Assembly (NCBI GenBank): GCA_965116905.1 | Contig: OZ220732.1 | Location: 3,712,001-3,776,000, forward strand | Length of the DNA stretch: 64,000 nucleotides | Origin: Longimicrobiales bacterium | GTDB lineage: Bacteria > Gemmatimonadota > Gemmatimonadetes > Longimicrobiales > Gaopeijiaceae | Direction of reading: 5' to 3' | Part shown: in pieces, positions 1-64,000 of the stretch | How the letters are laid out: every line of letters begins with the position of its first letter | How positions within the stretch are numbered: the first letter of the stretch is position 1 | Position numbers and translations under genes: made by a program | Notes under the pieces: model-generated | Databases searched by the model: none | What the model saw: the letters and a program-made list of their open reading frames with translations, nothing else | What the model was told of the DNA's origin: nothing

Positions 1-1177
1 CGCGCTCCTGGTTCGCCTGGACGAGCTGCATGGGCTGCAGATAGGGATCCTTCCAGTTCCAGATGTCCAGGGCGACCCTGTCCTGGTCCAGCGTGTCGTC
101 CTCTTCCTCGGGCTCGGGGCGCGGCGCGGTGCCGAAGCGGATTCGTCCGCCGCCGTCCGAGAAGTTCACGTTGCCGTTTTCGCTGACCCACCAGCCTTCG
201 GGGATCCCGGGCGTGGCCGATCCGGCCATTGACGCGCCCGTCCATTCGGGGGCCGACGCGTGGTACAGGGTGAACGCGGCCTGCTCGGCCTCGTAGTCGT
301 CGCGGTCGGACAGGAACGCGGTCTGGGCCCCGTCCTCCGAGACGGCCAGCTGCTTGTAGTTGCCCTCGCCCTCCATGACCGCGTGACGCGCAGCGGTCGC
401 CAGGTCGACGATGAAGACGCCGTCGCCGGATCCATCGCTGGTCGACGTTGCGAAGGCGAGGACCTCGGCGTCTTCGGCGAAGAAGAAGTCGGTGACCTTT
501 TCGTACCGGATTTCGTCGCCGGTCGCGAGGTTGAGCAGGACCAGTGGCGAACCCTCATCCTTCTCCTTTTCCTCGTCGTCCTCCTCTTCGGCCGCTTCCT
601 CCTCCGGTTCCGGCTCCGGTTCGGGCTCCGGCGCGGGCTCTTCGGCCTCCTCCTCTTCTTCGGCCTCCCCCTCTTCTTCGGCTTCCTCCTCTTCGACCGG
701 GACGTAGGCCACCCAGATCCCGCTGCCCGCCACCTTGTGGCTCTCGATGGCGGCCACCGTACGCGCCTGAATCCCGCTGCCTCCTCCACCAAGGGTCACG
801 ACACCCAGCGAATCCTTCGGCAGCGCATCACCCCTCTTGCCCTCCCGCCTCAGCGAATCCACCACCGCTTCCACCGGCGGCACCTCGTACACCACGAACC
901 GGGAATCGGAGGTGAATCGTGGGCTCGTTCCCCTCAGCGTCAGCGGCTCGGCCCCTTCGCGCGCGGCGCGGACGGTGAGCACCGGGTCGCCCTCCATGGC
1001 CGTGAGCACGAACACCAGCCAGTCGCCGTCCGGTGACAGCGAGGGGCTGCCGATCGTGTTCCAATGCAGCACGTCCTCGTGGTCCAGGGCGCGCTGCTGC
1101 GCGATGGCCGGGGCGGCGGCCGCGAGGAAGGCGAGGGAGAGGATGAAGGCCATTGTGCGGGCGCGCGCGTGACGCAT
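1..1177 (-). CDS. S9 family (prolyl oligopeptidase-like) peptidase, N-terminal part; runs off the window start
   Basis: Read manually on the minus strand: GGAG RBS, then MRHARARTMAFILSLAFLAAAAPAIAQQRALDHED (signal peptide), SLSPDGDW propeller-type segment and the DIWNWKDPYLQPMQ motif typical of this peptidase family. The catalytic domain lies outside the window. Confidence 0.75.
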   Translation of the reverse strand, partial: MRHARARTMAFILSLAFLAAAAPAIAQQRALDHEDVLHWNTIGSPSLSPDGDWLVFVLTAMEGDPVLTVRAAREGAEPLTLRGTSPRFTSDSRFVVYEVPPVEAVVDSLRREGKRGDALPKDSLGVVTLGGGGSGIQARTVAAIESHKVAGSGIWVAYVPVEEEEAEEEGEAEEEEEAEEPAPEPEPEPEPEEEAAEEEDDEEKEKDEGSPLVLLNLATGDEIRYEKVTDFFFAEDAEVLAFATSTSDGSGDGVFIVDLATAARHAVMEGEGNYKQLAVSEDGAQTAFLSDRDDYEAEQAAFTLYHASAPEWTGASMAGSATPGIPEGWWVSENGNVNFSDGGGRIRFGTAPRPEPEEEDDTLDQDRVALDIWNWKDPYLQPMQLVQANQER

Positions 1178-1326
1178 GGTGGATTCTCCAGGCTGGAACA
1201 TCGGGGACTTCGCGTCGGAAGAATGGTGTGCCAGCGAAGAAGCTGTGGAGGATCCGGTCGAGCCGCCAGTGTCAGGGGGTCGGGCCGGCGCGCTGGCATG
1301 ACCGCCGTGGCGCGCCGGCCATCGAC

Positions 1327-1692
1327 TCAGTCGCCGCCCGTCCCGAAGACCGAAGCGAGGATGTCCCGGTTGTACCCCACGACAAACGTGGTGCCAACCC
1401 GCATGGCGGGAGCCCGCAGCTTGCCCCAGCGGCTGGTCATCATCGCCGTCAGTTCGCTGTCGGACGGCCGGTCATCGCCGGCGAGGTCCACGCGGACGAC
1501 CTTTTTCCCCTTCGCCACACAGAGCTCGGTCATCCCCTCGAGCAGGGAGGTGGCTTCCCTGGCGGTCACAGGGTTCTTCGACGCGCTTCTCGTTTCAGCC
1601 GCGTCGATTCCGTTCTGCGCAAGAAACTCCTGCGTGCGTTTGCAGCTGGTTCAACCAGGGCGGTGGTAGCGCCATTCAAGGTTGCGGCTCAT
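1327..1692 (-). CDS. ArsC/Spx-like thioredoxin-fold selenoprotein (UxxC)
   Basis: GGAGG RBS and ATG at 1692 give MSRNLEWRYHRPG-TGA-TSCKRTQEFL, continuing in frame into the listed 80-aa ORF (LRAPAMRVGTTFVVGYN, ArsC-family C-terminal motif). TGA is at 1653-1651. Confidence 0.85.
1618..1634 (-). promoter_or_regulatory. Candidate bacterial SECIS hairpin
   Basis: CGCAGGA-GTT-TCTTGCG stem-loop starts 16 nt after the in-frame UGA and has a G in the apical loop. Confidence 0.55.
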
Positions 1693-1734
1693 TGGTGGGT
1701 TCCCTCCGGTTCGCTGTCCATTGGGCCGGTGCTC

Positions 1735-2982
1735 CTACCGGCTCCTCAAGATAAGCTCGCGGACTTCCACGCGCTCCACCCCGAATCCGTCCGTGGACAC
1801 GCCGACGACTTCGCCCCCGCCGACCTCCTCGACCGCGAAGGACGACGGAACCTCGACGCGGCCCAGGTATCGGCCGTCGGCACCGAAGACATCCCAGCGG
1901 AGTGCCGAGGCGCCGCGCTCGCTGTACCGGCGCGCCCAGAGTTCTCCCGTATCGGCGGTGCGCAGATCGGTGTAGGCGGGGAGCGTCTCCGGCAGCGGCA
2001 TTTCCCGGTAGTTTGCAATCATTGTCCGAATGGAAGCCTCGTCCTCGGCGAACGGGTTGCCGGAATTGCGGACATAGGCTTCCAGGTGCTCGTCGGTGCG
2101 CGGCGTCGGGGGTGCGGCAAGCCGGACGATCCTGTCCAACGTGCCGGTGTCGTCGAACACGCTGACCTCGTATCGGGTGCCCGCCGTGACCACGATGCCA
2201 CGGTTCGACCCATTCGCCGATGGCTCCGGCGAGAAGGGCACCCGCAGGAGGTCCAGGGACATGCTGGCGCCGCTGCCGGAAGCCGAGACCGACATCATCA
2301 TGCCCGGGTGGCGGGCGACGGTGTCGATCGGCACACCGTCCAGACGGTACCTGACGAAGTACTCCGGTGGACCCTCGTCTCCTCCGAAGGCCTCTTCAAG
2401 GCTCTCCAGCGGTGACTCCGCATTGCCGGGCATCGTGAGAGACCGCACCCGGCTCAGGAAGGTTGTGGGACCCGCGGGCCCGACGGGTGTAACCATGCCC
2501 ATGCCCCCGACGCCCGCAAGGGTCTCGGTGCCCAGCAGCGTTCCCCGGGAGTCGAATCGTGAAATGCGCTGCTGGCGCCTGTCCGCCGCAACCATGCTCC
2601 CGTCCGCGAGCAGCCACGCCCCGACCAGCGCCTGGAACTCCCCTGGCCCCTCTCCCCGGGCTCCGAAGGAACGCAAATGGCGGCCCTCGGCGTCGAATAC
2701 CCGAACCTCGCCCGCGCCGTTGTCGGCCACGACGAGGTTGCCGGCGCCATCGCGGACAACGCTGACGACACCGTCGAAGAGGAGTTCCTCCGGCCCTTCC
2801 AGGGCGCCGATCGACAGGGACGGCTCGGCCGCGAGTTCGCCGTAGACTGCGCCGGTGGGCAAGCTGGTCACGACGGTGACTCCAGCCGAGTCGACAACCT
2901 CTGCGGCCGGCGCTGCGGATGGCCGGTCGCCGCCACAGCCGGCCAGCGCCAAGGCCGCGATTCCGTGGGCGATGCGTCTCAT
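1735..2982 (-). CDS. 6-bladed beta-propeller (TolB/NHL-like) lipoprotein
   Basis: Lipobox LAGC, VVDSAGVTVV, FGARGEGPGEF and WDVFGADGRYLG motifs. Start re-called at MRRIAHG. Confidence 0.75.
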   Translation of the reverse strand: MRRIAHGIAALALAGCGGDRPSAAPAAEVVDSAGVTVVTSLPTGAVYGELAAEPSLSIGALEGPEELLFDGVVSVVRDGAGNLVVADNGAGEVRVFDAEGRHLRSFGARGEGPGEFQALVGAWLLADGSMVAADRRQQRISRFDSRGTLLGTETLAGVGGMGMVTPVGPAGPTTFLSRVRSLTMPGNAESPLESLEEAFGGDEGPPEYFVRYRLDGVPIDTVARHPGMMMSVSASGSGASMSLDLLRVPFSPEPSANGSNRGIVVTAGTRYEVSVFDDTGTLDRIVRLAAPPTPRTDEHLEAYVRNSGNPFAEDEASIRTMIANYREMPLPETLPAYTDLRTADTGELWARRYSERGASALRWDVFGADGRYLGRVEVPSSFAVEEVGGGEVVGVSTDGFGVERVEVRELILRSR

Positions 2983-3198
2983 GGCTGCTGTCCTTCCGAT
3001 CCCTGTCCGGGGTCTTGCCGTGGCGGACGCGCCAGGCTTAAGCTCGCCACCACTTTGGACACTCCCAAAAACTTGACACTCCGAAAACGCTTTGGTTGTC
3101 CGTCCTATCCGCGGTCCAGCACCCATACCATACGCGAAAGGCAAGCCCCGATGACTTCGACAACCCAGCTGACTTCGACAATCCCGCCAACCTCCACC

Positions 3199-3687
3199 AT
3201 GCCGCGCAAGTCCCCGGTTGCGGCCCTGGCCGCCGCGCTCCCCGTTCTGGCCATGGGCTGCGAAGGCGCCGGTACGGCCGGTGAGATGCCGATGCAGGAC
3301 GCCGCGCCTGCCGTGGAGTTCGTCAACGCGCGCTCGGCCGCCGACGGCGACGGGGTGCTGCCATTCAGCGGAGCCGTGTGGGTCGACAACACATTCTACG
3401 TGTCCGGCATGCTCGGGCTCGAGGGGGGCCAGGTTCCGGAGACCGCCGAACAGGAGGCCACCAATGTCCTCGATGGCATCAAGGGCGTCCTGGAGGGCGA
3501 GGGGCTGACGATGGACGATCTGGTGGTGGTTCAGGTGTTCGCCTCCGACGTGGACGACTACGACGCCTTCAACAGCGTCTACCGGACCTACTTCACCGGC
3601 GAGTTCCCGGCCCGCGCGTTCCTCGGTTCGGGGCGGCTCCTGTTCGGAGCCAGGTTCGAGGTGATGGGGACTGCGGTGCGGCGATAG
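3199..3687 (+). CDS. RidA/YjgF family protein with a lipoprotein signal
   Basis: PFSGAV..YVSG, FNSVYRTYF..FPAR and FEV motifs; N-terminal hydrophobic stretch ending AMGC. Alternative start at 3151. Confidence 0.8.
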   Translation: MPRKSPVAALAAALPVLAMGCEGAGTAGEMPMQDAAPAVEFVNARSAADGDGVLPFSGAVWVDNTFYVSGMLGLEGGQVPETAEQEATNVLDGIKGVLEGEGLTMDDLVVVQVFASDVDDYDAFNSVYRTYFTGEFPARAFLGSGRLLFGARFEVMGTAVRR

Positions 3688-3739
3688 CCGGCCCCGGCAC
3701 CGGGTCGCGCAGGGGGCCCTCACGCCGGAATCAGCCCTG

Positions 3740-5047
3740 CTACCCCAGAATCACGTCGCGGAGCGCCTTGACGCCCTCGACGGCGCGGGCGACGTGCTCC
3801 CTCGTGTTGTACACGTGCGGACACAGCCGGAGCCCACCCGTGCCCGCCCCCGCAATCCCGTGCTCCTCGTACAGGCGGCGGAGCCCCGCGCTGCGATCAC
3901 CCGGCACCTCGATGATGCAGACGCCGCCGGAGAACTCCGGCTCCATCGGAGTCACCAGGGTCATCCCGAGCTCGGCGAGCCCCTGTTTCAGGGTCGTCGC
4001 GAGTTCGCCGATCCGCGCTTCCGTCTCTTGTCCGCCGATCGCGGCGTGGAACTCCGCCGTAGTGCCGACCGCGGCCAGGCAGGCATCGTCCCGCTGACCC
4101 ATTGACTCGAACTTGCGAGCCCCCTTCACGTCGGGGTCGGCGTCGCTGCCCCACCCGGGCGCGACGATGTTGGGCCAGATCTCCGCGATCCGGTCCTCCC
4201 GAACGTAGAGCACGCCCGCTTCCTTCGGGCCCATGAACCACTTGTGGGAGGAGGCGGAATACGAGTCGCAGCCGAGCTCGCGCAGGTCGACGTCGAGCGC
4301 GCCCCAGCTCTGCGCGCCGTCCAGGTGGACGTGGACGCCGCGCGCGTGAGCCGCCTCGACGAGTTCGCGGACGGGAAGCCGCACGCCGCTGACGTTCGAG
4401 ACGTGAGTGATCGCAAGGACGCGCGTCCGGTCGGTCAGGGCCGCGACGAAGGGGTCGATGAGCTCCTGGGCCGAAGCCGGGTGACGCGGCACGGCTACCC
4501 TCTTCACCGTGATCCCGAACCTTGCCGCCCGGACATCCCACGCCACGTTGTTGGTCGGGTGGTTCTGATCCCAGATGACCACCTCGTCACCTGCACTCAG
4601 CGGCACGCCGTTGTTGACCGTATTGTTGGCCTCGCTGGTGTTGCGGACGAGCGCGATCTCGTCGGGGCCGACGCCGAGCTGGGCCGCGACGGCCGCCCGG
4701 GACGCCTCCGTCAGGGTGCGGAACTTTGCGCGGTTGTTGGAGGAGCAGTCGCGGTCGATGTCGCGGGTGAGGTCCTCTACGCGAGCAGCCACGGAGCGGG
4801 GCGACGGGCAGAGGTTGGCCGCGTTCATCGGGACGCGTTCCTCGGTAAACGCGAACTGCGCGCGGACCTGTCCCCAGTAGGACTCGTCGGCTGGCGAGGC
4901 GGGAGCCGTGGGAGGCCACGCGGGACCCTCGGGCGCCGCGCGCGGAGCCATGGGTGGATCGTTCGAGTGCGTGATGGCCGCGGGAAGAACGACCGCTCCG
5001 GCGGCCATGTCGGCGAGGAAGGAGCGGCGGCTGGTTCGACGCTTCAC
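3740..5047 (-). CDS. Class V PLP aminotransferase-fold enzyme (isopenicillin-N epimerase-like) with a Tat signal
   Basis: SRRSFL twin-arginine motif; RNTSEA, DGAQSWG and SSHKW (PLP lysine). Confidence 0.85.
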   Translation of the reverse strand: MKRRTSRRSFLADMAAGAVVLPAAITHSNDPPMAPRAAPEGPAWPPTAPASPADESYWGQVRAQFAFTEERVPMNAANLCPSPRSVAARVEDLTRDIDRDCSSNNRAKFRTLTEASRAAVAAQLGVGPDEIALVRNTSEANNTVNNGVPLSAGDEVVIWDQNHPTNNVAWDVRAARFGITVKRVAVPRHPASAQELIDPFVAALTDRTRVLAITHVSNVSGVRLPVRELVEAAHARGVHVHLDGAQSWGALDVDLRELGCDSYSASSHKWFMGPKEAGVLYVREDRIAEIWPNIVAPGWGSDADPDVKGARKFESMGQRDDACLAAVGTTAEFHAAIGGQETEARIGELATTLKQGLAELGMTLVTPMEPEFSGGVCIIEVPGDRSAGLRRLYEEHGIAGAGTGGLRLCPHVYNTREHVARAVEGVKALRDVILG

Positions 5048-5152
5048 GGGACTGCCTCCTGGGACCTGGGCCGAGCGGACGGGTTGCTCTCATCATATCG
5101 GGTCGGCAGCTTCCCTTGCCAGTCTCATGGTGTCCCCAGACAGGAGAGCACG

Positions 5153-6460
5153 TTGGCCCTGATCGCCCAGCGCATGAGCCACCTGGGTACGGAGAACGCC
5201 TTTAAGCTCGGCGACGACATTCAGCGATGCGTCGACCGGGGAATGGACGTGATCCGCTTCAACCTGGGTGCTCCCGATTTTCGCAGTGCCCCGCACCTCA
5301 ACCGAGTCGCCAGCGAGTCGCTGAACGCCGGCAATTCCGGCTACTGCGATCCCGCCGGCATCCTGCCCTTTCGCGAGGCCATCGCGGCCCATGTCACGCG
5401 TACTCGCGGCGTGGAGGTCACTCCCGGCCGCGTGGTCGTCACTCCCGGCGCCAAGCCCCCGATCGGCTACACGCTGCAGACCTACGTGGACGAAGGCGAC
5501 GAGGTCATCTACCCCTCGCCCGGCTTCCCGATCTACGAATCATGGGTGCGTTTCGCGCGGGCGGTGCCGGTGCCGCTGCTGCTCTCGGACGAGCGCGACT
5601 TCGCCTTCACCGCGGACGATCTCGCGGCGCTGATCACCGAGCGCACGAAGGTGATCATCCTGTGCTCGCCCTCGAATCCGACGGGGGGCGTGCTGTCGCG
5701 CGACGACCTGGCGGGAATCGCCGCGCTGGTGCGGGATCGCTGCCGGCCCGACGTGCGCATCTACGCCGACGAGATCTACGAGCACATCCTCTTCGACGGA
5801 CTCGAACACGAGAGCATCATGTCCCACGACGGCATGCCCGCGCGAACCGTGCTGGCGAGCGGCCACTCCAAGGGGTTCGCGATGACCGGTTGGCGCCTGG
5901 GATGGGCGGTTCTGCCCACCGAGGAGGAGGCCGGAATCTTCAAGCAGCTCAATATCAACATCATGTCGTGCGTGCCCCCGTTCCTCCAGGAGGCGGGCGC
6001 GGCCGCGTACGAGGATCCGGCGTCGGCGGTGCAGGTCGAGCACATGGTGCGGGAGTTCGAACGGCGGCGCGACTGGGTCGTGCCGGCGTTGAACGGCGTC
6101 CCGGGCGTGAGGTGCCGGCTGCCGAAGGGCGCGTTCTACGTCTTCCCCGACGTGTCGGGCATGTGTGATCGGCTGGGGGTGTACAAAGCACGGGCGCGAC
6201 TGCCGGCCACGGCGCGTGAGCGCGCAACGCCGGCGGCCATCCTCCAGATGTTCCTGCTCTACCGCTACGGGGTGGCCTCGATGGACCGGGCCTCGTTCGG
6301 ACGGATCGGTTCGGAGGGGCAGGACTTCCTGCGGCTGTCCATCGCGAACAGCATGGAGGACATTCGTCGGGGCGTGAAGAGGATCGGAGAAGCCGCGGGG
6401 GACATCGCCGGGTTCGCCGAATTCGCGGAAAGCGGGGACTTCAGAGAGCTCTTCGGATGA
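5153..6460 (+). CDS. Class I/II PLP aminotransferase (aspartate aminotransferase-like)
   Basis: SPSNPTG, DEIY, SKGFAMTGWRLG and GAFY motifs; TTG start after an AGGAG RBS; stop overlaps the dapB start. Confidence 0.85.
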   Translation: MALIAQRMSHLGTENAFKLGDDIQRCVDRGMDVIRFNLGAPDFRSAPHLNRVASESLNAGNSGYCDPAGILPFREAIAAHVTRTRGVEVTPGRVVVTPGAKPPIGYTLQTYVDEGDEVIYPSPGFPIYESWVRFARAVPVPLLLSDERDFAFTADDLAALITERTKVIILCSPSNPTGGVLSRDDLAGIAALVRDRCRPDVRIYADEIYEHILFDGLEHESIMSHDGMPARTVLASGHSKGFAMTGWRLGWAVLPTEEEAGIFKQLNINIMSCVPPFLQEAGAAAYEDPASAVQVEHMVREFERRRDWVVPALNGVPGVRCRLPKGAFYVFPDVSGMCDRLGVYKARARLPATARERATPAAILQMFLLYRYGVASMDRASFGRIGSEGQDFLRLSIANSMEDIRRGVKRIGEAAGDIAGFAEFAESGDFRELFG

Positions 6461-7260
6461 GTCTCCGGGTATGCGTGGCGGGTGTCACCGGGTGGACGGG
6501 GGCCGCGGTGGCCGCCGGGGTGCGGGATTCGCCCGAGTTCGAACTGGTGGCGGCGGTCGCGCGCCGGGCGGCGGGGACCGACGTCGGCGACGCGCTCGGC
6601 TGGGGGACGCAAACCGGGGTGGAGGTCACGGCCGATTCCACGCGCGCGCTGTCCCGCGCACCCGACGTCTGGATCGACTACACGCACCCGCTGGCGGTCA
6701 AGGACCACGCGCTGACCGCACTGAAGGCGGGCACCCGGGTCGTGATCGGCACCTCGGGGCTGGGAGCGTCGGACTACGGCGACATCGAGGCCGCCGCGGT
6801 GACGCACGGTGCGGGGGTGATCGCGGCGGGCAATTTTTCGCTGACGGCCGCGTGCCTCAAGCACCTGGCCGGGATCGCGGCGCAGCACCTGCCCCACCGC
6901 GAGATCGTCGACTACGCCCACGCCGGGAAGCCGGACGCCCCGACCGGCACGGCACGAGAGCTGGCGGAATACCTGGACACCGTCGCCCCCAACCGCATCC
7001 ACGTTCCCGTGGACGAGATCGTCGGCGTGCCCGGAACCCGCGGCGCCGGCATCGGGGGCACGCAGGTGCATTCGGTGCGGCTCCCGGGCTACGTCATCGC
7101 GGTCGAGGCGCTGTTCGGGCTCCCCGGCGAACACCTCACCATTCGCCACGACGCGGGCGAGAGCGCCGAGCCCTACGTGGCGGGGACCCTGCTGGCGGCG
7201 CGCCGGGTGGGCGAAGTCCACGGACTGGTGCGCGGGCTCGACCGGTTGCTGTTCGGATAG
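6457..7260 (+). CDS. dapB: 4-hydroxy-tetrahydrodipicolinate reductase
   Basis: VAGVTGWTG Rossmann motif, VIGTSG, GNFS, HAGKPDAPTGTA and HSVRLPG. Confidence 0.9.
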   Translation: MSLRVCVAGVTGWTGAAVAAGVRDSPEFELVAAVARRAAGTDVGDALGWGTQTGVEVTADSTRALSRAPDVWIDYTHPLAVKDHALTALKAGTRVVIGTSGLGASDYGDIEAAAVTHGAGVIAAGNFSLTAACLKHLAGIAAQHLPHREIVDYAHAGKPDAPTGTARELAEYLDTVAPNRIHVPVDEIVGVPGTRGAGIGGTQVHSVRLPGYVIAVEALFGLPGEHLTIRHDAGESAEPYVAGTLLAARRVGEVHGLVRGLDRLLFG

Positions 7261-7309
7261 GAGCGGGCCCCGGGCCGACGAAGGTGGAGGAGCCATTCCG
7301 GAGACGCGG

Positions 7310-8095
7310 CTACTCCTCCGTGATGGCGATCTCGAACATCGACGCCCACAGCTTCCCCGTGACGTAGAACGTGCCGGTGGCGTCGTCGTAGGCGATGCCG
7401 TTGAAGACCGCGCCCGCATCCGTCGGCCGGCCGCTCGCCAGAGAGAGTCCGAAGGCGTCGAGCTGGCCCGTGACCTGACCGGTCGCCTTGTCGATCCGGA
7501 CGATCTCGTCCCTCATGTAGATGTTTGCATAGATGTGGTCGCCGACGCACTCGAGTTCGTTGAGGTTGCGCACCGAGAAGCCGGAACGCGTGACGTCGAT
7601 CTGGCCCAGCAGTTCGAAGGTGGCCGGACTCCGCCGCTGCAGCGTATGCGAGCCATCGGACATGAACAGCGATTCGCCGTCGTGACAGAGTCCCCAACCC
7701 TCGCCCTCGTAAGCGAAACTGCCTTCCGGGACCAGCGTCGCGGCATCGTAGACGAACGCCAGGCCCGCTTTCCAGGTGAGCTGGATGAGCTTGTCGCCCA
7801 CCACGGCGATCCCCTCGCCGAAATGCTCGTCCGAGAGCGCGTGGCTTCGCAACACCTCGCCGGTCGCGATGTCGACCTGGCGGACATCGGACTCCCCGTA
7901 TTGGCCCGTGCTTTCGAAGAACACGCCGTCGTGGATGAGGAGCCCCTGCGTGTACCCGTCCGGATCGTGCGGAAGCGTGCGCCGCAGTTCGTAGTCGAGC
8001 ACTGCGACGGCGTCCCCGCAGCCGCCGAGAATGAGCGGCAGCACCACGACTGCCGCAACGACTGCCGCACCGAACGGTCTGACTCGCTGTATCAT
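7310..8095 (-). CDS. Glutaminyl-peptide cyclotransferase (lipoprotein)
   Basis: YTQGL, ESTGQYG, FGEG, QLTWK, EGWG, LNELE, NGIAYD and TGKLW motifs. Confidence 0.9.
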   Translation of the reverse strand: MIQRVRPFGAAVVAAVVVLPLILGGCGDAVAVLDYELRRTLPHDPDGYTQGLLIHDGVFFESTGQYGESDVRQVDIATGEVLRSHALSDEHFGEGIAVVGDKLIQLTWKAGLAFVYDAATLVPEGSFAYEGEGWGLCHDGESLFMSDGSHTLQRRSPATFELLGQIDVTRSGFSVRNLNELECVGDHIYANIYMRDEIVRIDKATGQVTGQLDAFGLSLASGRPTDAGAVFNGIAYDDATGTFYVTGKLWASMFEIAITEE

Positions 8096-8165
8096 CACTT
8101 GCCTCGCATGGCCTGGCGCGACGAAGCCGAAGCCGGTGCGCGCTCTATTCTCATCGTGGGGTCCT

Positions 8166-8210
8166 CTGGCTAACCTATCGCTGGCCAGCCTGTCACTGGC
8201 TAACCTATCA
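8166..8210. repeat. 3 x 15-bp tandem repeat in a divergent intergenic region
   Basis: ctggctaacctatcg / ctggccagcctgtca / ctggctaacctatca. Confidence 0.85.
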
Positions 8211-8255
8211 CTTCTCATTTCGATCCACTTCTCATCTCGATCCAAGGAGGCGGAA

Positions 8256-9404
8256 GTGCCCGGGCTGCATCCCCACATCGATCCGGACGGACTGCTGGAG
8301 TACTCGGTCGTCTTCACCGACCGGTCACTGAATCACATGTCGGAGCGGTTCCGCGACATCATGAAGTATCTCTCCCGGACGCTGAAGGCGGCCTACGGGG
8401 CGGAAGCCGTCGCCGTGGTGCCCGGGGGTGGGACCTACGCAATGGAGGCGGTAGCCCGGCAGTTCGGCACCGGCAAGCGCTGCCTGGTCATCCGCAACGG
8501 CTGGTTCTCCTACCGCTGGACCCAGATCTTCGAGGCCGGAGGGATCCCGTCCGCCGAGACGGTGCTTTCCGCGCGCCCGGCAGCCGACGGTCCGCAGGCT
8601 CCGTTTGCGCCGCCGCCGATCGCCGAGGTCGCGGCAACCATCGCGGCGGAGCGCCCGGACGTCGTCTTCGCGCCCCATGTGGAGACCTCGGCGGGGATCC
8701 TGCTGCCCGAAGACTACCTGCGGGCCGTCGCCGACGCCACGCACGCGGCCGGAGGCGTTTTCGTGCTCGACAGCATCGCGTCGGGTGCTCTGTGGGTCGA
8801 CATGAAGGCGTGCGGCGTCGATGTGCTGCTCAGCGCCCCGCAGAAGGGGTGGAGCGGATCGCCGTGCGCGGGGCTGGTCATGCTGGGGCCCGAGGCGCTG
8901 GCCAGGATGGACCCGGCGGACAACACCAGCTTCTCGTGCGACCTGCTGCGCTGGCTCCAGGTGATGCAGAGCTACGAAGAGGGCGGACACACCTACCACG
9001 CCACCATGCCCACGGACGCACTCCGCATGCTGCATGACGCGATGCTGGAGCTGCAGTCATTCGGCTTCGAGAAGGCCAGGACTCGCCAGCGGCAACTCGG
9101 CGAGCGGGTTCGGGCGCTCCTTGCCGCGCGAGGGTTCAGGAGCGTGGCCGCCGAGGGGTTCGAGGCGCCCGGGGTGGTCGTGTGCTACACCGACGATCCC
9201 GAAATCAGGCAGGGGACCGGTTTCGCGCGGGTCGGCGTGCAGATCGCGGCGGGAGTGCCCCTGCAGTGCGGCGAGCCCGAGGGATTCAGCACATTCCGCG
9301 TGGGGCTTTTCGGGCTGGACAAGCTGGGCGATGTGGATCGTACGGCAGACACCCTTGCGGAGGCGGTGGACCGAGTACTCGAGAATGCGGTGGCGGCGAT
9401 CTGA
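8256..9404 (+). CDS. Alanine/serine-glyoxylate aminotransferase family (class V)
   Basis: AAGGAGG RBS and GTG start; DPDGLLEYSVVFTDRSLNHMS, PHVETSAG and SAPQKGW. Confidence 0.88.
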   Translation: MPGLHPHIDPDGLLEYSVVFTDRSLNHMSERFRDIMKYLSRTLKAAYGAEAVAVVPGGGTYAMEAVARQFGTGKRCLVIRNGWFSYRWTQIFEAGGIPSAETVLSARPAADGPQAPFAPPPIAEVAATIAAERPDVVFAPHVETSAGILLPEDYLRAVADATHAAGGVFVLDSIASGALWVDMKACGVDVLLSAPQKGWSGSPCAGLVMLGPEALARMDPADNTSFSCDLLRWLQVMQSYEEGGHTYHATMPTDALRMLHDAMLELQSFGFEKARTRQRQLGERVRALLAARGFRSVAAEGFEAPGVVVCYTDDPEIRQGTGFARVGVQIAAGVPLQCGEPEGFSTFRVGLFGLDKLGDVDRTADTLAEAVDRVLENAVAAI

Positions 9405-9835
9405 TGGGCCGCCGCATCGTTTCAGCGTTCGAAGTGACGGGCTGGGAAGAGACGCCGTACGGGGAGGAGAACGACGGTCCGAGCCTCGGCGAGGCGCTGG
9501 TGCTCAAGCGTTACCACGGGGACCTCGACGGCGAGGGGCGCGCGCGACTGCTGATGTGTCGGGCCGATCCCGCCAGCAACAGCGAAAACGCGGGGTACGT
9601 GGCCTCGGAAAGGGTCGAGGGACGCCTGGACGGCCGGGAGGGCACGTTCGTGCTGCAGCACTGGGGAGTCGTAGCGGCCGGCAAGCCTCCCACAACCGCG
9701 GGACACGTCGTCCCCGGGTCCGGCACCGGCGAACTTGCCGGGCTCACCGGTTCGATGGAGATCGCCGTCGCGCCGGATGGCACCCACACGATGGCCCTGG
9801 ACTACGAGCTACGGCCGGCGCACGTCAGCGACTGA
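9404..9835 (+). CDS. DUF3224 family protein
   Basis: GRLDGREGTFVLQH and VVPGSGTGELAGLTG motifs; TGATG coupling to the upstream gene. Confidence 0.85.
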   Translation: MGRRIVSAFEVTGWEETPYGEENDGPSLGEALVLKRYHGDLDGEGRARLLMCRADPASNSENAGYVASERVEGRLDGREGTFVLQHWGVVAAGKPPTTAGHVVPGSGTGELAGLTGSMEIAVAPDGTHTMALDYELRPAHVSD

Positions 9836-9836
9836 G

Positions 9837-10997
9837 CTAGCCGCCCGGGCCGGCGGTGAACTTCTGCACGCGGCGACCGGTCGACGCTTCGCCCACGTAC
9901 AGGTTGCCGCGCGAGTCGACATCCATGCCGTGGGGGCGCAGGAACTGGCCCGCCTGCCGTCCGCCGCGCCCGAATTCGCCCACCACCTCGAGGTCCTCCC
10001 GGCGCAGGGTCCAGATCTTGTGGTTGGTCCCATCGGCGAGGTACAGCCAGCGCTGCCCGGGGTCGGGGGAAAACGCCAGGACGAAGGCCGAGCCCGAGGC
10101 CAGGGTGCGCGGCGCGATCGTCTTCTCGGTCACGTACTCTCCGCTCTGCCGGAAGACCTGGATCCGGTTGCCCCGCCGGTCCGCCACATAGATGAGTCCA
10201 TCGGCGGACCCGATGATCCCGTGCACGGTCGAATACTGCAGCGGGGGCGGACCATCCGGGTCGCGGCCGGCATAGTCGTACCGGTACTCGTCGTCGGGGG
10301 GATCGCCGTACGCGCCCCAGTGCCGCCGGTATTCGCCTGTCTCGCCGTCGAAGACGACAACGCGGCGGTTGGCGTAGCCGTCCGCGATGAACACCTCGTT
10401 CGTCCGGGGATCCACCCAGATGCCCGCCGGCCCTCCCAGCAGCCGGGTGTCGTCGCTGCCGCCGGTGACGTCGTACTCGCCGAGCGTCATGACCCATTCG
10501 CCCTCGCGCGTGAACTTCATGACCCGGTGGTGGCGGTAGGTGCCGATCCAGACGAAGTCGTTGTGGTCCACGAATAGTCCGTGGGGATTGCGGGGGTACT
10601 CGGCGATGTCCTGCGACGGATCGCCCCATCCCTGCACCACGCGCCCGTCGGGGTCGAACTCGATCACGGCCGGCGCGGGCACGCAGCAGGTCCCGATGGG
10701 CGGGTCCTGAACGGCCGAGGTCTCCTCGGGCGTCAGGGTCTCCGGCAGGTGCGCCACCCAGACATGGTCGCGAGCGTCGACGAACACCGCGGTTACGGCC
10801 CCCATGATCCACTTGTCCGGCATTTCAAGCGGCCACGACGCGTCCACCCGAAATGCGGGCGGCGCGTCACCCTGATCCACGTTCGCTTCCGGGGGGCCGG
10901 CCTCCCGCTGCATGTCGCAGGCCGCGACAAGAGCAATCGCGAGGAATCCCGCCGGGTTGCAGAGTCTGCGAATGGCCACGCTTCGGGTTATCGTCAT
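9837..10997 (-). CDS. NHL-repeat lipoprotein (peptidyl-alpha-hydroxyglycine amidating lyase-like)
   Basis: Lipobox VAAC; PHGLFVD, ADGYANRRV, YVADRRGNRIQVF and GQFLRPHG NHL repeats. Confidence 0.8.
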   Translation of the reverse strand: MTITRSVAIRRLCNPAGFLAIALVAACDMQREAGPPEANVDQGDAPPAFRVDASWPLEMPDKWIMGAVTAVFVDARDHVWVAHLPETLTPEETSAVQDPPIGTCCVPAPAVIEFDPDGRVVQGWGDPSQDIAEYPRNPHGLFVDHNDFVWIGTYRHHRVMKFTREGEWVMTLGEYDVTGGSDDTRLLGGPAGIWVDPRTNEVFIADGYANRRVVVFDGETGEYRRHWGAYGDPPDDEYRYDYAGRDPDGPPPLQYSTVHGIIGSADGLIYVADRRGNRIQVFRQSGEYVTEKTIAPRTLASGSAFVLAFSPDPGQRWLYLADGTNHKIWTLRREDLEVVGEFGRGGRQAGQFLRPHGMDVDSRGNLYVGEASTGRRVQKFTAGPGG

Positions 10998-11161
10998 TGG
11001 TGATCTCGCTGTCGTGGGAAAAGCAGCCTCGTCGTACTTGCGTCGGTGCCGGATGCCCCGGAAAGTTTCGTGTGGGAGGGCGATCACGCCAGCCCCGCGG
11101 TGGAGGCTCCGCGCCATACGGCACGTGCGGCGGGATCGAAAACAATCGGTCGAGAGGGCAC

Positions 11162-12763
11162 ATGAACGGGACACTGACTTCACCCGCCCGTGCTGGCGGC
11201 GGGATCGGGATGTCCGGGCTCGGCGCGCGACGGTTGCTATTGGCCGCGGGTGCGCTCTTCCTGCCGTCGGCGTGCTCATTTGCGCCGCCACCGGCGGTTC
11301 CGGAGCCGGTCGCCGAGCTGCCGGGCAACTTCATGGGCAGCTCGCTGCCCGGCGACTACGAGTCACGGGAGTGGTGGGAGATCTTCCGGGATCCCGTGCT
11401 GAGCACCGTTGTGGATTCGGTCCTCTCGGCGAACTTCGACCTGGCCGAGGCGGTGGCCAGGGTACAGCAGGCCCGCGCACAGGCGGGCATCGCCAGGGCC
11501 GGACTGTTTCCCGCACTGCAGGTCAGCGCCAACGCCACCGATCAGGACACGCCCGCCAATGCCGGGTTCGGCGAGCAGTTTCGCAAGCTTGCGGGTGGCG
11601 AGGACGGAGCGCTGCCCGGAGGATTCCAGTTCCCGGACCGGCTGGCCTTCACAACCTATTCGCTCGGCGTCGACTTCGCCTACGAAGTCGACTTCTGGGG
11701 ACGGGCCCGCAACGACGCGCGCGCGGCCGGAGCCCAGTACATGGCCTCGGAGTCGGACTATCACGCCGCGCGCATCGGCGTGCTCGCGACCACGATCTCG
11801 ACGTACTTCGAGATCGTGGACCTGCGGCGCCGCACCGAACTCGCCCGCCGGACGATCGACGTGCTGATGGAGCGCGAAGCACTGGCGGAAACGCGATACG
11901 ACCGCGGGCTGGTCACCTCGTTCGAGCTCTACCAGGTCAGACAGGACCTCCGCAACACGCAGGCCGCCCTTCCGCAGCTGGAGACCCTGCTGACCGATGC
12001 CGAGGGGCGGCTGGCGGTCCTTCTGGGCGGGTTCCGCGGGAAGCTCGACGCGATCCTGCCGGACTCGCTGGCCCCCGTGCCCCTCGGAGACCCGGTGGCC
12101 GCGGGCGTCCCGGCGAACCTGCTCTACCAGCGGCCCGATGTGCTGGCCGCGGGACTGCGGCTCGACGCGGCACGCTTTGCCATAGGCGCGCGAAGGGCGG
12201 AGCTGCTGCCGTCGCTTTCCCTTTCCGGCACGATCGGGGTCCAATCGGCTCAGGCCGACGGACTCTTCAACGTGGACCAGTGGTTCCGCAACCTGCTGGG
12301 CAACCTGACGGCGCCGATCTTCCAGGGCGGGCGCATCCGGCAGAACATCGCGCTGGCGCACGCACAATTCGGTCAGGCCGCGGCGGCGTACGGCCGCACG
12401 GTGGTCACGGCAGTCTACGAGGTCGAGGCCGCCCTGGCCGCGCTCGGCAACGAAGACCGCCGTCACGCGTTCCTGGTGTCCCAGCGGGAAGAGGCTCAGG
12501 GCTCCGTCGATCTGCAGTCGGAGCGGTACGCATCGGGGGTCGGGGGCTACACCGACTACCTGGACGCGCTACGCACGCTCCTCAACGTCGAGTCGACACT
12601 GTCGGGTGCGAGCCGCGACCTGGCCCTGGCCCGTCTGGCGGTGCACCGCGCCTTGGGAGGTGAATGGACCGCGCCGCCCGAGTCCCTCGAAGGGATGGAA
12701 ATGGTCCCCGTCACGGGGTCCGCCACCGATGGTCATGCACCCAACTCGGAAGGGAGCAAATAG
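11162..12763 (+). CDS. Efflux outer-membrane lipoprotein (NodT/OprM/TolC family)
   Basis: Lipobox PSAC; WWEIF-D, YEVDFWG, LLYQRPDV and RALGGEW. Confidence 0.9.
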   Translation: MNGTLTSPARAGGGIGMSGLGARRLLLAAGALFLPSACSFAPPPAVPEPVAELPGNFMGSSLPGDYESREWWEIFRDPVLSTVVDSVLSANFDLAEAVARVQQARAQAGIARAGLFPALQVSANATDQDTPANAGFGEQFRKLAGGEDGALPGGFQFPDRLAFTTYSLGVDFAYEVDFWGRARNDARAAGAQYMASESDYHAARIGVLATTISTYFEIVDLRRRTELARRTIDVLMEREALAETRYDRGLVTSFELYQVRQDLRNTQAALPQLETLLTDAEGRLAVLLGGFRGKLDAILPDSLAPVPLGDPVAAGVPANLLYQRPDVLAAGLRLDAARFAIGARRAELLPSLSLSGTIGVQSAQADGLFNVDQWFRNLLGNLTAPIFQGGRIRQNIALAHAQFGQAAAAYGRTVVTAVYEVEAALAALGNEDRRHAFLVSQREEAQGSVDLQSERYASGVGGYTDYLDALRTLLNVESTLSGASRDLALARLAVHRALGGEWTAPPESLEGMEMVPVTGSATDGHAPNSEGSK

Positions 12764-13939
12764 ATGGGTCGTTTCAAGAACACCTTGATTGCATCGGGTA
12801 TCCTGCTTGGCGCGATCGTCATCGCGGTGGTCATGTTTCAGCTCAGGCCCGAACCCCCCATGCGGGAGCCGCCTTCGCTGATCCCCTTCGTCACGACCGC
12901 GCCCACGGTCGCGGGCGAGGGAGCGATCCCCGTCTTCGGCGCGGGCACGGTCCGGCCCCACGCCGAAATCGACGTGGCGGCCCAGATCAACGGCAAGGTC
13001 TCGTGGGTGTCGCCGGCGTTTCAGGGCGGCGGACGCGTGGGGAGCGGCGACGTCCTCTTCCGAATCGACGACGCCGACTACGTGAACCGCGTGCAGCAGG
13101 CGCGAGCCAACGTTGCGGCGGGACAGGTCGCGCTCCTTCAGGCCGAGGAGGACGCACGCATCGCGCGCGAGGAGTATGCACTCTTCCTGAAACGCCAGCC
13201 CGACGCGGCCAGCTCGGGCGAGGCCAGCCCGCTCACGTTGCGCGAGCCGCAGCTCGCCGCCGCCCGCGCCGCGCTCGCGCGGGACAGCGCCGCATTGGCG
13301 GACGCCGAACTCGCCCTGTCGCGCACCGAGGTACTGGCGCCGTTCAGCGGGGCCGTGCGGACCGAGTCGGTCGACGTCGGGCAGTTCGTCGCCGCGGGTC
13401 AGGGCGTCGGCCGACTGTACGCCGACGACGCCGTCGAGGTCGTGGTGCCGCTGTCCGACTCGGACGCCGCCCTCGTCCCGGACCTGTGGCAGCTGGCCGC
13501 CGGTGATGGAGACCGCAGGGTCCGCGCCGTCGTGACCGCGGGTTACGGCCAGGCGAATCACGATTGGGTGGGGTATGTGGACCGCGCCGAGGCCGCGCTG
13601 GACGAGCAGACGCGCACCATCGACGTGATCGTGCGCGTGCCGAGCCCGTTCTCCGGCTCGGGGCCTCCGCTCCTGGTTGGCCAGTTCGTCGAGGTGGAGA
13701 TCGACGGAGTCGCGCCCGACCGGTACTTCGTGGTGCCGCGTGCCGCGCTGCGAACCGGCAACGAGATCTGGGCGACGCGCCAGGATACGCTGGTCACGAT
13801 CGTGCCCGTGCAGGTGCTGCAACGGTCCGAGGACCAGGTCTACGTCACCGGAGCCCTGGAGCCGGAGCAGCCGGTCATCGTCAGGGGGATCCAGATCGCA
13901 ACCGAGGGCATGCTCGTTCAGACGGGGAATACGCGGTGA
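12764..13939 (+). CDS. RND efflux periplasmic adaptor (membrane fusion protein)
   Basis: N-terminal transmembrane segment, helical hairpin, APFSG and DEQTRT; sits between the outer-membrane factor and permease genes. Confidence 0.9.
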   Translation: MGRFKNTLIASGILLGAIVIAVVMFQLRPEPPMREPPSLIPFVTTAPTVAGEGAIPVFGAGTVRPHAEIDVAAQINGKVSWVSPAFQGGGRVGSGDVLFRIDDADYVNRVQQARANVAAGQVALLQAEEDARIAREEYALFLKRQPDAASSGEASPLTLREPQLAAARAALARDSAALADAELALSRTEVLAPFSGAVRTESVDVGQFVAAGQGVGRLYADDAVEVVVPLSDSDAALVPDLWQLAAGDGDRRVRAVVTAGYGQANHDWVGYVDRAEAALDEQTRTIDVIVRVPSPFSGSGPPLLVGQFVEVEIDGVAPDRYFVVPRAALRTGNEIWATRQDTLVTIVPVQVLQRSEDQVYVTGALEPEQPVIVRGIQIATEGMLVQTGNTR

Positions 13940-14003
13940 TCTCGGCCGCCGACTGGGCGGCCGTTGACGTCAAGGCGGTTTGGTCACGGATCGGCAGGCG
14001 GCG

Positions 14004-17000
14004 ATGAGTCAGGACGAAGGCCTGGGCCCGCAGGAACCGGGAGGCCCGATCGCCTACATGGCGCGGAACGGCGTCGCGGCAAACCTCCTGATGTTCTTCA
14101 TCCTGCTGGCCGGATTCTTCGCCCTGACGACTCTGGTGCAGGAGGTCTTTCCCGAGATCTCGATGGACCGGGTCAACATCTCGGTCCCCTACCCCGGCGC
14201 CACTCCGGACGAGGTCGAGGAATCGATCATCCTCAAGATCGAGGAGCAGATCGAGGGGGTCGAGGGCCTCAAGCAGATCCGTTCCACGGCGGCCGAGGGC
14301 CGCGGGTCGGTCGTGGCCGAACTGGAGCTGGGCGAGGATCTGAACCGCTTCCTCGACGACATCAAGGCGCAGATCGACAGGATCCAGACCTTCCCGGCCG
14401 GCGCCGAGCGCCCCGAGGTCACGGAGGTGACCAACCGGCAGAGCGTGATCCGCCTCGTCGTCTTCGGGGACGTGGCCGAGCGCACCCTGAAGGAGATCGC
14501 CTACCGTACCGAGGACATGCTCTCGGCGCTGCCCGAAGTCTCCTATGTCGAGACCACCGGAGTGCGCGAATACGAGATCTCGATCGAAGTCCCGCTGCAG
14601 CGGCTGCGCGCGCTGGGCCTCACCCTCCGCGACATCTCGATGGCCGTCCGGGGCGGCTCGCTGGACCTCTCGGCGGGAAGCATCGACACGCGCGACGAAG
14701 AAGTGCGGATCCGCACCACGGGGCAGAACTACACACAGCAGGACTTCGAGGAGATCATCGTCGTCAGCCGGGCCAACGGCACCGTGGTGCGGCTGGGCGA
14801 CATCGCCGAGGTGCGCGACGCTTTCCGCGACGTGGACCTCGTCGGCCGCTACGGGGGACAGCCCGCGGCATATGTCGAGGTCTTCCGAACCGCCGACGAG
14901 AAGGCCCTCGAGATCGTGGACGCCGTGGAGCGGCACCTCGAGGAGGAGGTGATCCCCGCGCTCCCGGCGGGCGTCGGGCTCGAGATCTGGAACAACGACG
15001 CCGACATCCTCCAGTCCCGCCTGGGACTGCTCGTTAAGAACGGCCTGCTCGGGCTGACCCTCGTCCTGCTCGCGCTGGCGATCTTCCTCGAGATCAGACT
15101 GGCCTTCTGGGTGGCGGTGGGAATCGCCGTCTCGTTCGTGGGCACCTTCGGCGTCATGGCCCTTCTGGGCGTGTCCATCAACCTGATGTCGCTCTTCGCC
15201 TTCATCCTCGCCGTGGGAATCGTTGTGGACGACGCCATCGTGGTGGGCGAGAACATCTACGCGGCACGGGAGCGGGGCCACAGGGGCGTCGTCGCATCGA
15301 TCCGCGGCGCGCGCAGGGTCACCAAGCCGGTGATCTTCGCGATCCTGACCACCGTGGTGGCCTTCTGTCCGCTCTTTTTCATCCCCAGCTCGATCGGAAG
15401 GATCGTCGGCGAGATCCCGATCATCGTCATCTCGGTACTCGTCTTCTCCCTGATCGAGTCCCTTCTGGTTCTTCCGAACCATCTCTCGCACCTGCCCGAC
15501 AGGGCCGGATCCGTCGCCAGCCGGAACCCCAACCCGGTCTCGCGCATGCGGTCGAGCGTCGAAGCGGGGCTCAAGCGGTTCATCGACGGTCCGCTCGACC
15601 GGAGCCTGCGGTTTGCGACCGGCCGGCCCGGAACCGTGATCGCCAGCGGCATCGGAATGATCGTCATCTCCGTGGCGATGATTCCGGCGGGGATCATCAA
15701 GGTCGACTTCATGCCATCGGTGGAGGCGGACCTGGTGACGGCGAGCCTGGAGATGCCGGAAGGCACGCCCGTCGAGCGCACGTCGGACGTGGCCGGGAGG
15801 CTGGAATCGGCGGGATACGAAGCGCTCGAGCGGCTGGCAGCGGATGGCGGCGAGGCCGCCGGCGGTGTCCTGACGGGTGTCAATGTCACAATCGGACGGC
15901 CGGCCAGACAGAGCGGCCCCGTCGGCGCGGCGGACGCTCAGGCCAATCCGCAGGCAAACATCGCGGCCGTCGAATTCAAGCTCGTGAGCCCCGAGGACCG
16001 GGACATTTCCGCGGCCGACCTTCAACAGCAGTGGCGGGAAGCCGTCGGCCCGCTCCCGGAGGCCAAGTCGCTGACCATCACCTCCGAACTGATCTCCTTC
16101 GGCGCCCCCGTACACGTCGAACTCTCGCACCCGGACCCGGACCGCCTCGGCACGATCGGGGACACCGTCAAGGCCCGCCTCCAGGGATACGCCGGCGTGT
16201 TCGACGTCCAGGCGGATCAGGACCAGGGGCTGCGGGAGATCCAGCTCGACCTGCTGCCCGAAGCGCGAACGCTGGGGCTCACGCTCGACAACCTCGCCAG
16301 GCAGGTCCGCTCGGCGTTCTTCGGTGACGAGGCCCTGCGCGTGCAGCGCGGCCGCGAGGACATGCGCGTCTACGTCCGGCTGCCCGAGGAGGAGCGGAAC
16401 GCCATCGCGGACGTGGAGGGCTACCTGGTGCGCACCCCGGGAGGCGGAGAGGTCCCCCTGGCCCGGGTGGCTTCCGTGCAATTCGGCCGCTCACCCACCA
16501 CCATCCGCCGCAAGGACGGTCACAGGGTCCTCACCGTCACCGCCGACGTCAACATCAACGTCGTCACCGGCGACGAAATGACCAGCATCCTGGACCGCTC
16601 GATCCTCCCGGAACTCGTCAGCCGCAACCCGGGACTGACCTATTCGTTCGGCGGCGAGCAGCAGGAACAGGTGGAGTCGTTCAGCGCGCTCGGCGGCGGC
16701 TTCGCCCTGGCCCTGCTCGCGATCTACGCGCTTCTGGCGATTCCGTTCGGCTCCTACACCAAGCCGCTGATCATCATGGCGGCGATCCCCTTCGGGATCA
16801 TCGGGGCGGTGCTGGGCCATGCGATTCTCGGCCTGCAGATGGCGATCATGTCCCTTTTCGGGGTCATCGGCCTGAGCGGCGTCGTCGTGAACGATTCGCT
16901 GGTCATGATCGACTTCATCAACGAGCGGCTGCGCCAGGGCATGCCCGGCCGTGAAGCGATCATCGCCGGCGCGAAGGCGCGCTTCCGTCCGATCTTCCTG

Positions 17001-17180
17001 ACCTCGGTGACGACCTTCCTCGGCGTCGCCCCCCTCGTTTTCGAGACGAGCCTCCAGGCCCAGTTCCTGATCCCGATGGCGGCTTCGCTGGGCTTCGGCA
17101 TCCTGTTCGCGACGGTAGTGCTGATGATGATCGTGCCGGCACTCGCGATGGTGCAGCATCGGGTAATAGGCGGCCGCTAG
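14004..17180 (+). CDS. RND efflux permease (AcrB/AcrD/AcrF family)
   Basis: About 1060 aa; NGVAANLLM, GIVVDDAIVVGENI and RFRPIFLTS motifs. Confidence 0.95.
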   Translation: MSQDEGLGPQEPGGPIAYMARNGVAANLLMFFILLAGFFALTTLVQEVFPEISMDRVNISVPYPGATPDEVEESIILKIEEQIEGVEGLKQIRSTAAEGRGSVVAELELGEDLNRFLDDIKAQIDRIQTFPAGAERPEVTEVTNRQSVIRLVVFGDVAERTLKEIAYRTEDMLSALPEVSYVETTGVREYEISIEVPLQRLRALGLTLRDISMAVRGGSLDLSAGSIDTRDEEVRIRTTGQNYTQQDFEEIIVVSRANGTVVRLGDIAEVRDAFRDVDLVGRYGGQPAAYVEVFRTADEKALEIVDAVERHLEEEVIPALPAGVGLEIWNNDADILQSRLGLLVKNGLLGLTLVLLALAIFLEIRLAFWVAVGIAVSFVGTFGVMALLGVSINLMSLFAFILAVGIVVDDAIVVGENIYAARERGHRGVVASIRGARRVTKPVIFAILTTVVAFCPLFFIPSSIGRIVGEIPIIVISVLVFSLIESLLVLPNHLSHLPDRAGSVASRNPNPVSRMRSSVEAGLKRFIDGPLDRSLRFATGRPGTVIASGIGMIVISVAMIPAGIIKVDFMPSVEADLVTASLEMPEGTPVERTSDVAGRLESAGYEALERLAADGGEAAGGVLTGVNVTIGRPARQSGPVGAADAQANPQANIAAVEFKLVSPEDRDISAADLQQQWREAVGPLPEAKSLTITSELISFGAPVHVELSHPDPDRLGTIGDTVKARLQGYAGVFDVQADQDQGLREIQLDLLPEARTLGLTLDNLARQVRSAFFGDEALRVQRGREDMRVYVRLPEEERNAIADVEGYLVRTPGGGEVPLARVASVQFGRSPTTIRRKDGHRVLTVTADVNINVVTGDEMTSILDRSILPELVSRNPGLTYSFGGEQQEQVESFSALGGGFALALLAIYALLAIPFGSYTKPLIIMAAIPFGIIGAVLGHAILGLQMAIMSLFGVIGLSGVVVNDSLVMIDFINERLRQGMPGREAIIAGAKARFRPIFLTSVTTFLGVAPLVFETSLQAQFLIPMAASLGFGILFATVVLMMIVPALAMVQHRVIGGR

Positions 17181-17216
17181 CCGCGGGCTGCCCGCTAGCA
17201 GTCCGGGCCGTTGCCG

Positions 17217-18158
17217 CTACCGTTCCCGGTCGCGCGGATCCGGGCCCATTTCGACGGGCAGATCGTGACGGTCGCCCCAGTCGCGCCAGCTGCCGTCGTA
17301 GAAGCGGATGTCCAGCCCCATCATGCGCGCCGCCATGTAGTCCACGCTGGCTCTCATTCCGATCATGCAGTACGCGACGTGCGTCTTCCCCTCGCCCGCG
17401 CCGTGGCGCTCCAGGATGCGTTCGATCTCGGCGCGGGGCCGGAACCGGGTGTTGTTGTCCGGGTCCATCAACTCTTCCCAGTAGAGCTGCGCCGCGCCGG
17501 GAATGTGCCCGGGCCGGCCTCCGTTGCCGAGGCCTCCGTCGTCTCCGGTGTACTCGTCGTCGGGTCGGGCGTCCAGCAGGACCAGGGACTCGTCCGCGAG
17601 TCGCGCCTGAATCCAGTCCGCCGAAACGCGGAAGTCGACCCGGTCCACGGGCTCGACATCTCCGGGAGCGACCTGCGGTGGCGGTCCGCCCGCAACCTCG
17701 CCGCCCGCCGCCTTCCAGGCCTCGAGTCCCCCGTTGAGCACGAAAGAGCGGTCCCCCAGGCCCAGCAGGTCGAAGGTGACCCAGGTCCGGGCGGTCATCG
17801 TCATGCTGGTGCCGTAGATGACGACCTTCGAGTCGCGGCGCACGCCCGCCGCGCGCAGGGCGGCCGCGATCTCGTCCATGCCCCGGAACTCGGCAATCCA
17901 GCCCTCGTCCCCCTCCCATGCGATCTCGTCGAACCGCAACGGACGGGCGCCGGGGATGTGCTCGGCCGCGAAGGCACCGGCCCGACGCTCGGCCTCGATC
18001 ACGATGACGTCTTCGTCGCCGATGTGGCGCTGCAGCCAGTCGACCTCCACGAGCGGGTCCACGGCCATCGTCTGCGCCGGAGCCGGGACGGGAAGGGCGA
18101 AGAGCGCCGTGACGGCGACAGCGCACACAACGGGTGCAAGGACAAACGGCTTCTTCAT
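17217..18158 (-). CDS. Secreted double-domain rhodanese / thiosulfate sulfurtransferase
   Basis: Signal peptide; HIPGA twice, LNGG..AW, active-site YCMIGMRAS and YDGSW-DW. Confidence 0.9.
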   Translation of the reverse strand: MKKPFVLAPVVCAVAVTALFALPVPAPAQTMAVDPLVEVDWLQRHIGDEDVIVIEAERRAGAFAAEHIPGARPLRFDEIAWEGDEGWIAEFRGMDEIAAALRAAGVRRDSKVVIYGTSMTMTARTWVTFDLLGLGDRSFVLNGGLEAWKAAGGEVAGGPPPQVAPGDVEPVDRVDFRVSADWIQARLADESLVLLDARPDDEYTGDDGGLGNGGRPGHIPGAAQLYWEELMDPDNNTRFRPRAEIERILERHGAGEGKTHVAYCMIGMRASVDYMAARMMGLDIRFYDGSWRDWGDRHDLPVEMGPDPRDRER

Positions 18159-18174
18159 CTGGACAGGTCCCCGG

Positions 18175-20331
18175 TCAGAAGCGGGAGGTAAGGGTGATAC
18201 GGAAGCTACGGGTCGCGCCCGGATTCCGTTCCTGGACGTCGACATACTCGGCTTGCAGCAGGTTGGCGATCTTGGCCTGCACGTCCATGTCCCTGACCTC
18301 CATCCCGAACCTCAGGTCCACAAGCGTGATCGCTCCACGCTCGTCGAGCGGAAACGCGAGCACCTGCTCGGGCCGGCTGCGATAGCGCAGGTCCAGCGCC
18401 ACCAGATCCGTCCAGCCGGACACGGTCGTCGTGATGTTGTGTCGGGAGCGGTACGCGAGCCGGTAATCCGTGTTGAGGTCCCTGCTGTCGAGAAGGAGGT
18501 AGTTCGTTTCGATATTGAGCTTGCGAGGCACAAGCCCGATCCTCACGCCGGCATCCAGGCCCCTCACCCTCGCCTCGGCCACGTTCCGGAACTGAAACGT
18601 CAGGAATTGGCCAGGAGCGCCCGACACCTCGATCAGGCCCTCGTATTCGCTCCAGAAGAGGCCCGCGTCGAACCACAGCCAATCGCGGGGGCTGGCGGTC
18701 ACGCCGACCTCGCCGGCCCAGGCGGACTCTCCGCGCAATTCCAGGTTGGGAACGACACGAAAGCCGAACACGACCGTGGACGTGAACTGCTCGGAAACCG
18801 AGGGGGCACGATAGCCCCGGCTGAGCGATGTCCGGAAGCTCAGGCGGTCGCTCCGCTGGAGGACGATCCCGATCTTCGGATTGAGCGTCAGGTCCGACTC
18901 CACAAACGAGGCTGCGTGCCGGTCCAGCCGCAGACCGACGGAACCGCGCAGGGTCTCGGAGAACGTGATGTCGTCCTGGGCAAACAGCGCCAGGTCGGTG
19001 ACGTTCGGCGTCGGATCCAGGAAGTTGGAAGCCACGCCGGTGTAGGCCGCCTCGCCACCGAAGGTGAAGGCGTTGCGTCCGGCCCCGAACAGCGAGAACT
19101 GGACATCCGTTCCGTACCGCGTCGAGCGGTGGTAGTCCTCGTTGTCGTGAAAGTGGTTCTGCACCCGGACGTGCTGGATCTGCGGCCGTACCTGAAGCTT
19201 GATCCGAGAGTTGACCAACGGCGTACCCGTCAGGCCAACCACGAGGTCGGAGTTGCGAATCCAGTCGCCCAGCTGGCTGGGATCGACCTCCAGCCGCCGA
19301 TCCGCGGAACGCCAGGTGAAGAACTCCTGCGCGTCCTCCCGTTTCCAGGTCGCGAAGACCGCCCAGGGGGTCAGGGACTCCGCCCCGAATACCGTCTTGG
19401 CCCGCAGGTGCCAGCGGTCCACGTTGCCGTTCTGGCGGAATCCGTCGGATCTTTCGCGCCCGCCGAAGAGCGTCAGGTCGGTTGTGCCGATCCGGCGTGC
19501 GTGCTGCAGCTGGAGCCCCTGCATGTTCAGGCGCTCGTCCGTGAAGTGCACGTCCCCGGGAGTGTCGAAGACCCCGTAGTACCCGCGGACCACGGACTCG
19601 GCTTCGACCACCAGCGGCCGCGTGATCACGTTGACGACCCCACCCATGGCATTGGTCCCCCACAGGGTGGAGTGCGGACCCTTCACAATCTCGATCCGTT
19701 CCACGTCCAGGATCGGCAGGACGCCGAAGTCGATCGCCGAACTCACGCCGCCGAGCATCCGGTGTCCGTCGAGCAGCATGAGCACGCGGCTTCCCACCCC
19801 TCGGGCGATGCCGGTCGAACCCCGAATGTCCATCTGACCCGCGTTGAACGTCACCCCCTGCGCGAATGGAAGCGCCTCGTCGAGGGACGTCACGTCGCGC
19901 CGCTGCAGTTCCTCGCCTCCGATCACCGCCACGCTCGTGGGAGCATCGCCGGGCCGGGCGGCGCCTCGGCTGGCCGTGACCGTAAGCTCCGGCACCTCGA
20001 ACAATCGTCGGCTCAGGGAAATCCTGACCGGGTCATCGCCTGCAGCCTGCGGGACCAGGGAATGCTCGACGGTGCCGTAGCCGTCCGCCGCTACCACCAG
20101 CGTATGCGGGCCCGGGCCGGGCAGGACCAGTGAGAAGCTCCCATCGCCGCCGCTGAACGTGCGGAGCGGCGTGCCGGCGACCAGCACTTCCGCCTGCGCG
20201 ACGGCGGCACCCGATTCCGCGTCCACGACGACGCCGCGAAGGGGGGCACTCTCCTGGGCGGCCAGGGAACCGGCGGCGGCAAGCGCGGCGAGTCCGGCAA
20301 GTGAACCGCAAACCCGCACTCGAGCACGCAC
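18175..20331 (-). CDS. TonB-dependent receptor
   Basis: Carboxypeptidase-like N-domain, TVTASR, ERIEIVKGPHSTLWG and C-terminal F. Start approximate. Confidence 0.9.
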   Translation of the reverse strand: MRARVRVCGSLAGLAALAAAGSLAAQESAPLRGVVVDAESGAAVAQAEVLVAGTPLRTFSGGDGSFSLVLPGPGPHTLVVAADGYGTVEHSLVPQAAGDDPVRISLSRRLFEVPELTVTASRGAARPGDAPTSVAVIGGEELQRRDVTSLDEALPFAQGVTFNAGQMDIRGSTGIARGVGSRVLMLLDGHRMLGGVSSAIDFGVLPILDVERIEIVKGPHSTLWGTNAMGGVVNVITRPLVVEAESVVRGYYGVFDTPGDVHFTDERLNMQGLQLQHARRIGTTDLTLFGGRERSDGFRQNGNVDRWHLRAKTVFGAESLTPWAVFATWKREDAQEFFTWRSADRRLEVDPSQLGDWIRNSDLVVGLTGTPLVNSRIKLQVRPQIQHVRVQNHFHDNEDYHRSTRYGTDVQFSLFGAGRNAFTFGGEAAYTGVASNFLDPTPNVTDLALFAQDDITFSETLRGSVGLRLDRHAASFVESDLTLNPKIGIVLQRSDRLSFRTSLSRGYRAPSVSEQFTSTVVFGFRVVPNLELRGESAWAGEVGVTASPRDWLWFDAGLFWSEYEGLIEVSGAPGQFLTFQFRNVAEARVRGLDAGVRIGLVPRKLNIETNYLLLDSRDLNTDYRLAYRSRHNITTTVSGWTDLVALDLRYRSRPEQVLAFPLDERGAITLVDLRFGMEVRDMDVQAKIANLLQAEYVDVQERNPGATRSFRITLTSRF

Positions 20332-20333
20332 GG

Positions 20334-20807
20334 CTATTGACGGCGCCAGACCGTGGTGGAGGCCGACAAAGGGGGTTGCTCCACCACAACCGTCAGAACG
20401 GAGTTGTCGAAGGTGTACGTCCCCGTCTGCTGCGGGCTCAGCTGGACCAGCGGCCCGGTCAGAAACTCCTGCTCCCACGTGCCGTCGAGTCGATTGGTGT
20501 AGGTGCCGGTACCAGCCAATCGGGCGATGTTGCCCATGACGGGCAGCGTCAGATCACTGGTGAACGTGCCGGTCGCTTCGCCGCCGACCGCGGACTCTTG
20601 CTGCACGGTGAAACTGCCCGATACCTCCGGGGGCACCAGGGTCGTTTCGGGGTCCAGCGCGGAAGTGAAGGATTGCAGGGTGTACGTTCCCGTGAGATCG
20701 GGCGGCATCGGGTCCGGGACCACGACCACTTCGTCGCCGCAGCCCGGCACGAAGGAGACTACAGCCATCAGCGCTACAACGAGCAATCTGGATCGGGCAC
20801 GAAGCAC
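20334..20807 (-). CDS. Hypothetical lipoprotein
   Basis: GGAGG RBS and GTG start; lipobox VPGC; beta-rich body (DLTGTYTL). Confidence 0.6.
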   Translation of the reverse strand: MLRARSRLLVVALMAVVSFVPGCGDEVVVVPDPMPPDLTGTYTLQSFTSALDPETTLVPPEVSGSFTVQQESAVGGEATGTFTSDLTLPVMGNIARLAGTGTYTNRLDGTWEQEFLTGPLVQLSPQQTGTYTFDNSVLTVVVEQPPLSASTTVWRRQ

Positions 20808-20962
20808 GGCCGCCTCCCCTTTGGATACTCGACGCTTACGTTTCAACGTACATACCGGCCTTGGCGGCAACCAGTTCCCGGCAAGGCAACCGAAACCCGA
20901 CAAGACAACCGGATCCCGACGATCCCCTCCACGCAGCGGCCGACGAGCGCCGCAATCCGGCC

Positions 20963-21496
20963 ATGGACGACAAGCGAATCCTGCTGATCACGGGCGACAG
21001 GCCGAAGGGCCCGCGCGAGCTCTTCAACCGACTGGATGCCCTGGGGGTCCCACACGCCACGATGTCGCACGACCCGGTCTTCACCGTCGAGGAGGCCCAG
21101 CGCCTCCGGGGGCGCATCGAGGGGGCACATTCCAAGAACCTCTTCGTGCGCGACAAGAAGGAGCGGCATTGGCTGGTGTCCTGTCTCGCCGACCGAAAAC
21201 TCGACCTGAAGTGGCTGGCCGGGGAGCTCGGCACGAAGCGGCTCACCTTCTGCAGCCCGCGGCGCCTCGGCGGCTACCTCGGGATCCGGCGCGGCAGCGT
21301 GTCTCCCTTCGCGATCATCAACGACGCCACCGGCATCGTGCGGGTGGCGCTCGACGCGGATCTGCTGGCCGCGGAGCCACTCAACTTCCACCCCCTGGAC
21401 AATGCGAAGACCACGACGCTGTCCACGGCAGGCCTGCTGCACTTTCTGGAGGCCGAGGGCCACCGCCCCCACATCATCCGCTTCCCGGCCGGATAG
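20963..21496 (+). CDS. YbaK/ProX-family prolyl-tRNA editing domain protein
   Basis: VFTVEEA, HSKNLFVRDKK, GSVSPFA and NFHPLDN motifs. Confidence 0.9.
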   Translation: MDDKRILLITGDRPKGPRELFNRLDALGVPHATMSHDPVFTVEEAQRLRGRIEGAHSKNLFVRDKKERHWLVSCLADRKLDLKWLAGELGTKRLTFCSPRRLGGYLGIRRGSVSPFAIINDATGIVRVALDADLLAAEPLNFHPLDNAKTTTLSTAGLLHFLEAEGHRPHIIRFPAG

Positions 21497-21517
21497 CCGC
21501 GCTACAGCGGAGGACGC

Positions 21518-21565
21518 TCGGCGGGCCCGTTCGGCGGGCCCGTTCGGGGGGTTCGGCGGGCCCGT
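21518..21565. repeat. 3 x 13-bp TCGGCGGGCCCGT repeat between convergent genes
   Basis: Exact copies at 21518, 21531 and 21553; each contains the palindrome CGGGCCCG. Confidence 0.85.
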
Positions 21566-21569
21566 TCCG

Positions 21570-22691
21570 TCAGCGGAATGCGGGCAGCACGTGCTGGACC
21601 ACGATATCCATCGTCATCCGTTCGTAGTCCCCCGCGGCTTCACCCATGCGCCGCCAGTTGTTGGTGGTGACGACCACCAGGTTCAGGTCCGGCACGACCA
21701 CGATGTACTGCCCGCCGTGACCCCACGCGAAATACATGGGTTCGGGCGCGTCGGGGGCGACCCACCAGAGGAATCCGTACGAGATTCCCCTCAGGGAACC
21801 GGAGTCCAGGCGCCAGTCGAACCGGCCCATCGTGGACCGTTCGACCCAGTCGGCAGGAATAATCCGGCGTCCTCCGCTCGATCCCCGCTGCAGGTAGAGC
21901 TGCCCGAACCTCGCCAGGTCTCGCGGCCGGAGATCGAGTCCCGCACCCCCGTTGTGGAACCCGCCGCCCAGGCTCTCCCACCGGCTTCTTGAAATGCCCA
22001 TGGGCTCGAAGAGGACATGCTGGGCGAAGTTGGGAAGGTACATGGTGGTCGCCTGCTCGATCACGACGCCGAGCAGGTGCACGGCACCCGAGTTGTAGGT
22101 GAAGCGGGTACCGGGCGCCGACGTGAGCGGCTTCTCCAGCACGAAACCGAGGTAGTCGCCCGAACGAATCCACTCGGTGTACGACCCGAATCCCCCCGTC
22201 TCGTCCCATTCCAGACCGCTGGTCATCGTGAGGAGGTCCCCTACGGTGATCGCGCGCTTGTCCGGCTCGATCCAATCGGCCACACCGTCCAGGTAGTCAC
22301 CGATCGGATCATCCAGACCGCCGATATCCCCACGCTGGATCGCGATCCCGGTGAGCGCCGAGACGACGCTCTTGGTCACCGACCGGACATCGTGCAACTC
22401 CTGCTCGCCGCCGTCGCCGAAAAACTCCTCGACGACCAGCCGCCCATCCTTCACGACGAGGAGGCTGCGCATGCGGTCGTTGGCCCGGGCCAGCTCCACG
22501 GCGCGAGCCATCCGCTCCGGCGAGCCCCCGACATCGGCTACGGAGGCCTCGGTCCACGGCAGCGCCAGATCGATATCGAGGGGGCCCGAGGGTCCGGGGA
22601 CCAGGGGTCCTTCACTGCAGGCCGCCAGTACAAAGGCTGCGCCGGCCGCGGCCACCTGCTTCAATCCTGAACGTATTCCCTGCGGTTGCAC
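21570..22691 (-). CDS. Serine hydrolase, beta-lactamase/AmpC-like family lipoprotein
   Basis: SVTK, YNS, LLTMTSG and GHGGQ motifs; lipobox LAAC. Confidence 0.88.
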   Translation of the reverse strand: MQPQGIRSGLKQVAAAGAAFVLAACSEGPLVPGPSGPLDIDLALPWTEASVADVGGSPERMARAVELARANDRMRSLLVVKDGRLVVEEFFGDGGEQELHDVRSVTKSVVSALTGIAIQRGDIGGLDDPIGDYLDGVADWIEPDKRAITVGDLLTMTSGLEWDETGGFGSYTEWIRSGDYLGFVLEKPLTSAPGTRFTYNSGAVHLLGVVIEQATTMYLPNFAQHVLFEPMGISRSRWESLGGGFHNGGAGLDLRPRDLARFGQLYLQRGSSGGRRIIPADWVERSTMGRFDWRLDSGSLRGISYGFLWWVAPDAPEPMYFAWGHGGQYIVVVPDLNLVVVTTNNWRRMGEAAGDYERMTMDIVVQHVLPAFR

Positions 22692-22884
22692 CCGTAACCC
22701 CGTCGCGAAGGGTAGTCGACGCGTTAACCCATTGAATCTGCACGAGAACCACCGCTGCGCGCCAGTCGACGCGCCGGCGGCCTCGCCGCGGCCTGGCCGC
22801 CAGGCCTAGCGCCCCGGGCTGCAATGGTCGATTCTTCGGAAACCGAATCTCGCCCCAACTCGTTTTGCTTGGAAGGATGATGTC

Positions 22885-23478
22885 ATGAAGCGTGGAATCC
22901 ACAGAGGATGGCTGGCGCTGGCCGCGCTGGGCGTGGTCGCCGAGTGGAGTTGTGCGTCCGCCCAGGTAGCCAATCCCGAAGAACAGCTCGCCCAGGCGCT
23001 TGCGGCCGCACCGGCGGATCTGGCCGAAGGAGCCGGAGTCCTCGGGTATGCCACCGACGGCTCCGTCGTGCAACTGCGCGAGGGGTCCAACGACTTCATC
23101 TGCCTGGCCTCCAACCCGGCCAATGAAGGGTTCTCCTCGTCCTGCTACCATGCTTCCCTGGAGCCCTACTTCGCCCGTGGCAGGGAACTCGACGCCGCCG
23201 GGGCCGGGCGCGAGGAGCGGTACCGCATTCGCTACGAGGAGATGGAGGCGGGCACGCTGCCAACGCCGGTCATGTCCGCCGCCCAGTACATCTTCGACGG
23301 GACGTGGAACAGCGAGACGCTGACCGCGGAGGGCAGGGTGCGGTGGGTCATCTACGTGCCCGGAGCGACCGAAGCGTCGATCGGGCTGTCGGCGGCGCCC
23401 GTGGAGGGCGGCCCCTACCTGATGTCCGCCGGCACCCCGGGCGCTCATATCATGATTGTTCCGCCTCGGGACGGGTAG
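22885..23478 (+). CDS. Hypothetical secreted protein
   Basis: RBS and signal peptide; LREGSNDFIC and GPYLMSAGTPGAHIM. Confidence 0.7.
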   Translation: MKRGIHRGWLALAALGVVAEWSCASAQVANPEEQLAQALAAAPADLAEGAGVLGYATDGSVVQLREGSNDFICLASNPANEGFSSSCYHASLEPYFARGRELDAAGAGREERYRIRYEEMEAGTLPTPVMSAAQYIFDGTWNSETLTAEGRVRWVIYVPGATEASIGLSAAPVEGGPYLMSAGTPGAHIMIVPPRDG

Positions 23479-23490
23479 TCGTCTGCCGGC

Positions 23491-24933
23491 ATGATCTCGA
23501 CCGTCGGTGCCGTTCTACTTACTGCCGGGATCATCGGGCTGCATGCCGTTTTCGTGGTGTTCGTCCTGCTGCGGCCGCGTGTCCGCCAGCCGTCTTCGCT
23601 TGCCTGGATCCTCGTGATCGTCACGTTCCCGTTCGGCGGGATCGTGCTGTACCTGGTCGTGGGCGAGGTCCGTACCGGGAGCAAGCGCAAGCGCCGTCAC
23701 CGGACGATCCAGAAGAACATCCGCACCGTCCTTCAGCGCGCGTGGCACAAGACCACCGCCACGGCGGTCGTGCCCTGGGGCAGCGAAGCGATTGCCCGGC
23801 TCGCGCGGCTGGGAAGCGACACGCTTCCGCGCAGCGGGAACCGGCTGAGACTGGTCGCGTCGGCAGAGCGATTCACCGAGGCGCTGGTCACCGACGTCGA
23901 CAACGCGCGGGACCACGTCCACGTGCTGTCCTACATCTATCTGGACGACGACGTCGGGCGCACGGTCGCGGAGGCGCTCGTAAGGGCAAGGCTGCGGGGG
24001 GTCGCATGCCGCCTGCTGGTGGACAACGTCGGGTCGAGCGACTTCCTGAAGTCCGAGTTGTGCCGGACGCTGAGGAACGCCGGCGTGCACGTGGTCGCGG
24101 CCCTGCCGACGCGGATCACGCAGATCGCCTCCATCCGCTTCGACATGCGCAATCATCGCAAGTTCGCCGTCGTCGACGGCCGCGTGGGCTACACGGGCAG
24201 CCACAACATCGCCGAAGAGGCGTTTCACCCGAAGCCGCGCTTCGCGCCGTGGATCGACGCGACGCTGCGAATCGAGGGGCCCGCGGTCCGTGACCTCCAG
24301 GCCCTCTTCATCGAAGACTGGTTCATGGACACCGAGGAGAACCTCGACCATCTGATCGCCGAGCCGCCCGAGGAGTTCCAGGACGGCCGCATCGTGCAGA
24401 TCGTCGGTACCGGCGTCAACTCACAGAACCAGGCGCTGGTGCGTGTGATCCAGTCCGCCGTGCACATGGCTCGCGAAGAGCTAATCCTCACCACGCCCTA
24501 CTTCGTCCCGGACGAGGGCACGCTGGCGGCGCTCACCACCGCTGCGATCCGCGGCGTCAGGACGATCATCGTGGTCCCCGCCAAGAATGATTCGCCTCTC
24601 GTCGCGCTCGCGAGCCGGAGCTTCTACGAGACCCTCCTCAACGCGGGGGCCGAGGTGCACGAGTACACGAAGGGGCTGCTTCACGCCAAGACCATCACCG
24701 TGGACCGCGATTTCGCGCTCGTGAGCACCGCCAACCTGGACCGGCGCAGCTTCGAGATCAATTTCGAGCTCAGCACGCTGATCTACGACAGCGATTTCGC
24801 CTCCGAGCTTCGCCTGCTCCAGAAACGCTATCTCGAGGACTGCACCAAGGTCGACGCGGCCAAATGGCTGGAGCGCAGTTGGCCGCTCCGGCTGGCCGAG
24901 AACGCCGCGGGTCTGGTTTCCGCGCTGCTGTGA
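23491..24933 (+). CDS. cls: Cardiolipin synthase
   Basis: Two N-terminal transmembrane helices and two HKD motifs (HRKFAVVD, HAKTITVD). Confidence 0.92.
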   Translation: MISTVGAVLLTAGIIGLHAVFVVFVLLRPRVRQPSSLAWILVIVTFPFGGIVLYLVVGEVRTGSKRKRRHRTIQKNIRTVLQRAWHKTTATAVVPWGSEAIARLARLGSDTLPRSGNRLRLVASAERFTEALVTDVDNARDHVHVLSYIYLDDDVGRTVAEALVRARLRGVACRLLVDNVGSSDFLKSELCRTLRNAGVHVVAALPTRITQIASIRFDMRNHRKFAVVDGRVGYTGSHNIAEEAFHPKPRFAPWIDATLRIEGPAVRDLQALFIEDWFMDTEENLDHLIAEPPEEFQDGRIVQIVGTGVNSQNQALVRVIQSAVHMAREELILTTPYFVPDEGTLAALTTAAIRGVRTIIVVPAKNDSPLVALASRSFYETLLNAGAEVHEYTKGLLHAKTITVDRDFALVSTANLDRRSFEINFELSTLIYDSDFASELRLLQKRYLEDCTKVDAAKWLERSWPLRLAENAAGLVSALL

Positions 24934-24950
24934 CCCCCCCGCGCGGCAAG

Positions 24951-26015
24951 ATGGCCTCCCAGGTGGCAGCCGAGTGGGCGCGGGCCCGCCCACACGGCGC
25001 GATCGCCACCACCGGCGGCACGGCCCTCGTACTGGGCGACCCCTCTCCCCACCTCCCCCGCGCACTGGAAGACACCGCGCGCACCGTCGCGCGCTGGCAC
25101 CGGCTGCCGTCTCCCGGCCAGCTCCACACACCCTGGCCACCGGCGGGCCCGTTCGGCGAGGTGTGGGTGCGCATGCCGCGCTCCTCGCTGGAGGCCGCCA
25201 TGCTCCTCCACGCCGCCGCGGCCCGCGTGGATCACGGCAGCCATGTCCACCTCTACGGCGCGAACAACGAGGGCATCCGGTCGGCGGCGCGGCACTTCCC
25301 GGACGGGACCGACGAGCCCCGCGCAGCCCTGGTCAAGCGCCGCTGCCGCGTGCTCACCGCGGTGAAGACCGCGCCGCCGCCCCGCGCGGACGGCCTCGAC
25401 AGCTGGCGGCTCGAGGCACCCGTGGACTGGGGGACCGGTGCGCGCGACTGGACCTTCTACCCGGGCGTCTTCTCGTACGGCCGCCTCGATCCGGCGACGG
25501 CCCTGCTCATCGAGACCCTGCCCGAGGTGCCCGCCGGATCGCGCATCCTGGACTTCGGCGCGGGCACCGGACCCGTCGGCGCGGCCGTCCTGGAACGTGC
25601 AGGCGCGGGCACCGAGGTCCACCTGCTGGAACCCGACGTCATCTCCCTGGCCGCGGCCGCGCGGAATGTTCCGGGAGCGGCGCCGGCCCCGGGAAGCGGC
25701 CTCTCGGCGGTCGCGGGCCCGTTCGACCTGATCGTCACCAATCCGCCGATCCACGTCGGCAACGCCCAGAGCCTGCACACGGTCGAAGCTCTTGCGCAGG
25801 GCGCCCCGGCCGCGCTCGCCAGCGGTGGTACCCTCCTGCTCGTCGCACAGCGCCGGCTTCCGCTTCCCCGCGTGCTGAGGGAGTCCTTTCGAGACGTACG
25901 CGCTATCGCCGACAAGGGGCAGTTTCGCGTCTGGCGGGCAGCGGCCGGAGGACGGCGATCTCGCGCCCGCACCGTCAGCGCGCGTCGTGGACGATCCTCC
26001 CGTCCACCACGGTGA
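24951..26015 (+). CDS. Class I SAM methyltransferase, RsmC-like
   Basis: PGVFSYGRLDPATALL, LDFGAGTG and IVTNPPIH motifs. Confidence 0.8.
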   Translation: MASQVAAEWARARPHGAIATTGGTALVLGDPSPHLPRALEDTARTVARWHRLPSPGQLHTPWPPAGPFGEVWVRMPRSSLEAAMLLHAAAARVDHGSHVHLYGANNEGIRSAARHFPDGTDEPRAALVKRRCRVLTAVKTAPPPRADGLDSWRLEAPVDWGTGARDWTFYPGVFSYGRLDPATALLIETLPEVPAGSRILDFGAGTGPVGAAVLERAGAGTEVHLLEPDVISLAAAARNVPGAAPAPGSGLSAVAGPFDLIVTNPPIHVGNAQSLHTVEALAQGAPAALASGGTLLLVAQRRLPLPRVLRESFRDVRAIADKGQFRVWRAAAGGRRSRARTVSARRGRSSRPPR

Positions 26016-27635
26016 CCACCGCCGTCAGCCCGGGGATCCCGGCGTCGGGCACGGCCAGGTAGTCGTCCGACAGTACCGTCAGGTCGGCGGCCATCCCCGG
26101 GGCCAGGGTCCCCCGCTCCGATTCCGCAAACACCTGGTACGCGTATCCCGCCGTCATGGCGCGGAGCGCGTCCATGCGATCGACCGATTGCTCGGCCCCC
26201 ATGATCCCGGCCGAAATGGTGCCGCGGGTCGCGAAGTGGTAGAGCACGGCGAACGGGTTGTGGGGAATCACAGGCGAGTCGGTCCCCAGCGACACCGGGA
26301 TCTGCTCGTCGATGTAGCGGCGCAGGGGGGTCGTCAGCGCCGCGCGCAGGGCGCCCCAGTAGTCGACCAGGCTCGGGGCCGCCACGTAGAGGTGATGCTG
26401 TGCGGTGACCGTGAGGCCCAGCCGCCGCACCCGCTCGAACTGGTCGGGCGCGGGGATGAAGCCGTGCTCGATCGTCCAGCGCCGGTGCGCGATGGGGATG
26501 GCGGCGTCCGCCTGTTCGTACGCGTCCAGAACGAGATCGATGGCGGCATCGCCCACCGCGTGCGTCGCGACGCGCCAGCCCAGCGCGTTGAGCTCCCGGA
26601 CGGTCCCGTGGAACAGCTCGGTCGGGATCGTCTGCAGTCCATGGAACGTGCCTCCCCTTCCCCACGGCTCCTCGTAGGGTTCCCGCATCCATCCTCCCTC
26701 GAAGCCCCCGTCGACCCCCAGCTTGACGCCTCCCACCGAAAGGAGACCGGCGGTGAAGTCCGGTGGCACACCCCACGACGCCACAACCGTCCGCACCTCG
26801 TCCACCGGGGTGCCGCGCAGGCGGAACAGGAACTCCACGCGAAGGGTGAGCCGGTCCTCCTCGGCCAACCGCCGCAACATGGTGAACTGCTCCGGGGTGC
26901 CTCCCGGTATCCGCAGCGCGGTCGCGCCCAGGGCATTCATCACGGCCTGCGTTTCGAGGAAGCGCGCCGCGGGGTCCTCCGCGGCCCGCGGCGGCAGCGT
27001 CACCGGGTCCTTGGCGCGATCCACCAGCTCCCCGTTCAAACGACCGTCGTCGTAGCGTCCGATGCGCCCGCCCGGCGGCGACTCGGCGGCCTCGTCGATG
27101 CCCCAGCGCGACAACGCGGCCGAATTGAGGATGAACTCGTGACCGCCGCGCACGACCACGACCGGGTGATCGGGTGCCGCGCGGTCGAGGTCGTCGCGCA
27201 GCGGCAGCCGCTGTTCCGCCAGCTGCCCCTCGTGCCAGTTGCTGTTGGTGACCACGAGTTCGCCGGGTTCGGTCGCGGCGGCCCGGGCCGCGATGGCGTC
27301 CAGCAGGTCGGCCATGGTGCGCACACCCGACAGGTCCACCCCGGGCCCGCCGCCCAGCGCGTGGAAGTGGTTGTCCGTCAGGCCGGGGACCACGCTGCGG
27401 CCGTCCAGGTCGAGTATGCGCGTGTCGGGGCCCCGCAGCCGCAGCACGTCGGCGTCCGAGCCCGCCGCTTCCACCCGTCCCGCGCGCACCGCCAGCGCCG
27501 CCACATCGCCCAGGCCGGGGTCGACGGTGACGATCCGGCCGTTGTGGAGGATCAGGTCGGCGGGGGGCGGCTCCGGCGAGCAGCTGCTCGCGACCGCAAG
27601 CAGCGCGGCCGCGGCCAGTGCGCGCGGGATGCCGG

Positions 27636-27639
<4 letters not shown>
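25975..27639 (-). CDS. Amidohydrolase family 3 (YtcJ-like) lipoprotein
   Basis: PGLTDNHFH, HAVGD, TIEH, LGTDSP and GTLAPGMAADLTVL; the TTG start overlaps the pstB stop. Confidence 0.88.
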
Positions 27640-28413
<774 letters not shown>

Positions 28414-28421
<8 letters not shown>

Positions 28422-29175
28422 AACGTCCCTCGATATAGCCGGTCGTGCGCTCGTCCCGGACCTTGCCCCCGAAGAGATCCTCGGTGACGCCGATGTCGAC
28501 CATCTCTCCCATCAGGAAGAAGGCCGTGCGGTCGGCCAGCCGGCGCGCCTGCTGCACCAGATTCGTCACCAGCACGATCGTCAGCTCGGAGCGAAGTTCC
28601 CGGAGAACATCCTCGATCCGCATGGTGGTCACCGGATCGACCGCGATCGAGAACTCGTCCAGGAGCAGCAACTCCGGTTCCTGCGACAGCGCGCGCGCGA
28701 TCGTGAGCCGCTGCTGCTGGCCGCCGGAGAGCAGGCTCCCCAGCGAGTCCAGCCGGTCCTTGACCTCGTCCCACAGCGCTGCGCGGGTCAGGCAGCGCTC
28801 GACCACTTCGTCCAGGTCGGCCTTCTTGCGCACCCCCCGCAGCCGCGGCGAGAAGGCCACGTTGTCGTACACGGTCAAGGGCAGGCCCACGGGCAGCGGG
28901 AACACGACCCCGATCCTGCTGCGCAGCGCGTACACGTTGCGCCAGTCGTGGATGTCCTTCCCGTTGAGACGGATGCTCCCGCGCACGTCCATCCCCGGAT
29001 TGAAGCCGTCCATCCGGTTGAGCGCGCGCAGGAACGATGTCTTGCCGCTGTTGGCCGGGCCGATGATCCCGAAGATTTCGTGCCTGAAAATGTCCAGCGA
29101 AATGTCCCGCAGCGCGGGTTGGCCGTCGTAGCTGATGGTCAGGTCCCGCACCTCGATGATGGGGGGCTCTACCAT
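28414..29175 (-). CDS. pstB: Phosphate ABC transporter ATP-binding protein (second copy)
   Basis: GPANSGKT, LSGGQQQRL, LLDEFSIAVDP and YIEGRFG. Confidence 0.9.
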
Positions 29176-30038
29176 TTCTTCAGTCCTCGCAGGTACACAC
29201 GGAACCCGATCGAGATGGCGTTCATCAACAGCACGATCGAAATCAGCACCAGGGCCACGCCGAACGGAATCTCCTCGGGCACGCCGGTCTGCTGGGTCGC
29301 GATGTAGTACAGATGGTAGGACATGGCCATCGTCTGATCGAACACGCTACCGGGAAGGAACGCCACGAACGCGGCGGCTCCCGTGAACATGATCGGCGCC
29401 GTCTCGCCGGCGGTCCGCGAAACCTCGAGGATCACACCCGTGAGGATCCCGCTGATGGAGTTGGGGAGAACGACCTTGCGAATCGTCTGCCAGCGGGTCG
29501 CCCCCATGTTCCAGCAGGCCTCCCTGAACGCCTGAGGTACCGCCTGGAGCGACTCGCGGGTAGCCACGATGACGACCGGCAGCGTCATCACGGCCAGGGT
29601 CAGGCTGGCCGCGAGGATCGAGGCCCCGATGTTGAAAAACAGTACGAAGGCGCCGACACCGAAGAGCGCGTGCACGATCGACGGGACGCCGGCAAGGTTG
29701 ATGATCGCCAGATTGATGGTCCGGGTCAGCAGGTTGTCCGGCGCGTACTCGCTGAGGTAGAGGGCCGCGGCCACGCCCACGGGCACCGACGCCAGCAGCG
29801 CCACCGCCACCAGCCATACGGTCCCCACCAGTGCCGGGAAGATTCCGCCGGCCGTCATCCCGTCCCGCGGCGCCGAGAAGAGGAACTCCCAGGAGATCGC
29901 CGGCCCTCCCTTCACCACCAGGGTGCCGATGATGATCAGCACCGGGATCACCAGGGTCACGGTCATCAGGAAGAAAACGGCCCGGGCCACGTTCTGGGTC
30001 CGGTAGCTTCGCCTGTTGAGCGTCGTGGCCGTGAACAT
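29169..30038 (-). CDS. pstA: Phosphate ABC transporter permease
   Basis: LAGVPSIV and SRTAGETAP motifs; operon position. Confidence 0.92.
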   Translation of the reverse strand: MFTATTLNRRSYRTQNVARAVFFLMTVTLVIPVLIIIGTLVVKGGPAISWEFLFSAPRDGMTAGGIFPALVGTVWLVAVALLASVPVGVAAALYLSEYAPDNLLTRTINLAIINLAGVPSIVHALFGVGAFVLFFNIGASILAASLTLAVMTLPVVIVATRESLQAVPQAFREACWNMGATRWQTIRKVVLPNSISGILTGVILEVSRTAGETAPIMFTGAAAFVAFLPGSVFDQTMAMSYHLYYIATQQTGVPEEIPFGVALVLISIVLLMNAISIGFRVYLRGLKKW

Positions 30039-30041
30039 GGG

Positions 30042-30992
30042 CTATTTCTTCCGTATGCCGCGTACCACGACGTCCGCGGTGAGGTTGATGATGAACGTGA
30101 CCAGGAACAGGAAGATGCCCAGGGTGAAGAGTGCACCGTAGTGGTCGGATCCGTACACCGTGTCCCCGAGTTCGGAGGCGATCGTCGCCGTGAGGGCGCG
30201 CACGGAATCGAACGGGCTCGTGGGCAGGTTGATCGCATGGCCCGACGCCATCAGCACGGCCATCGTCTCCCCGAATCCCCTTCCGACGCCGAGCAGCACG
30301 GCCGCCAACAGCCCGTTCTTGCTGGCCGGGATCACGACCCTGCGAATCACCTCCCACCGGGTCGCGCCCAGGGCCTCCGCGGCCTCCCGGTAGGTGTCCG
30401 GAACGGCCTTCAGCGCGTCCTCCGCGATGGTCGTCATGATCGGCGCCGCCATCAGTCCCAGGATGAGTCCGGCGTTCAGCACGCTCAGCCCCACCGGCAC
30501 ATCGAACGTCTCGATGATCAGCGGATTCATGATCGACATGCCGACGAATCCCCAAACCACCGAGGGAATCGCGGCGAGCATTTCCACCAGGATCTTGAGT
30601 GCCTCGCGAGTCTTGCCCGTCGCGAATTCCGCGATGTAGAGCGCGGCGCCCAGCGAAAGGGGCACGGAAAAGAGCATCGCGAAACCCGTGACGCTCGCCG
30701 TGCCCACGATGAGCGCCAGGGCGCCATAGGTAGGGTTGTTGGAGGTGGGACGCCACGCGATCGACGTGAAGAACTCACCCGGATTGAGCGAGCCGAGGAC
30801 GAAGTCCAGCCCCTCCCTGGTGACGAATACGAAGATCCCGAGGATGAAGATGATGGCGGAGATGCCACCCACGAAGACGAGCGCCTGGGCCACGCGGTCC
30901 ACGTACCACGCGAGATCGCGACGATCCATCGCGCCACTCGGATCCCCTGCGGACGGCCCCGGCGCGGTCGCGGTGTAGTCCGGAGGCGTCAC
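30042..30992 (-). CDS. pstC: Phosphate ABC transporter permease
   Basis: LAAIPSVVWG and GRGFGETMAV motifs. Confidence 0.92.
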   Translation of the reverse strand: MTPPDYTATAPGPSAGDPSGAMDRRDLAWYVDRVAQALVFVGGISAIIFILGIFVFVTREGLDFVLGSLNPGEFFTSIAWRPTSNNPTYGALALIVGTASVTGFAMLFSVPLSLGAALYIAEFATGKTREALKILVEMLAAIPSVVWGFVGMSIMNPLIIETFDVPVGLSVLNAGLILGLMAAPIMTTIAEDALKAVPDTYREAAEALGATRWEVIRRVVIPASKNGLLAAVLLGVGRGFGETMAVLMASGHAINLPTSPFDSVRALTATIASELGDTVYGSDHYGALFTLGIFLFLVTFIINLTADVVVRGIRKK

Positions 30993-32065
30993 TCGTCGTC
31001 CCGAACCCCCATGGTCGTCATCAGGCCGCGAATTCGCCGCATGAGTTCCCGGTACAGTTCCTCGACGTCGGGTTCGCCGCCGGTCTCAGCCACGTCCAGA
31101 TCCCACCGGAGAAGGGCTGTCTGGTGGGGGGCGGAACAATGGCTGGCGGGATCCACCCCCAGCCCCACGATCACGTGATAGTGGCGTGCCGCGCCGAGCG
31201 CATCGGCGAAGGCCGCGGGTGCGTCGTCGGCCGCCAACACGATCCCCCGGCGCCGGCAGAACCCTTGCAGCGCCGGAGAGAACCCGGCGGCCGCCTCGAG
31301 CCCCGCCGAGCCGGCGCGGCCGGCGTGCGGATAGCTCTCCACAAACGCCAGCTCCGCCATCTTGCTGACCATGGCGTTGTCCGCGTCCAGGAAGAGCATC
31401 CGGTATTGCTTTTCGCGTTTCCGCTCGCCGGTAACCGCGAACAGCGTCTGCTGGCAGATGTTTTCCGCCTGTTCCGCCGTCCGCTGCATGAGCCGAAAGA
31501 CCAACAGGGCTCCGAACAGGTCGCGCGCCGGACGAGGGTCGGAGTCCGCTGCCGCGCTCAGGACTTCGAAGGCGTAGGGGTAGACCGCCGCACTCTGTGC
31601 CGCGAACCCGCGCGAAACCCGGGCCGCGTCCGGATCACCCTCCAGGAACCCGTCCAGCGCGGCTCGCAACGCCCGCCGCGAATGCTCGCTCATCAGCTGA
31701 ATGTTGCTCAGCACTGCATCGGGCAGGGGGGACTCGATCTGCCTCGCCACCCGACAGATCGCGACCGAGTAGTCGCCCAGACGCTCCATCGCGACGGACA
31801 GCCGCAACACGCCCGAGACGAACCGCAGGTGACTGCCGCTGGGAAGGTGCCGGGCCACGAAAAGGTGGCACAGGTGATCGATCTCGCGGGTGGACTGATT
31901 GACCGCCCGGTCCTTGATCAGGGTTTCGTTGGCCAGGCGCCGGTCCAGGTCGAGGACGGCCTGCACTCCGTGCCGCAGGTTATGCAGGACCTCCTCTCCG
32001 ACATCGCGCAGCCGCTTGCGGATCGCGACGAGGTCGGCCTCCAGACGCTGGTCGTAGAGGCTCAA
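30989..32065 (-). CDS. phoU: PhoU fused to a C-terminal LMW-PTP/ArsC-like domain
   Basis: PhoU helical repeats (P-GSHLRF, MERLGDY, AENIC) followed by MLFLDADNAMVSKMAE...SAG. Confidence 0.8.
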   Translation of the reverse strand: MSLYDQRLEADLVAIRKRLRDVGEEVLHNLRHGVQAVLDLDRRLANETLIKDRAVNQSTREIDHLCHLFVARHLPSGSHLRFVSGVLRLSVAMERLGDYSVAICRVARQIESPLPDAVLSNIQLMSEHSRRALRAALDGFLEGDPDAARVSRGFAAQSAAVYPYAFEVLSAAADSDPRPARDLFGALLVFRLMQRTAEQAENICQQTLFAVTGERKREKQYRMLFLDADNAMVSKMAELAFVESYPHAGRAGSAGLEAAAGFSPALQGFCRRRGIVLAADDAPAAFADALGAARHYHVIVGLGVDPASHCSAPHQTALLRWDLDVAETGGEPDVEELYRELMRRIRGLMTTMGVRDDE

Positions 32066-32931
32066 GCGCACTCCGTTTCCGTATGCGGTGCGTACCCGCG
32101 CTCCAGGATCACGCACTGACCCTCCCGTGAGAGGATCCAGTCCATGTACTCCCTGACCGCACCCTGCGGCTGGCCGGCCGTGTACATGAAGAGCGGGCGA
32201 GCGATGGGATAGCTGCCGTCGACGGCCGTGGCGATGGTGGGCACCACGCAGTCACCGCCCTCGTCCGCCACGATACACGGCATCCGGACGTGGTCCGTGG
32301 CATAGGCGAGCCCACTGTATCCGATGGCGCAGGGTGTATTCTCCACGAGGTCGACCACGTCCTTCGAGCCGTGCATGTCCCGGGACCCGAGCTTGTACTC
32401 CGTGTCGTCGCCGAGCACCGTCTCCTTGAAGTAGACGTAGGTGCCCGAGTTGTTCTGACGGCTTACCAGGACGATTTCGTCCGAATCGCAGCCCGGCACG
32501 GCAACGCCCAGATCCGACCATGTCGTGGCTGTGCCGCCCTCGCCGTACACGGCCGTGAGCTGCTCCAGGCTCATGCTTTCGATGGGGTTGTCGGCGTGCA
32601 GATAGACCGCGAGCGCGTCATACCCGACGATGTGCTCGATGGGCTCCACGCCGTTCCCCCGCGCCGCCTCGAATTCCGCTGCACGCATCTGGCGGGACGA
32701 GTTCGCGATGTCGACGGTGCCGTTGATCATCGCCGAGATGCCGGTTCCGGATCCTCCGCCCGTGACCGCCACGGCGACATTCGGGTTGACCGCGCTGTAC
32801 GCTTCCGCCCACGCCTGGGCCACGTTCAGCAGGGTGTCCGAGCCCTTGTTCTGGATCATGGCCCGCTGCGCCCTGTCGGCGCCGCCGCACGCGAGGACTG
32901 CCACCGCGGCAAGGGGGATGAGTCTCTTCAT
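32062..32931 (-). CDS. pstS: Phosphate ABC transporter substrate-binding lipoprotein
   Basis: KGSDT, GGGSGTG, SRQNNSGT and YPIARPLFMY; lipobox VLAC. Confidence 0.93.
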   Translation of the reverse strand: MKRLIPLAAVAVLACGGADRAQRAMIQNKGSDTLLNVAQAWAEAYSAVNPNVAVAVTGGGSGTGISAMINGTVDIANSSRQMRAAEFEAARGNGVEPIEHIVGYDALAVYLHADNPIESMSLEQLTAVYGEGGTATTWSDLGVAVPGCDSDEIVLVSRQNNSGTYVYFKETVLGDDTEYKLGSRDMHGSKDVVDLVENTPCAIGYSGLAYATDHVRMPCIVADEGGDCVVPTIATAVDGSYPIARPLFMYTAGQPQGAVREYMDWILSREGQCVILERGYAPHTETECA

Positions 32932-32985
32932 TCGGTTTCTCGCTCCGTTTCCTGGTGTGGTGTATTTGAAATAGTCGCGACCCTT

Positions 32986-33035
32986 TGTCACGACCAGGTC
33001 ACCGGCCAGTGACAGCATTGTACCAATGGTGTCCG
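32986..33035. promoter_or_regulatory. Pho-box-like 11-bp-phased repeats upstream of pstS
   Basis: tgtcac (32986), ggtcac (32997), agtgac (33008), tgtacc (33019) and tgtccg (33030), each 11 bp apart. Confidence 0.55.
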
Positions 33036-33051
33036 GGTCAGTAGTAAAGGG

Positions 33052-34119
33052 TCAGTAGTACAGATAGGTCTGCAGCTTGAAGGAAACCTCCCGTGGGCCC
33101 GATGCGGGGTCGTAGATGTCCAGATTCGCGCCGATGCGGTTCTTCCCGGCCACGTACACGAACAGCCCGGGGGTCAGGAGCAGTCCACCGTCGTCGGCAA
33201 GGCCCCGGTCGGGATCTCCCCAGCTCACGCGCGCCATGGGCTCCACCGCCTCGAAGCTGGCGCTCTCCAGCGGCACATACCGGCTCACGATCACCTGGCC
33301 GGTCAGAAAGCTCGGTGTCTCGGCCCCTTCCAACCGCTGCAATCGCCAGTTCGCACCACCGATCAAGCCCACCTGCAGGTGCGTCCCGCTGCGAAAGCGG
33401 CCGATCTCGAGGTCGGCGCCGAAGGCCGTGGCCGATTCGCCCTCGCCGTGCAGCCCGACGAAGTCGTGCCGGGACACGTTGGCCGAGGCCGACACATTGT
33501 CCGCCAGGCGCAGCGTCACGCGTCCCGCAAGCGACTTGCCCGAGTTCTCGTCCGCGCCCGAAGTGCCGGTTCCGTTCGTCAGGGTAGCCATATAGGACAG
33601 CCTGTCGCCGATCGAACCGTCGGCCTTGAAGCCGATGTCCCGGTCGGAGTAGGCGAGCTTCTCCGTGAAGCGGCTGAGCGCGCACGTGCCGCCCGGCCCC
33701 GCGCACCCGCTGAAGCCGTTGATCCGTCCGGTCCTTTCCACCACCACGATGTCGGTGGAACTGTTGAGCTCGAAGATGTCGAAGGCCCGCTTGAACTGAC
33801 CCACCGAGAACCGAAACCCCTGGCTCACGTTGAGGCGAAAATACGCGTCCTTGAGGTCCAGTTCGCCTCCTCCGAAATCGGGCTGAACGCGCGCATCCAG
33901 CAGGTCCGAGACACCGATGTCCAGTGTGAACCTGGCCCGCCGGGTGAAGAAATCGGTCGACTTTCCGCCTTCCGCCGAGCTTGTCGCAAACTGGGAATGG
34001 AGCCGCCCGCCGAAGCGCACCTGGGCGCTGCGGGCGGAAATCTCGACCTGCGCCAGCCCGGTCTCGGCCGCACCGGCGGCGAGGAGAACAGCCGTGGCAA
34101 GCACACGAAATCTGGTCAC
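33052..34119 (-). CDS. Phosphate-selective porin (OprO/OprP-like)
   Basis: Signal peptide, FFTRRAR, LKDAY, VGQFK and RDIG motifs, aromatic C-terminus; directly upstream of pstS. Confidence 0.8.
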   Translation of the reverse strand: MTRFRVLATAVLLAAGAAETGLAQVEISARSAQVRFGGRLHSQFATSSAEGGKSTDFFTRRARFTLDIGVSDLLDARVQPDFGGGELDLKDAYFRLNVSQGFRFSVGQFKRAFDIFELNSSTDIVVVERTGRINGFSGCAGPGGTCALSRFTEKLAYSDRDIGFKADGSIGDRLSYMATLTNGTGTSGADENSGKSLAGRVTLRLADNVSASANVSRHDFVGLHGEGESATAFGADLEIGRFRSGTHLQVGLIGGANWRLQRLEGAETPSFLTGQVIVSRYVPLESASFEAVEPMARVSWGDPDRGLADDGGLLLTPGLFVYVAGKNRIGANLDIYDPASGPREVSFKLQTYLYY

Positions 34120-34177
34120 CCAGTGAACCTCCCATCAACGAGTCGGACCATCAAAACGCTACATGGTACCTGCGATG

Positions 34178-34216
34178 TGTAACGAAAGGGTCACAGAGTC
34201 GTCGCCATACGGTCAC
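34178..34216. promoter_or_regulatory. Pho-box-like 11-bp-phased repeats upstream of the porin
   Basis: tgtaac (34178), ggtcac (34189), cgtcgc (34200) and ggtcac (34211). Confidence 0.6.
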
Positions 34217-34273
34217 CACGCAGCCGATTCCCTGACGTAGGGGTAGGGGTCACGGCCCGCTACCCGGAGGGCG

Positions 34274-35581
34274 CTACCCGGAGGGAAGAGCAGGCTCCTC
34301 TGCTCCCCCGGTCGTGTCACCGCCGACCGCACGCTTCAGCACTTCCTGGATGTCCAGCCCCAGGACCGACGCCAGGCCCTCCATCGTGCCGTAGGCCCCC
34401 TTGACGCGCTGGTTCAACGCGTTGGACACGCCCTCGCCCTGGCCCCCGTCCATGACCACCACGCGATCGATGTCTACCCCCTCCACCGCGCCCACCGCGA
34501 TCTCCAGCAACTCGGGGAGCTTCTCGGCAATGAACACCGCGAACGCGGCTTCGCCACCGGCCCGCACTTCCCCGTAGAGGCGCCGCAGCACTTCGACCTG
34601 CGCCTTCCCGCGTTCGAGGATCGGAGCCGCCTCCGCCTCGGCCTGCGCGAACGCCGCCATCTTCTTTGCCTTGGCCGGTTCCACGATGTCGGCGAGCAGC
34701 CTCTGCTCCTCACGCTCCACACGCTTCATCTCGAGAATCCTCTCGGCCTCGACCTCGGCTTCCTGGGCCTTGACCCGCGCGATCTTCTCGGCGGTCTCCC
34801 CTTCGCGGTCGAGTTCGGCCTGGCGTACCCGCAGCGCGTTTTTCGCCTCGGCCACCTTGATCGCCGCGGCCGCCTCCCGCACCTCCGCGCGCCTGCTGGC
34901 CTCGGCCTGGGCCTCGCGCGTGTCCGCCCGCTTCCGCGCTTCCGCAATCTCCGCCTGGCGAATCGCCTCGGCGGACTTCTCCCGTCCGATTGCAGCCAGG
35001 TATCCGCGCTCGTCGCTGACGTTCTGGATCTTGAGCACGTCCAGGTGGAAGCCCAGCGAGGCCAGATCCTCGCCCGCGTCCTCGGACAGCGCCTTGGCGA
35101 ACCCAAGCCGGTCCTCGTTGACCGCTTCGGGCGTCAGCGTCGCGAGCACGCCGCGCAGGTTGCCGGTCAGGGTGTCCTGGGCGAGAGCCTTGATCTCGTC
35201 CTCGGTCTTTCCGAGCAACCGCTCGACGGCGTTGTTGAAGACCCACTCGGGCTCTGAGGCGATCTTGACGTTGGCGATGGCCTCGACGTTCAGCGGGATA
35301 TTGCCCTTCGAAAAGGCGTTCCGCACCGACACCTCGATGGGAATGGTCTCGAGGTTCATGTGCTGAACCGTTTCGATGATGGGCACACGGAAGACGCGGC
35401 CTCCGGAGATCGACCGGTAGCCGACGCGCTGACCGTCGGTGAGCAGCCGATTGCGCCCCGTGAGCACCGCCGCCCGGTTCGGCGGCGAGATCACGATCAG
35501 GGTCTTGATCGTCGCGACCAGCACGACAATCACCAGCACCAGCACCACGCCCGCTACGAGGGCGCCCATTGAAGTAAACAC
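34274..35581 (-). CDS. Flotillin/SPFH family protein
   Basis: N-terminal transmembrane segment, SPFH domain (AVERLLGK, GNLRGVLATLT) and an AE-rich coiled coil. Confidence 0.9.
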   Translation of the reverse strand: MFTSMGALVAGVVLVLVIVVLVATIKTLIVISPPNRAAVLTGRNRLLTDGQRVGYRSISGGRVFRVPIIETVQHMNLETIPIEVSVRNAFSKGNIPLNVEAIANVKIASEPEWVFNNAVERLLGKTEDEIKALAQDTLTGNLRGVLATLTPEAVNEDRLGFAKALSEDAGEDLASLGFHLDVLKIQNVSDERGYLAAIGREKSAEAIRQAEIAEARKRADTREAQAEASRRAEVREAAAAIKVAEAKNALRVRQAELDREGETAEKIARVKAQEAEVEAERILEMKRVEREEQRLLADIVEPAKAKKMAAFAQAEAEAAPILERGKAQVEVLRRLYGEVRAGGEAAFAVFIAEKLPELLEIAVGAVEGVDIDRVVVMDGGQGEGVSNALNQRVKGAYGTMEGLASVLGLDIQEVLKRAVGGDTTGGAEEPALPSG

Positions 35582-35622
35582 TTACCGCCTCCTGTCTCTT
35601 GTCGTTGTGGGGCTGCGCCCCG

Positions 35623-36210
35623 TCAGTCTTCCAGCAGCTTCGGTCCCACCGGGGCCACCGCCGCGATTCCATCGTTCATCTCGACCACCACGACGGGCTG
35701 GCCCGGCCTGAGCGCCGGCGCACCCTCGGATGCGTCGGCAGGCCGGGCGCGCAGCCGCACCCGCCGGTCGCCCCTGCGGACGCTCACGGTGCCATGGCTG
35801 CCGGGCCTGATCTCCAGCGACACCTCGCCCGTCAGTCCGACGAAGGAGTCCTCCCCTTTGAGGGCGCCCGATTCGGTGCGCTTGAGGTAGGCGAAGACGG
35901 TGCTGATCAGAGCGCCGGAGGCCAGCCCGGTGCCCCCTGCGATCGCCGCGGTGAGCATCGGTTGACCCCCGCCCCACACGAGATGCAGAAGCGACCCCGC
36001 CGCACCGAACCCGAAGACGGCGTTGATCAGTGCACGAACGGAGAAGACCTGTGCGATCCCGGTGCCCGCCGCGACGTCTCCCAGATCGGAATCCACGTCG
36101 ACATCGGCATCGAGGGCGACATCGACGTCACTGTCGAGAAAGTCCCCGAAGAGGGAGAGCGCGAGAAGGCCACCGCCGACCGCGAGGCAGAACACGTAGG
36201 CTGTGAGCAT
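35623..36210 (-). CDS. NfeD-like membrane protein
   Basis: Three hydrophobic helices, a D-rich loop and a C-terminal OB-like domain (VGLTGEV); directly upstream of the flotillin. Confidence 0.8.
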   Translation of the reverse strand: MLTAYVFCLAVGGGLLALSLFGDFLDSDVDVALDADVDVDSDLGDVAAGTGIAQVFSVRALINAVFGFGAAGSLLHLVWGGGQPMLTAAIAGGTGLASGALISTVFAYLKRTESGALKGEDSFVGLTGEVSLEIRPGSHGTVSVRRGDRRVRLRARPADASEGAPALRPGQPVVVVEMNDGIAAVAPVGPKLLED

Positions 36211-36345
36211 TCCAGGCCCTCCTTGTTGCGGTCCGGCTTTTTTCCTACGGTGCACGATCAGGTCATGTTCACCGCGTCCACCGGCTCGGCAACGTATCCC
36301 GAATGCGCGGCCGGCGACATCCATTCGAAACGGAGTCTCCACTCG

Positions 36346-38304
36346 ATGCACAGACGGACGACCGCGTACACGCCCCTGGCGCTCGCCTTGATCATCGCGT
36401 TCTCGCCCGCCACCGGGACCGCCCAGCGAGGCGCCGCCGCAGGGGAGTGGCGCTTCTACGGGGGCGACGCCGGGAGCACGCGCTACGCACCGCTCGACCA
36501 GATCGACCGCAGCAACGTGGCTTCGCTGGAGATCGCGTGGCGGTGGCAGGCGGCCAACTTCGGCCCGGCTCCCGAGTACAACTACCGCACCACCCCCCTC
36601 ATGGTGGACGGCGTGCTGTACGCCACCGCGGGGTACAGGCGCACCGTCGCGGCGATCGACGCCGGCACGGGCGAGACGCTGTGGACCTACCGGCTGGACG
36701 AGGGCGATCGCGCCGCGCCGCGCCGCAACTCGGGGCGTGGGGTCGCCTGGTGGGAATCGGCGGAGACCGGACCCCGCATCTTCTTCGTGACGCCCGGCTT
36801 CCAGCTGGTCGCGCTGGACCCCGCGACGGGCCGTCCCATATCCGACTTCGGCGACGGCGGCGTGGTGGAGTTGCGCCTCGGACTGGGTCGCGAACTCGAT
36901 CTCGTGCGCGCTCCGATCGGCTCCAGCTCGCCACCGATCGTGGTCGACGATGTCGTCGTCGTCGGATCCGCCCTGCCGTCGGGCGGCGCCCCCCCGGCGC
37001 CGGAAATGCCGCCGGGACACGTGCGCGGCTACGACGCGGTCACCGGGGAACTCCGGTGGACCTTCCACACGATCCCCCAGCCGGGCGAGTACGGCAACGA
37101 GACGTGGGAGGACGGCTCCTGGGAGTACACGGGGAACGCGGCCGTCTGGACCGCGCTGAGCGCGGACCCCGAACTCGGCCTCGTCTACCTTCCCGTCGAG
37201 TTGGGCACGGGCGACTACTACGGTGGCCACCGGCCCGGCGACAACCTCTTCTCGCAGAGCCTCGTCGCGCTCGACGCTGCCACCGGCGAGCGGGTCTGGC
37301 ACTTCCAGACCGTCCACCACGGCATCTGGGACTACGACCCGCCGGCCGCCCCCGTCCTGGCGGACCTGGTGGTGGACGGCCGGGAAATCCCCGCGGTCGC
37401 GCTGATCACCAAGCAGACGTTCACCTTCGTCTTCGACCGCCGCACCGGCGAACCCGTGTGGCCCATCGAGGAGCGGCCCGTACCGCAGACCGACGTGCCC
37501 GGAGAGCGCACCGCCCCCACCCAGCCCTTCCCCACGAGGCCGCCGCCCTACGACCGCCAGGGCGTCGATCCCGATGACCTCATCGACTTCACGCCCGAGC
37601 TGCGCGCCGAGGCCGAGGAGATCCTGGCGCAGCTGCACCACGGCCCGCTTTATACGCCGCCCACGAGGCCGATGGAGGGCGGCACGCAGGGCACGCTGAT
37701 GGTCCCGGGCTCGCTCGGCGGCGCGAACTGGCCCGGTGGCGCGCTGGACCCGCAGTCCGGGTACCTCTATGTCCAGTCGGCGACCGCGCCCAGCGTGATC
37801 GCGCTCTCACCCGAACCCGACGTATCGACCATGGATTACATCCGGGGCGGCGGCCTGCGGCTTCGGCAGGGTGGCGGTCCCCGGGGGCTGCCGCTCTTCA
37901 AGCCGCCGTGGGGCAGGATCACTGCAATCGACCTGAGCAGGGGGGAGATTGCGTGGCAGGTGCCGAACGGCGATGCGCCCGACTACGTGAAGGAGCATCC
38001 CGCTCTGGAGGGGGTCGACGTGGGCAGAACCGGCCGGCCGGACCGGGGGGGGCTCCTGGTCACCGGCACGCTCCTGTTCGCGGGCGAAGGCGGCGGGATG
38101 TTCGCCGCGTTCGGGTCGGGGGGCAACAAGTTTCGGGCGCATGACAAGGCCACGGGCGAGATCGTCGCCGAAATCGAGTTGCCCGCCAATCAGACCGGGC
38201 TGCCGATGACCTACATGCACGAGGGGCGGCAGTTCATCGTCGTGGCGGTGGGAGCGAGGCGGCAGCCGAGCGAACTGGTCGCGCTGGCGTTGCCGGAGGG
38301 GTGA
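36346..38304 (+). CDS. PQQ-dependent dehydrogenase (quinoprotein glucose dehydrogenase-like)
   Basis: YGGDAGSTRYAPLDQI, HFQTVHHGIWDYD, GGANWPG and PMTY; start re-called at MHRRTT. Confidence 0.92.
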   Translation: MHRRTTAYTPLALALIIAFSPATGTAQRGAAAGEWRFYGGDAGSTRYAPLDQIDRSNVASLEIAWRWQAANFGPAPEYNYRTTPLMVDGVLYATAGYRRTVAAIDAGTGETLWTYRLDEGDRAAPRRNSGRGVAWWESAETGPRIFFVTPGFQLVALDPATGRPISDFGDGGVVELRLGLGRELDLVRAPIGSSSPPIVVDDVVVVGSALPSGGAPPAPEMPPGHVRGYDAVTGELRWTFHTIPQPGEYGNETWEDGSWEYTGNAAVWTALSADPELGLVYLPVELGTGDYYGGHRPGDNLFSQSLVALDAATGERVWHFQTVHHGIWDYDPPAAPVLADLVVDGREIPAVALITKQTFTFVFDRRTGEPVWPIEERPVPQTDVPGERTAPTQPFPTRPPPYDRQGVDPDDLIDFTPELRAEAEEILAQLHHGPLYTPPTRPMEGGTQGTLMVPGSLGGANWPGGALDPQSGYLYVQSATAPSVIALSPEPDVSTMDYIRGGGLRLRQGGGPRGLPLFKPPWGRITAIDLSRGEIAWQVPNGDAPDYVKEHPALEGVDVGRTGRPDRGGLLVTGTLLFAGEGGGMFAAFGSGGNKFRAHDKATGEIVAEIELPANQTGLPMTYMHEGRQFIVVAVGARRQPSELVALALPEG

Positions 38305-38310
38305 GGGTCC

Positions 38311-38979
38311 CTACACGGCTTCCGGGAGCCGCTTCCCCGCCTCACGGGCGAGCGACATGGTTCGGATGGCCGAGAGCAGTTCAGTCCTTGATGCCTCCAT
38401 GGACCCGGTCAGGCGCCGGTCGACTTCCGTCAGGCGCTGGCCGACCCCGTTGATGGACTCCGTCAGGCGCTGCTCCACCCCGTTGATGGACTCCGTCAGG
38501 CGCTGCTCCACCCCGGTGATGGACTCCGTCAGGCGCTTGTCGACCCCGTTGACGGACTCCGTCAGGCGCTGCTCCACTCCGGTGATGGACTCCGTCAGGC
38601 GCTGCTCCACCCCGGTGACGGACTCCGTCTGGCGCTTGTCCACCCCGTTGATGGACTCCGTCAGACGCTGCTCCACCCCGGTGATGGACTCCGTCAGACG
38701 CTGCTCCACCCCGGTGATGGACTCCGTCAGACGCTGCTCGACCCCGGTGACCTTCTCCGTCAACCGCACTTCGACCCGGTCGATCCGCGTGTCCAGCCTC
38801 TGGATCCCCTCCGCCAACCGCTTCCTGGTGTCGCTGCGCAGCGCTCCCACTTCGCTCCTGATTTCATCGCGAATGTCGTCGCGCAGGTTGCTGGTCGCCC
38901 GTGCCACGATCCGCCAAACGGCCGCCACCGCCAGAATCAATCCCGCGACCGCCGACACCGCCACCCATGGCTCGCTCAT
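38311..38979 (-). CDS. Membrane-anchored coiled-coil protein with 11-aa repeats
   Basis: Purine-rich RBS, N-terminal transmembrane helix, then ten copies resembling SITGVEQRLTE. Confidence 0.75.
   Translation of the reverse strand: MSEPWVAVSAVAGLILAVAAVWRIVARATSNLRDDIRDEIRSEVGALRSDTRKRLAEGIQRLDTRIDRVEVRLTEKVTGVEQRLTESITGVEQRLTESITGVEQRLTESINGVDKRQTESVTGVEQRLTESITGVEQRLTESVNGVDKRLTESITGVEQRLTESINGVEQRLTESINGVGQRLTEVDRRLTGSMEASRTELLSAIRTMSLAREAGKRLPEAV
38425..38754 (-). repeat. 10 x 33-bp coding tandem repeat
   Basis: Repeated ggactccgtcaggcgctgctccaccccggtgat-like units. Confidence 0.95.
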
Positions 38980-39210
38980 CTCATCCCTCCCCTCCCCGTG
39001 GCCTGTCTCCCGAAGGGCCGGACACCTATCGAAACATACGGCTGCCGCCTCGGCCGCGCCAAGCGGAACCGACGAGTGCGGAGTCACGGATTCCGGGAGC
39101 GGCAGCAAGTCGCCCGCCCACCCCCGATGCCCGGTTCCCGCACCCAACGATGGGGCCCGCCAGCGGGCGTATACATGGCTGGATCGGCCATCTCGCGGTA
39201 TTGTCCCGAA

Positions 39211-40731
39211 ATGACTACTCCATCCCACATCCCCGAGCTTCTCCGCACCGGCGCCGCCACCGACACCGCCTTCTCCGCCCCGGACCGTCCCGACCTCACC
39301 TACGACGGCCTCCGCCGGCACGTCGAACGCACCGTGGCCGCGCTCAACGCACGCGGCATCGGGCGAGGCGACCGGGTGGCCATCGTGCTGCCCAACGGGC
39401 CCGAGATGGCAAGCGCCTTCGTGGCGATCGCCGCCGGCGCGACCACCGCCCCCCTCAACCCCGCGTACCGCCGGCCTGAATTCGAGTTCTACCTCCAGGA
39501 CCTCGGGGCGAAGGCGCTGGTCGTGGCCGAGGGGGACGACTCGCCCGCCCGGGCCGCCGCCGCCGCGCTTGGAGTGCCGGCCATGGAAATACGCGCGGAG
39601 CCGGGCAGCCCGGCGGGCACCTTTTCCTTCGTGGGCGAGCCGCAGGGCGCACCCGCTGCGCGCGGTGGCATGGCCGGACCCGACGACGTCGCTCTGGTCC
39701 TCCACACCTCCGGCACCACGTCGCGACCCAAGATCGTGCCACTGCTGCACAGGAACGTGTGCGCCACCGCCGAGAACATCCGCACGACGCTGCGGCTGGA
39801 GGCTGCCGACCGCTGCCTCAACGTGATGCCGCTCTTCCACATCCATGGGCTGATGGCGTGCGTCCTGTCGTCACTGCATGCGGGCGCAAGCGTCTATTGC
39901 GCACCGGGGTTCAACGCGCTCCGGATCTTCGGGTGGCTGGCCGACGCCGACCCCACGTGGTACTCGGCGGTGCCCACGATGCATCAGGCGATCCTCGCGC
40001 GCGCCAGGCGCAATGCGGAGGTCGTCGAGCGGCTGCGGCTGCGCTTCATCCGGTCCTCGTCGGCGGCGCTGCCTTCGCGGGTGATGGCGGAGCTGGAAGA
40101 CGCGTTCGGCGCGCCCGTCGTGGAGGCCTACGCGATGACCGAGGCCGCGCACCAGATGACCTGCAATCCGCTGCCGCCGGCGGCCCGCAAGCCCGGCACG
40201 GTGGGCATCGCCGCGGGCCCGGACGTCTCTGTGATGGACGCCGCCGGCAACCACCTCGCGCCGGGCGAGGAGGGCGAGATCGTCATCCGGGGGCCGAACG
40301 TCACGCCGGGCTACGAGAACAACGAGGCCGCGAACCGCGAGGCCTTCACGCACGGGTGGTTCCGCACCGGCGACCAGGGTTTCCGCGACGACGACGGCTA
40401 CTTCACGATCACGGGGCGCCTCAAGGAGATCATCAACCGGGGCGGGGAGAAGATCTCGCCACGCGAGGTCGACGAGGTGCTGATGGACCACCCGGCCGTG
40501 CAGCAGGTGGTCACCTTCGCGATGCCGCACCCCAAGCTGGGAGAGGAGGTCGCGGCGGCGGTCGTGCTGCGCGACGGCGCGGAGGCGGGTCCGGGCGACG
40601 TGCGCGACTTCGCGGCCGGGCGGCTGGCCGGGTTCAAGGTGCCGCGCAAGGTGGTGATCCTGGACGAGATCCCGAAGGGCCCGACGGGGAAGCTGCGCCG
40701 GATCGGCCTGGCGGATCAACTGGGGCTATGA
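39211..40731 (+). CDS. Acyl-CoA ligase, oxalate-CoA ligase-like
   Basis: LHTSGTTSRPK, VMPLFHIHGL, TWYSAVPTMH, EAYAMTEA and PKGPTGK. Confidence 0.88.
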   Translation: MTTPSHIPELLRTGAATDTAFSAPDRPDLTYDGLRRHVERTVAALNARGIGRGDRVAIVLPNGPEMASAFVAIAAGATTAPLNPAYRRPEFEFYLQDLGAKALVVAEGDDSPARAAAAALGVPAMEIRAEPGSPAGTFSFVGEPQGAPAARGGMAGPDDVALVLHTSGTTSRPKIVPLLHRNVCATAENIRTTLRLEAADRCLNVMPLFHIHGLMACVLSSLHAGASVYCAPGFNALRIFGWLADADPTWYSAVPTMHQAILARARRNAEVVERLRLRFIRSSSAALPSRVMAELEDAFGAPVVEAYAMTEAAHQMTCNPLPPAARKPGTVGIAAGPDVSVMDAAGNHLAPGEEGEIVIRGPNVTPGYENNEAANREAFTHGWFRTGDQGFRDDDGYFTITGRLKEIINRGGEKISPREVDEVLMDHPAVQQVVTFAMPHPKLGEEVAAAVVLRDGAEAGPGDVRDFAAGRLAGFKVPRKVVILDEIPKGPTGKLRRIGLADQLGL

Positions 40732-41705
40732 AGGTCGCGATCTACGGCGCGGGGGCGACGGGCGGGTATCTGGGGGTGAAGCTGGCGCGGGCCGGGGTCG
40801 ACACCACCCTGATCGCACGCGGCCCCCACCTCGAAGCAATGCAGCGCCGCGGCGCGCGGCTGCACATCGGCGGCGACGAACTCGTCGCGCGGCCCCTGTG
40901 CACCGACAACCCGGCCGAGGCGGGCCCGCAGGACTACGTCATCATCACGCTGAAGGCGCACTCCACCCCGGGCGCGGTCGACGCCATGCAACCGCTTCTG
41001 GGTCCCCACACGGCGGTGGTAACCGCGCAGAACGGCGTGCCGTGGTGGTACTTCCACGGGGTGGGAGGGGAGCGCGAGGGCACGCGCCTGGAAAGCGTCG
41101 ATCCCGGCGGCCGCCAGTGGGACGGGATCGGGCCCGAGCGGGCGATCGGCTGCGTCGTCTACGTGGCGACCGAGATCGCGGAGCCGGGAGTCATCCGCCA
41201 CTCCTACGGCAACCGATGCACGCTGGGCGAGCCTTCGGGCCGGAAAACCGATCGCATCCGCACGCTCAGCAAGACGCTGATCTCGGCCGGCGTGCGGGCG
41301 CCCGTGCGTCAGATCCGCCGGGAGATCTGGGTGAAACTGCTGGGCAACGTCTCGTTCAACCCCATCAGCGCGCTCACCCTGGCTACCCTCGACAAGGTCG
41401 CCACCGAGCCCGGCACACGCGCGATCGCTCGGGCGATGATGGAGGAGACCCGGGCGATCGCCGAGGCGCTGGGCGTTCCCATACGCATCGACATCGAACG
41501 GCGAATCGACGGGGGGGCCGCGGTGGGCGCCCACCGCACCTCGATGCTGCAGGACCTGGAGCGGGGCCGCGCGATGGAGATCGACGCGCTGGTCACCTCG
41601 GTGCAGGAGCTGGGGAGGCTCGTGGGCGTGCCCACGCCGACCATCGACGTGGTGCTGGCGCTGGTTCGGCAGAGAGCGGAGATTGCGGGACTGTATCTGG
41701 CCTAA
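40728..41705 (+). CDS. Ketopantoate reductase family protein (possible oxalyl-CoA reductase)
   Basis: GAGATGG, QNGVPWWYF, WVKLLGN and TSMLQD..GRAMEID; ATGA overlap with the ligase. Confidence 0.88.
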   Translation: MKVAIYGAGATGGYLGVKLARAGVDTTLIARGPHLEAMQRRGARLHIGGDELVARPLCTDNPAEAGPQDYVIITLKAHSTPGAVDAMQPLLGPHTAVVTAQNGVPWWYFHGVGGEREGTRLESVDPGGRQWDGIGPERAIGCVVYVATEIAEPGVIRHSYGNRCTLGEPSGRKTDRIRTLSKTLISAGVRAPVRQIRREIWVKLLGNVSFNPISALTLATLDKVATEPGTRAIARAMMEETRAIAEALGVPIRIDIERRIDGGAAVGAHRTSMLQDLERGRAMEIDALVTSVQELGRLVGVPTPTIDVVLALVRQRAEIAGLYLA

Positions 41706-41716
41706 GGAGGCATGAA

Positions 41717-41986
41717 ATGGCGGTCTACAAGATGATTCGCATCAGAGTTCACGATGCTGACCGGTACGCAACGTTCGCCCAGGCGGCGTCGGCGGCGTTG
41801 GCGAGACACGGTGGCGAACTTCTCTACCAGAACGAGCGCGATGCAGCCACTCGCATCCTGGTCGTGCGCTTTCCCGACGCGGCTTCGTCCTGGGCACACT
41901 ACGGCGATCCGGAGATTCAGGAGGCTCTGTCCACGGCCAGGGGGTCCTTCACCCGCGATATCGTCGCGCTCGAAGGTGCGTCCTAG
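41717..41986 (+). CDS. DUF1330 family protein
   Basis: AAGGAGG upstream; V-D-DRY, HGG and VVRFPD pattern. Confidence 0.7.
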   Translation: MAVYKMIRIRVHDADRYATFAQAASAALARHGGELLYQNERDAATRILVVRFPDAASSWAHYGDPEIQEALSTARGSFTRDIVALEGAS

Positions 41987-44390
41987 CGCCAACCGGCGAT
42001 GTCTTCTGCTCCTGGGAGGCACGCTGGTCGCCGTTTGCGCCGCGACACGCGCCGCAGCCGGACAGGACCCCCCGCCGCCCGAACCCGACTCGGTTGTCAG
42101 GCTGCGGCCGCTGGTCGTGACCGCCAGGAACCGGGAGGAACTCCTTCAGAGCGTCCCGCTGGCGGTATCGGCGTTCTCCGGCCGTGATCTGGAGCTTGGC
42201 CAGGTCGGGACGACCGACCGGCTCGGCCAGATCCTTCCGAACGTCAATTTCAACCACTCCGGCGCACTCTCGGGCACGAAATCCGCGGCGCAGTTCTACA
42301 TCCGCGGCGTGGGGCAGCGCGACTTCCTGCCCGTGACGGATCCGGGGGTTGCGGTCTACGTCGACGGGATATACATGCCGCGCTCGGTGGGAGCCGTAAT
42401 GGACCTCATCGACGTGGAGCGCGTCGAGGTGCTGCGCGGACCGCAGGGCACGCTCTTCGGGCGCAACGCGGTGGGCGGAGCCGTGACCATCCACTCCAGG
42501 AGGCCGGACGCGGAAGCCCGCAGAAGCATGCGGGTACAGGTCGGCGATGACCGCATGACCAACCTGACCGCCGCAGCCAACGGTGCCCTGGGGGATGGGC
42601 TCTTCGGGAGCGCGACGCTGGCCCTCCGCAAGCGGGACGGTTACGTGACGCGCATCCACGACGGACTCGACATGGGCAACGACAACGCACAGGCGGCCCG
42701 CGGTACAATCTTGTGGCGCCCCTCGGCGACCTTCGAGGTCCATGCGACGGCCGACTATTCCCGCAGGCGGGAGAACGGGGCGCCCACCGTCAACGGGGGC
42801 GTCAACGACAAGCAGGCCTTTGGGACGTTCGGCAACGCAGCACTGCCCGGCTGCACGGCGATCGCAGTCAACCCCGACTTTCCCGGCGCGGGACCGCCCA
42901 CCTTCCCCCCGCCCGGACAGGGCGCGGGCGGTGCCAGGGGTTGCTACGGACCCGACAGTTTCGCCGGGGAATACATCTCCGAAGCCACCTTTCCGGCGTT
43001 CGCCGATCAGGACTCGTGGGGCGCCGGCGCCAGGGTCTCCTGGTCGCCCGGCGGGACCCTCACGCTCCGGTCTCTCACGGGCTACCGGGGGCTGGACATG
43101 CGGAGCTCCCGCGACGCGGACAACACGCCCGCCAACATCCTTCAGATCCAGGTCGCGGTCGAATCCGAGCAGCTGAGTCAGGAATTGCAGTTGAGCGGCC
43201 TCGGCCTCGACGACCGCATACACTGGCAAACCGGTCTCTACCTCGTCCGCGAGGTCGGGTACTATCTGGGTGCCGTGACGCTTCCGACCGGGGCGTTTGA
43301 CAGCCACTGGGACCTGGTGAACTCGTCGATGGCCGGGTTCGCCCAGGCCACAGCCGACGTGACGCCGGCAGTCTCGCTGACGGTCGGCGCACGCTACACG
43401 AGGGACCGGAAGGCGGTGACGCCGGACGTCTACGCGCTGGGTGACGCGTCGCAGGGCAGGGGAAGTATCCACGGGCCCACATGGCCCCTGGCCAAGGGGA
43501 TCTTCCGAGCGGCCACCGGGCCGATGAAGCCCGGGGACCGCATTCTGGCCAACAGGGAATTCACAAGGGATTTCGATGCGCTGACCGTAATGGCCAACCT
43601 CTCTCATCGATTGAACGACAACACGATCGCCTATCTCGGATTCGCCGAGGGATTCAAGAGCGGCGGCTTCGACGCGCGGGTTCCGTCTCCCCCGCCCGGC
43701 CACGAACCGAATTCGCCCGACGCGGCCCCGACCGACTACGAGCCCGAAACAGTCGCCAGTTACGAAATCGGACTGAAGTCGAGTACCGGAGACGGTCGTC
43801 TGAGGCTGAACCTGGCACTCTTCCGAGCCGACTACGAGGATTTGCAGGTCGTCATTCGAGAGTCGATCAACCCAATCACGGTCAACGGCGGGTCAGCCGA
43901 TCTCAAGGGTGCCGAACTGGAGGCGACGTGGATACCCTCCGGCGCGTGGGAAATCGCGGCCAGCGTCGGCGTATTGAGTGCGGAGTACGACAGCCTGAGC
44001 GCCGCAGTGCTCGAAAACAGGAACCCGGTGCTGCCGGATTACAAGCTGACCAAGGCACCCGGCTTCAACCATTCACTCGGGATCGGCAGGACATTCCGCG
44101 CCCGCGGTCGACCCGTCACCCCCCGGATTCACTGGACCTATACGGCGTCGCAGTATCACGACCCCGTCAACACGCCCCAATTGTTTCAGGAAGGGTATCA
44201 CCTGCTCCACGCCACGATCGGCCTGGCGAGCGCGGACGGCAGGTGGGAGGTGTTGTCCGCGTTCCGCAACATCACGGACGCTCGCTATCTCGTGACCGGA
44301 ACATCCGCCTGGGGCACTGCCGCAGCCTACATCGAGCAGGTGTACGGAAGACCGTTCGAGTGGTCGGTTGCGGTGAAGCGAACCTGGTGA
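41976..44390 (+). CDS. TonB-dependent receptor
   Basis: VVTARNREE-LQSVP, ERVEVLRGPQGTLFGRNA, GFKSGG and C-terminal W. Confidence 0.92.
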   Translation: MRPSANRRCLLLLGGTLVAVCAATRAAAGQDPPPPEPDSVVRLRPLVVTARNREELLQSVPLAVSAFSGRDLELGQVGTTDRLGQILPNVNFNHSGALSGTKSAAQFYIRGVGQRDFLPVTDPGVAVYVDGIYMPRSVGAVMDLIDVERVEVLRGPQGTLFGRNAVGGAVTIHSRRPDAEARRSMRVQVGDDRMTNLTAAANGALGDGLFGSATLALRKRDGYVTRIHDGLDMGNDNAQAARGTILWRPSATFEVHATADYSRRRENGAPTVNGGVNDKQAFGTFGNAALPGCTAIAVNPDFPGAGPPTFPPPGQGAGGARGCYGPDSFAGEYISEATFPAFADQDSWGAGARVSWSPGGTLTLRSLTGYRGLDMRSSRDADNTPANILQIQVAVESEQLSQELQLSGLGLDDRIHWQTGLYLVREVGYYLGAVTLPTGAFDSHWDLVNSSMAGFAQATADVTPAVSLTVGARYTRDRKAVTPDVYALGDASQGRGSIHGPTWPLAKGIFRAATGPMKPGDRILANREFTRDFDALTVMANLSHRLNDNTIAYLGFAEGFKSGGFDARVPSPPPGHEPNSPDAAPTDYEPETVASYEIGLKSSTGDGRLRLNLALFRADYEDLQVVIRESINPITVNGGSADLKGAELEATWIPSGAWEIAASVGVLSAEYDSLSAAVLENRNPVLPDYKLTKAPGFNHSLGIGRTFRARGRPVTPRIHWTYTASQYHDPVNTPQLFQEGYHLLHATIGLASADGRWEVLSAFRNITDARYLVTGTSAWGTAAAYIEQVYGRPFEWSVAVKRTW

Positions 44391-44441
44391 ACGGCGGTGC
44401 AGGTACGGTTTCACGCGCAACGTTTTTGATGCGCGCCCTGA

Positions 44442-45932
44442 TCAGGCCCCGAACAGCGCCACGTCGAAGAGCCTGCCCAGTATGAGGATAAGGCTCATCC
44501 CCGTGAACACCACGATGCTGATCCAGGTGAAGGTGCGCGCAAACCGCGACGGGTAGAAGTGGGGGTCGTCCTTCGGAATCACCTTCAGGCAGTAGTAGAA
44601 GTTGAGGCAGAAGATGACCGGGGCGACAAAGTAGGCGAGCGCCGACGCCACGAGCACGAGGTAGACCGGCCTCGGCACCGCTTCGATCAAGAGCACCGCC
44701 GCCACCAGCGAGAACAGCATGGTCGCGCGGTAGATGTTGTACTCCGAGTACCAGCGCCGCCGGTGGTCCGCCGTGACGCGGCGCGCCGAGGTGCCCGCCA
44801 GCGCCGCCGTGGGGCGAAAGAGATTGCGGCAGCACGCGCCCACGATCCGCGGCCAGCCGTCGAAGTAGTTGAACGCGGTCGAGAAGGTCGCCGCGAACGC
44901 GCCGAGCATGAAGATCGTCATCATCCACGGGCCGACGCTCTCGGTGAAGATCCCCGCGATCTCGCCCATCACGGCGCGCCCCTCGATCGGGCTGGGATAG
45001 AGCCACACGGCCGAGAGCAGCACGAAGATCGTCGCGATGATGAACGACATCACATGGCCGAGCCGGAAGTCCCATATGCTGATCCTGAAGCAGCGCCGGC
45101 TGTACTCCACAGCGCGTTCCGGCAGGCTGCGGACATCGACCGTGAGGTCGGACATCCGGGGGGCGAAGGGATCGAAGGTGGGCGCCAGCCCCGCGTCCTC
45201 CAGCCGGTCCCGGATCCTGGCCATTCCGGTGCGCTTGGCCTTGCCCCACTCGGAGGCCTGGAGCGATACGTCGATCCCGGTGGGCAGCAGGCCGAGGAAG
45301 CCGGCGATCACGAGCCAGGAGCCCGCCGGCGCGTCGAAGATGAGGAAGTGCTCGAGCTCGCCGATCGGCGCGGGCCTCACGAAGTAGACGATCACCGCCG
45401 AGACAAACAGCAGGCCGCCCGCGATCTTGGCCCCCGCTTCGAGCGCGGCGTACCTCCCCCACAGCAGGATGACCACCGATGCCGCTCCGAGCAACGCACC
45501 CCAGATCCAGAGCGGCACCGGCAGGCCGAGCTGCGCCGAGAAGAGGTAGTACAGGACCGCAGCCGCCGCGATGAGCCGGCCCGCCTGCCCCACCGCGCAC
45601 TGGATGATGGTGGTCACGAGCACGTACCACACGGGCAGCTTGCCCGGCGCGGTTGCGTAGGCCGCCATGAGGCTCTTGCCGGTCGCGTTGGTGAACCGGA
45701 ACGCCAGTTCGAAGCCGTAGTACTTGAAGACGTACGCGAGCAGGACACACCACAGCAGCGCGAACTCGAAGCGACCGCCGGCGGTCGGGGCCGTGACCAG
45801 GTGGCTGGTCCCGATTCCGGTCATCATGAGAATCATCCCGGGCCCGAACTGGCGCAGCAGGCTGCGCGGGCTCATGTCGGGAACCTTCAGATCGTCGAAG
45901 GAGGAGGAGGGGTGGCTGGATGATTCGGTCAC
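44442..45932 (-). CDS. Nramp-like / divalent metal cation transporter family protein
   Basis: GPGMILMMTGIGTSHL, AGGRF and FAATFST motifs; many transmembrane helices. Confidence 0.8.
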   Translation of the reverse strand: MTESSSHPSSSFDDLKVPDMSPRSLLRQFGPGMILMMTGIGTSHLVTAPTAGGRFEFALLWCVLLAYVFKYYGFELAFRFTNATGKSLMAAYATAPGKLPVWYVLVTTIIQCAVGQAGRLIAAAAVLYYLFSAQLGLPVPLWIWGALLGAASVVILLWGRYAALEAGAKIAGGLLFVSAVIVYFVRPAPIGELEHFLIFDAPAGSWLVIAGFLGLLPTGIDVSLQASEWGKAKRTGMARIRDRLEDAGLAPTFDPFAPRMSDLTVDVRSLPERAVEYSRRCFRISIWDFRLGHVMSFIIATIFVLLSAVWLYPSPIEGRAVMGEIAGIFTESVGPWMMTIFMLGAFAATFSTAFNYFDGWPRIVGACCRNLFRPTAALAGTSARRVTADHRRRWYSEYNIYRATMLFSLVAAVLLIEAVPRPVYLVLVASALAYFVAPVIFCLNFYYCLKVIPKDDPHFYPSRFARTFTWISIVVFTGMSLILILGRLFDVALFGA

Positions 45933-46056
45933 GGGGGGCCGGGAACCGGGGAAGGTGAATCGGATCGGTCAGAATACCGCGGCCGACGGAACATGGGCAA
46001 GATCGGCATTGACCGATGCCGGCACCGGTGCGCCGGGGCCTCCCTGTTCCACAGGG

Positions 46057-46085
46057 TTGTCGCATATCGATACACGATATAGAAT
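46057..46085 (+). promoter_or_regulatory. sigma70-type promoter of higBA with an operator palindrome
   Basis: TTGTCG-17 bp-TAGAAT with ATATCG-N5-CGATAT in the spacer; the ATG begins 7 nt after the -10 element. Confidence 0.7.
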
Positions 46086-46091
46086 GTCAAG

Positions 46092-46370
46092 ATGATTCGG
46101 AGCTTCCGGTGCAAGGACACCCAGCGCCTCGCGGCCGGATATCGGGTCCGCCGCTTCCAGGCGTTCGAACGGACTGCCCAGCGGAAGCTCGCTCAACTGG
46201 ACGCCGCTGCAACGCTCGACTTCCTGCGAGTCCCGCCGGGCAATCGGCTCGAGGCACTCAAGGGCGACCGCCAAGGCTGCTACAGTATCCGGATCAACGA
46301 CCAATGGCGACTGTGCTTCCGTTACGAGTCGGGCGATGCGTACGAAGCTGAGATTGTAGACTATCACTGA
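46092..46370 (+). CDS. higB: HigB (RelE-fold) toxin
   Basis: MIRSF, PPGNRLEALKGDR-G-YSIRINDQWR and IVDYH. Confidence 0.95.
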   Translation: MIRSFRCKDTQRLAAGYRVRRFQAFERTAQRKLAQLDAAATLDFLRVPPGNRLEALKGDRQGCYSIRINDQWRLCFRYESGDAYEAEIVDYH

Positions 46371-46382
46371 GGGAGAGACACC

Positions 46383-46676
46383 GTGACGAGACTCGATCCA
46401 GTGCACCCGGGCGAGGTTTTGAAACACGACTTCATGGAACCGTTCGCGTTGTCATCGAACAGGCTGGCGAGGGCGATCGGCGTGACCCCGGCAAGGATCA
46501 ACGAGATCGTGCGGTGCCGGCGTGGCATTACGGCCGAGACCGCTCTGCGTCTCGCCAGGTACTTCGGCACCGACGCCCAGAGTTGGATGAACCTGCAGGA
46601 TCGCTACGAACTCGCCATCGCCAGGCGGCGCGTGGGCGACGCACTCGCGGCGATCCGGCCTTGCGACGCGGCATAG
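46383..46676 (+). CDS. higA: HigA antitoxin (HTH, addiction module antidote)
   Basis: VHPGEVL, ITAETALRLARYFGT and WMNLQ. Confidence 0.95.
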   Translation: MTRLDPVHPGEVLKHDFMEPFALSSNRLARAIGVTPARINEIVRCRRGITAETALRLARYFGTDAQSWMNLQDRYELAIARRRVGDALAAIRPCDAA

Positions 46677-46801
46677 CCGTCGAGGAGTATCCGGACCTTC
46701 GCCAAGCGTTGGACCAACCCCGGGCATTCTACGTTGGCGAACACGGACATCCAACGAATCCCCTACCGCCGCCCATGCCCCCTGCGTACATTGGTGCGGG
46801 T

Positions 46802-46844
46802 TTGTGGGCGGGGCGGGATTCGAATCCCACGTCTCCGCCCTGTC
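46802..46844 (-). pseudogene. 3' half of a tRNA-Val(GAC)-like sequence (possible att remnant)
   Basis: Minus strand reads GAC AG GGCGG AGAC GTGGG-ATTCGAAT-CCCGC CCCGCCC ACAA; no recognisable 5' half. Confidence 0.45.
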
Positions 46845-46950
46845 GCTCGGGTTGAAGGAGTGATAGGATGGCCACCGACTTGATGCCGGATCGCCGTTCC
46901 CCGTCGGGCGCTTGCCGTCCGGGACCGAATCCGTAGCCGCGCTGCCGCCG

Positions 46951-48837
46951 TTGCTGAAACCCACCGACACACGGAATCCCGACCACTACCACCGGGTAGT
47001 GGACTGCCAGTGGGGATGTCCGGCGCACACCGACATCCCCGAGTACATCCGGCTCATCGCCAACGGGCAGTACACCGAGTCGTACCTGCTCAACCGGAAG
47101 TCGAACATCTTTCCGGGGATTCTGGGACGCACCTGCGACCGGCCGTGCGAGCCCGTGTGCCGCCGCGTCCGGCTGGACGGCGAACCGGTGGCAATCTGCC
47201 GGCTGAAGCGGGTCGCCTCCGACCTCCGCGACGACATTACCGGCTTCCTGCCGACGATTCCGGAGGAGAAGAACGGGAAGCGCATCGCCTGCATCGGCGC
47301 GGGCTGCGCGTCGCTGACCGTCGCCAACGACCTGCTGCCGCTCGGGTACGAGGTCACGATCTTCGAGAAGCTGGCCAAGCCCGGCGGCCTGATGTGGACC
47401 AACATTCCCGAGTTCCGCCTTCCGGCCAAGGTCCTCTGGGAGGAGATCGACTACATCCTCGACATGGGCGTCGACCTCCGCCTGAACAGCCCCATCGACA
47501 GCCTCGCCGCCCTCCTGGAAGAGGACTACGACGCCGTCTTCATCGGTTCGGGCGCCCCCAAGGGCAAGGAGCTGAACCTGCCCGGCCGCTGGGACTCCGA
47601 GCAGATCCATATCGGGATCGAGTGGCTGGAGTCGGTTCGCTTCGGGCACATCGACAGCTGCGGGGACCGCGTGCTGGTGATCGGCGTCGGCAACACCGCG
47701 ATGGACTGCTGCCGCACCGCCCAGCGGCTCGGTGCCAGCGACGTCAAGGTCATGGCGCGCAAGACCAAGCCGTACTTCAAGGCCTCGCCGTGGGAGCTGG
47801 AGGACGCGATCGAGGAGCAGGTCGAGATCCTGGAGAACCATTCGCCGTCGCGCTTCATCATCGAGGACGGCAAGGTGGTCGCGATGGAGTTCGACCTCGT
47901 CACCTGGACACCGGGCGAGAACGGGCGGCTGAAGGCGACGGTCCACGACACGAAGATCATCGAGTGCGACGAGGTGATCCTCGCGATCGGGCAGGACACC
48001 GCGTTCCCCTGGATCGAGCGCGATATCGGCATCGACTTCAACAACTGGGACATGCCGATCGTCGACAAGACGACCTTCATGACCTCGCGCCCCGGCGTCT
48101 TCATGGGCGGTGACGCGGCGTGGGGGCCCGAGAACATCATCTGGGGAGTCGAGCACGGGCATCAGGCGGCCATCTCGATCCACGCCTGGTGCGAGGGCCG
48201 GTCGCTCACGGACCGTCCGCCGGAAGGGATGAACCTGATCAGCCAGAAGATGGGGCTACACGAGTGGTCGTACTCCAACGACTACGACGAGGCACAGCGC
48301 GTGAAGATGCGCCACGTGGACCTGCAGGAGCGCTTCAAGCGGCTGGACATCGAGGTCGAGGAGGGATTCGACATCGAGCAGACGCTGACCGAGGTGGAGC
48401 GCTGTCTCAACTGTGACATCCAGACGCACTTCGAAGCCGATTTGTGTATAGAGTGCGACGCCTGCATCGACATCTGCCCACTCGATTGCCTTACGATCAC
48501 TCCGAACGGGACGGAGGAGGAGGTCACCGGGCGCCTCACGGCCCCGCTTCTGAACTATCCCGAAGAGCCGCTGTTCATTTCGGAGGACCTGCCGCAGACC
48601 GGGAGGGTCATGGTCAAGGACGAGGACCTCTGCATTCACTGCGGCCTCTGCGCCGAGCGGTGTCCCACCGCGGCCTGGGACATGCGCAAGTCGGACCTGC
48701 TGGTCCCCTACGCGGGGCTCGCCGCGGGTGAACTGCACGCCGGCATGTCGATCATGGACCTGGCGCTCAACGGGGGCGCGGCCGGAGTCGAGCCGGCGGG
48801 GGCCGGCGCCGAACCGGCGGGGGCCGGCGCCGGCTGA
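46951..48837 (+). CDS. GltD/KorC-like FAD/NAD(P) oxidoreductase with a C-terminal ferredoxin domain
   Basis: CQWGCPAH, CDRPCEPVC, GAGCAS, GVGNTAMD, CIECDACIDICP and CIHCGLCAERCP. Start approximate. Confidence 0.88.
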   Translation: MLKPTDTRNPDHYHRVVDCQWGCPAHTDIPEYIRLIANGQYTESYLLNRKSNIFPGILGRTCDRPCEPVCRRVRLDGEPVAICRLKRVASDLRDDITGFLPTIPEEKNGKRIACIGAGCASLTVANDLLPLGYEVTIFEKLAKPGGLMWTNIPEFRLPAKVLWEEIDYILDMGVDLRLNSPIDSLAALLEEDYDAVFIGSGAPKGKELNLPGRWDSEQIHIGIEWLESVRFGHIDSCGDRVLVIGVGNTAMDCCRTAQRLGASDVKVMARKTKPYFKASPWELEDAIEEQVEILENHSPSRFIIEDGKVVAMEFDLVTWTPGENGRLKATVHDTKIIECDEVILAIGQDTAFPWIERDIGIDFNNWDMPIVDKTTFMTSRPGVFMGGDAAWGPENIIWGVEHGHQAAISIHAWCEGRSLTDRPPEGMNLISQKMGLHEWSYSNDYDEAQRVKMRHVDLQERFKRLDIEVEEGFDIEQTLTEVERCLNCDIQTHFEADLCIECDACIDICPLDCLTITPNGTEEEVTGRLTAPLLNYPEEPLFISEDLPQTGRVMVKDEDLCIHCGLCAERCPTAAWDMRKSDLLVPYAGLAAGELHAGMSIMDLALNGGAAGVEPAGAGAEPAGAGAG

Positions 48838-50681
48838 TGACGGTCACCACACCGATGTCCACGAACGGCGGTCCGCCGCCGCAGGTCTCCCGCGTCAACG
48901 ACCTCGCGTTCAAGATCGGCACGGTCAACGGCACGGGGTCGGCAAGCGCCAACGGACTGCTCCGCAGCGCGATCTTCCGCATGGGCATTCCGGTGTCGGG
49001 CAAGAACCTCTTCCCGTCGAACATCCAGGGTCTGCCCACCTGGTACGAGATCCGGGCCAACGCCGACGGCCACACGGCGCGCACCGCGCGCTTCGACATG
49101 GTCGTGGCGATGAACCCGGCCACCTACAAGCGGGACATCGAAGAGGTCACTCCGGGCGGTTGGGTCATGTACGACTCGAGCTGGCCCCTGCCCCGCGACC
49201 TGGACCGGGACGACGTGACCTTCCTCGGGATCCCCCTGGCGAAGATGACGGTCGACAACTTCAAGGGATCGCGCGTCCGAATCCTCATGAAGAACATCTG
49301 CTACGTGGGAGCGCTGGCGGCGCTGCTCCAGATGGATCTGGAAATCGTGCGGGGGCTGCTCAACGAGACGTTTGCGGCCAAGGCCAAGCTGCTCGACGCC
49401 AACCAGCTCGCGATCGACCTCGGCTACGAGTACGCGCTCGAGCACTTCGACTGCCCCCTGCCGGTCCACCTCGAGGCCACGGATGGCAACCGGGACTCGA
49501 TCGTGATCGACGGCAACACCGCCGCGGCGCTGGGATGCGTCTACGCCGGTGCGACCGTGGCCGCCTGGTACCCGATCACGCCGTCCACGTCGCTCGTGGA
49601 CGCCTTCACCGGCTTCTGCAACCAGTTCCGCAAGGACCCGGAGACGGGCCGGAACCGGTTCGCGATCATCCAGGCCGAAGACGAACTCGCCGCCGCGGGC
49701 ATGGTCATCGGGGCCGCGTGGGCGGGAGCGCGCGCGTTCACCTCGACGAGCGGGGCGGGCCTGTCGCTGATGAGCGAGTTCATCGGGCTCGCCTACTACG
49801 CCGAGGTGCCGTCGGTTTTCTTCGACGTGCAGCGGGTGGGTCCGTCGACCGGGATGCCCACGCGGACGCAGCAGGGCGACATCCAGTTCGCGGCGTATGC
49901 ATCGCACGGGGACACCCGGCACATCGTCATCTTTCCCGCCAATCCGCACGAGTGCTTCGATTTCGCGGTCGAGGCGTTCGACCTGGCCGAGCGCTTCCAG
50001 ACGCCGGTGTTCGTCCTGACCGACCTGGACATCGGCATGAACGACTGGGTCATCCCCAAGCTCGAATGGGACGACGCCTACCGCCCGGATCGCGGCAAGG
50101 TGCTCACCGCCGAGGAGCTCGACGCGGCCACGGGGCCCTTCCACCGCTACCTGGACGTGGACGGCGACGGGATCCCGTGGCGGACGCTGCCGGGCGTGCA
50201 CCCCAACGGCGCCTACCTCACCCGCGGTTCGGGTCATGACCGGTTCGGCAACTACACCGAGGACTCGGAGCCGTACGCGGATGTGCTGGCCCGCGTCGGA
50301 CGCAAGATCGACGGTGCGGCCCCGCATCTGCCCGCGCCCGAGATCCGGCTGCGCGACGGGGCGAAGATCGGGCTGGTGACGATCGGCGGGTGCCGGGGGG
50401 CGGTGCTGGAGGCGGTCGAGGAGCTGGCCGAGCGCGGGATCGAGGCGGACTACATGCGGGTGCGGGCGTTTCCGTTCCACCCCGAGGTCGAGCCGTTCCT
50501 GGCAGCGCATGACGTCAACTTCGTGATCGAGCAGAACCGTGACGGGCAGCTGCGCAAGCTGCTGATCGCCGAGACGGACGCCGAGAAGGACGCGCTGGTG
50601 TCGATCCGATATTACGGGGGCTATCCCATGAGCTGCCACCACGTCATGGACGGGCTGGCCGTCCACGGAGCGACCCCGTGA
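48837..50681 (+). CDS. 2-oxoacid:acceptor oxidoreductase alpha subunit (gamma-alpha fusion)
   Basis: YPITPS, QAEDE, TSGAG and QRVGPSTGMPT. Confidence 0.93.
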   Translation: MTVTTPMSTNGGPPPQVSRVNDLAFKIGTVNGTGSASANGLLRSAIFRMGIPVSGKNLFPSNIQGLPTWYEIRANADGHTARTARFDMVVAMNPATYKRDIEEVTPGGWVMYDSSWPLPRDLDRDDVTFLGIPLAKMTVDNFKGSRVRILMKNICYVGALAALLQMDLEIVRGLLNETFAAKAKLLDANQLAIDLGYEYALEHFDCPLPVHLEATDGNRDSIVIDGNTAAALGCVYAGATVAAWYPITPSTSLVDAFTGFCNQFRKDPETGRNRFAIIQAEDELAAAGMVIGAAWAGARAFTSTSGAGLSLMSEFIGLAYYAEVPSVFFDVQRVGPSTGMPTRTQQGDIQFAAYASHGDTRHIVIFPANPHECFDFAVEAFDLAERFQTPVFVLTDLDIGMNDWVIPKLEWDDAYRPDRGKVLTAEELDAATGPFHRYLDVDGDGIPWRTLPGVHPNGAYLTRGSGHDRFGNYTEDSEPYADVLARVGRKIDGAAPHLPAPEIRLRDGAKIGLVTIGGCRGAVLEAVEELAERGIEADYMRVRAFPFHPEVEPFLAAHDVNFVIEQNRDGQLRKLLIAETDAEKDALVSIRYYGGYPMSCHHVMDGLAVHGATP

Positions 50682-51751
50682 GCTACATCAGGAAGCCCCG
50701 CGTGCATCATCCGGGCCTGACCCGGAACCGGCTCGGCCTGACCCGCCGCGACTACGAAGGCACCATGTCCACCCTGTGCGCCGGGTGCGGCCACGACTCG
50801 ATCACAGCCGCGATCATCGAAGCCTTCTGGGAGCTGGAGATCGCGCCGCACGAGGTGGCGAAGACCTCCGGGATCGGGTGCAGCGGCAAGACTCCGACGT
50901 ACTTCCTCAAGGAAGCGCACGGCTTCAACGGGGTGCACGGCCGGATGCCGTCGATCACGACGGGGGCGCACGCGGCCAACCGCGAACTCGTGTGCATCGG
51001 CGTCTCGGGCGACGGCGACAGCCTCTCGATCGGCATGGGCCAGTTCGCGCACGTCGTGCGGCGCAACGTGGACATGCTCTACATCATCGAGAACAACGGC
51101 GTCTACGGGCTCACCAAGGGGCAGTTCTCGGCGTCGGCCGACGTCGGTTCGACCGCCAAGCGCGGCCAGGTCAACCGCGAACACCCCATCGACTCCGTCC
51201 TCCTCAGCCTCAACCTCGGCGCGGGATTCGTGGCGCGGAGCTTCTCGGGCGACAAGGAGCAGCTCGTCCCCATCATCAAGGCGGGACTGCGCCACCGCGG
51301 GTTCGCGCTGATCGACATCATCTCGCCGTGCGTCACCTTCAACGACCACCGGGGCTCGACCAAGAGCTACCAGTACACGCGCGACAACTACAACCAGCTC
51401 GTGTACGCCGACTTCGTACCGCCCGCCGAGGAGATCGCCACGTCATTCGAGGCCGGCGACGTCCGCTCCGTGGCCATGCACGACGGCAGCCGGATCGCGT
51501 TCCGCAAGGTGCCCGAGGACTACGACCCCACCGACCGCGACCAGGTGTACGGCTACATCCGGGAGCGCCAGCGCGAGGGCGAGGTCGCGACCGGGCTGCT
51601 GTACGTGGAGGCGGCGCCGAGGGAGGCCACCGAGGCGGTCGATTTCCACGGGATCCACGGCACGGTGGACGAGCCGCTGTCGAGCTATCCGTACGAGGAT
51701 CTGTGTCCGGGAGCGGAGGCGCTGGAGAAGCTGCAGAAGCGGTTCAGGTAA
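50678..51751 (+). CDS. 2-oxoacid:ferredoxin oxidoreductase beta subunit
   Basis: CAGCGH, SGIGCS, GDGD TPP motif, NNGVYGLTKGQ and SPCVTFN. Confidence 0.93.
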   Translation: MSYIRKPRVHHPGLTRNRLGLTRRDYEGTMSTLCAGCGHDSITAAIIEAFWELEIAPHEVAKTSGIGCSGKTPTYFLKEAHGFNGVHGRMPSITTGAHAANRELVCIGVSGDGDSLSIGMGQFAHVVRRNVDMLYIIENNGVYGLTKGQFSASADVGSTAKRGQVNREHPIDSVLLSLNLGAGFVARSFSGDKEQLVPIIKAGLRHRGFALIDIISPCVTFNDHRGSTKSYQYTRDNYNQLVYADFVPPAEEIATSFEAGDVRSVAMHDGSRIAFRKVPEDYDPTDRDQVYGYIRERQREGEVATGLLYVEAAPREATEAVDFHGIHGTVDEPLSSYPYEDLCPGAEALEKLQKRFR

Positions 51752-51856
51752 GCGGGCGTATGACTCTGGAAAACAAAGAAGGGGTAACGATAGACTAGCA
51801 GCGCAATTGCACTAACGGCTTCACTGGTATGCTCACACACCACTATCGCGAAAACG

Positions 51857-52438
51857 ATGTCTAAGGAACTGAAGGGCAAGGCGGGGATCCGCTCCTTCCT
51901 GCTGCAACACATTGGAGAGATTGTTACCACTGAACAGGTTCGTGACGCCAGTGGGAACCAAGTCCAGTATTCACGCCGACTGAGGGAACTCCGGGACGAA
52001 GAGGGATGGCCGATCCATTCTCACCATGATTCGACTGATCTGAGTCCGGGTCAGTATCGGCTCATAGCACCTCCACCGGACAAGCCACCGGTTAGGTTTG
52101 CCCGAAACATCACCGCAAAACTGCGAGCAGAGGTGCTAAGCCGAAATGGAAACACATGTCAAATGTGCGGTGCTGCCGCTGGCGATCCTGATGACCGAAC
52201 CGGACGCCCCACTCGACTCCACATTAGCCATATAAAAGCCAAGAGTCACGGTGGAGGTGATACACTTGATAATCTAAAAGCCTTGTGTAGTCACTGTAAC
52301 CAAGGAGCGAAGAACATAACTCCAGAGCCACCTAGTCGGCTTTGGTTGCTTACCCAAATACGGCGAGCCAAAGAAGACGACCAAAGAGCGGCGTTCGACT
52401 GGTTACGTGACAAGTTCAGCAATCCGCTGGGCAACTGA
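51857..52438 (+). CDS. HNH endonuclease, KpnI-like architecture
   Basis: N-terminal FLLQHIGEIVT..RRLRELRDEEGW..DLSPGQY, then CQMC, HI and LCSHCN zinc/HNH motifs. Confidence 0.8.
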   Translation: MSKELKGKAGIRSFLLQHIGEIVTTEQVRDASGNQVQYSRRLRELRDEEGWPIHSHHDSTDLSPGQYRLIAPPPDKPPVRFARNITAKLRAEVLSRNGNTCQMCGAAAGDPDDRTGRPTRLHISHIKAKSHGGGDTLDNLKALCSHCNQGAKNITPEPPSRLWLLTQIRRAKEDDQRAAFDWLRDKFSNPLGN

Positions 52439-52474
52439 CCCGTTTACGCCGTCTATTCGCTGCGGGTGTCACGG

Positions 52475-52939
52475 TTAGTGACCACGCTGCAGCTCCCGCA
52501 CCACTAGCTCGGCTGTGCCCTTGAGATCAGCCCGCACATCCGATTCCCAGAATCTCAGCACGGTCCACCCGTCCTTCTCAAGTGCCGCGGTCACCTCGTC
52601 GTCGCGTTTTACCCTCTTCGTGAACTTCTCGATCCAGTAATCCCGATTGGCAGTCTTGATCCGGGTGTACAGCGCTCCAGACCCCTGCTCGCGTAACACC
52701 CGGGCATGCCAATAGTCCCCGTCAATGAACACCGCCACACGTGCCCCGGGGAATACGATGTCCGGCTTCCCCAACAGCCTGGAATCGTTCTTCCGAAACC
52801 GGAGACCGCGCCGGTGCAGAATCGAGCGGAGCGCGACCTCCGTCTTGCCACCGGTGCTGCGGATGGCCGACATGTTGCGCTGGATCTCCTCACGGGACTT
52901 CGGCCGGTATTCCACGGGGCAGTTAGATGGCGAGGTCAA
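52475..52939 (-). CDS. vsr: Very short patch repair endonuclease
   Basis: NMSAIRS..TE, GKPDIVF, FIDGDYWH and GWTVLRFWE. Confidence 0.92.
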   Translation of the reverse strand: MTSPSNCPVEYRPKSREEIQRNMSAIRSTGGKTEVALRSILHRRGLRFRKNDSRLLGKPDIVFPGARVAVFIDGDYWHARVLREQGSGALYTRIKTANRDYWIEKFTKRVKRDDEVTAALEKDGWTVLRFWESDVRADLKGTAELVVRELQRGH

Positions 52940-53765
52940 GGGGCAGGTCCGAAATGTCCCGGAGTCTCTTCCCTTCCACCATGATCGAGAGCATGTCTTG
53001 AGCGTCAGCCCAAGGCTCGGCGGACACTACCTCCTGAAGCTCATGAAGCGCTACATGGTAAGTGCAGTCGATGTCGCCAGTCCCGATCGCGATCGAAGCG
53101 AGTCGGCTGGGTAGCGGCTCAGCGGTTACCACCGAAATGTGAGGCGAGCGGCCCTTGCGGTTTCTCAGGAGATTAAGGGCTTCGGCGCGCGAGTTCTGCG
53201 TGCGGTCGCTGCGGATCGTCCACTTGCAGGAGACGCTGGCGTGAAGGATCTCCAATCCGGAGTTCTCCCGCCGCAGCGGGGTGAAGCGCGCGAATCCTCG
53301 GGTCACGAAGGTCTCGTTTTGGTTGATCCGTTCGTCAGGCTCGGGCTCCCGTGTGATGATGATGTCGGGCTTGATTGTGTAGTCGATCCCCAGTGCTGCG
53401 GCGAGAGCGACATTGGCTTCCGCGGCCTGCTCCAAAGCCTCAAGATGCGCATACTGTTCAAAGTGGGAGATCGCTGAGCCCCGCCTAATGTGCCACGTTC
53501 CCGGTCGGAGGTGCGCGAGACGAGGGAACGTGGCTTGGAGGAAGTCCCGAGCGCGCCGTTCAAACTCGGTTCCCGCCGCTGTTCCCTTCAGTCGTTCGCG
53601 ATCCGAAGTCACGCCGACGGCTTCGGCCAACGCGAGCCCGATTCCCACGCTGGCATTGTTCTTCTTGTCGGAATTGCTCGGGATCCCACCGCGGACGGAC
53701 CAGAGCCGCTCTTGAAGTGCCGAATGGAACTGCCGTCTGACAACGGACAGAATCTCGTTCGTCAT
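52923..53765 (-). CDS. NgoMIV family type II restriction endonuclease
   Basis: YTIKPDII, LHASVSCKWTIRSDRTQNSRAEALNLLRNRKGR, EPLPSRLASIA-GTGDID and RLRDISDLPLDLAI. Confidence 0.9.
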   Translation of the reverse strand: MTNEILSVVRRQFHSALQERLWSVRGGIPSNSDKKNNASVGIGLALAEAVGVTSDRERLKGTAAGTEFERRARDFLQATFPRLAHLRPGTWHIRRGSAISHFEQYAHLEALEQAAEANVALAAALGIDYTIKPDIIITREPEPDERINQNETFVTRGFARFTPLRRENSGLEILHASVSCKWTIRSDRTQNSRAEALNLLRNRKGRSPHISVVTAEPLPSRLASIAIGTGDIDCTYHVALHELQEVVSAEPWADAQDMLSIMVEGKRLRDISDLPLDLAI

Positions 53766-54748
53766 GCGATCTGAGCTTGCAGTGCCAACTGCTGATCGGA
53801 GCTCTCTGCGGGCCTTTCCTGCATCAAGGCCGTTGCCAGCGACCGGCCAACGGCCTCTGCGACGGGCGGTGGCAGGGCATTGCCGACCTGACGGTAGGCT
53901 GCGGTCTTGCGACCCGCCAGCTTCCATGAATCGGGGAAGCCCTGGATGCGTGCGGTCATGCGAACAGTCAACCGCGGCATGGTTCCTACCGGAAAGTCGG
54001 GACCGGGGGGAGCGTCTGCCAAGGAGAGACCGTTTACGCCAAGCTTGCTCCAAGCGGCCCTGGCCCTCGTGGGTCCTAGATCAGCCCCGCCGTGCTTTTT
54101 CGAGCCTCCCACAAGGGTTGGCGCTATTCCGTTCGCGCGCCTCGCCCAATCACGGGCTCCTTTCCAACCACCCTCACTCATCAGATCGATCAGGCATTCT
54201 CCAACCGTCCGGGTGACTGGAGCCTTGGCGGGCCACGCAAAGTAAGGGACGAATCGCTCTTTCAGCCCGACCAGAATGAACCGGGGCCGTAGTTGCGGAA
54301 CACCGTAGTCGCTCGCGGTTAGAACTGCCCAATCGACCCAATAGCCGAGTTCATTGAGGTGGGTCGCAAGTTCTCTGCGATACGAAAGGAACCGGCTGGA
54401 GGCGAAGCCCGGCACGTTCTCCAGAAACACCGACTTCGGTCGGATGCGCTCAATCAACTCCACTGCTGCGGGAAAGAGATCCCTATCGTCGTCCGCTCCC
54501 AACTGCTTTCCCGCCACCGAGAAGGGAGGACACGGCACCCCTCCCGCAAAAAGATCCACGGCACCAAGATCCAACCCGTGGAGTTCGCGGATGTCGACCT
54601 CCAGGACATTCCAGGACGGACGATTGGATCGCAGGGTGGCGCAGGGATACGGATCGATCTCGGCCAGCCCGACTGCTCGAAAACCGGCGCTCTCAAGTCC
54701 CAAGGCCATTCCACCCGCTCCGGCGCAGATTTCAAAGACATTCAGCAA
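53762..54748 (-). CDS. DNA (cytosine-5) methyltransferase of the R-M system
   Basis: ICAGAGG, GVPCPPFS, ENVPG, QLRPR and QVGNA; the APTLVGGSKKHGGADLGPTR target region is as I recall it for GCCGGC-type MTases. Confidence 0.93.
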   Translation of the reverse strand: MLNVFEICAGAGGMALGLESAGFRAVGLAEIDPYPCATLRSNRPSWNVLEVDIRELHGLDLGAVDLFAGGVPCPPFSVAGKQLGADDDRDLFPAAVELIERIRPKSVFLENVPGFASSRFLSYRRELATHLNELGYWVDWAVLTASDYGVPQLRPRFILVGLKERFVPYFAWPAKAPVTRTVGECLIDLMSEGGWKGARDWARRANGIAPTLVGGSKKHGGADLGPTRARAAWSKLGVNGLSLADAPPGPDFPVGTMPRLTVRMTARIQGFPDSWKLAGRKTAAYRQVGNALPPPVAEAVGRSLATALMQERPAESSDQQLALQAQIA

Positions 54749-54960
54749 CTGCGGTCGTTCTCCCGGTTGTCGGTGAATTGGGCAATGGACACTACATATT
54801 GTGGGGCCAAGGAGGGGACGACGCCATGTCTGGTTGGGCCAACCCTGCGAAGGACTCGCAACTACCCATCAGAATCGCCATCGATCCGCGTCCGATTCAG
54901 CATCGCTCTCACCCACCGAGACAACCTGCGGGGCGTGCTTCAGATCCCGACCGATTTGAA

Positions 54961-55009
54961 GTGTACTCCGAAATAGTCGAACCAATTCGGAATACACTCC
55001 GAAATGGTC
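54961..55009. repeat. Inverted plus direct repeat at the island edge
   Basis: gtgtactccgaa...ttcggaatacac (11/12 inverted match) and actccgaaatRgtc twice, 31 bp apart. Confidence 0.7.
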
Positions 55010-55025
55010 AAGCCGTAGCGCCCCC

Positions 55026-56135
55026 CTACCGCCACTCCCCGATGTCGTACCAATCGACCGCGCGGGCGGGGATCCCTTCGGGGTCGTCCGGCGTCGGCGC
55101 CCGCTCGACAAGGACCGCCAGAGTCGATCCAGCCACATCGAATCCCAGGACTCGATCCTGGACCCTGACACTCCCGAAGTACGCCCCCTCGCGCGGCAGA
55201 TAGATGTCCAGGTAGGAGAATTCGTCCCGATCCCGCTCGGTGGCGATCCAGAACCGTCCCTGTTCGTCGAACTTCTCACTCCAGGAGAGGTGGTACTCCT
55301 TCGGCGTGTTCCGGAATTCTTCCAGGGCTTCGTTGTCCTCATCGATCCCCGCTCGTCCACGGGCCCGGTTTCTCTCTCTCCAGTCCGCGATGTCGCGCGC
55401 CGACGGCAACTCGTCCGTGTAGGTCGGCGCTCGGATGAGTCTCTCCTCACCGTCGCCTGTCACGAAGACCAGATGCCCCCCGCAGGCGGTGAAGACCCAG
55501 CCGCCCCCTGGATCGGGGATACCGTAGTGGACTTTCCCGCATTCGATGTCGGCATCGACCGGAGGAAGCTCCTCCTGCCGGACCACCGTCCCCGATGCGA
55601 TGTCGATTTCGAACATGCTCATGAAACCGCCGCTCCCGGCCCCGGCCTCGAACAAGGCAAAGTCGAAAGTCGTGATCGCCACACCCACAACGCTCTCGCC
55701 GAACCGCCATACGGGTATGAGGTCCGCTGCTGCGGCGTCGGGAAGCAGCATTTCAGTCACCAGAGCTCCGGACGGCTCGAACACGGAGAATCGATTCAGG
55801 CCGAAGTCCAACACGCCCAGGGTCCCGTCTCGACCGGCGACGAGAACGTTGGTCATGTCGAACTCGCCGGGCCCCTCGCCCTCGCCTCCGAATACTCCGA
55901 CAAGCCCTCCGCTGCGGTCGAAGCAGTGGACCAGGTATTCGAAGTCCTCGGCCACGCAGGCCGTGGACTCGTCCGACAGCAGCGCGATCAAACCACGCGT
56001 ATCGGGAGGAATCTCGGCGGTACCGACACGCTCAGGCACCAGCGTCCGCAATCCGGAGTCGTCGCCCTGGCAACCCAGCGCCAGGACCAGGGCCGGCGCC
56101 AATGCCACTGTCAACGCGATGGGAGCTCGTCTCAC
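55026..56135 (-). CDS. 6-bladed beta-propeller lipoprotein
   Basis: Lipobox ALGC; FGGEGEGPGEF and FDEQGRFW. Confidence 0.72.
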   Translation of the reverse strand: MRRAPIALTVALAPALVLALGCQGDDSGLRTLVPERVGTAEIPPDTRGLIALLSDESTACVAEDFEYLVHCFDRSGGLVGVFGGEGEGPGEFDMTNVLVAGRDGTLGVLDFGLNRFSVFEPSGALVTEMLLPDAAAADLIPVWRFGESVVGVAITTFDFALFEAGAGSGGFMSMFEIDIASGTVVRQEELPPVDADIECGKVHYGIPDPGGGWVFTACGGHLVFVTGDGEERLIRAPTYTDELPSARDIADWRERNRARGRAGIDEDNEALEEFRNTPKEYHLSWSEKFDEQGRFWIATERDRDEFSYLDIYLPREGAYFGSVRVQDRVLGFDVAGSTLAVLVERAPTPDDPEGIPARAVDWYDIGEWR

Positions 56136-56156
56136 TGCGGACCCCTTTTCGCCCCC

Positions 56157-56507
56157 CTACCCGCCGCCGAACGCCGAATCCGTCTTCGCCGCCATCACGA
56201 AGTCGTTCACGTGCAGGTTGCGGATCTTGTGGGTCCACCAGGTCACCGTGACCCGGCCCCACTCCGTCAGCAGCGCGGGATGATGGCCCTGCTCCTCGGC
56301 CAGCTCCCCCACCCGGTTCGTGAACGCCATCGCGGCGACGAAGTCCCCGAACCGGAACACGCGCTCCAGCGTCGGGATCCCGTTGCGGTCGACGATCTCC
56401 CACTCCGGGATCTGCGCGCTGTACTCCGCGATCTCGGCCTCGGTGGCCGGCGGCGCGCCCACGCGGCACGCCTCGCACGTCCGCCCGACAAGTTCGGTGA
56501 CGGTCAT
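56157..56507 (-). CDS. phhB: Pterin-4-alpha-carbinolamine dehydratase
   Basis: [18 protein letters not shown] and NDFVMAAK. Confidence 0.92.
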
Positions 56508-57058
56508 GGCCACAACCACCCGAAGGCGCCTCCGGTGAGCAGCCCGTAGATCAGCCCGTCGGCCATGCTGCGCGCGGTCGCCGCCCATCCCTGGCTCTGC
56601 CAGATCGCGTCCTGGGCGTGCGCGAGCGCGTACCCCATGAACGCCGCGGTCGACGCGATCTTGAAGACCGCCATGTACTCGGCCCCGGGACCCAGCGCGA
56701 GGCCGGTCACGTATGCCGCGAAGAGCCCGACGACCAGACAGTACACGAACCACTGGCCCAGCGCCTTGTTCATGTTGTTCCGAGGGGACAGGACCGTGAT
56801 CATGGCGGCCGGTCCCCGCTTGACCTTCTCCTGGAACGCCTCGCTCCTCATCGCCGCCATGTCCGTGGCGTGCGGAAGGGAGTAGTTGCCGGGCGGAATG
56901 TCGAAGCCGCGCAGGGCGTCCATCACTCCGTCCTCGTCGGGGACGCCGCTGAAGTCGTGCTTGTGCCAGTTGAAGAACATGTGAATGGCCGAGCTCGCGA
57001 CGAACACGAGCACCGCGGCCACGAGGATGGGGAGCCAGAGACTCAGGGCTGGAACCAT
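56504..57058 (-). CDS. Hypothetical membrane protein
   Basis: AAGGAG RBS, four hydrophobic helices, ends FGWLWP. Confidence 0.75.
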
Positions 57059-57082
57059 GGGGTTACTCCTTTGGTGAAGGGT

Positions 57083-58003
57083 CTACCAGTTCGGTTTCGG
57101 AAGATCGGGGATCAGGTCGGCGTACACGTGCTGCAGCCCGTCTCCGATGAGCGAGGGCATCGCGGTGAAGTGGTCGCGGTCCGCGTAGAACCGGGTGCGC
57201 AGATCCAGACCGGGGTAGCCACGCAACCGCAGGTTTTCGGCGAGCAGCGTCGTGCGGCTGATCAGTCTCTGGGCGCACAGCGGCGCGTGGTTGATCTCGC
57301 CGTCCGCCAGGCCGATGAAGACCCTGGCCTCGAGGTCGTCGTGGCGCTTCGCGTACTCGGCCTCCAGATCGATCGTCAGGCCGTTGGTCCCGCTCCCGAT
57401 GATGAAGCGCCCGAACGCCCCCGGACGTGCCAGCATCGCGTAGCTCGCGAAGCCCCCGCCCGCAGAGTGACCCCAGAGCGCGTGATCGTCCTCCATGCGA
57501 TACTGCTCACCCAGCGACGGGCGCAGCTGCTCCACCAGGAACTCGAGGAACCGGTCGCCCTTCAGGAAGGGCAGCGACATGTCGAAGTTGAAGCCCATTC
57601 CCTTCATGTAGTCCTGGGCCAGGCCGGCGTCCGACCATACGCTGCCCGGGGGAAACAGGTCGAAGGTGCGCTGGGCGAGTCCCAGCATGCCGTGGCTGCT
57701 CGGGTGTCCGACCCCGACCACGATGATCTCCGGGATGCGCTTGCCCACGGTGTAGAGGTTCGCGACACCGGCCGTGACGCCGAAGACCATCGCTCCGTCC
57801 ATGGACCAGACCACGGGATACCGGCGATCCGGCGAAACGTGGTACGAGGGGGGCAGCGCGACCAGCACCTCGTGATCGTAGTCGTATCCCTCGGCGCGCG
57901 CATGCGTGGGCGGCTCCCAGGACATGGCATAGGGGACCGGTTCGGTCGGAGGATCAGGCGCAGCGGCCTGCGGCGGCGAACCCCTCCGCCCGCGCTCCGT
58001 CAC
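57083..58003 (-). CDS. Alpha/beta hydrolase (IroE/BesA-like esterase)
   Basis: LPPSY, YPVVWSMDG, IIVVGVG and GHSAGG nucleophile elbow. Confidence 0.82.
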   Translation of the reverse strand: MTERGRRGSPPQAAAPDPPTEPVPYAMSWEPPTHARAEGYDYDHEVLVALPPSYHVSPDRRYPVVWSMDGAMVFGVTAGVANLYTVGKRIPEIIVVGVGHPSSHGMLGLAQRTFDLFPPGSVWSDAGLAQDYMKGMGFNFDMSLPFLKGDRFLEFLVEQLRPSLGEQYRMEDDHALWGHSAGGGFASYAMLARPGAFGRFIIGSGTNGLTIDLEAEYAKRHDDLEARVFIGLADGEINHAPLCAQRLISRTTLLAENLRLRGYPGLDLRTRFYADRDHFTAMPSLIGDGLQHVYADLIPDLPKPNW

Positions 58004-59451
58004 CGGATCAGGTACCATTCGGTCTGGTAGGGCCGGAAGTACTCGTAGCCGTCGGGCGTCAGGTAGCCGTCGTCCTCCATGGGGATCCTCACGGTGCCGC
58101 CGCCGTATTCGGGGATCGCGGTCGTGGCGCTGAACTCGATGGAGCGGTAGGAGCCGTCCCGCAGATGCGAGTCCCACTCGGGCGGAGACGACAGGTCCAT
58201 GTCGCGCGCGTTGATCGCCGGGCCGAGCGCGTGGCCATGGTAGCCGATGGGGTGCGAATACAGGCTGGGCAGGAAGTCGACGTCCTCCAGCAGGGCCGCG
58301 ATCGCGAGCGTGGCCTCCCAGCCGGTCATGCCGGGGCGGGGCGCGGCAGCAAACGCCTCGTGCACGATGTTGGCGTTGCGGAGCGCGGTCTTGAGGCCGT
58401 CGGGCACGTCGTTCTCACCCTCGCGAAGAATGTATGCCACTTTTTGCCAATCGCTGGCGAAGCCCACGTAGTCGAAGCCGCAGTCCAGGTGGATAATGTC
58501 GCCCCGCCGGAACACCAGGTCGTCGGGCGACGGGTGAATGTACAGGATCATTTCGCCGGACTCTTCGTTGAAGCGCTGGACCGCGACGTGGATCTCGAAC
58601 CAGGGCTTGCCCCCGACTCCCAGCTCGGCAATGGTCTCATCGAAGAACCACTTGATGTCCCTGGCCTGCGTCACCCCGGGCGTGATCACGACGTTGGAGA
58701 GCGCGGTCTGCGCAATCACATCGGTGGCGAGGACGAGTTGCCGGTAGTGCTCCAGTTCGCCGGGCAGCCGGGTGTCGAAGACCTCCTCGATGAGCGGGGC
58801 CGCCGACACGAAGCGCGCCTCCGCCTCCGGCCCAAGCGCATCGGCAAGGAACAGGTAGCTGTCGTGCGTGAGGCTGCTGTCGTGCCCCCGGTTGCCCCCG
58901 ATGGCGAGGCCGATCGTGGCTGGATTGTAGCGGTCCCACAGAACCCGCAGGCCGGTCGGCGTGTCCTGGATGCCGCGGGCTGTGCGCCCGGCGGGCATCG
59001 GCTCAAAGAAGCGGCGGAAGTCGGCGGTGGGCCGCCAGTAGTCGGAGTAGGCCGCCAGACCCTCGTCACCGCCGTCGACGAACACCATCACGTCGCGCCG
59101 GCGGGCGTACTGAAGCGGCGGAGCCACGTAGTACAGCGCCGGATCCTGGTGGAACTCTTCGCTGACCACGATCCACATCTCGATCCCGTGGGTGCGCATC
59201 TGGTCGAGCAGGAGCGCGCGCTTCTCCGCCAGCCACTCCAGCCGCAGTTCGTACTGGGCGCGCATGCCGAGCAGCTCGGGCATGCCGGGAATGACGCGTC
59301 CGTCGAAGAGCTCGACGGGCTCGGACGAGACCCTCGGACGGTCGTCGTCGGTGCCGGGCGGCGCGCCGGCGGGCGTACAGGAAGCGAGGAGGGCGGCGGT
59401 GGCCATGGCGGCCACGCGCACAACGGGTTCGCGGCGAGAACTTCGGCTCAT
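58000..59451 (-). CDS. M24 family (Xaa-Pro) metallopeptidase lipoprotein
   Basis: Lipobox LASC; GDIIHLDCG, SDWQ, YSHPIGYHGH, SIE and MEDD. Confidence 0.85.
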   Translation of the reverse strand: MSRSSRREPVVRVAAMATAALLASCTPAGAPPGTDDDRPRVSSEPVELFDGRVIPGMPELLGMRAQYELRLEWLAEKRALLLDQMRTHGIEMWIVVSEEFHQDPALYYVAPPLQYARRRDVMVFVDGGDEGLAAYSDYWRPTADFRRFFEPMPAGRTARGIQDTPTGLRVLWDRYNPATIGLAIGGNRGHDSSLTHDSYLFLADALGPEAEARFVSAAPLIEEVFDTRLPGELEHYRQLVLATDVIAQTALSNVVITPGVTQARDIKWFFDETIAELGVGGKPWFEIHVAVQRFNEESGEMILYIHPSPDDLVFRRGDIIHLDCGFDYVGFASDWQKVAYILREGENDVPDGLKTALRNANIVHEAFAAAPRPGMTGWEATLAIAALLEDVDFLPSLYSHPIGYHGHALGPAINARDMDLSSPPEWDSHLRDGSYRSIEFSATTAIPEYGGGTVRIPMEDDGYLTPDGYEYFRPYQTEWYLIR

Positions 59452-60227
59452 GTCAGCACCTCTCGGAAAAATGCCCGTACGACAGGGAGTGCCACCTCGG
59501 GAGCGATCGCGGTGAGGTGGTTCTTCCCTTCCAGCCAATTGACTTGCCAACCCAGGTCCCGGAGGTCGCCCTCGGCTTCCCGGAGATAGTCGGCCAGCGG
59601 GGTCAGGTACCGCTCGGGCACGCCGTCCGCGTTGTCCTCGGTCCCCATGAACACCATGCGCGGGATCGTCAGCTTCGCAACTTCCTCGCGCTCCGGCCAT
59701 TCAAGCAGCGGACGGTAGAAGCCGACCGACTGATAGCGCACGTCGTCACCTACGTCCGGCCACTCGGGTGGCGGATTGTCGGCCATGTCCGTGGTGATCT
59801 CGACCATGCGCTCGAAGGGCGCGTTGAGCGGCGGGAAACCCCCGCAAGCGAAGGCCGATACCCGGTCCGTTCGGCAGACCAGTTGGGTCCCCATGGCACC
59901 CCCGTAGCTGTAGCCGACCCACCCGAACCGGTCCACGCCGGCCGCGTCCGCGACGAGGCATACCTCTTCCGCTGCCATTTCGGGAGTATAGGCGAGGCCC
60001 AGTGCATTGGGCGTCTTGCCGACTCCCCTCGGATAGTCCGCCAATAGCAGATGGAAGTCCCGCTGAAGTGCATCGATCCACGCCTGCGTCGGGTCCTCGA
60101 AGCCCTCGATCATGTCATTGCGGAACGAGGCGTAGAAATGCGGCCCCATGAAGACGGTGGGACGGGTGGGGTTCCCCCGCGTCTCGAAGTGGATCCCGGT
60201 TCCGTCGGAGGCTCTGGCTGTGGGCAT
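59448..60227 (-). CDS. Alpha/beta fold hydrolase
   Basis: DYPRGVG, GYSYGG, G-ED and the C-terminal catalytic H. Confidence 0.85.
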   Translation of the reverse strand: MPTARASDGTGIHFETRGNPTRPTVFMGPHFYASFRNDMIEGFEDPTQAWIDALQRDFHLLLADYPRGVGKTPNALGLAYTPEMAAEEVCLVADAAGVDRFGWVGYSYGGAMGTQLVCRTDRVSAFACGGFPPLNAPFERMVEITTDMADNPPPEWPDVGDDVRYQSVGFYRPLLEWPEREEVAKLTIPRMVFMGTEDNADGVPERYLTPLADYLREAEGDLRDLGWQVNWLEGKNHLTAIAPEVALPVVRAFFREVLT

Positions 60228-60366
60228 GCGGTTCGGCAGGGCTAGGACACATATGGAGGATTCGGGGATCGGACAGATCGATCCCACTCATCCATCTTGC
60301 CCCTCACGGATGCGCCCGCAAGTGTAAGGCACCCGCCAGACATGCCCCGAGTCCCGAGTTTGCGCC

Positions 60367-61437
60367 ATGAGAATCGGCACCACAACCGCGTTCGCCGCCC
60401 TGTTCCTGCTCGTCGCCTGCCAGGCCGCGGATCCGCCTTCCCGGCCAGCCGCCGAGGCCGCCCCCCCACCCGGCTACGACTTCGAGGGCCCCGCCTTCGA
60501 ATTCGAGGAGGTCGTGCCCGGCGTCTACCACGCCCGCGGCACCGGCAGCCTTGCCGTGGGATCGCACGGCGCGGTGATCGTGAACGAGGAAGACGTGCTG
60601 CTGGTCGAGTCGCACATTTCGCCCGCGGCCGCCCGCGCGGTGGTGGACGAGATCGAGGCGCTGACCGACAAGCCCGTCCGCTACGTGGTCAACACGCACT
60701 ATCACTTCGACCACGCGCACGGCAACCGGATCTACCCGCCCGAGGTGCACATCATCGGCCATGAAGTCACTCGCGAGATGCTGGAGAACGGGGGGTCGAT
60801 GGGGCGGTCCTACGAGTCGTTCGTGGGTGGACTGCCGGACCAGGTGGCGGCGCTCGAGGAGCAGGTCGCGGCCGCCGAGGACGGGGCGGAGCGCGCAGGG
60901 CTGGAGGACCAGCTTGCGTACATGCGGAACTACCTGGCCGGCCAGGAATCCCTCGAGCCGGTGGGCCCCAACACAACGCTGTCGGAGCGCATGACGCTGT
61001 TTCGCGGCGACCGCGAGATCCGCCTGCTCTTCTTCGGACGCGGTCACACCGGCGGCGACATCGTGGTGCACCTGCCCCGGGAGCGCGTGCTCATCACCGG
61101 CGATCTGCTGCTACCCCGTCTGCCCTACATGGGGGACGGCTTCCTCGACGAGTGGGACGACACCCTGGAGCACCTGAAGTCGCTGGACTTCGACTGGGTC
61201 CTTCCCGGCCACGGCAACCCCTTCCAGGACCGGGAGCGGATCACGTACCAGCAGGAATACATGCGGGACCTGCAGGCCCAGGCCGAGGCGCTCCATGCGC
61301 AGGGGCTGTCGTACGAAGAAGCGGCGGCGAGGATCGACATGTCCGACCATGCGGAGCACTACCCTCAGGTCGCGGGGGCGGGGGTGCCGGCGGTCACGGT
61401 GCAGCGGATCTTCGAGCTGCTGGACGGGGGAAGCTGA
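60367..61437 (+). CDS. MBL-fold metallo-hydrolase lipoprotein
   Basis: Lipobox LVAC; NTHYHFDHAHG, GHTGGD, TGDL and PGHG. Confidence 0.9.
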   Translation: MRIGTTTAFAALFLLVACQAADPPSRPAAEAAPPPGYDFEGPAFEFEEVVPGVYHARGTGSLAVGSHGAVIVNEEDVLLVESHISPAAARAVVDEIEALTDKPVRYVVNTHYHFDHAHGNRIYPPEVHIIGHEVTREMLENGGSMGRSYESFVGGLPDQVAALEEQVAAAEDGAERAGLEDQLAYMRNYLAGQESLEPVGPNTTLSERMTLFRGDREIRLLFFGRGHTGGDIVVHLPRERVLITGDLLLPRLPYMGDGFLDEWDDTLEHLKSLDFDWVLPGHGNPFQDRERITYQQEYMRDLQAQAEALHAQGLSYEEAAARIDMSDHAEHYPQVAGAGVPAVTVQRIFELLDGGS

Positions 61438-61460
61438 ACCGCCCCATGCCGTCAGGGCAG

Positions 61461-61536
61461 CACGATAGGGCCACTCCTCCACGATAGGGGACCCTCTCCA
61501 CGATGGGGACGCTCCTCCACGATAGGGGACGCTCCC
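61461..61536. repeat. 4 x 19-bp direct repeat
   Basis: CACGAT(A)GGG cores at 61461, 61480, 61499 and 61518. Confidence 0.85.
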
Positions 61537-61561
61537 GGAAGTCTCAGCTGAAACGCCTATC

Positions 61562-61600
61562 TATTCATAATTTGAATGATTATCATTCACAATATGAATA
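61562..61600. promoter_or_regulatory. 39-bp AT-rich palindromic operator
   Basis: tattcataatttgaatgat-t-atcattcacaatatgaata; arms match at 17/19. Confidence 0.75.
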
Positions 61601-62853
61601 ATTGTGTTCTACCACGGGCGGTTTCTGCGAGTCTGGCGACCGCGCTGCGCGTCATGCCCGCCGTCGTGGTCGCTGGGGCGCGTCAGACCGGGAAGACAAC
61701 GCTTGCGCGTGTAGTCGGGCGGACGGGGACCGCACACGGGCCCGGGCCAGCGGCTCAAGGTGGCCGACAGTACCTGTCGCTGGACGACTTCGACGTACTC
61801 GACCTCGCTCGGCGCGACCCCGACGCCCTGGTCCGCCGCCCGCATCCGGTGACTCTCGATGAGGTGCAGCGTGAGCCCGGTCTCCTCAGCGCCGTCAAGC
61901 GGGAGATCGACCGGGGGCGCCAGCCCGGCCGCTTTCTGCTCACCGGGTCTGCGAACCTGCTGATGATGCGCCGGGTCTCGGAGTCGCTCGCCGGGCGCGC
62001 CAGCTACCTGACCCTGTGGCCGATGACTCGACGGGAGCAGCTGGGACTCGGCGAGTGCGGCATCTGGGAAAGGCTGGTCGAGGTTCCCGACCGGCATTGG
62101 CTGGATGTCGTCGCGGCAGACGGCGGTGGCCGGGAGGACTGGAGACCGTGGGCCCGGCGCGGAGGATTCCCATTCCCGGCCGTTCACCTCGGCACGGACG
62201 AGGAGCGGGCAATCTGGTTCGACGGCTACGTACGGACGTACCTCGAGCGAGATCTCCAGACGCTTTCCGCGATCCACTCGCTTCCCGACTTCCGCAGACT
62301 GATGCGCGCCGCCTGCCTACGCATTGGCTCGACCGTGAATCAGAGCGAGCTGGGCCGTGATGTCGGACTGAGTCAGCCGACGGTTCACCGATACCTCAAC
62401 CTGCTCGAAACGTCCTACCTGCTGCTGCGGATCCCGGCCTACGCGGTGAACCGGACCAAGCGGCTGATCAAATCGCCGAAGCTCTATTGGGCCGATACCG
62501 GTCTGGCGATGCACCTGTCGCAGGAGGTCGAGCCGCGGGGCGCCCACCTTGAGAATCTGGTGTTGCAGGACCTCCTGGTGTGGCGAGATTCACGTTCTTC
62601 TCCGGCCGAGGTCCTGCACTGGCGGGCGACTACCGGTGAGGAAGTGGACTTCGTGATTGAGGCCGGGGACTCGCTGCTGCCCATCGAAGTGAAGGCGACG
62701 AAGCGACCCTGGCTCGCCCACGCGGCCAACCTGCGCACGTTCCGAAGGGAATACGGGCACGCCGCCCGTTCGGGTCTGCTTCTCCACGGCGGGGACTCCG
62801 TGGAGTGGCTCACCGCGGAAGTCCTTGCCGTTCCGTGGTGGCAGGTGATGTAG
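61576..62853 (+). CDS. AAA_14 ATPase with a DUF4143 (HTH plus PD-(D/E)xK-like) C-terminus
   Basis: GARQTGKT, LDEVQ, LTGSA, KSPKLYWADTGL and EVDFV..IEVK. The start may be at 61594 or later. Confidence 0.9.
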   Translation: MIIIHNMNNCVLPRAVSASLATALRVMPAVVVAGARQTGKTTLARVVGRTGTAHGPGPAAQGGRQYLSLDDFDVLDLARRDPDALVRRPHPVTLDEVQREPGLLSAVKREIDRGRQPGRFLLTGSANLLMMRRVSESLAGRASYLTLWPMTRREQLGLGECGIWERLVEVPDRHWLDVVAADGGGREDWRPWARRGGFPFPAVHLGTDEERAIWFDGYVRTYLERDLQTLSAIHSLPDFRRLMRAACLRIGSTVNQSELGRDVGLSQPTVHRYLNLLETSYLLLRIPAYAVNRTKRLIKSPKLYWADTGLAMHLSQEVEPRGAHLENLVLQDLLVWRDSRSSPAEVLHWRATTGEEVDFVIEAGDSLLPIEVKATKRPWLAHAANLRTFRREYGHAARSGLLLHGGDSVEWLTAEVLAVPWWQVM

Positions 62854-62895
62854 CGCGCCCCCGCCGCGAGGCGCGAATCGCCCGGCCCTTGCGTC

Positions 62896-63252
62896 CTACC
62901 GCTCCGGCATCGCCACCGCCTCACCCGGCTTCGGCCTCACGCCCTCGGCAAAGAGCTGCGCGTTCAGCGCGGGCACGCGCGACGTGATCAGCTCGTTGAG
63001 CGGACCGAGCAGCTCCTCCATCACCTCCCAGGCGCGGTCGACCTGCCACCTATGGTCCTCGGTCGGCAGGGTGGACGAGCCCTGGATGGCCGTGGCCACC
63101 CCCGCATTACGGCGGGCCTCGCCCACGTCGTCGTCGATTTCTTCCAGCGCCTCGCGGATCGCTTCCAGTTCCTCATCCAGCCCCTCGGGGGCTTCGGCCG
63201 CGGCTTCGATCAGCTCCTCGGCGGCGTCCAGCTGCTCCTCCAGCGCGCTCAC
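62896..63252 (-). CDS. C-terminal helical segment of the BNR/VPS10 protein, in a shifted frame
   Basis: VSALEEQLDAAEEL...PT...VPALNAQL continues the upstream protein after a frame change; GTGA overlap at the junction. Confidence 0.65.
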   Translation of the reverse strand: MSALEEQLDAAEELIEAAAEAPEGLDEELEAIREALEEIDDDVGEARRNAGVATAIQGSSTLPTEDHRWQVDRAWEVMEELLGPLNELITSRVPALNAQLFAEGVRPKPGEAVAMPER

Positions 63253-64000
63253 GCACGGCCGGCCTCGTAGATCGACGGGGCGAGCGCGTGCAGGCTCATC
63301 AGCGCATCCTGGCGGGCCATGCGGTCGGCCCGGGTCATGGGGCGGCGCGGGTCGGCCTGGATCTCGACGGTTGACGAGTACGTCTGCCCGCCCACTGTCA
63401 TGCTGACCGTGTAGACGCCCGGCGTGGCAACCGGGCCCTGCGGAGTGCCCGGCTGACCGAATCCGACAGGTTGCTGGGGGCCTTCCGGCTCGTAGGGCGC
63501 GTCCATGCGCCAGTCCCACACGACCTCGTTGACGCCGGCTTCGGACGGCGCTTCCAGGGTGCGGATGTGGGTGCCGTCGGAAGCGGTGATGGTGAGGGCG
63601 AAGGTGGTTTCTTCCGCAGGCTCCCCGTCGGCCATGTCGCCGTCGCTCGCGCCGGCATCGTCGCCGTCCCGCAGGTAGTAGCGGATCAGGGTGCCGCGCG
63701 GGGGGTTCGGGGCCGAGTAGGTGGCGCCGGTGAAGGGCCAGTCGCCGCGCTGCGCCCACATGATGGTCTCGCGGGCCTGGGGGAAGATGCGGCCGGCTTC
63801 GGCGAGGGTCTCGGCCGAGAGGTGCTCGAGGGGGGACACGTCGGCGAGGATCCAGAAGGAGCGGCCGTGGGTGCCGACGAGCAGGTCGTTGTCGCGGGGG
63901 TGGATGAGGATGTCGTCAACGGGGACGACGGGGAGGTTGTTCTTCAGCTGGACCCACTGCTCGCCGCGGTCGACCGAGACGAAGACGCCGACTTCGTTGC
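63249..64000 (-). CDS. BNR/Asp-box (VPS10-like) glycosyl-hydrolase-family protein, 3' part; begins outside the window
   Basis: GVFVSVDRGEQW..LPVVPVDDILIHPRDNDLLVGTHGRSFWI, APNPP, GVNEVVWD and PGVYTV. Confidence 0.82.
   Translation of the reverse strand, partial: NEVGVFVSVDRGEQWVQLKNNLPVVPVDDILIHPRDNDLLVGTHGRSFWILADVSPLEHLSAETLAEAGRIFPQARETIMWAQRGDWPFTGATYSAPNPPRGTLIRYYLRDGDDAGASDGDMADGEPAEETTFALTITASDGTHIRTLEAPSEAGVNEVVWDWRMDAPYEPEGPQQPVGFGQPGTPQGPVATPGVYTVSMTVGGQTYSSTVEIQADPRRPMTRADRMARQDALMSLHALAPSIYEAGRA

Follow-up and report, generated by a model that had tools for sequence, protein, structure and literature searches.

On the minus strand of the window (the whole stretch of DNA that was analysed, 64,000 nucleotides), a frame of 121 codons runs from an ATG at 1692–1690 to a TGA stop at 1329–1327 and contains a single internal TGA, codon 14 (1653–1651), around which it spells YHRPG-TGA-TSCKRT. 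The first-pass annotation had described an 80-residue open reading frame as the tail of this 121-residue frame, opened by a GGAGG-preceded ATG at 1692, with the TGA in the place of the first cysteine of a CxxC motif and a 7-bp stem with a GTT loop 16 nt past it. The sequence bears out these points: codons 14–17 read TGA-T-S-C, and the stem CGCAGGA/GTT/TCTTGCG occupies 1634–1618 on the minus strand, with its onset 16 nt after the TGA. A start codon is found at or near the equivalent position in most relatives. The gene is single-copy in the source genome (G000), where it scores 102.2 bits on the family model NF041106 from DNA with the stop included. The GC-rich hairpin directly behind the stop codon (Table 1) is a possible, putative 3′ end or processing signal; no U-tailed terminator and no sigma-70-type promoter was predicted for the gene within 1100–3200.

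The flanking genes lie on the same strand. The downstream gene (2–1177) encodes a secreted, TolB-propeller/S9-peptidase-like protein with a Glu/Pro-rich acidic stretch (about 545–700), and the upstream gene (1735–2982) a lipoprotein-like 6-bladed beta-propeller (PF17170). A comparison of neighbours at 46 loci, with up to 1.5 kb of flanking DNA, showed synteny at genus level only and many shadow-frame clusters, and no neighbour gene was conserved beyond the genus within these flanks. The neighbourhood was rejected as a clue to function because the neighbours are common to few close relatives only.

Table 1. Features of the gene in the window, and further genes of the source genome with in-frame TGA codons (positions prefixed G000:C1)
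Feature	Position	Strand	Remarks
Full coding sequence, ArsC-related selenoprotein (very probable)	1327..1692	minus	121 aa + TGA stop; NF041106
Shine-Dalgarno-like GGAGG	1703..1707	minus	10-nt spacer to ATG
In-frame TGA, inferred selenocysteine	1651..1653	minus	TGA in 45/46 loci; Cys in 53/68 full-length representatives
U-T-S-C redox motif, residues 14–17, start of helix 1	1642..1653	minus	C17 in 56/56 aligned; model helix H15–26
SECIS hairpin, 7-bp stem, A-U-closed	1618..1634	minus	GUU loop 1627–1625; 23 nt from UGA
Inserted subdomain and Pro motif, residues 36–95: helix, beta-hairpin (56–69, VAKGKK turn), helix	1408..1587	minus	AlphaFold2, predicted
R93-A94-P95, invariant	1408..1416	minus	P95 aligns to thioredoxin-fold cis-Pro; A94 in place of ArsC/Spx Arg
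80-aa truncated ORF reported by gene callers	1327..1569	minus	GTG start 1569; tail of the 121-codon frame
GC-rich hairpin directly 3′ of the stop codon, without U tail	1279..1326	minus	z = −2.74; 2/200 shuffles as stable
Likely selenoproteins: two peroxiredoxin/BCP-like (UxxC; TxxU), secreted-looking; AhpD-like CFYU; formate dehydrogenase alpha; SelD	G000:C1 TGA 3903242; 3912652; 3674310; 3656670; 641802	minus; minus; plus; plus; plus	
Two OsmC-like genes (L076, L077)	G000:C1 TGA 169688; 1254176	plus; minus	7-bp GGA-loop hairpins 26 nt downstream
MerB-like (alkylmercury lyase-like) gene (L079/L087), candidate	G000:C1:3690355-3691080	minus	In-frame TGA C1:3690576

On the NCBIfam model NF041106, 'ArsC family (seleno)protein' (curated cut-off, 85 bits), the protein translated through the TGA reaches 109.6 bits over model positions 1–105 of 107, and the U/C-x-x-C motif near the N-terminus that is a feature of this family is present at codons 14–17. 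Only the core fold bears out the initial description of the protein as 'ArsC/Spx-like', as the tests for the Spx and ArsC families failed. The Spx/MgsR models stay under their cut-offs (TIGR01617, 31.9 vs 75.05; NF002459, 27.4 vs 123; NF009210, 18.8 vs 159), as do PF03960 (ArsC; 21.3 bits vs 24) and the glutaredoxin models. Among named homologues, the nearest are truncated 'hypothetical proteins' from Gemmatimonadota, to which phylum the source organism therefore probably belongs. A profile search among 1.84 billion representatives returned 921 proteins at E ≤ 0.001; among the best 150 of these, 68 are full length, 42 begin right after the TGA codon and 40 begin further downstream, leaving 82 with the N-terminus missing. 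The gene itself is stored as an 80-residue fragment (P0003), and gene callers thus truncate it as had been foreseen. At the TGA column, the 68 full-length representatives carry Cys in 53 cases, Trp in 12, and Gly, Ser and Leu in one each; the first-pass annotation had proposed looking for cysteine at exactly this position. The Trp and Gly entries probably reflect TGA translated under code 4 or 25 by gene callers.

Reports of this family reach back to the GOS study of 2008, which tabulates 'Arsenate reductase 2, cd03032, UxxC' with 42 sequences (PMC2398784). Its Dataset S1 places JCVI_READ_1235979, with the motif EWRYHRPGUTSC, under 'Arsenate reductase 2, UxxC' (PMC2398784), and as far as this entry goes the read is a clear orthologue, the motif being common to both. 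In the same dataset, the heading also takes in further Spx-like proteins of the UxxC type in which R-R/K-P is retained (PMC2398784). A table in a 2026 review lists the family as 'Arsenate reductase-like protein, UxxC' (PMC13188914), and the accompanying text describes such proteins as largely uncharacterised. 'ArsC-like' selenoproteins are named in a 2006 list that may concern another family (PMC1794560), and the available text on BSepDB mentions the ArsC-like family solely as a usage example (PMC13326102). The main text on deep-Sep contains no mention of ArsC or arsenate (PMC12013277), and the available portion of a Planctomycetes paper has no passage on an ArsC-like family (PMC4807772). A search of mainly open-access literature turned up no experimental study of NF041106. 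The gene adds one more member to a curated selenoprotein family that has been on record since 2008; it is not new in kind, given the curated model NF041106 and the orthologue in the 2008 dataset. The main gain is a corrected annotation, as what the database stores is an 80-residue hypothetical protein without the active site.

The source genome contains selA, selB, selC (a tRNA-Sec with a UCA anticodon) and selD, all over cut-off, and selD itself has an in-frame TGA. All four genes that the first-pass annotation had suggested searching for are therefore present, in support of its view that the organism decodes selenocysteine. At least seven other genes likely encode selenoproteins and have similarly placed hairpins, namely those for FdhA, SelD, an AhpD-like protein, two Prx-like proteins and two OsmC-like proteins. 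One of the OsmC-like pair scores 31.5 on NF041052 against a cut-off of 95, and the other is without a match at 1e-6. The crude genome scan that gave these seven also gave one weaker candidate, the MerB-like gene, the motif of which (IGFT-U-RNIV) shows a T-U context in contrast to the C-U of SaoL; its hairpin is weak (5 bp). This gene has no match to the SaoL model at 1e-6 and scores far under the cut-offs of the MerB models, and one in-frame TGA, counted at any column, lies in the best match of 10 of 30 relatives. It is possibly a less-catalogued selenoprotein and is kept as a candidate. Collectively, these results show that the lineage decodes selenocysteine, with roughly nine selenoproteins. 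In a genome scan based on coding potential, the ArsC-like gene scored weakly (0.07 downstream, −0.06 upstream) and fell outside the top list; as this gene was missed, the list of selenoproteins may be incomplete, and the scan lends no support to the gene. Two other features of the genome were recorded in passing: an array of 17 tRNA genes in tandem, all on the same strand (G000:C1:1296478-1298432), and a 360-aa ORF (L083, G000:C1:3214800-3218210) in which an N-terminal domain, which we take from its motif to be Sua5/YrdC-like, seems to be joined to a phosphatase domain of the low-molecular-weight type.

To describe how the TGA is distributed, we compared related genomes at the levels of family and phylum. 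In the family sample, 21 of 61 genomes carry the gene over cut-off, each with one TGA, and two more have partial copies; the TGA occupies the same column in all 23 family-level loci. The selA gene is present in 44 of the 61 genomes and in 20 of the 21 over-cut-off carriers. Among the 17 family genomes lacking selA, the gene is carried only by G007 and G008, both of which are fragmented: neither selA nor tRNA-Sec was found in G007 (78% complete, 620 contigs), and in G008 (88% complete) tRNA-Sec was found and selA was not. Since 23 of the 44 selA-positive family genomes have no match to the gene, it appears to be optional. Of the 201 genomes in the phylum sample, 37 match: 36 carry one TGA (seven of them without a retrieved locus, the TGA column being read from the remainder only) and one, G199, carries TGC. 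This cysteine form (locus L050, genome 98% complete) is the exception among the 46 loci overall and belongs to the only one of the 37 matching genomes in which selA was not found; its three genus mates (G200, G240, G247) have both the TGA and selA. When the samples are combined, the TGA is present in 52 of 53 gene-bearing genomes, and selA in 50 of these 52, the genomes and loci counted being kin rather than independent samples. At least four families of the phylum retain this TGA, and the sequence on either side of it stays conserved in frame. A shorter, divergent version of 104 aa (L072 in G204, and genomes of family f7) scores 79.9 bits, just below the NF041106 cut-off; versions of this type retain the TGA without the standard hairpin register, and selA is present in all eight such genomes.

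The hairpin alone is within chance. Its stability was rejected as stand-alone evidence (the 64-nt region has z = −1.10 vs shuffles), and a stem of at least 7 bp with a G-loop follows 3072 of 49,497 filtered TGA triplets (6.2%) in this 68% GC genome. The conservation of the TGA together with the stem, however, lifts the hairpin above chance. Across 23 sequences, the stem positions pair in 96.3% of cases, compared with 30–68% in slid controls, and the stem holds 7 doubly changed cells, a count as high being reached in 0 of 500 shuffles; two pair-count measures on the same sequences were not significant (52 and 55 of 500). RNAalifold retrieves the 5-bp core of the hairpin. In the TGA loci, the silent third base of codon 20 (Thr20) tracks non-synonymous changes of codon 25 (ACG/GCG in 36, ACT/GAG in 3, ACA/GTG in 1 and NCC/GGA in 2), and where codon 21 changes from Gln to Arg, a silent change at codon 24 compensates. 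Additionally, the hairpin shows a fixed use of rare codons: TTT, CTT and CAA occur in 37, 41 and 28 of the 45 TGA loci, and their usage in the long ORFs of the source genome, where alone it was measured, is 10%, 6.6% and 8%, respectively. All five core pairs are kept in 43 of the 45 TGA loci, and two of five in the cysteine gene of G199, which has lost the hairpin. Fewer than six of the seven pairs form in this register in three of the 45 loci, namely L023, L053, where the hairpin is shifted by one base, and the divergent L072. The calculated fold energy is −9.8 kcal/mol from the UGA to the end of the stem; the bare 17-nt hairpin gives −7.1 and so narrowly misses the threshold. In its geometry (3-nt GUU loop, 7 bp, 23 nt), the hairpin agrees with the bacterial SECIS model given in the legend to Fig. 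2 of PMC13188914, including the N1-G-U-N-N2 loop pattern. Conservation, covariation and fit to the bacterial SECIS geometry agree in supporting the SECIS-like hairpin noted at first.

The window DNA occurs in sponge metagenome runs. In contigs from 4 of 23 runs (contigs only, with X1 possibly from the source sample), no alternative letter appears at 1651–1653, so that the TGA is not an assembly error; a TGC or TGT in reads, which the first-pass annotation had named as the refuting case, has no counterpart in these contigs. The RNA-run contig X6 spans the gene alone (1331–1681, 11 differences, depth 4.6), and contig X3 covers the entire stretch; contigs of RNA libraries may derive from DNA, and we do not read transcription from these two.

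To relate the sequence to a fold, we used an AlphaFold2 model of the protein (pLDDT 92.6 for the whole and 86.1 for the insert alone). In the model, the core resembles glutaredoxin and U14-x-x-C17 lies where helix 1 begins; the insert is predicted as a helix, a beta-hairpin and a helix. The top Foldseek match is Spx, but with a TM-score of about 0.5 and an rmsd of 5–8 Å. VIA-align superposes the model about equally well on Spx (Z 8.5 for 88 aligned residues, rmsd 2.7) and on a small thioredoxin-like protein (Z 8.0 for 74 aligned residues, rmsd 2.4), which indicates that the shared part is mostly the core. The insert alone gave no Foldseek match at E ≤ 0.001 and a best VIA Z of 3.0 among 48,161 chains; we do not read a new fold from these searches, because a 60-residue piece is too short for them to show either a new fold or a difference. 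With respect to single residues, R93, A94 and P95 are each conserved in 56 of 56 aligned sequences and in 145, 133 and 145, respectively, of the best 150 representatives, and R11 is present in all 68 full-length ones. ArsC positions were aligned via an ArsC-like protein of a relative. On this basis, the Arg107-equivalent position is Tyr/Phe in 53 of 56, and the Arg60 equivalent aligns to V59–G62, varying by method, with K/R61 nearby and the region predicted to fold differently; the mapping of A94 and the Tyr/Phe position to E. coli ArsC numbering is our assumption.

Taken together, we are almost certain that the gene encodes a selenoprotein. In bacteria, SelB-GTP-Sec-tRNA binds the hairpin loop and brings selenocysteine to the UGA; here, UGA codon 14 would be decoded as selenocysteine through the conserved downstream hairpin. 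Judging from fold and motif, U14 at the N-terminus of helix 1 in the glutaredoxin-like core would be the nucleophile and would attack an oxidised substrate, C17 would resolve the adduct, giving a selenenyl-sulfide that a cellular reductant would then recycle. With less assurance, R11, R93 and the basic beta-hairpin may select an anionic substrate or partner. The reading as a whole, an NF041106 selenoprotein with UGA-14 read as selenocysteine via the hairpin and acting as a stand-alone selenol/thiol oxidoreductase, seems to us probable. As regards mechanism, the name ArsC is likely a misnomer. We raise more tentatively, from the predicted model, the possibility that NF041106 is a structurally separate thioredoxin-superfamily branch misnamed ArsC, with R11 and R93 beside the selenol and a specific anionic substrate. 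If this were true, NF041106 would be an undescribed selenoenzyme activity, with an insert without a clear solved counterpart. Moreover, the selenocysteine versions (G200, G240, G247) and the cysteine version (G199) within one genus would offer a ready contrast for what selenium adds.

Other functions can be considered for such a selenoprotein. It might be a non-classical reductase of arsenate or another oxyanion, in which R11, K18 and R93 replace the arginine triad of ArsC; the ArsC/Spx-like core, the resemblance of H10-x3-U14-x3-K18 to the HX3CX3R motif in the relevant passage of PMC3169414, and the conservation of R11 (68/68) and R93 (145/150) would suit this role, as would the genome, in which no further PF03960 ArsC was found and the two LMWP-family proteins look like phosphatases. 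We regard this role as unlikely in view of the Ala in place of Arg before the cis-Pro, the Tyr/Phe at the Arg107-equivalent position, the absence of ars genes among shared neighbour clusters at the 46 loci, the absence of an Acr3 exporter over cut-off in the genome (ArsB and ArsM lying outside the search) and the presence of a resolving cysteine. Glutaredoxin-coupled ArsC is a monothiol enzyme without a resolving cysteine.

Likewise conceivable is a selenocysteine-containing redox switch of the Spx type, which would bind to the C-terminal domain of RNA polymerase alpha and so redirect transcription: among solved structures, Spx gives the closest match in both sequence and fold, its CTSC agrees with the motif here, and the protein is small, basic and without operon context. 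The middle domain of Spx is helical and is the site of alpha-CTD contact, whereas this region is predicted as a beta-hairpin in our model; furthermore, TIGR01617 and NF002459 score far under cut-off, the Foldseek superposition is poor, and the Arg of Spx before the cis-Pro is Ala, all of which make such a switch improbable. Finally, the TGA might simply end translation, mark a pseudogene, stem from faulty assembly or be reassigned to Trp/Gly, so that no selenoprotein would be made. This is hardly credible: the chance level of the hairpin taken singly and the 12 W and one G entries at the TGA column speak for it, but the TGA is kept in at least four families of the phylum between flanks conserved in frame, tracks selA, shows no variant in run contigs, and also serves as the stop of this gene and of many relatives' genes, so that it is not reassigned genome-wide.

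We next compare the protein with known systems. It scores over the cut-off of NF041106 (ArsC_rel_Se_1) along the whole model and shares the UxxC, AKGKK and LRAP motifs with it, with no difference of kind. With Spx/MgsR (B. subtilis Spx; PDB 1z3e, 3gfk, 3ihq, 7f75), it has in common the glutaredoxin-like core, C/U-T-S-C, the conserved Pro and a GY/FN motif; unlike Spx/MgsR, it has selenocysteine for the first cysteine, Ala for the Arg before Pro, and a predicted beta-hairpin insert rather than a helical bundle. ArsC (E. coli, PDB 1i9d) and YffB have the same superfamily core, and in them, too, H-x3 precedes a redox residue that sits where helix 1 starts. As described in the part of PMC3169414 that concerns these proteins, E. 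coli ArsC requires Arg60, Arg94 and Arg107, and ArsC and YffB have a helical bundle at the place of the insert. In contrast to ArsC, two of the three arsenate-binding Arg positions are non-Arg here and the third is unalignable, a resolving cysteine is present, and no ars context was seen at the loci compared. The small NrdH/glutaredoxin-like redoxins (BC3987, PDB 3zit; NrdH, PDB 1h75) have a dithiol-type motif, and their core superposes as well as that of Spx does, at Z 8.0 and an rmsd of 2.4 across 74 residues; they are without the roughly 50-residue insert and attack with cysteine, whereas selenocysteine stands at this position here. Collectively, as far as the predicted model goes, the protein is likely closer to a small stand-alone selenol/thiol oxidoreductase than to a classical arsenate reductase or an Spx regulator.

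Follow-up and report, generated by a model that had tools for sequence, protein, structure and literature searches.

The analysed window, a 64,000-nucleotide stretch of DNA, carries a pst operon in which a PhoU domain is fused to a domain of the arsenate reductase (ArsC) fold that is likely a non-enzyme, its catalytic residues having been lost. The fusion is confirmed to be real and conserved, and the family it represents is apparently unstudied. By analogy with characterized PhoU proteins, we put the probability at roughly one half that it acts as a PhoU brake directed at the phosphate pump of its own operon, with the non-catalytic tail serving as a docking domain. The features of the locus are collected in Table 1.

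Table 1. Features of the fusion locus, with coordinates in the window.
Feature	Coordinates	Strand	Remarks
pstB2	27636..28421	-	intact Walker A/B, Q-loop and H-loop; signature LSLEE
pstB1	28414..29175	-	Walker A variant; Q-loop Gln and H-loop His absent; LSGGQ and Walker B Glu intact
pstA, permease	29169..30038	-	TIGR00974 above cut-off; R-x3-E motif
pstC, permease	30042..30992	-	TIGR02138 above cut-off; R-x3-E phosphate-site motif
phoU fused to a probably inactive ArsC-type domain	30989..32065	-	358 aa, TTG start
Probable pseudoenzyme domain of ArsC/LMW-PTP fold, residues 222-358	30992..31402	-	profiles, predicted fold, dN/dS 0.09-0.49
Degenerate P-loop D227-x2-N230-x2-V233-S234	31364..31387	-	Cys to Asp, Arg to Val
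PhoU domain, residues 1-215	31421..32065	-	two helical repeats; PF01895, TIGR02135, Foldseek
pstS, phosphate-binding lipoprotein	32062..32931	-	TIGR02136 above cut-off; likely start ATG 32931
Four GTnAC-like half-sites, 11-bp period	32987..33024	.	Pho-box-like; upstream of pstS
Phosphate-selective porin O/P family gene	33052..34119	-	PF07396, E 1.2e-8
Four GTnAC-like half-sites, 11-bp period	34179..34216	.	Pho-box-like; upstream of the porin gene

The fusion gene and its operon

As the original prediction had it, the fusion gene is located inside the pst operon, with pstS upstream and pstC, pstA, pstB1 and pstB2 downstream. Its TTG start shares bases with the pstS stop codon (TTGA), its own stop overlaps the GTG of pstC, and the start-codon column (TTG, GTG or ATG) is common to 77 of 80 listed loci. 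These 80 genome loci, 43 close and 37 distant, were taken from at least 515 confirmed matches. An artefact or chance read-through was rejected because a continuous open reading frame of similar length recurs across related loci; truncated frames were met in L036 and L048. We also discarded a 375-residue version starting at GTG 32116, which overlaps pstS and does not begin at the conserved start. A longer pstS frame from position 33018 would run across the repeat array. The full-length model (pLDDT 90.8, pTM 0.73) matches PhoU and ArsC structures in Foldseek.

The fusions fall into two groups, termed clades A and B. The gene order of clade A is (porin)-pstS-fusion-pstC-pstA-pstB1-pstB2, where the porin gene stands first in close relatives; in clade B the fusion comes first in the operon. 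Canonical PhoU, unlike both, is encoded last. The fusion is followed by pstC in 80/80 listed loci, a context that favours a function directed at the pump, and preceded by pstS in 76/80, the other four beginning near a contig end. Transporter subunits are about 55–80% identical across phyla, the fusion only 35–43%. The locus shares with E. coli PstSCAB the homology of PstS, PstC, PstA and PstB, and both permeases carry the R-x3-E motif expected of the PstC/PstA phosphate site. Judging from its position, the motif probably corresponds to Arg220/Arg237, given as the phosphate site of the E. coli Pst permease in the available text of PMC12976172.

Distribution and history

The 80 listed loci come from Gemmatimonadota, Acidobacteriota, Planctomycetota and Gammaproteobacteria (Pseudomonadota), and clade B, sampled as 47 metagenome loci out of 80 returned, has members named from Verrucomicrobiota and Deltaproteobacteria. 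Of the best 150 clusters formed at 50% identity, the majority are full-length fusions. The PhoU and LMWPc domain pair is already visible in Pfam annotations, and 14 clusters among 30 ESM Atlas matches (automatic names only) combine the two families. Some members are automatically named tyrosine phosphatase or arsenate reductase, names that their residues contradict.

In a 50-row tree of tails, seven intact ArsC sequences stand apart from all 43 fused tails (support 100/95), and clade A (100/99) is nested within a clade-B grade, with a small outgroup. This topology fits a single fusion event followed by stepwise decay. An intact arsC directly adjoins an unfused phoU in L156, L159 and L163, a plausible starting arrangement for the fusion.

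A separate tree of the transporter, which left out 27 near-identical loci and those with incomplete genes, mixes phyla and thereby suggests horizontal transfer.

The PhoU domain

The PhoU part is a six-helix bundle built from two PF01895 repeats, as indicated by both the model and Foldseek; PF01895 matches two stretches (E 4e-17), and the PhoU match spans residues 6–215. Canonical PhoU proteins (TIGR02135, PF01895) show the same two-repeat bundle, with TMt of 0.92–0.94 for 4q25 (0.93 with the PhoU domain), 1t72, 2i0m and 1sum. They also share the pst-operon location and the acidic motifs of repeat 1, retained here as D52, N56 and E94-R95-x-G97-D98; canonical PhoU has these motifs, D/E-x3-D and E-R-x-G-D, in both repeats. 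Unlike them, the fusion has a 136-residue ArsC-fold tail, an eroded repeat-2 acidic motif in the window's lineage and a TIGR02135 score of 106.4 bits, under the 130.25 cut-off; the canonical PhoU of the same genome reaches 206 bits.

The loss of the repeat-2 acidic residues would suit a tail acting only intramolecularly, to stabilise or dimerise a PhoU with a decayed second repeat. The invariant tail residues are largely core positions (L224, F225, A237, P313, W321), and the pTM of the full model is compatible with a fixed arrangement of the domains. We nevertheless consider such a role improbable, as ordinary PhoU folds without any tail, and clade B combines the tail with acidic motifs intact in both repeats. 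By this combination, the tail is older than the decay of repeat 2.

Identity and conservation of the tail

The original prediction described about 135 extra residues behind PhoU; they run from M223 to E358 (136 residues) and contain the P-loop segment it had quoted, together with S253-A254-G255. Scanned alone, as a single sequence, against Pfam and NCBIfam, the tail of the window protein returned no LMWPc or ArsC match, so its identity had to be drawn from profiles and folds. The family profile matches arsenate reductases over positions 222–350 (1y1l, E 4.3e-11). A tail-only profile finds ArsC 3t38 (E 2.4e-11) and 1y1l (E 1.9e-10) and places nine ArsC-type sequences in the top ranks, and the remaining LMW phosphatases do no better than E 1e-5. 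Of 48 tail rows, 27 match TIGR02691 at E ≤ 0.01. An AlphaFold model of the tail (pLDDT 88.2) aligns with ArsC 1jf8 at Z 16.3 and an rmsd of 2.6 Å over 129 residues. Foldseek and profile searches thus recover the LMW-PTP/ArsC fold proposed for this degenerate module, and the donor can be specified as an arsenate reductase of the thioredoxin-type branch rather than a tyrosine phosphatase.

Thioredoxin-coupled ArsC proteins (TIGR02691; 1jf8, 1jl3, 3t38, 1y1l) are accordingly the nearest solved relatives of the tail by profile, sharing its fold, the P-loop Asn and Ser, S-A-G and a late Trp; unlike them, the tail is fused behind PhoU and does not belong to an ars operon. LMW-PTP and arginine phosphatases (PF01451; PtpA, YwlE, Wzb) have the same fold (Z 13–15), but match more weakly by profile, and neither their C-x5-R nor their D-P-Y is found here. 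The LMW-PTP fold, again within Z 13–15, also occurs in the trypanosome assembly factor mt-SAF26 (6sga FW), a non-catalytic component of a large assembly.

The tail is conserved in relatives, recurring across the 80 listed loci and the 150 best representatives. Its dN/dS stays below 0.5 in 22/22 pairs, with 0.02–0.30 for the PhoU domain, and in 20/22 pairs the tail is the faster-evolving of the two. Judging by these rates, the tail is maintained by selection, more loosely than PhoU; the maintenance favours a docking role, whereas the faster evolution speaks against the brake reading. Clade A tails retain a P313-[FY]-x-T-x4-W321 segment, a candidate contact surface for docking; outside clade A, however, P-[FY]-x-T is not typical, and the residues it overlaps may be no more than fold core.

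Catalytic state of the tail

ArsC chemistry needs Cys10, Asn13, Arg16, Cys82, Cys89 and Asp105, according to the available text of PMC9807832. The P-loop of the fusion aligns without gaps on the ArsC C-x5-R-S loop (D227 with Cys10, N230 with Asn13, V233 with Arg16, S234 with Ser17), which bears out both the column-by-column alignment of the original prediction and its two substitutions, Asp for the nucleophilic Cys and Val for the Arg. A survey of fusion P-loops extends this degeneracy to the relatives in general, with no C-x5-R among the 80 listed loci, 47 clade-B loci or best 150 representatives, an absence in keeping with docking. The Cys10 column holds Asp in 80/80 listed loci; across the best 150 representatives it reads D 122, E 11, G 5, S 3, T 2, A 1, N 1, C 1 and gap 4, and the sole Cys-keeping one (P0276) lacks the Arg. 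At the Arg16 column, Arg occurs in 0/43 close and 7/37 distant listed loci and in 7/150 best representatives (50% identity), being replaced mainly by Leu, Ala, Val or Thr.

The other catalytic elements are affected as well. The Cys82 column of the window protein is Gly (G303), leaving the Cys82/Cys89 redox pair incomplete, and although C310 occupies the Cys89 column, Cys is found there in only 6/43 close and 0/37 distant listed loci. The general-acid motif W-x3-D-P (Asp105) is absent from the window protein and from clade A, and the window protein does not carry the LMW-PTP signature, a C-x5-R-S loop plus D-P-Y. The late W-x-x-D noted earlier is present (W321-x-x-D324), but was rejected as a catalytic acid: the motif in ArsC reads W-x-x-x-D-P, D324 is not conserved, and the window protein has no D-P at this place.

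An active phosphatase with an Asp nucleophile, or a residual arsenate reductase, could be argued from the invariant Asp of the listed loci, from C310 and from some clade-B members that have D-x5-R-S plus D-P. A Cys-to-Asp mutant of PTP1B has weak activity. Given that the equivalents of Arg16 and Asp105 are missing and the Cys82 column is Gly in the window protein, that C310 is so rarely shared, and that the residues lost define ArsC chemistry in the available text of PMC9807832, we regard an enzymatic function as highly improbable.

Alternatively, the old active site may sense phosphate, arsenate or a phosphorylated partner, the ligand switching PhoU on. Consistent with this, the length of the P-loop is kept and its Asn and Ser largely so (Asn13 in 32/37 and Ser17 in 29/37 distant listed loci). 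Of the 47 clade-B loci, 23 still have the Arg and 42 the W-x3-D-P motif; the nucleophile column is D in 37 and G in 10, and the Gly type would leave the cradle open. Seven of these ten also retain C-R-S. STYX is a Cys-to-Gly pseudophosphatase that binds phosphorylated partners. In the window protein, however, both the Arg and D-P are missing, the anion-binding Arg is absent from all 43 close listed loci and rare beyond them, Asn13 is replaced by His in 34/43 of the close loci, and the Asp or Glu found at the nucleophile position in 133/150 best representatives should repel an anion. The phosphate or arsenate sensing suggested by the original prediction therefore fares poorly here; judged from these residues, a sensor would be best placed in the Arg-keeping part of clade B and remains unlikely for the window protein.

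The asymmetric PstB pair

The link between the fusion and an asymmetric PstB pair, also anticipated, holds throughout the material: all 73 PstB1 and 70 PstB2 proteins of the 80 listed loci are asymmetric, and so are 27 PstB1 and 24 PstB2 proteins of clade B. In the listed loci, PstB1 has Pro for the Q-loop Gln (73/73) and Asn for the H-loop His (70/70 complete sequences) with LSGGQ intact (70/70). PstB2 carries an [LI]SLE signature (69/69) next to intact Walker A, Q-loop and H-loop. PstB1 and PstB2 thus differ from the canonical pair of two intact ATP sites. Each ATP site pairs the signature of one subunit with the Walker A/B motifs, Q-loop and H-loop of its partner (PMC7756269); because each site spans both subunits, all these defects fall into one composite site, and the heterodimer is predicted to have one crippled ATP site.

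Twin adjacent pstB1/pstB2 genes, as here, are known in Enterococcus. In E. faecalis, Walker A, LSGGQ and the H-loop are intact in both proteins (PMC12096839, available text), unlike the complementary defects of the present pair, which predict one dead composite site. A likeness is also seen in the degenerate ATP sites of TAP, CFTR, MRP1 and Pdr5, with a signature change on one side and an H-loop or Walker change on the other; the Pdr5 signature LNVEQ resembles LSLEE/LQLEQ (PMC7756269). Those four act as exporters or channels, and in most of them the Walker B Glu is lost, whereas PstB1 belongs to a binding-protein importer, keeps this Glu and loses the Q-loop Gln and H-loop His. Since degenerate ATP sites are treated in exporters in the available text of that review (PMC7756269), a binding-protein importer with a predicted degenerate site is unusual. 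The asymmetry also makes the two ATP sites of the pump distinguishable genetically.

Pho-box-like arrays and Pho regulators

The phased operator repeats of the original prediction are found at this cluster and in its relatives as arrays of 11-bp period. The genome contains three four-unit 11-bp GTnAC arrays, two of them in this cluster and the third preceding a large gene that resembles a TonB-dependent receptor. Across the loci retrieved, 115 triple half-sites have spacing 11, versus 0, 1, 0 and 3 at spacings 9, 10, 12 and 13, and almost every one at spacing 11 lies a short way upstream of either the operon or phoB/phoR. Because the same genome also yields four-unit arrays at other spacings (2 at 9, 3 at 15, 1 at 16), the weight of the arrays rests on position and conservation, not on their count; the 11-bp arrays escaped a generic repeat finder. 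From the Pho-box consensus and their position, we read them as probable PhoB-type Pho boxes.

The Pho regulon also bears on the possibility that the fusion is mainly a signalling adaptor which, as in E. coli, conveys the state of the pump to PhoR, the tail being the PhoR contact. In its favour, phoB and/or phoR adjoin the operon in L087, L105, L114, L129, L142 and L144, the fusion is the sole TIGR02135 match in 8/25 fusion genomes, and loss of the gene coincides with fewer arrays (36/43 close fusion loci versus 3/15 loss loci), which counts against the brake reading inasmuch as it also fits signalling. PhoR is matched in 20/25 fusion genomes, again a point against the brake reading. On the other hand, the window's genome has a separate canonical phoB-phoR-pstSCAB-phoU cluster with its own phoU. 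No PhoB or PhoR orthologs were found in G245 and G080 (99% and 98% complete), both of which keep the fusion; there, only long, unrelated-looking kinases were seen. Three more of the 25 have no match to the PhoR query, five in all; a possible diverged PhoR is present in G291, and regulators of low identity in G192 and G300. We accordingly rate the adaptor as quite unlikely; retention in G245 and G080 is what a brake acting on the pump would lead one to expect.

Loss of the fusion in Gemmatimonadota

Among 301 Gemmatimonadota genomes, in which matches at 50–61 bits were counted as ordinary ArsC/LMWPc genes, the fused tail occurs in 26 and asymmetric PstB1 in 41, including all 26, an association favouring the brake reading; since related genomes are not independent, these counts, those below and those of PhoR and the arrays above are patterns, not statistics. 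In the other 15 of the 41, pstS directly adjoins pstC, and the fusion was not found elsewhere in these genomes. The 15 nest inside clade A and represent at least three losses. Obligate coupling of fusion and pump was thus rejected: as the pump persists after loss, it does not need the fusion.

The asymmetric PstB motifs are retained in all 15 loss genomes, which speaks against the brake reading, and a scan for transporter residues relaxed after loss found no position changed in more than 3 of 5 loss groups and no PstB patch relaxing consistently across the five. No PhoU match at all was obtained in 11 of the 15; 13 keep PhoR, which fits a brake on the pump better than a PhoR adaptor.

Proposed function

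E. coli PhoU contacts PstB and PhoR (PMC5775613), and pneumococcal PhoU2 negatively regulates the function of the Pst2 transporter (PMC4913102); how PhoU senses phosphate and restrains Pst is still argued, with conformation set against other cues, in the available texts of PMC5775613 and PMC12976172. We hypothesize that PhoB, through the Pho-box-like arrays, would switch the operon on in phosphate starvation, and that the PstB1/PstB2 heterodimer would import phosphate while hydrolysing ATP at one site. When phosphate is plentiful, the PhoU bundle may bind the ATPase pair and slow uptake, as E. coli and pneumococcal PhoU suggest. The Asp at the Cys position would fill the anion cradle from within, and the inactive domain could provide a second contact that binds the fusion to its own pump and separates it from the canonical PhoU encoded elsewhere in the genome.

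The search for literature, which left most subscription journals and all supplements outside its scope, found no paper describing the PhoU–ArsC fusion or the asymmetric PstB pair, and that on ArsC-like pseudophosphatases found none describing either. The suggestion of an undescribed system thus holds for a variant of PhoU/Pst and not for a wholly new system. The family is a natural experiment, with an added phosphate-cradle domain, its graded decay and natural knock-outs in close relatives. More speculatively, and with low probability, a detoxification enzyme captured by PhoU might have become a switch, either plugged by its own Asp or gated by a ligand, which clamps the crippled ATP site of the one-site heterodimeric importer and gives feedback on uptake independent of PhoR. 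If so, the graded family, with Arg and D-P kept in clade B and lost in clade A, would record the passage from a phosphate/arsenate sensor to a pure docking module.

Canonical pst cluster and Pho-box-like arrays

Besides the variant operon carrying the fusion of PhoU to a catalytically dead ArsC-type tail, the genome possesses a canonical pst cluster (L179). Judged by sequence, this second cluster looks transport-impaired: in its sole PstB the H-loop His is replaced with Tyr, and in PstA a conserved Glu is replaced with Ala. Of the two, the variant operon is possibly the functional pump, with the canonical cluster surviving as a signalling relic. A search of the latter for the Pho-box-like 11-bp array (GTnAC-like half-sites) found none. 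The genome's third four-unit array lies outside the window (G000:C1:117744), upstream of a gene of ~1000 aa which looks like a TonB-dependent receptor; this gene is a candidate member of the Pho regulon.

Asymmetric pst operons at fifteen compared loci (L164–L178) lack phoU. No porin match was found within ~3 kb upstream of them, and a PhoU search gave no match anywhere in 11 of the 15 genomes; PhoR is retained in most.

Possible origin and possible anion binding of the fused domain

In three pst operons an intact arsC adjoins unfused phoU (in L156 in the order arsC-phoU-arsC), a possible precursor of the fusion. In the distant clade B, seven fusions (L107, L109–L111, L115–L117) carry Gly at the nucleophile position and keep N-x-C-R-S and W-x3-D-P intact; they are the strongest candidates for a domain that truly binds an anion or a phosphopeptide. 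In the window's genome the other LMWPc proteins keep the C-x5-R loop: one is preceded by a domain resembling Sua5/TsaC and one stands alone; a PF01451 search of this genome found no thioredoxin-type ArsC.

Coordinates of features discussed (G000, window's genome; C1, its contig; L, compared loci)
Feature	Position	Strand	Remark
Amidohydrolase_3 gene	window 25975-27639	(-)	overlaps pstB2 stop
SPFH/Band 7 (flotillin-like) gene	window 34274-35581	(-)	upstream of porin
phoB-phoR-pstSCAB-phoU	L179 = G000:C1:1451800-1459200		canonical, second pst cluster
LMWPc fused C-terminal to another domain	L082:1459-2541	(-)	C-x5-R loop intact
Stand-alone LMW-PTP	L081:1417-2064	(-)	C-x5-R loop intact
Thioredoxin-type arsC directly beside unfused phoU	L156:5791-7408; L159:705-1076; L163:6691-7107		intact; pst operons

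Neighbouring genes and repeats

The Amidohydrolase_3 gene keeps its place at the pstB2 end only in some close Longimicrobiales relatives; the SPFH/Band 7 gene is conserved in most close relatives and not in distant loci. Two adjacent 14-nt direct duplications mark the ends of the porin (window 33035-33062) and SPFH (window 34258-34285) genes, each repeating its gene's stop codon. An ORF stretch at window 38357-38900 (-) carries an 11-residue tandem repeat where the frame running into 38311 starts; apolipoprotein-like Pfam matches here are below cut-off.
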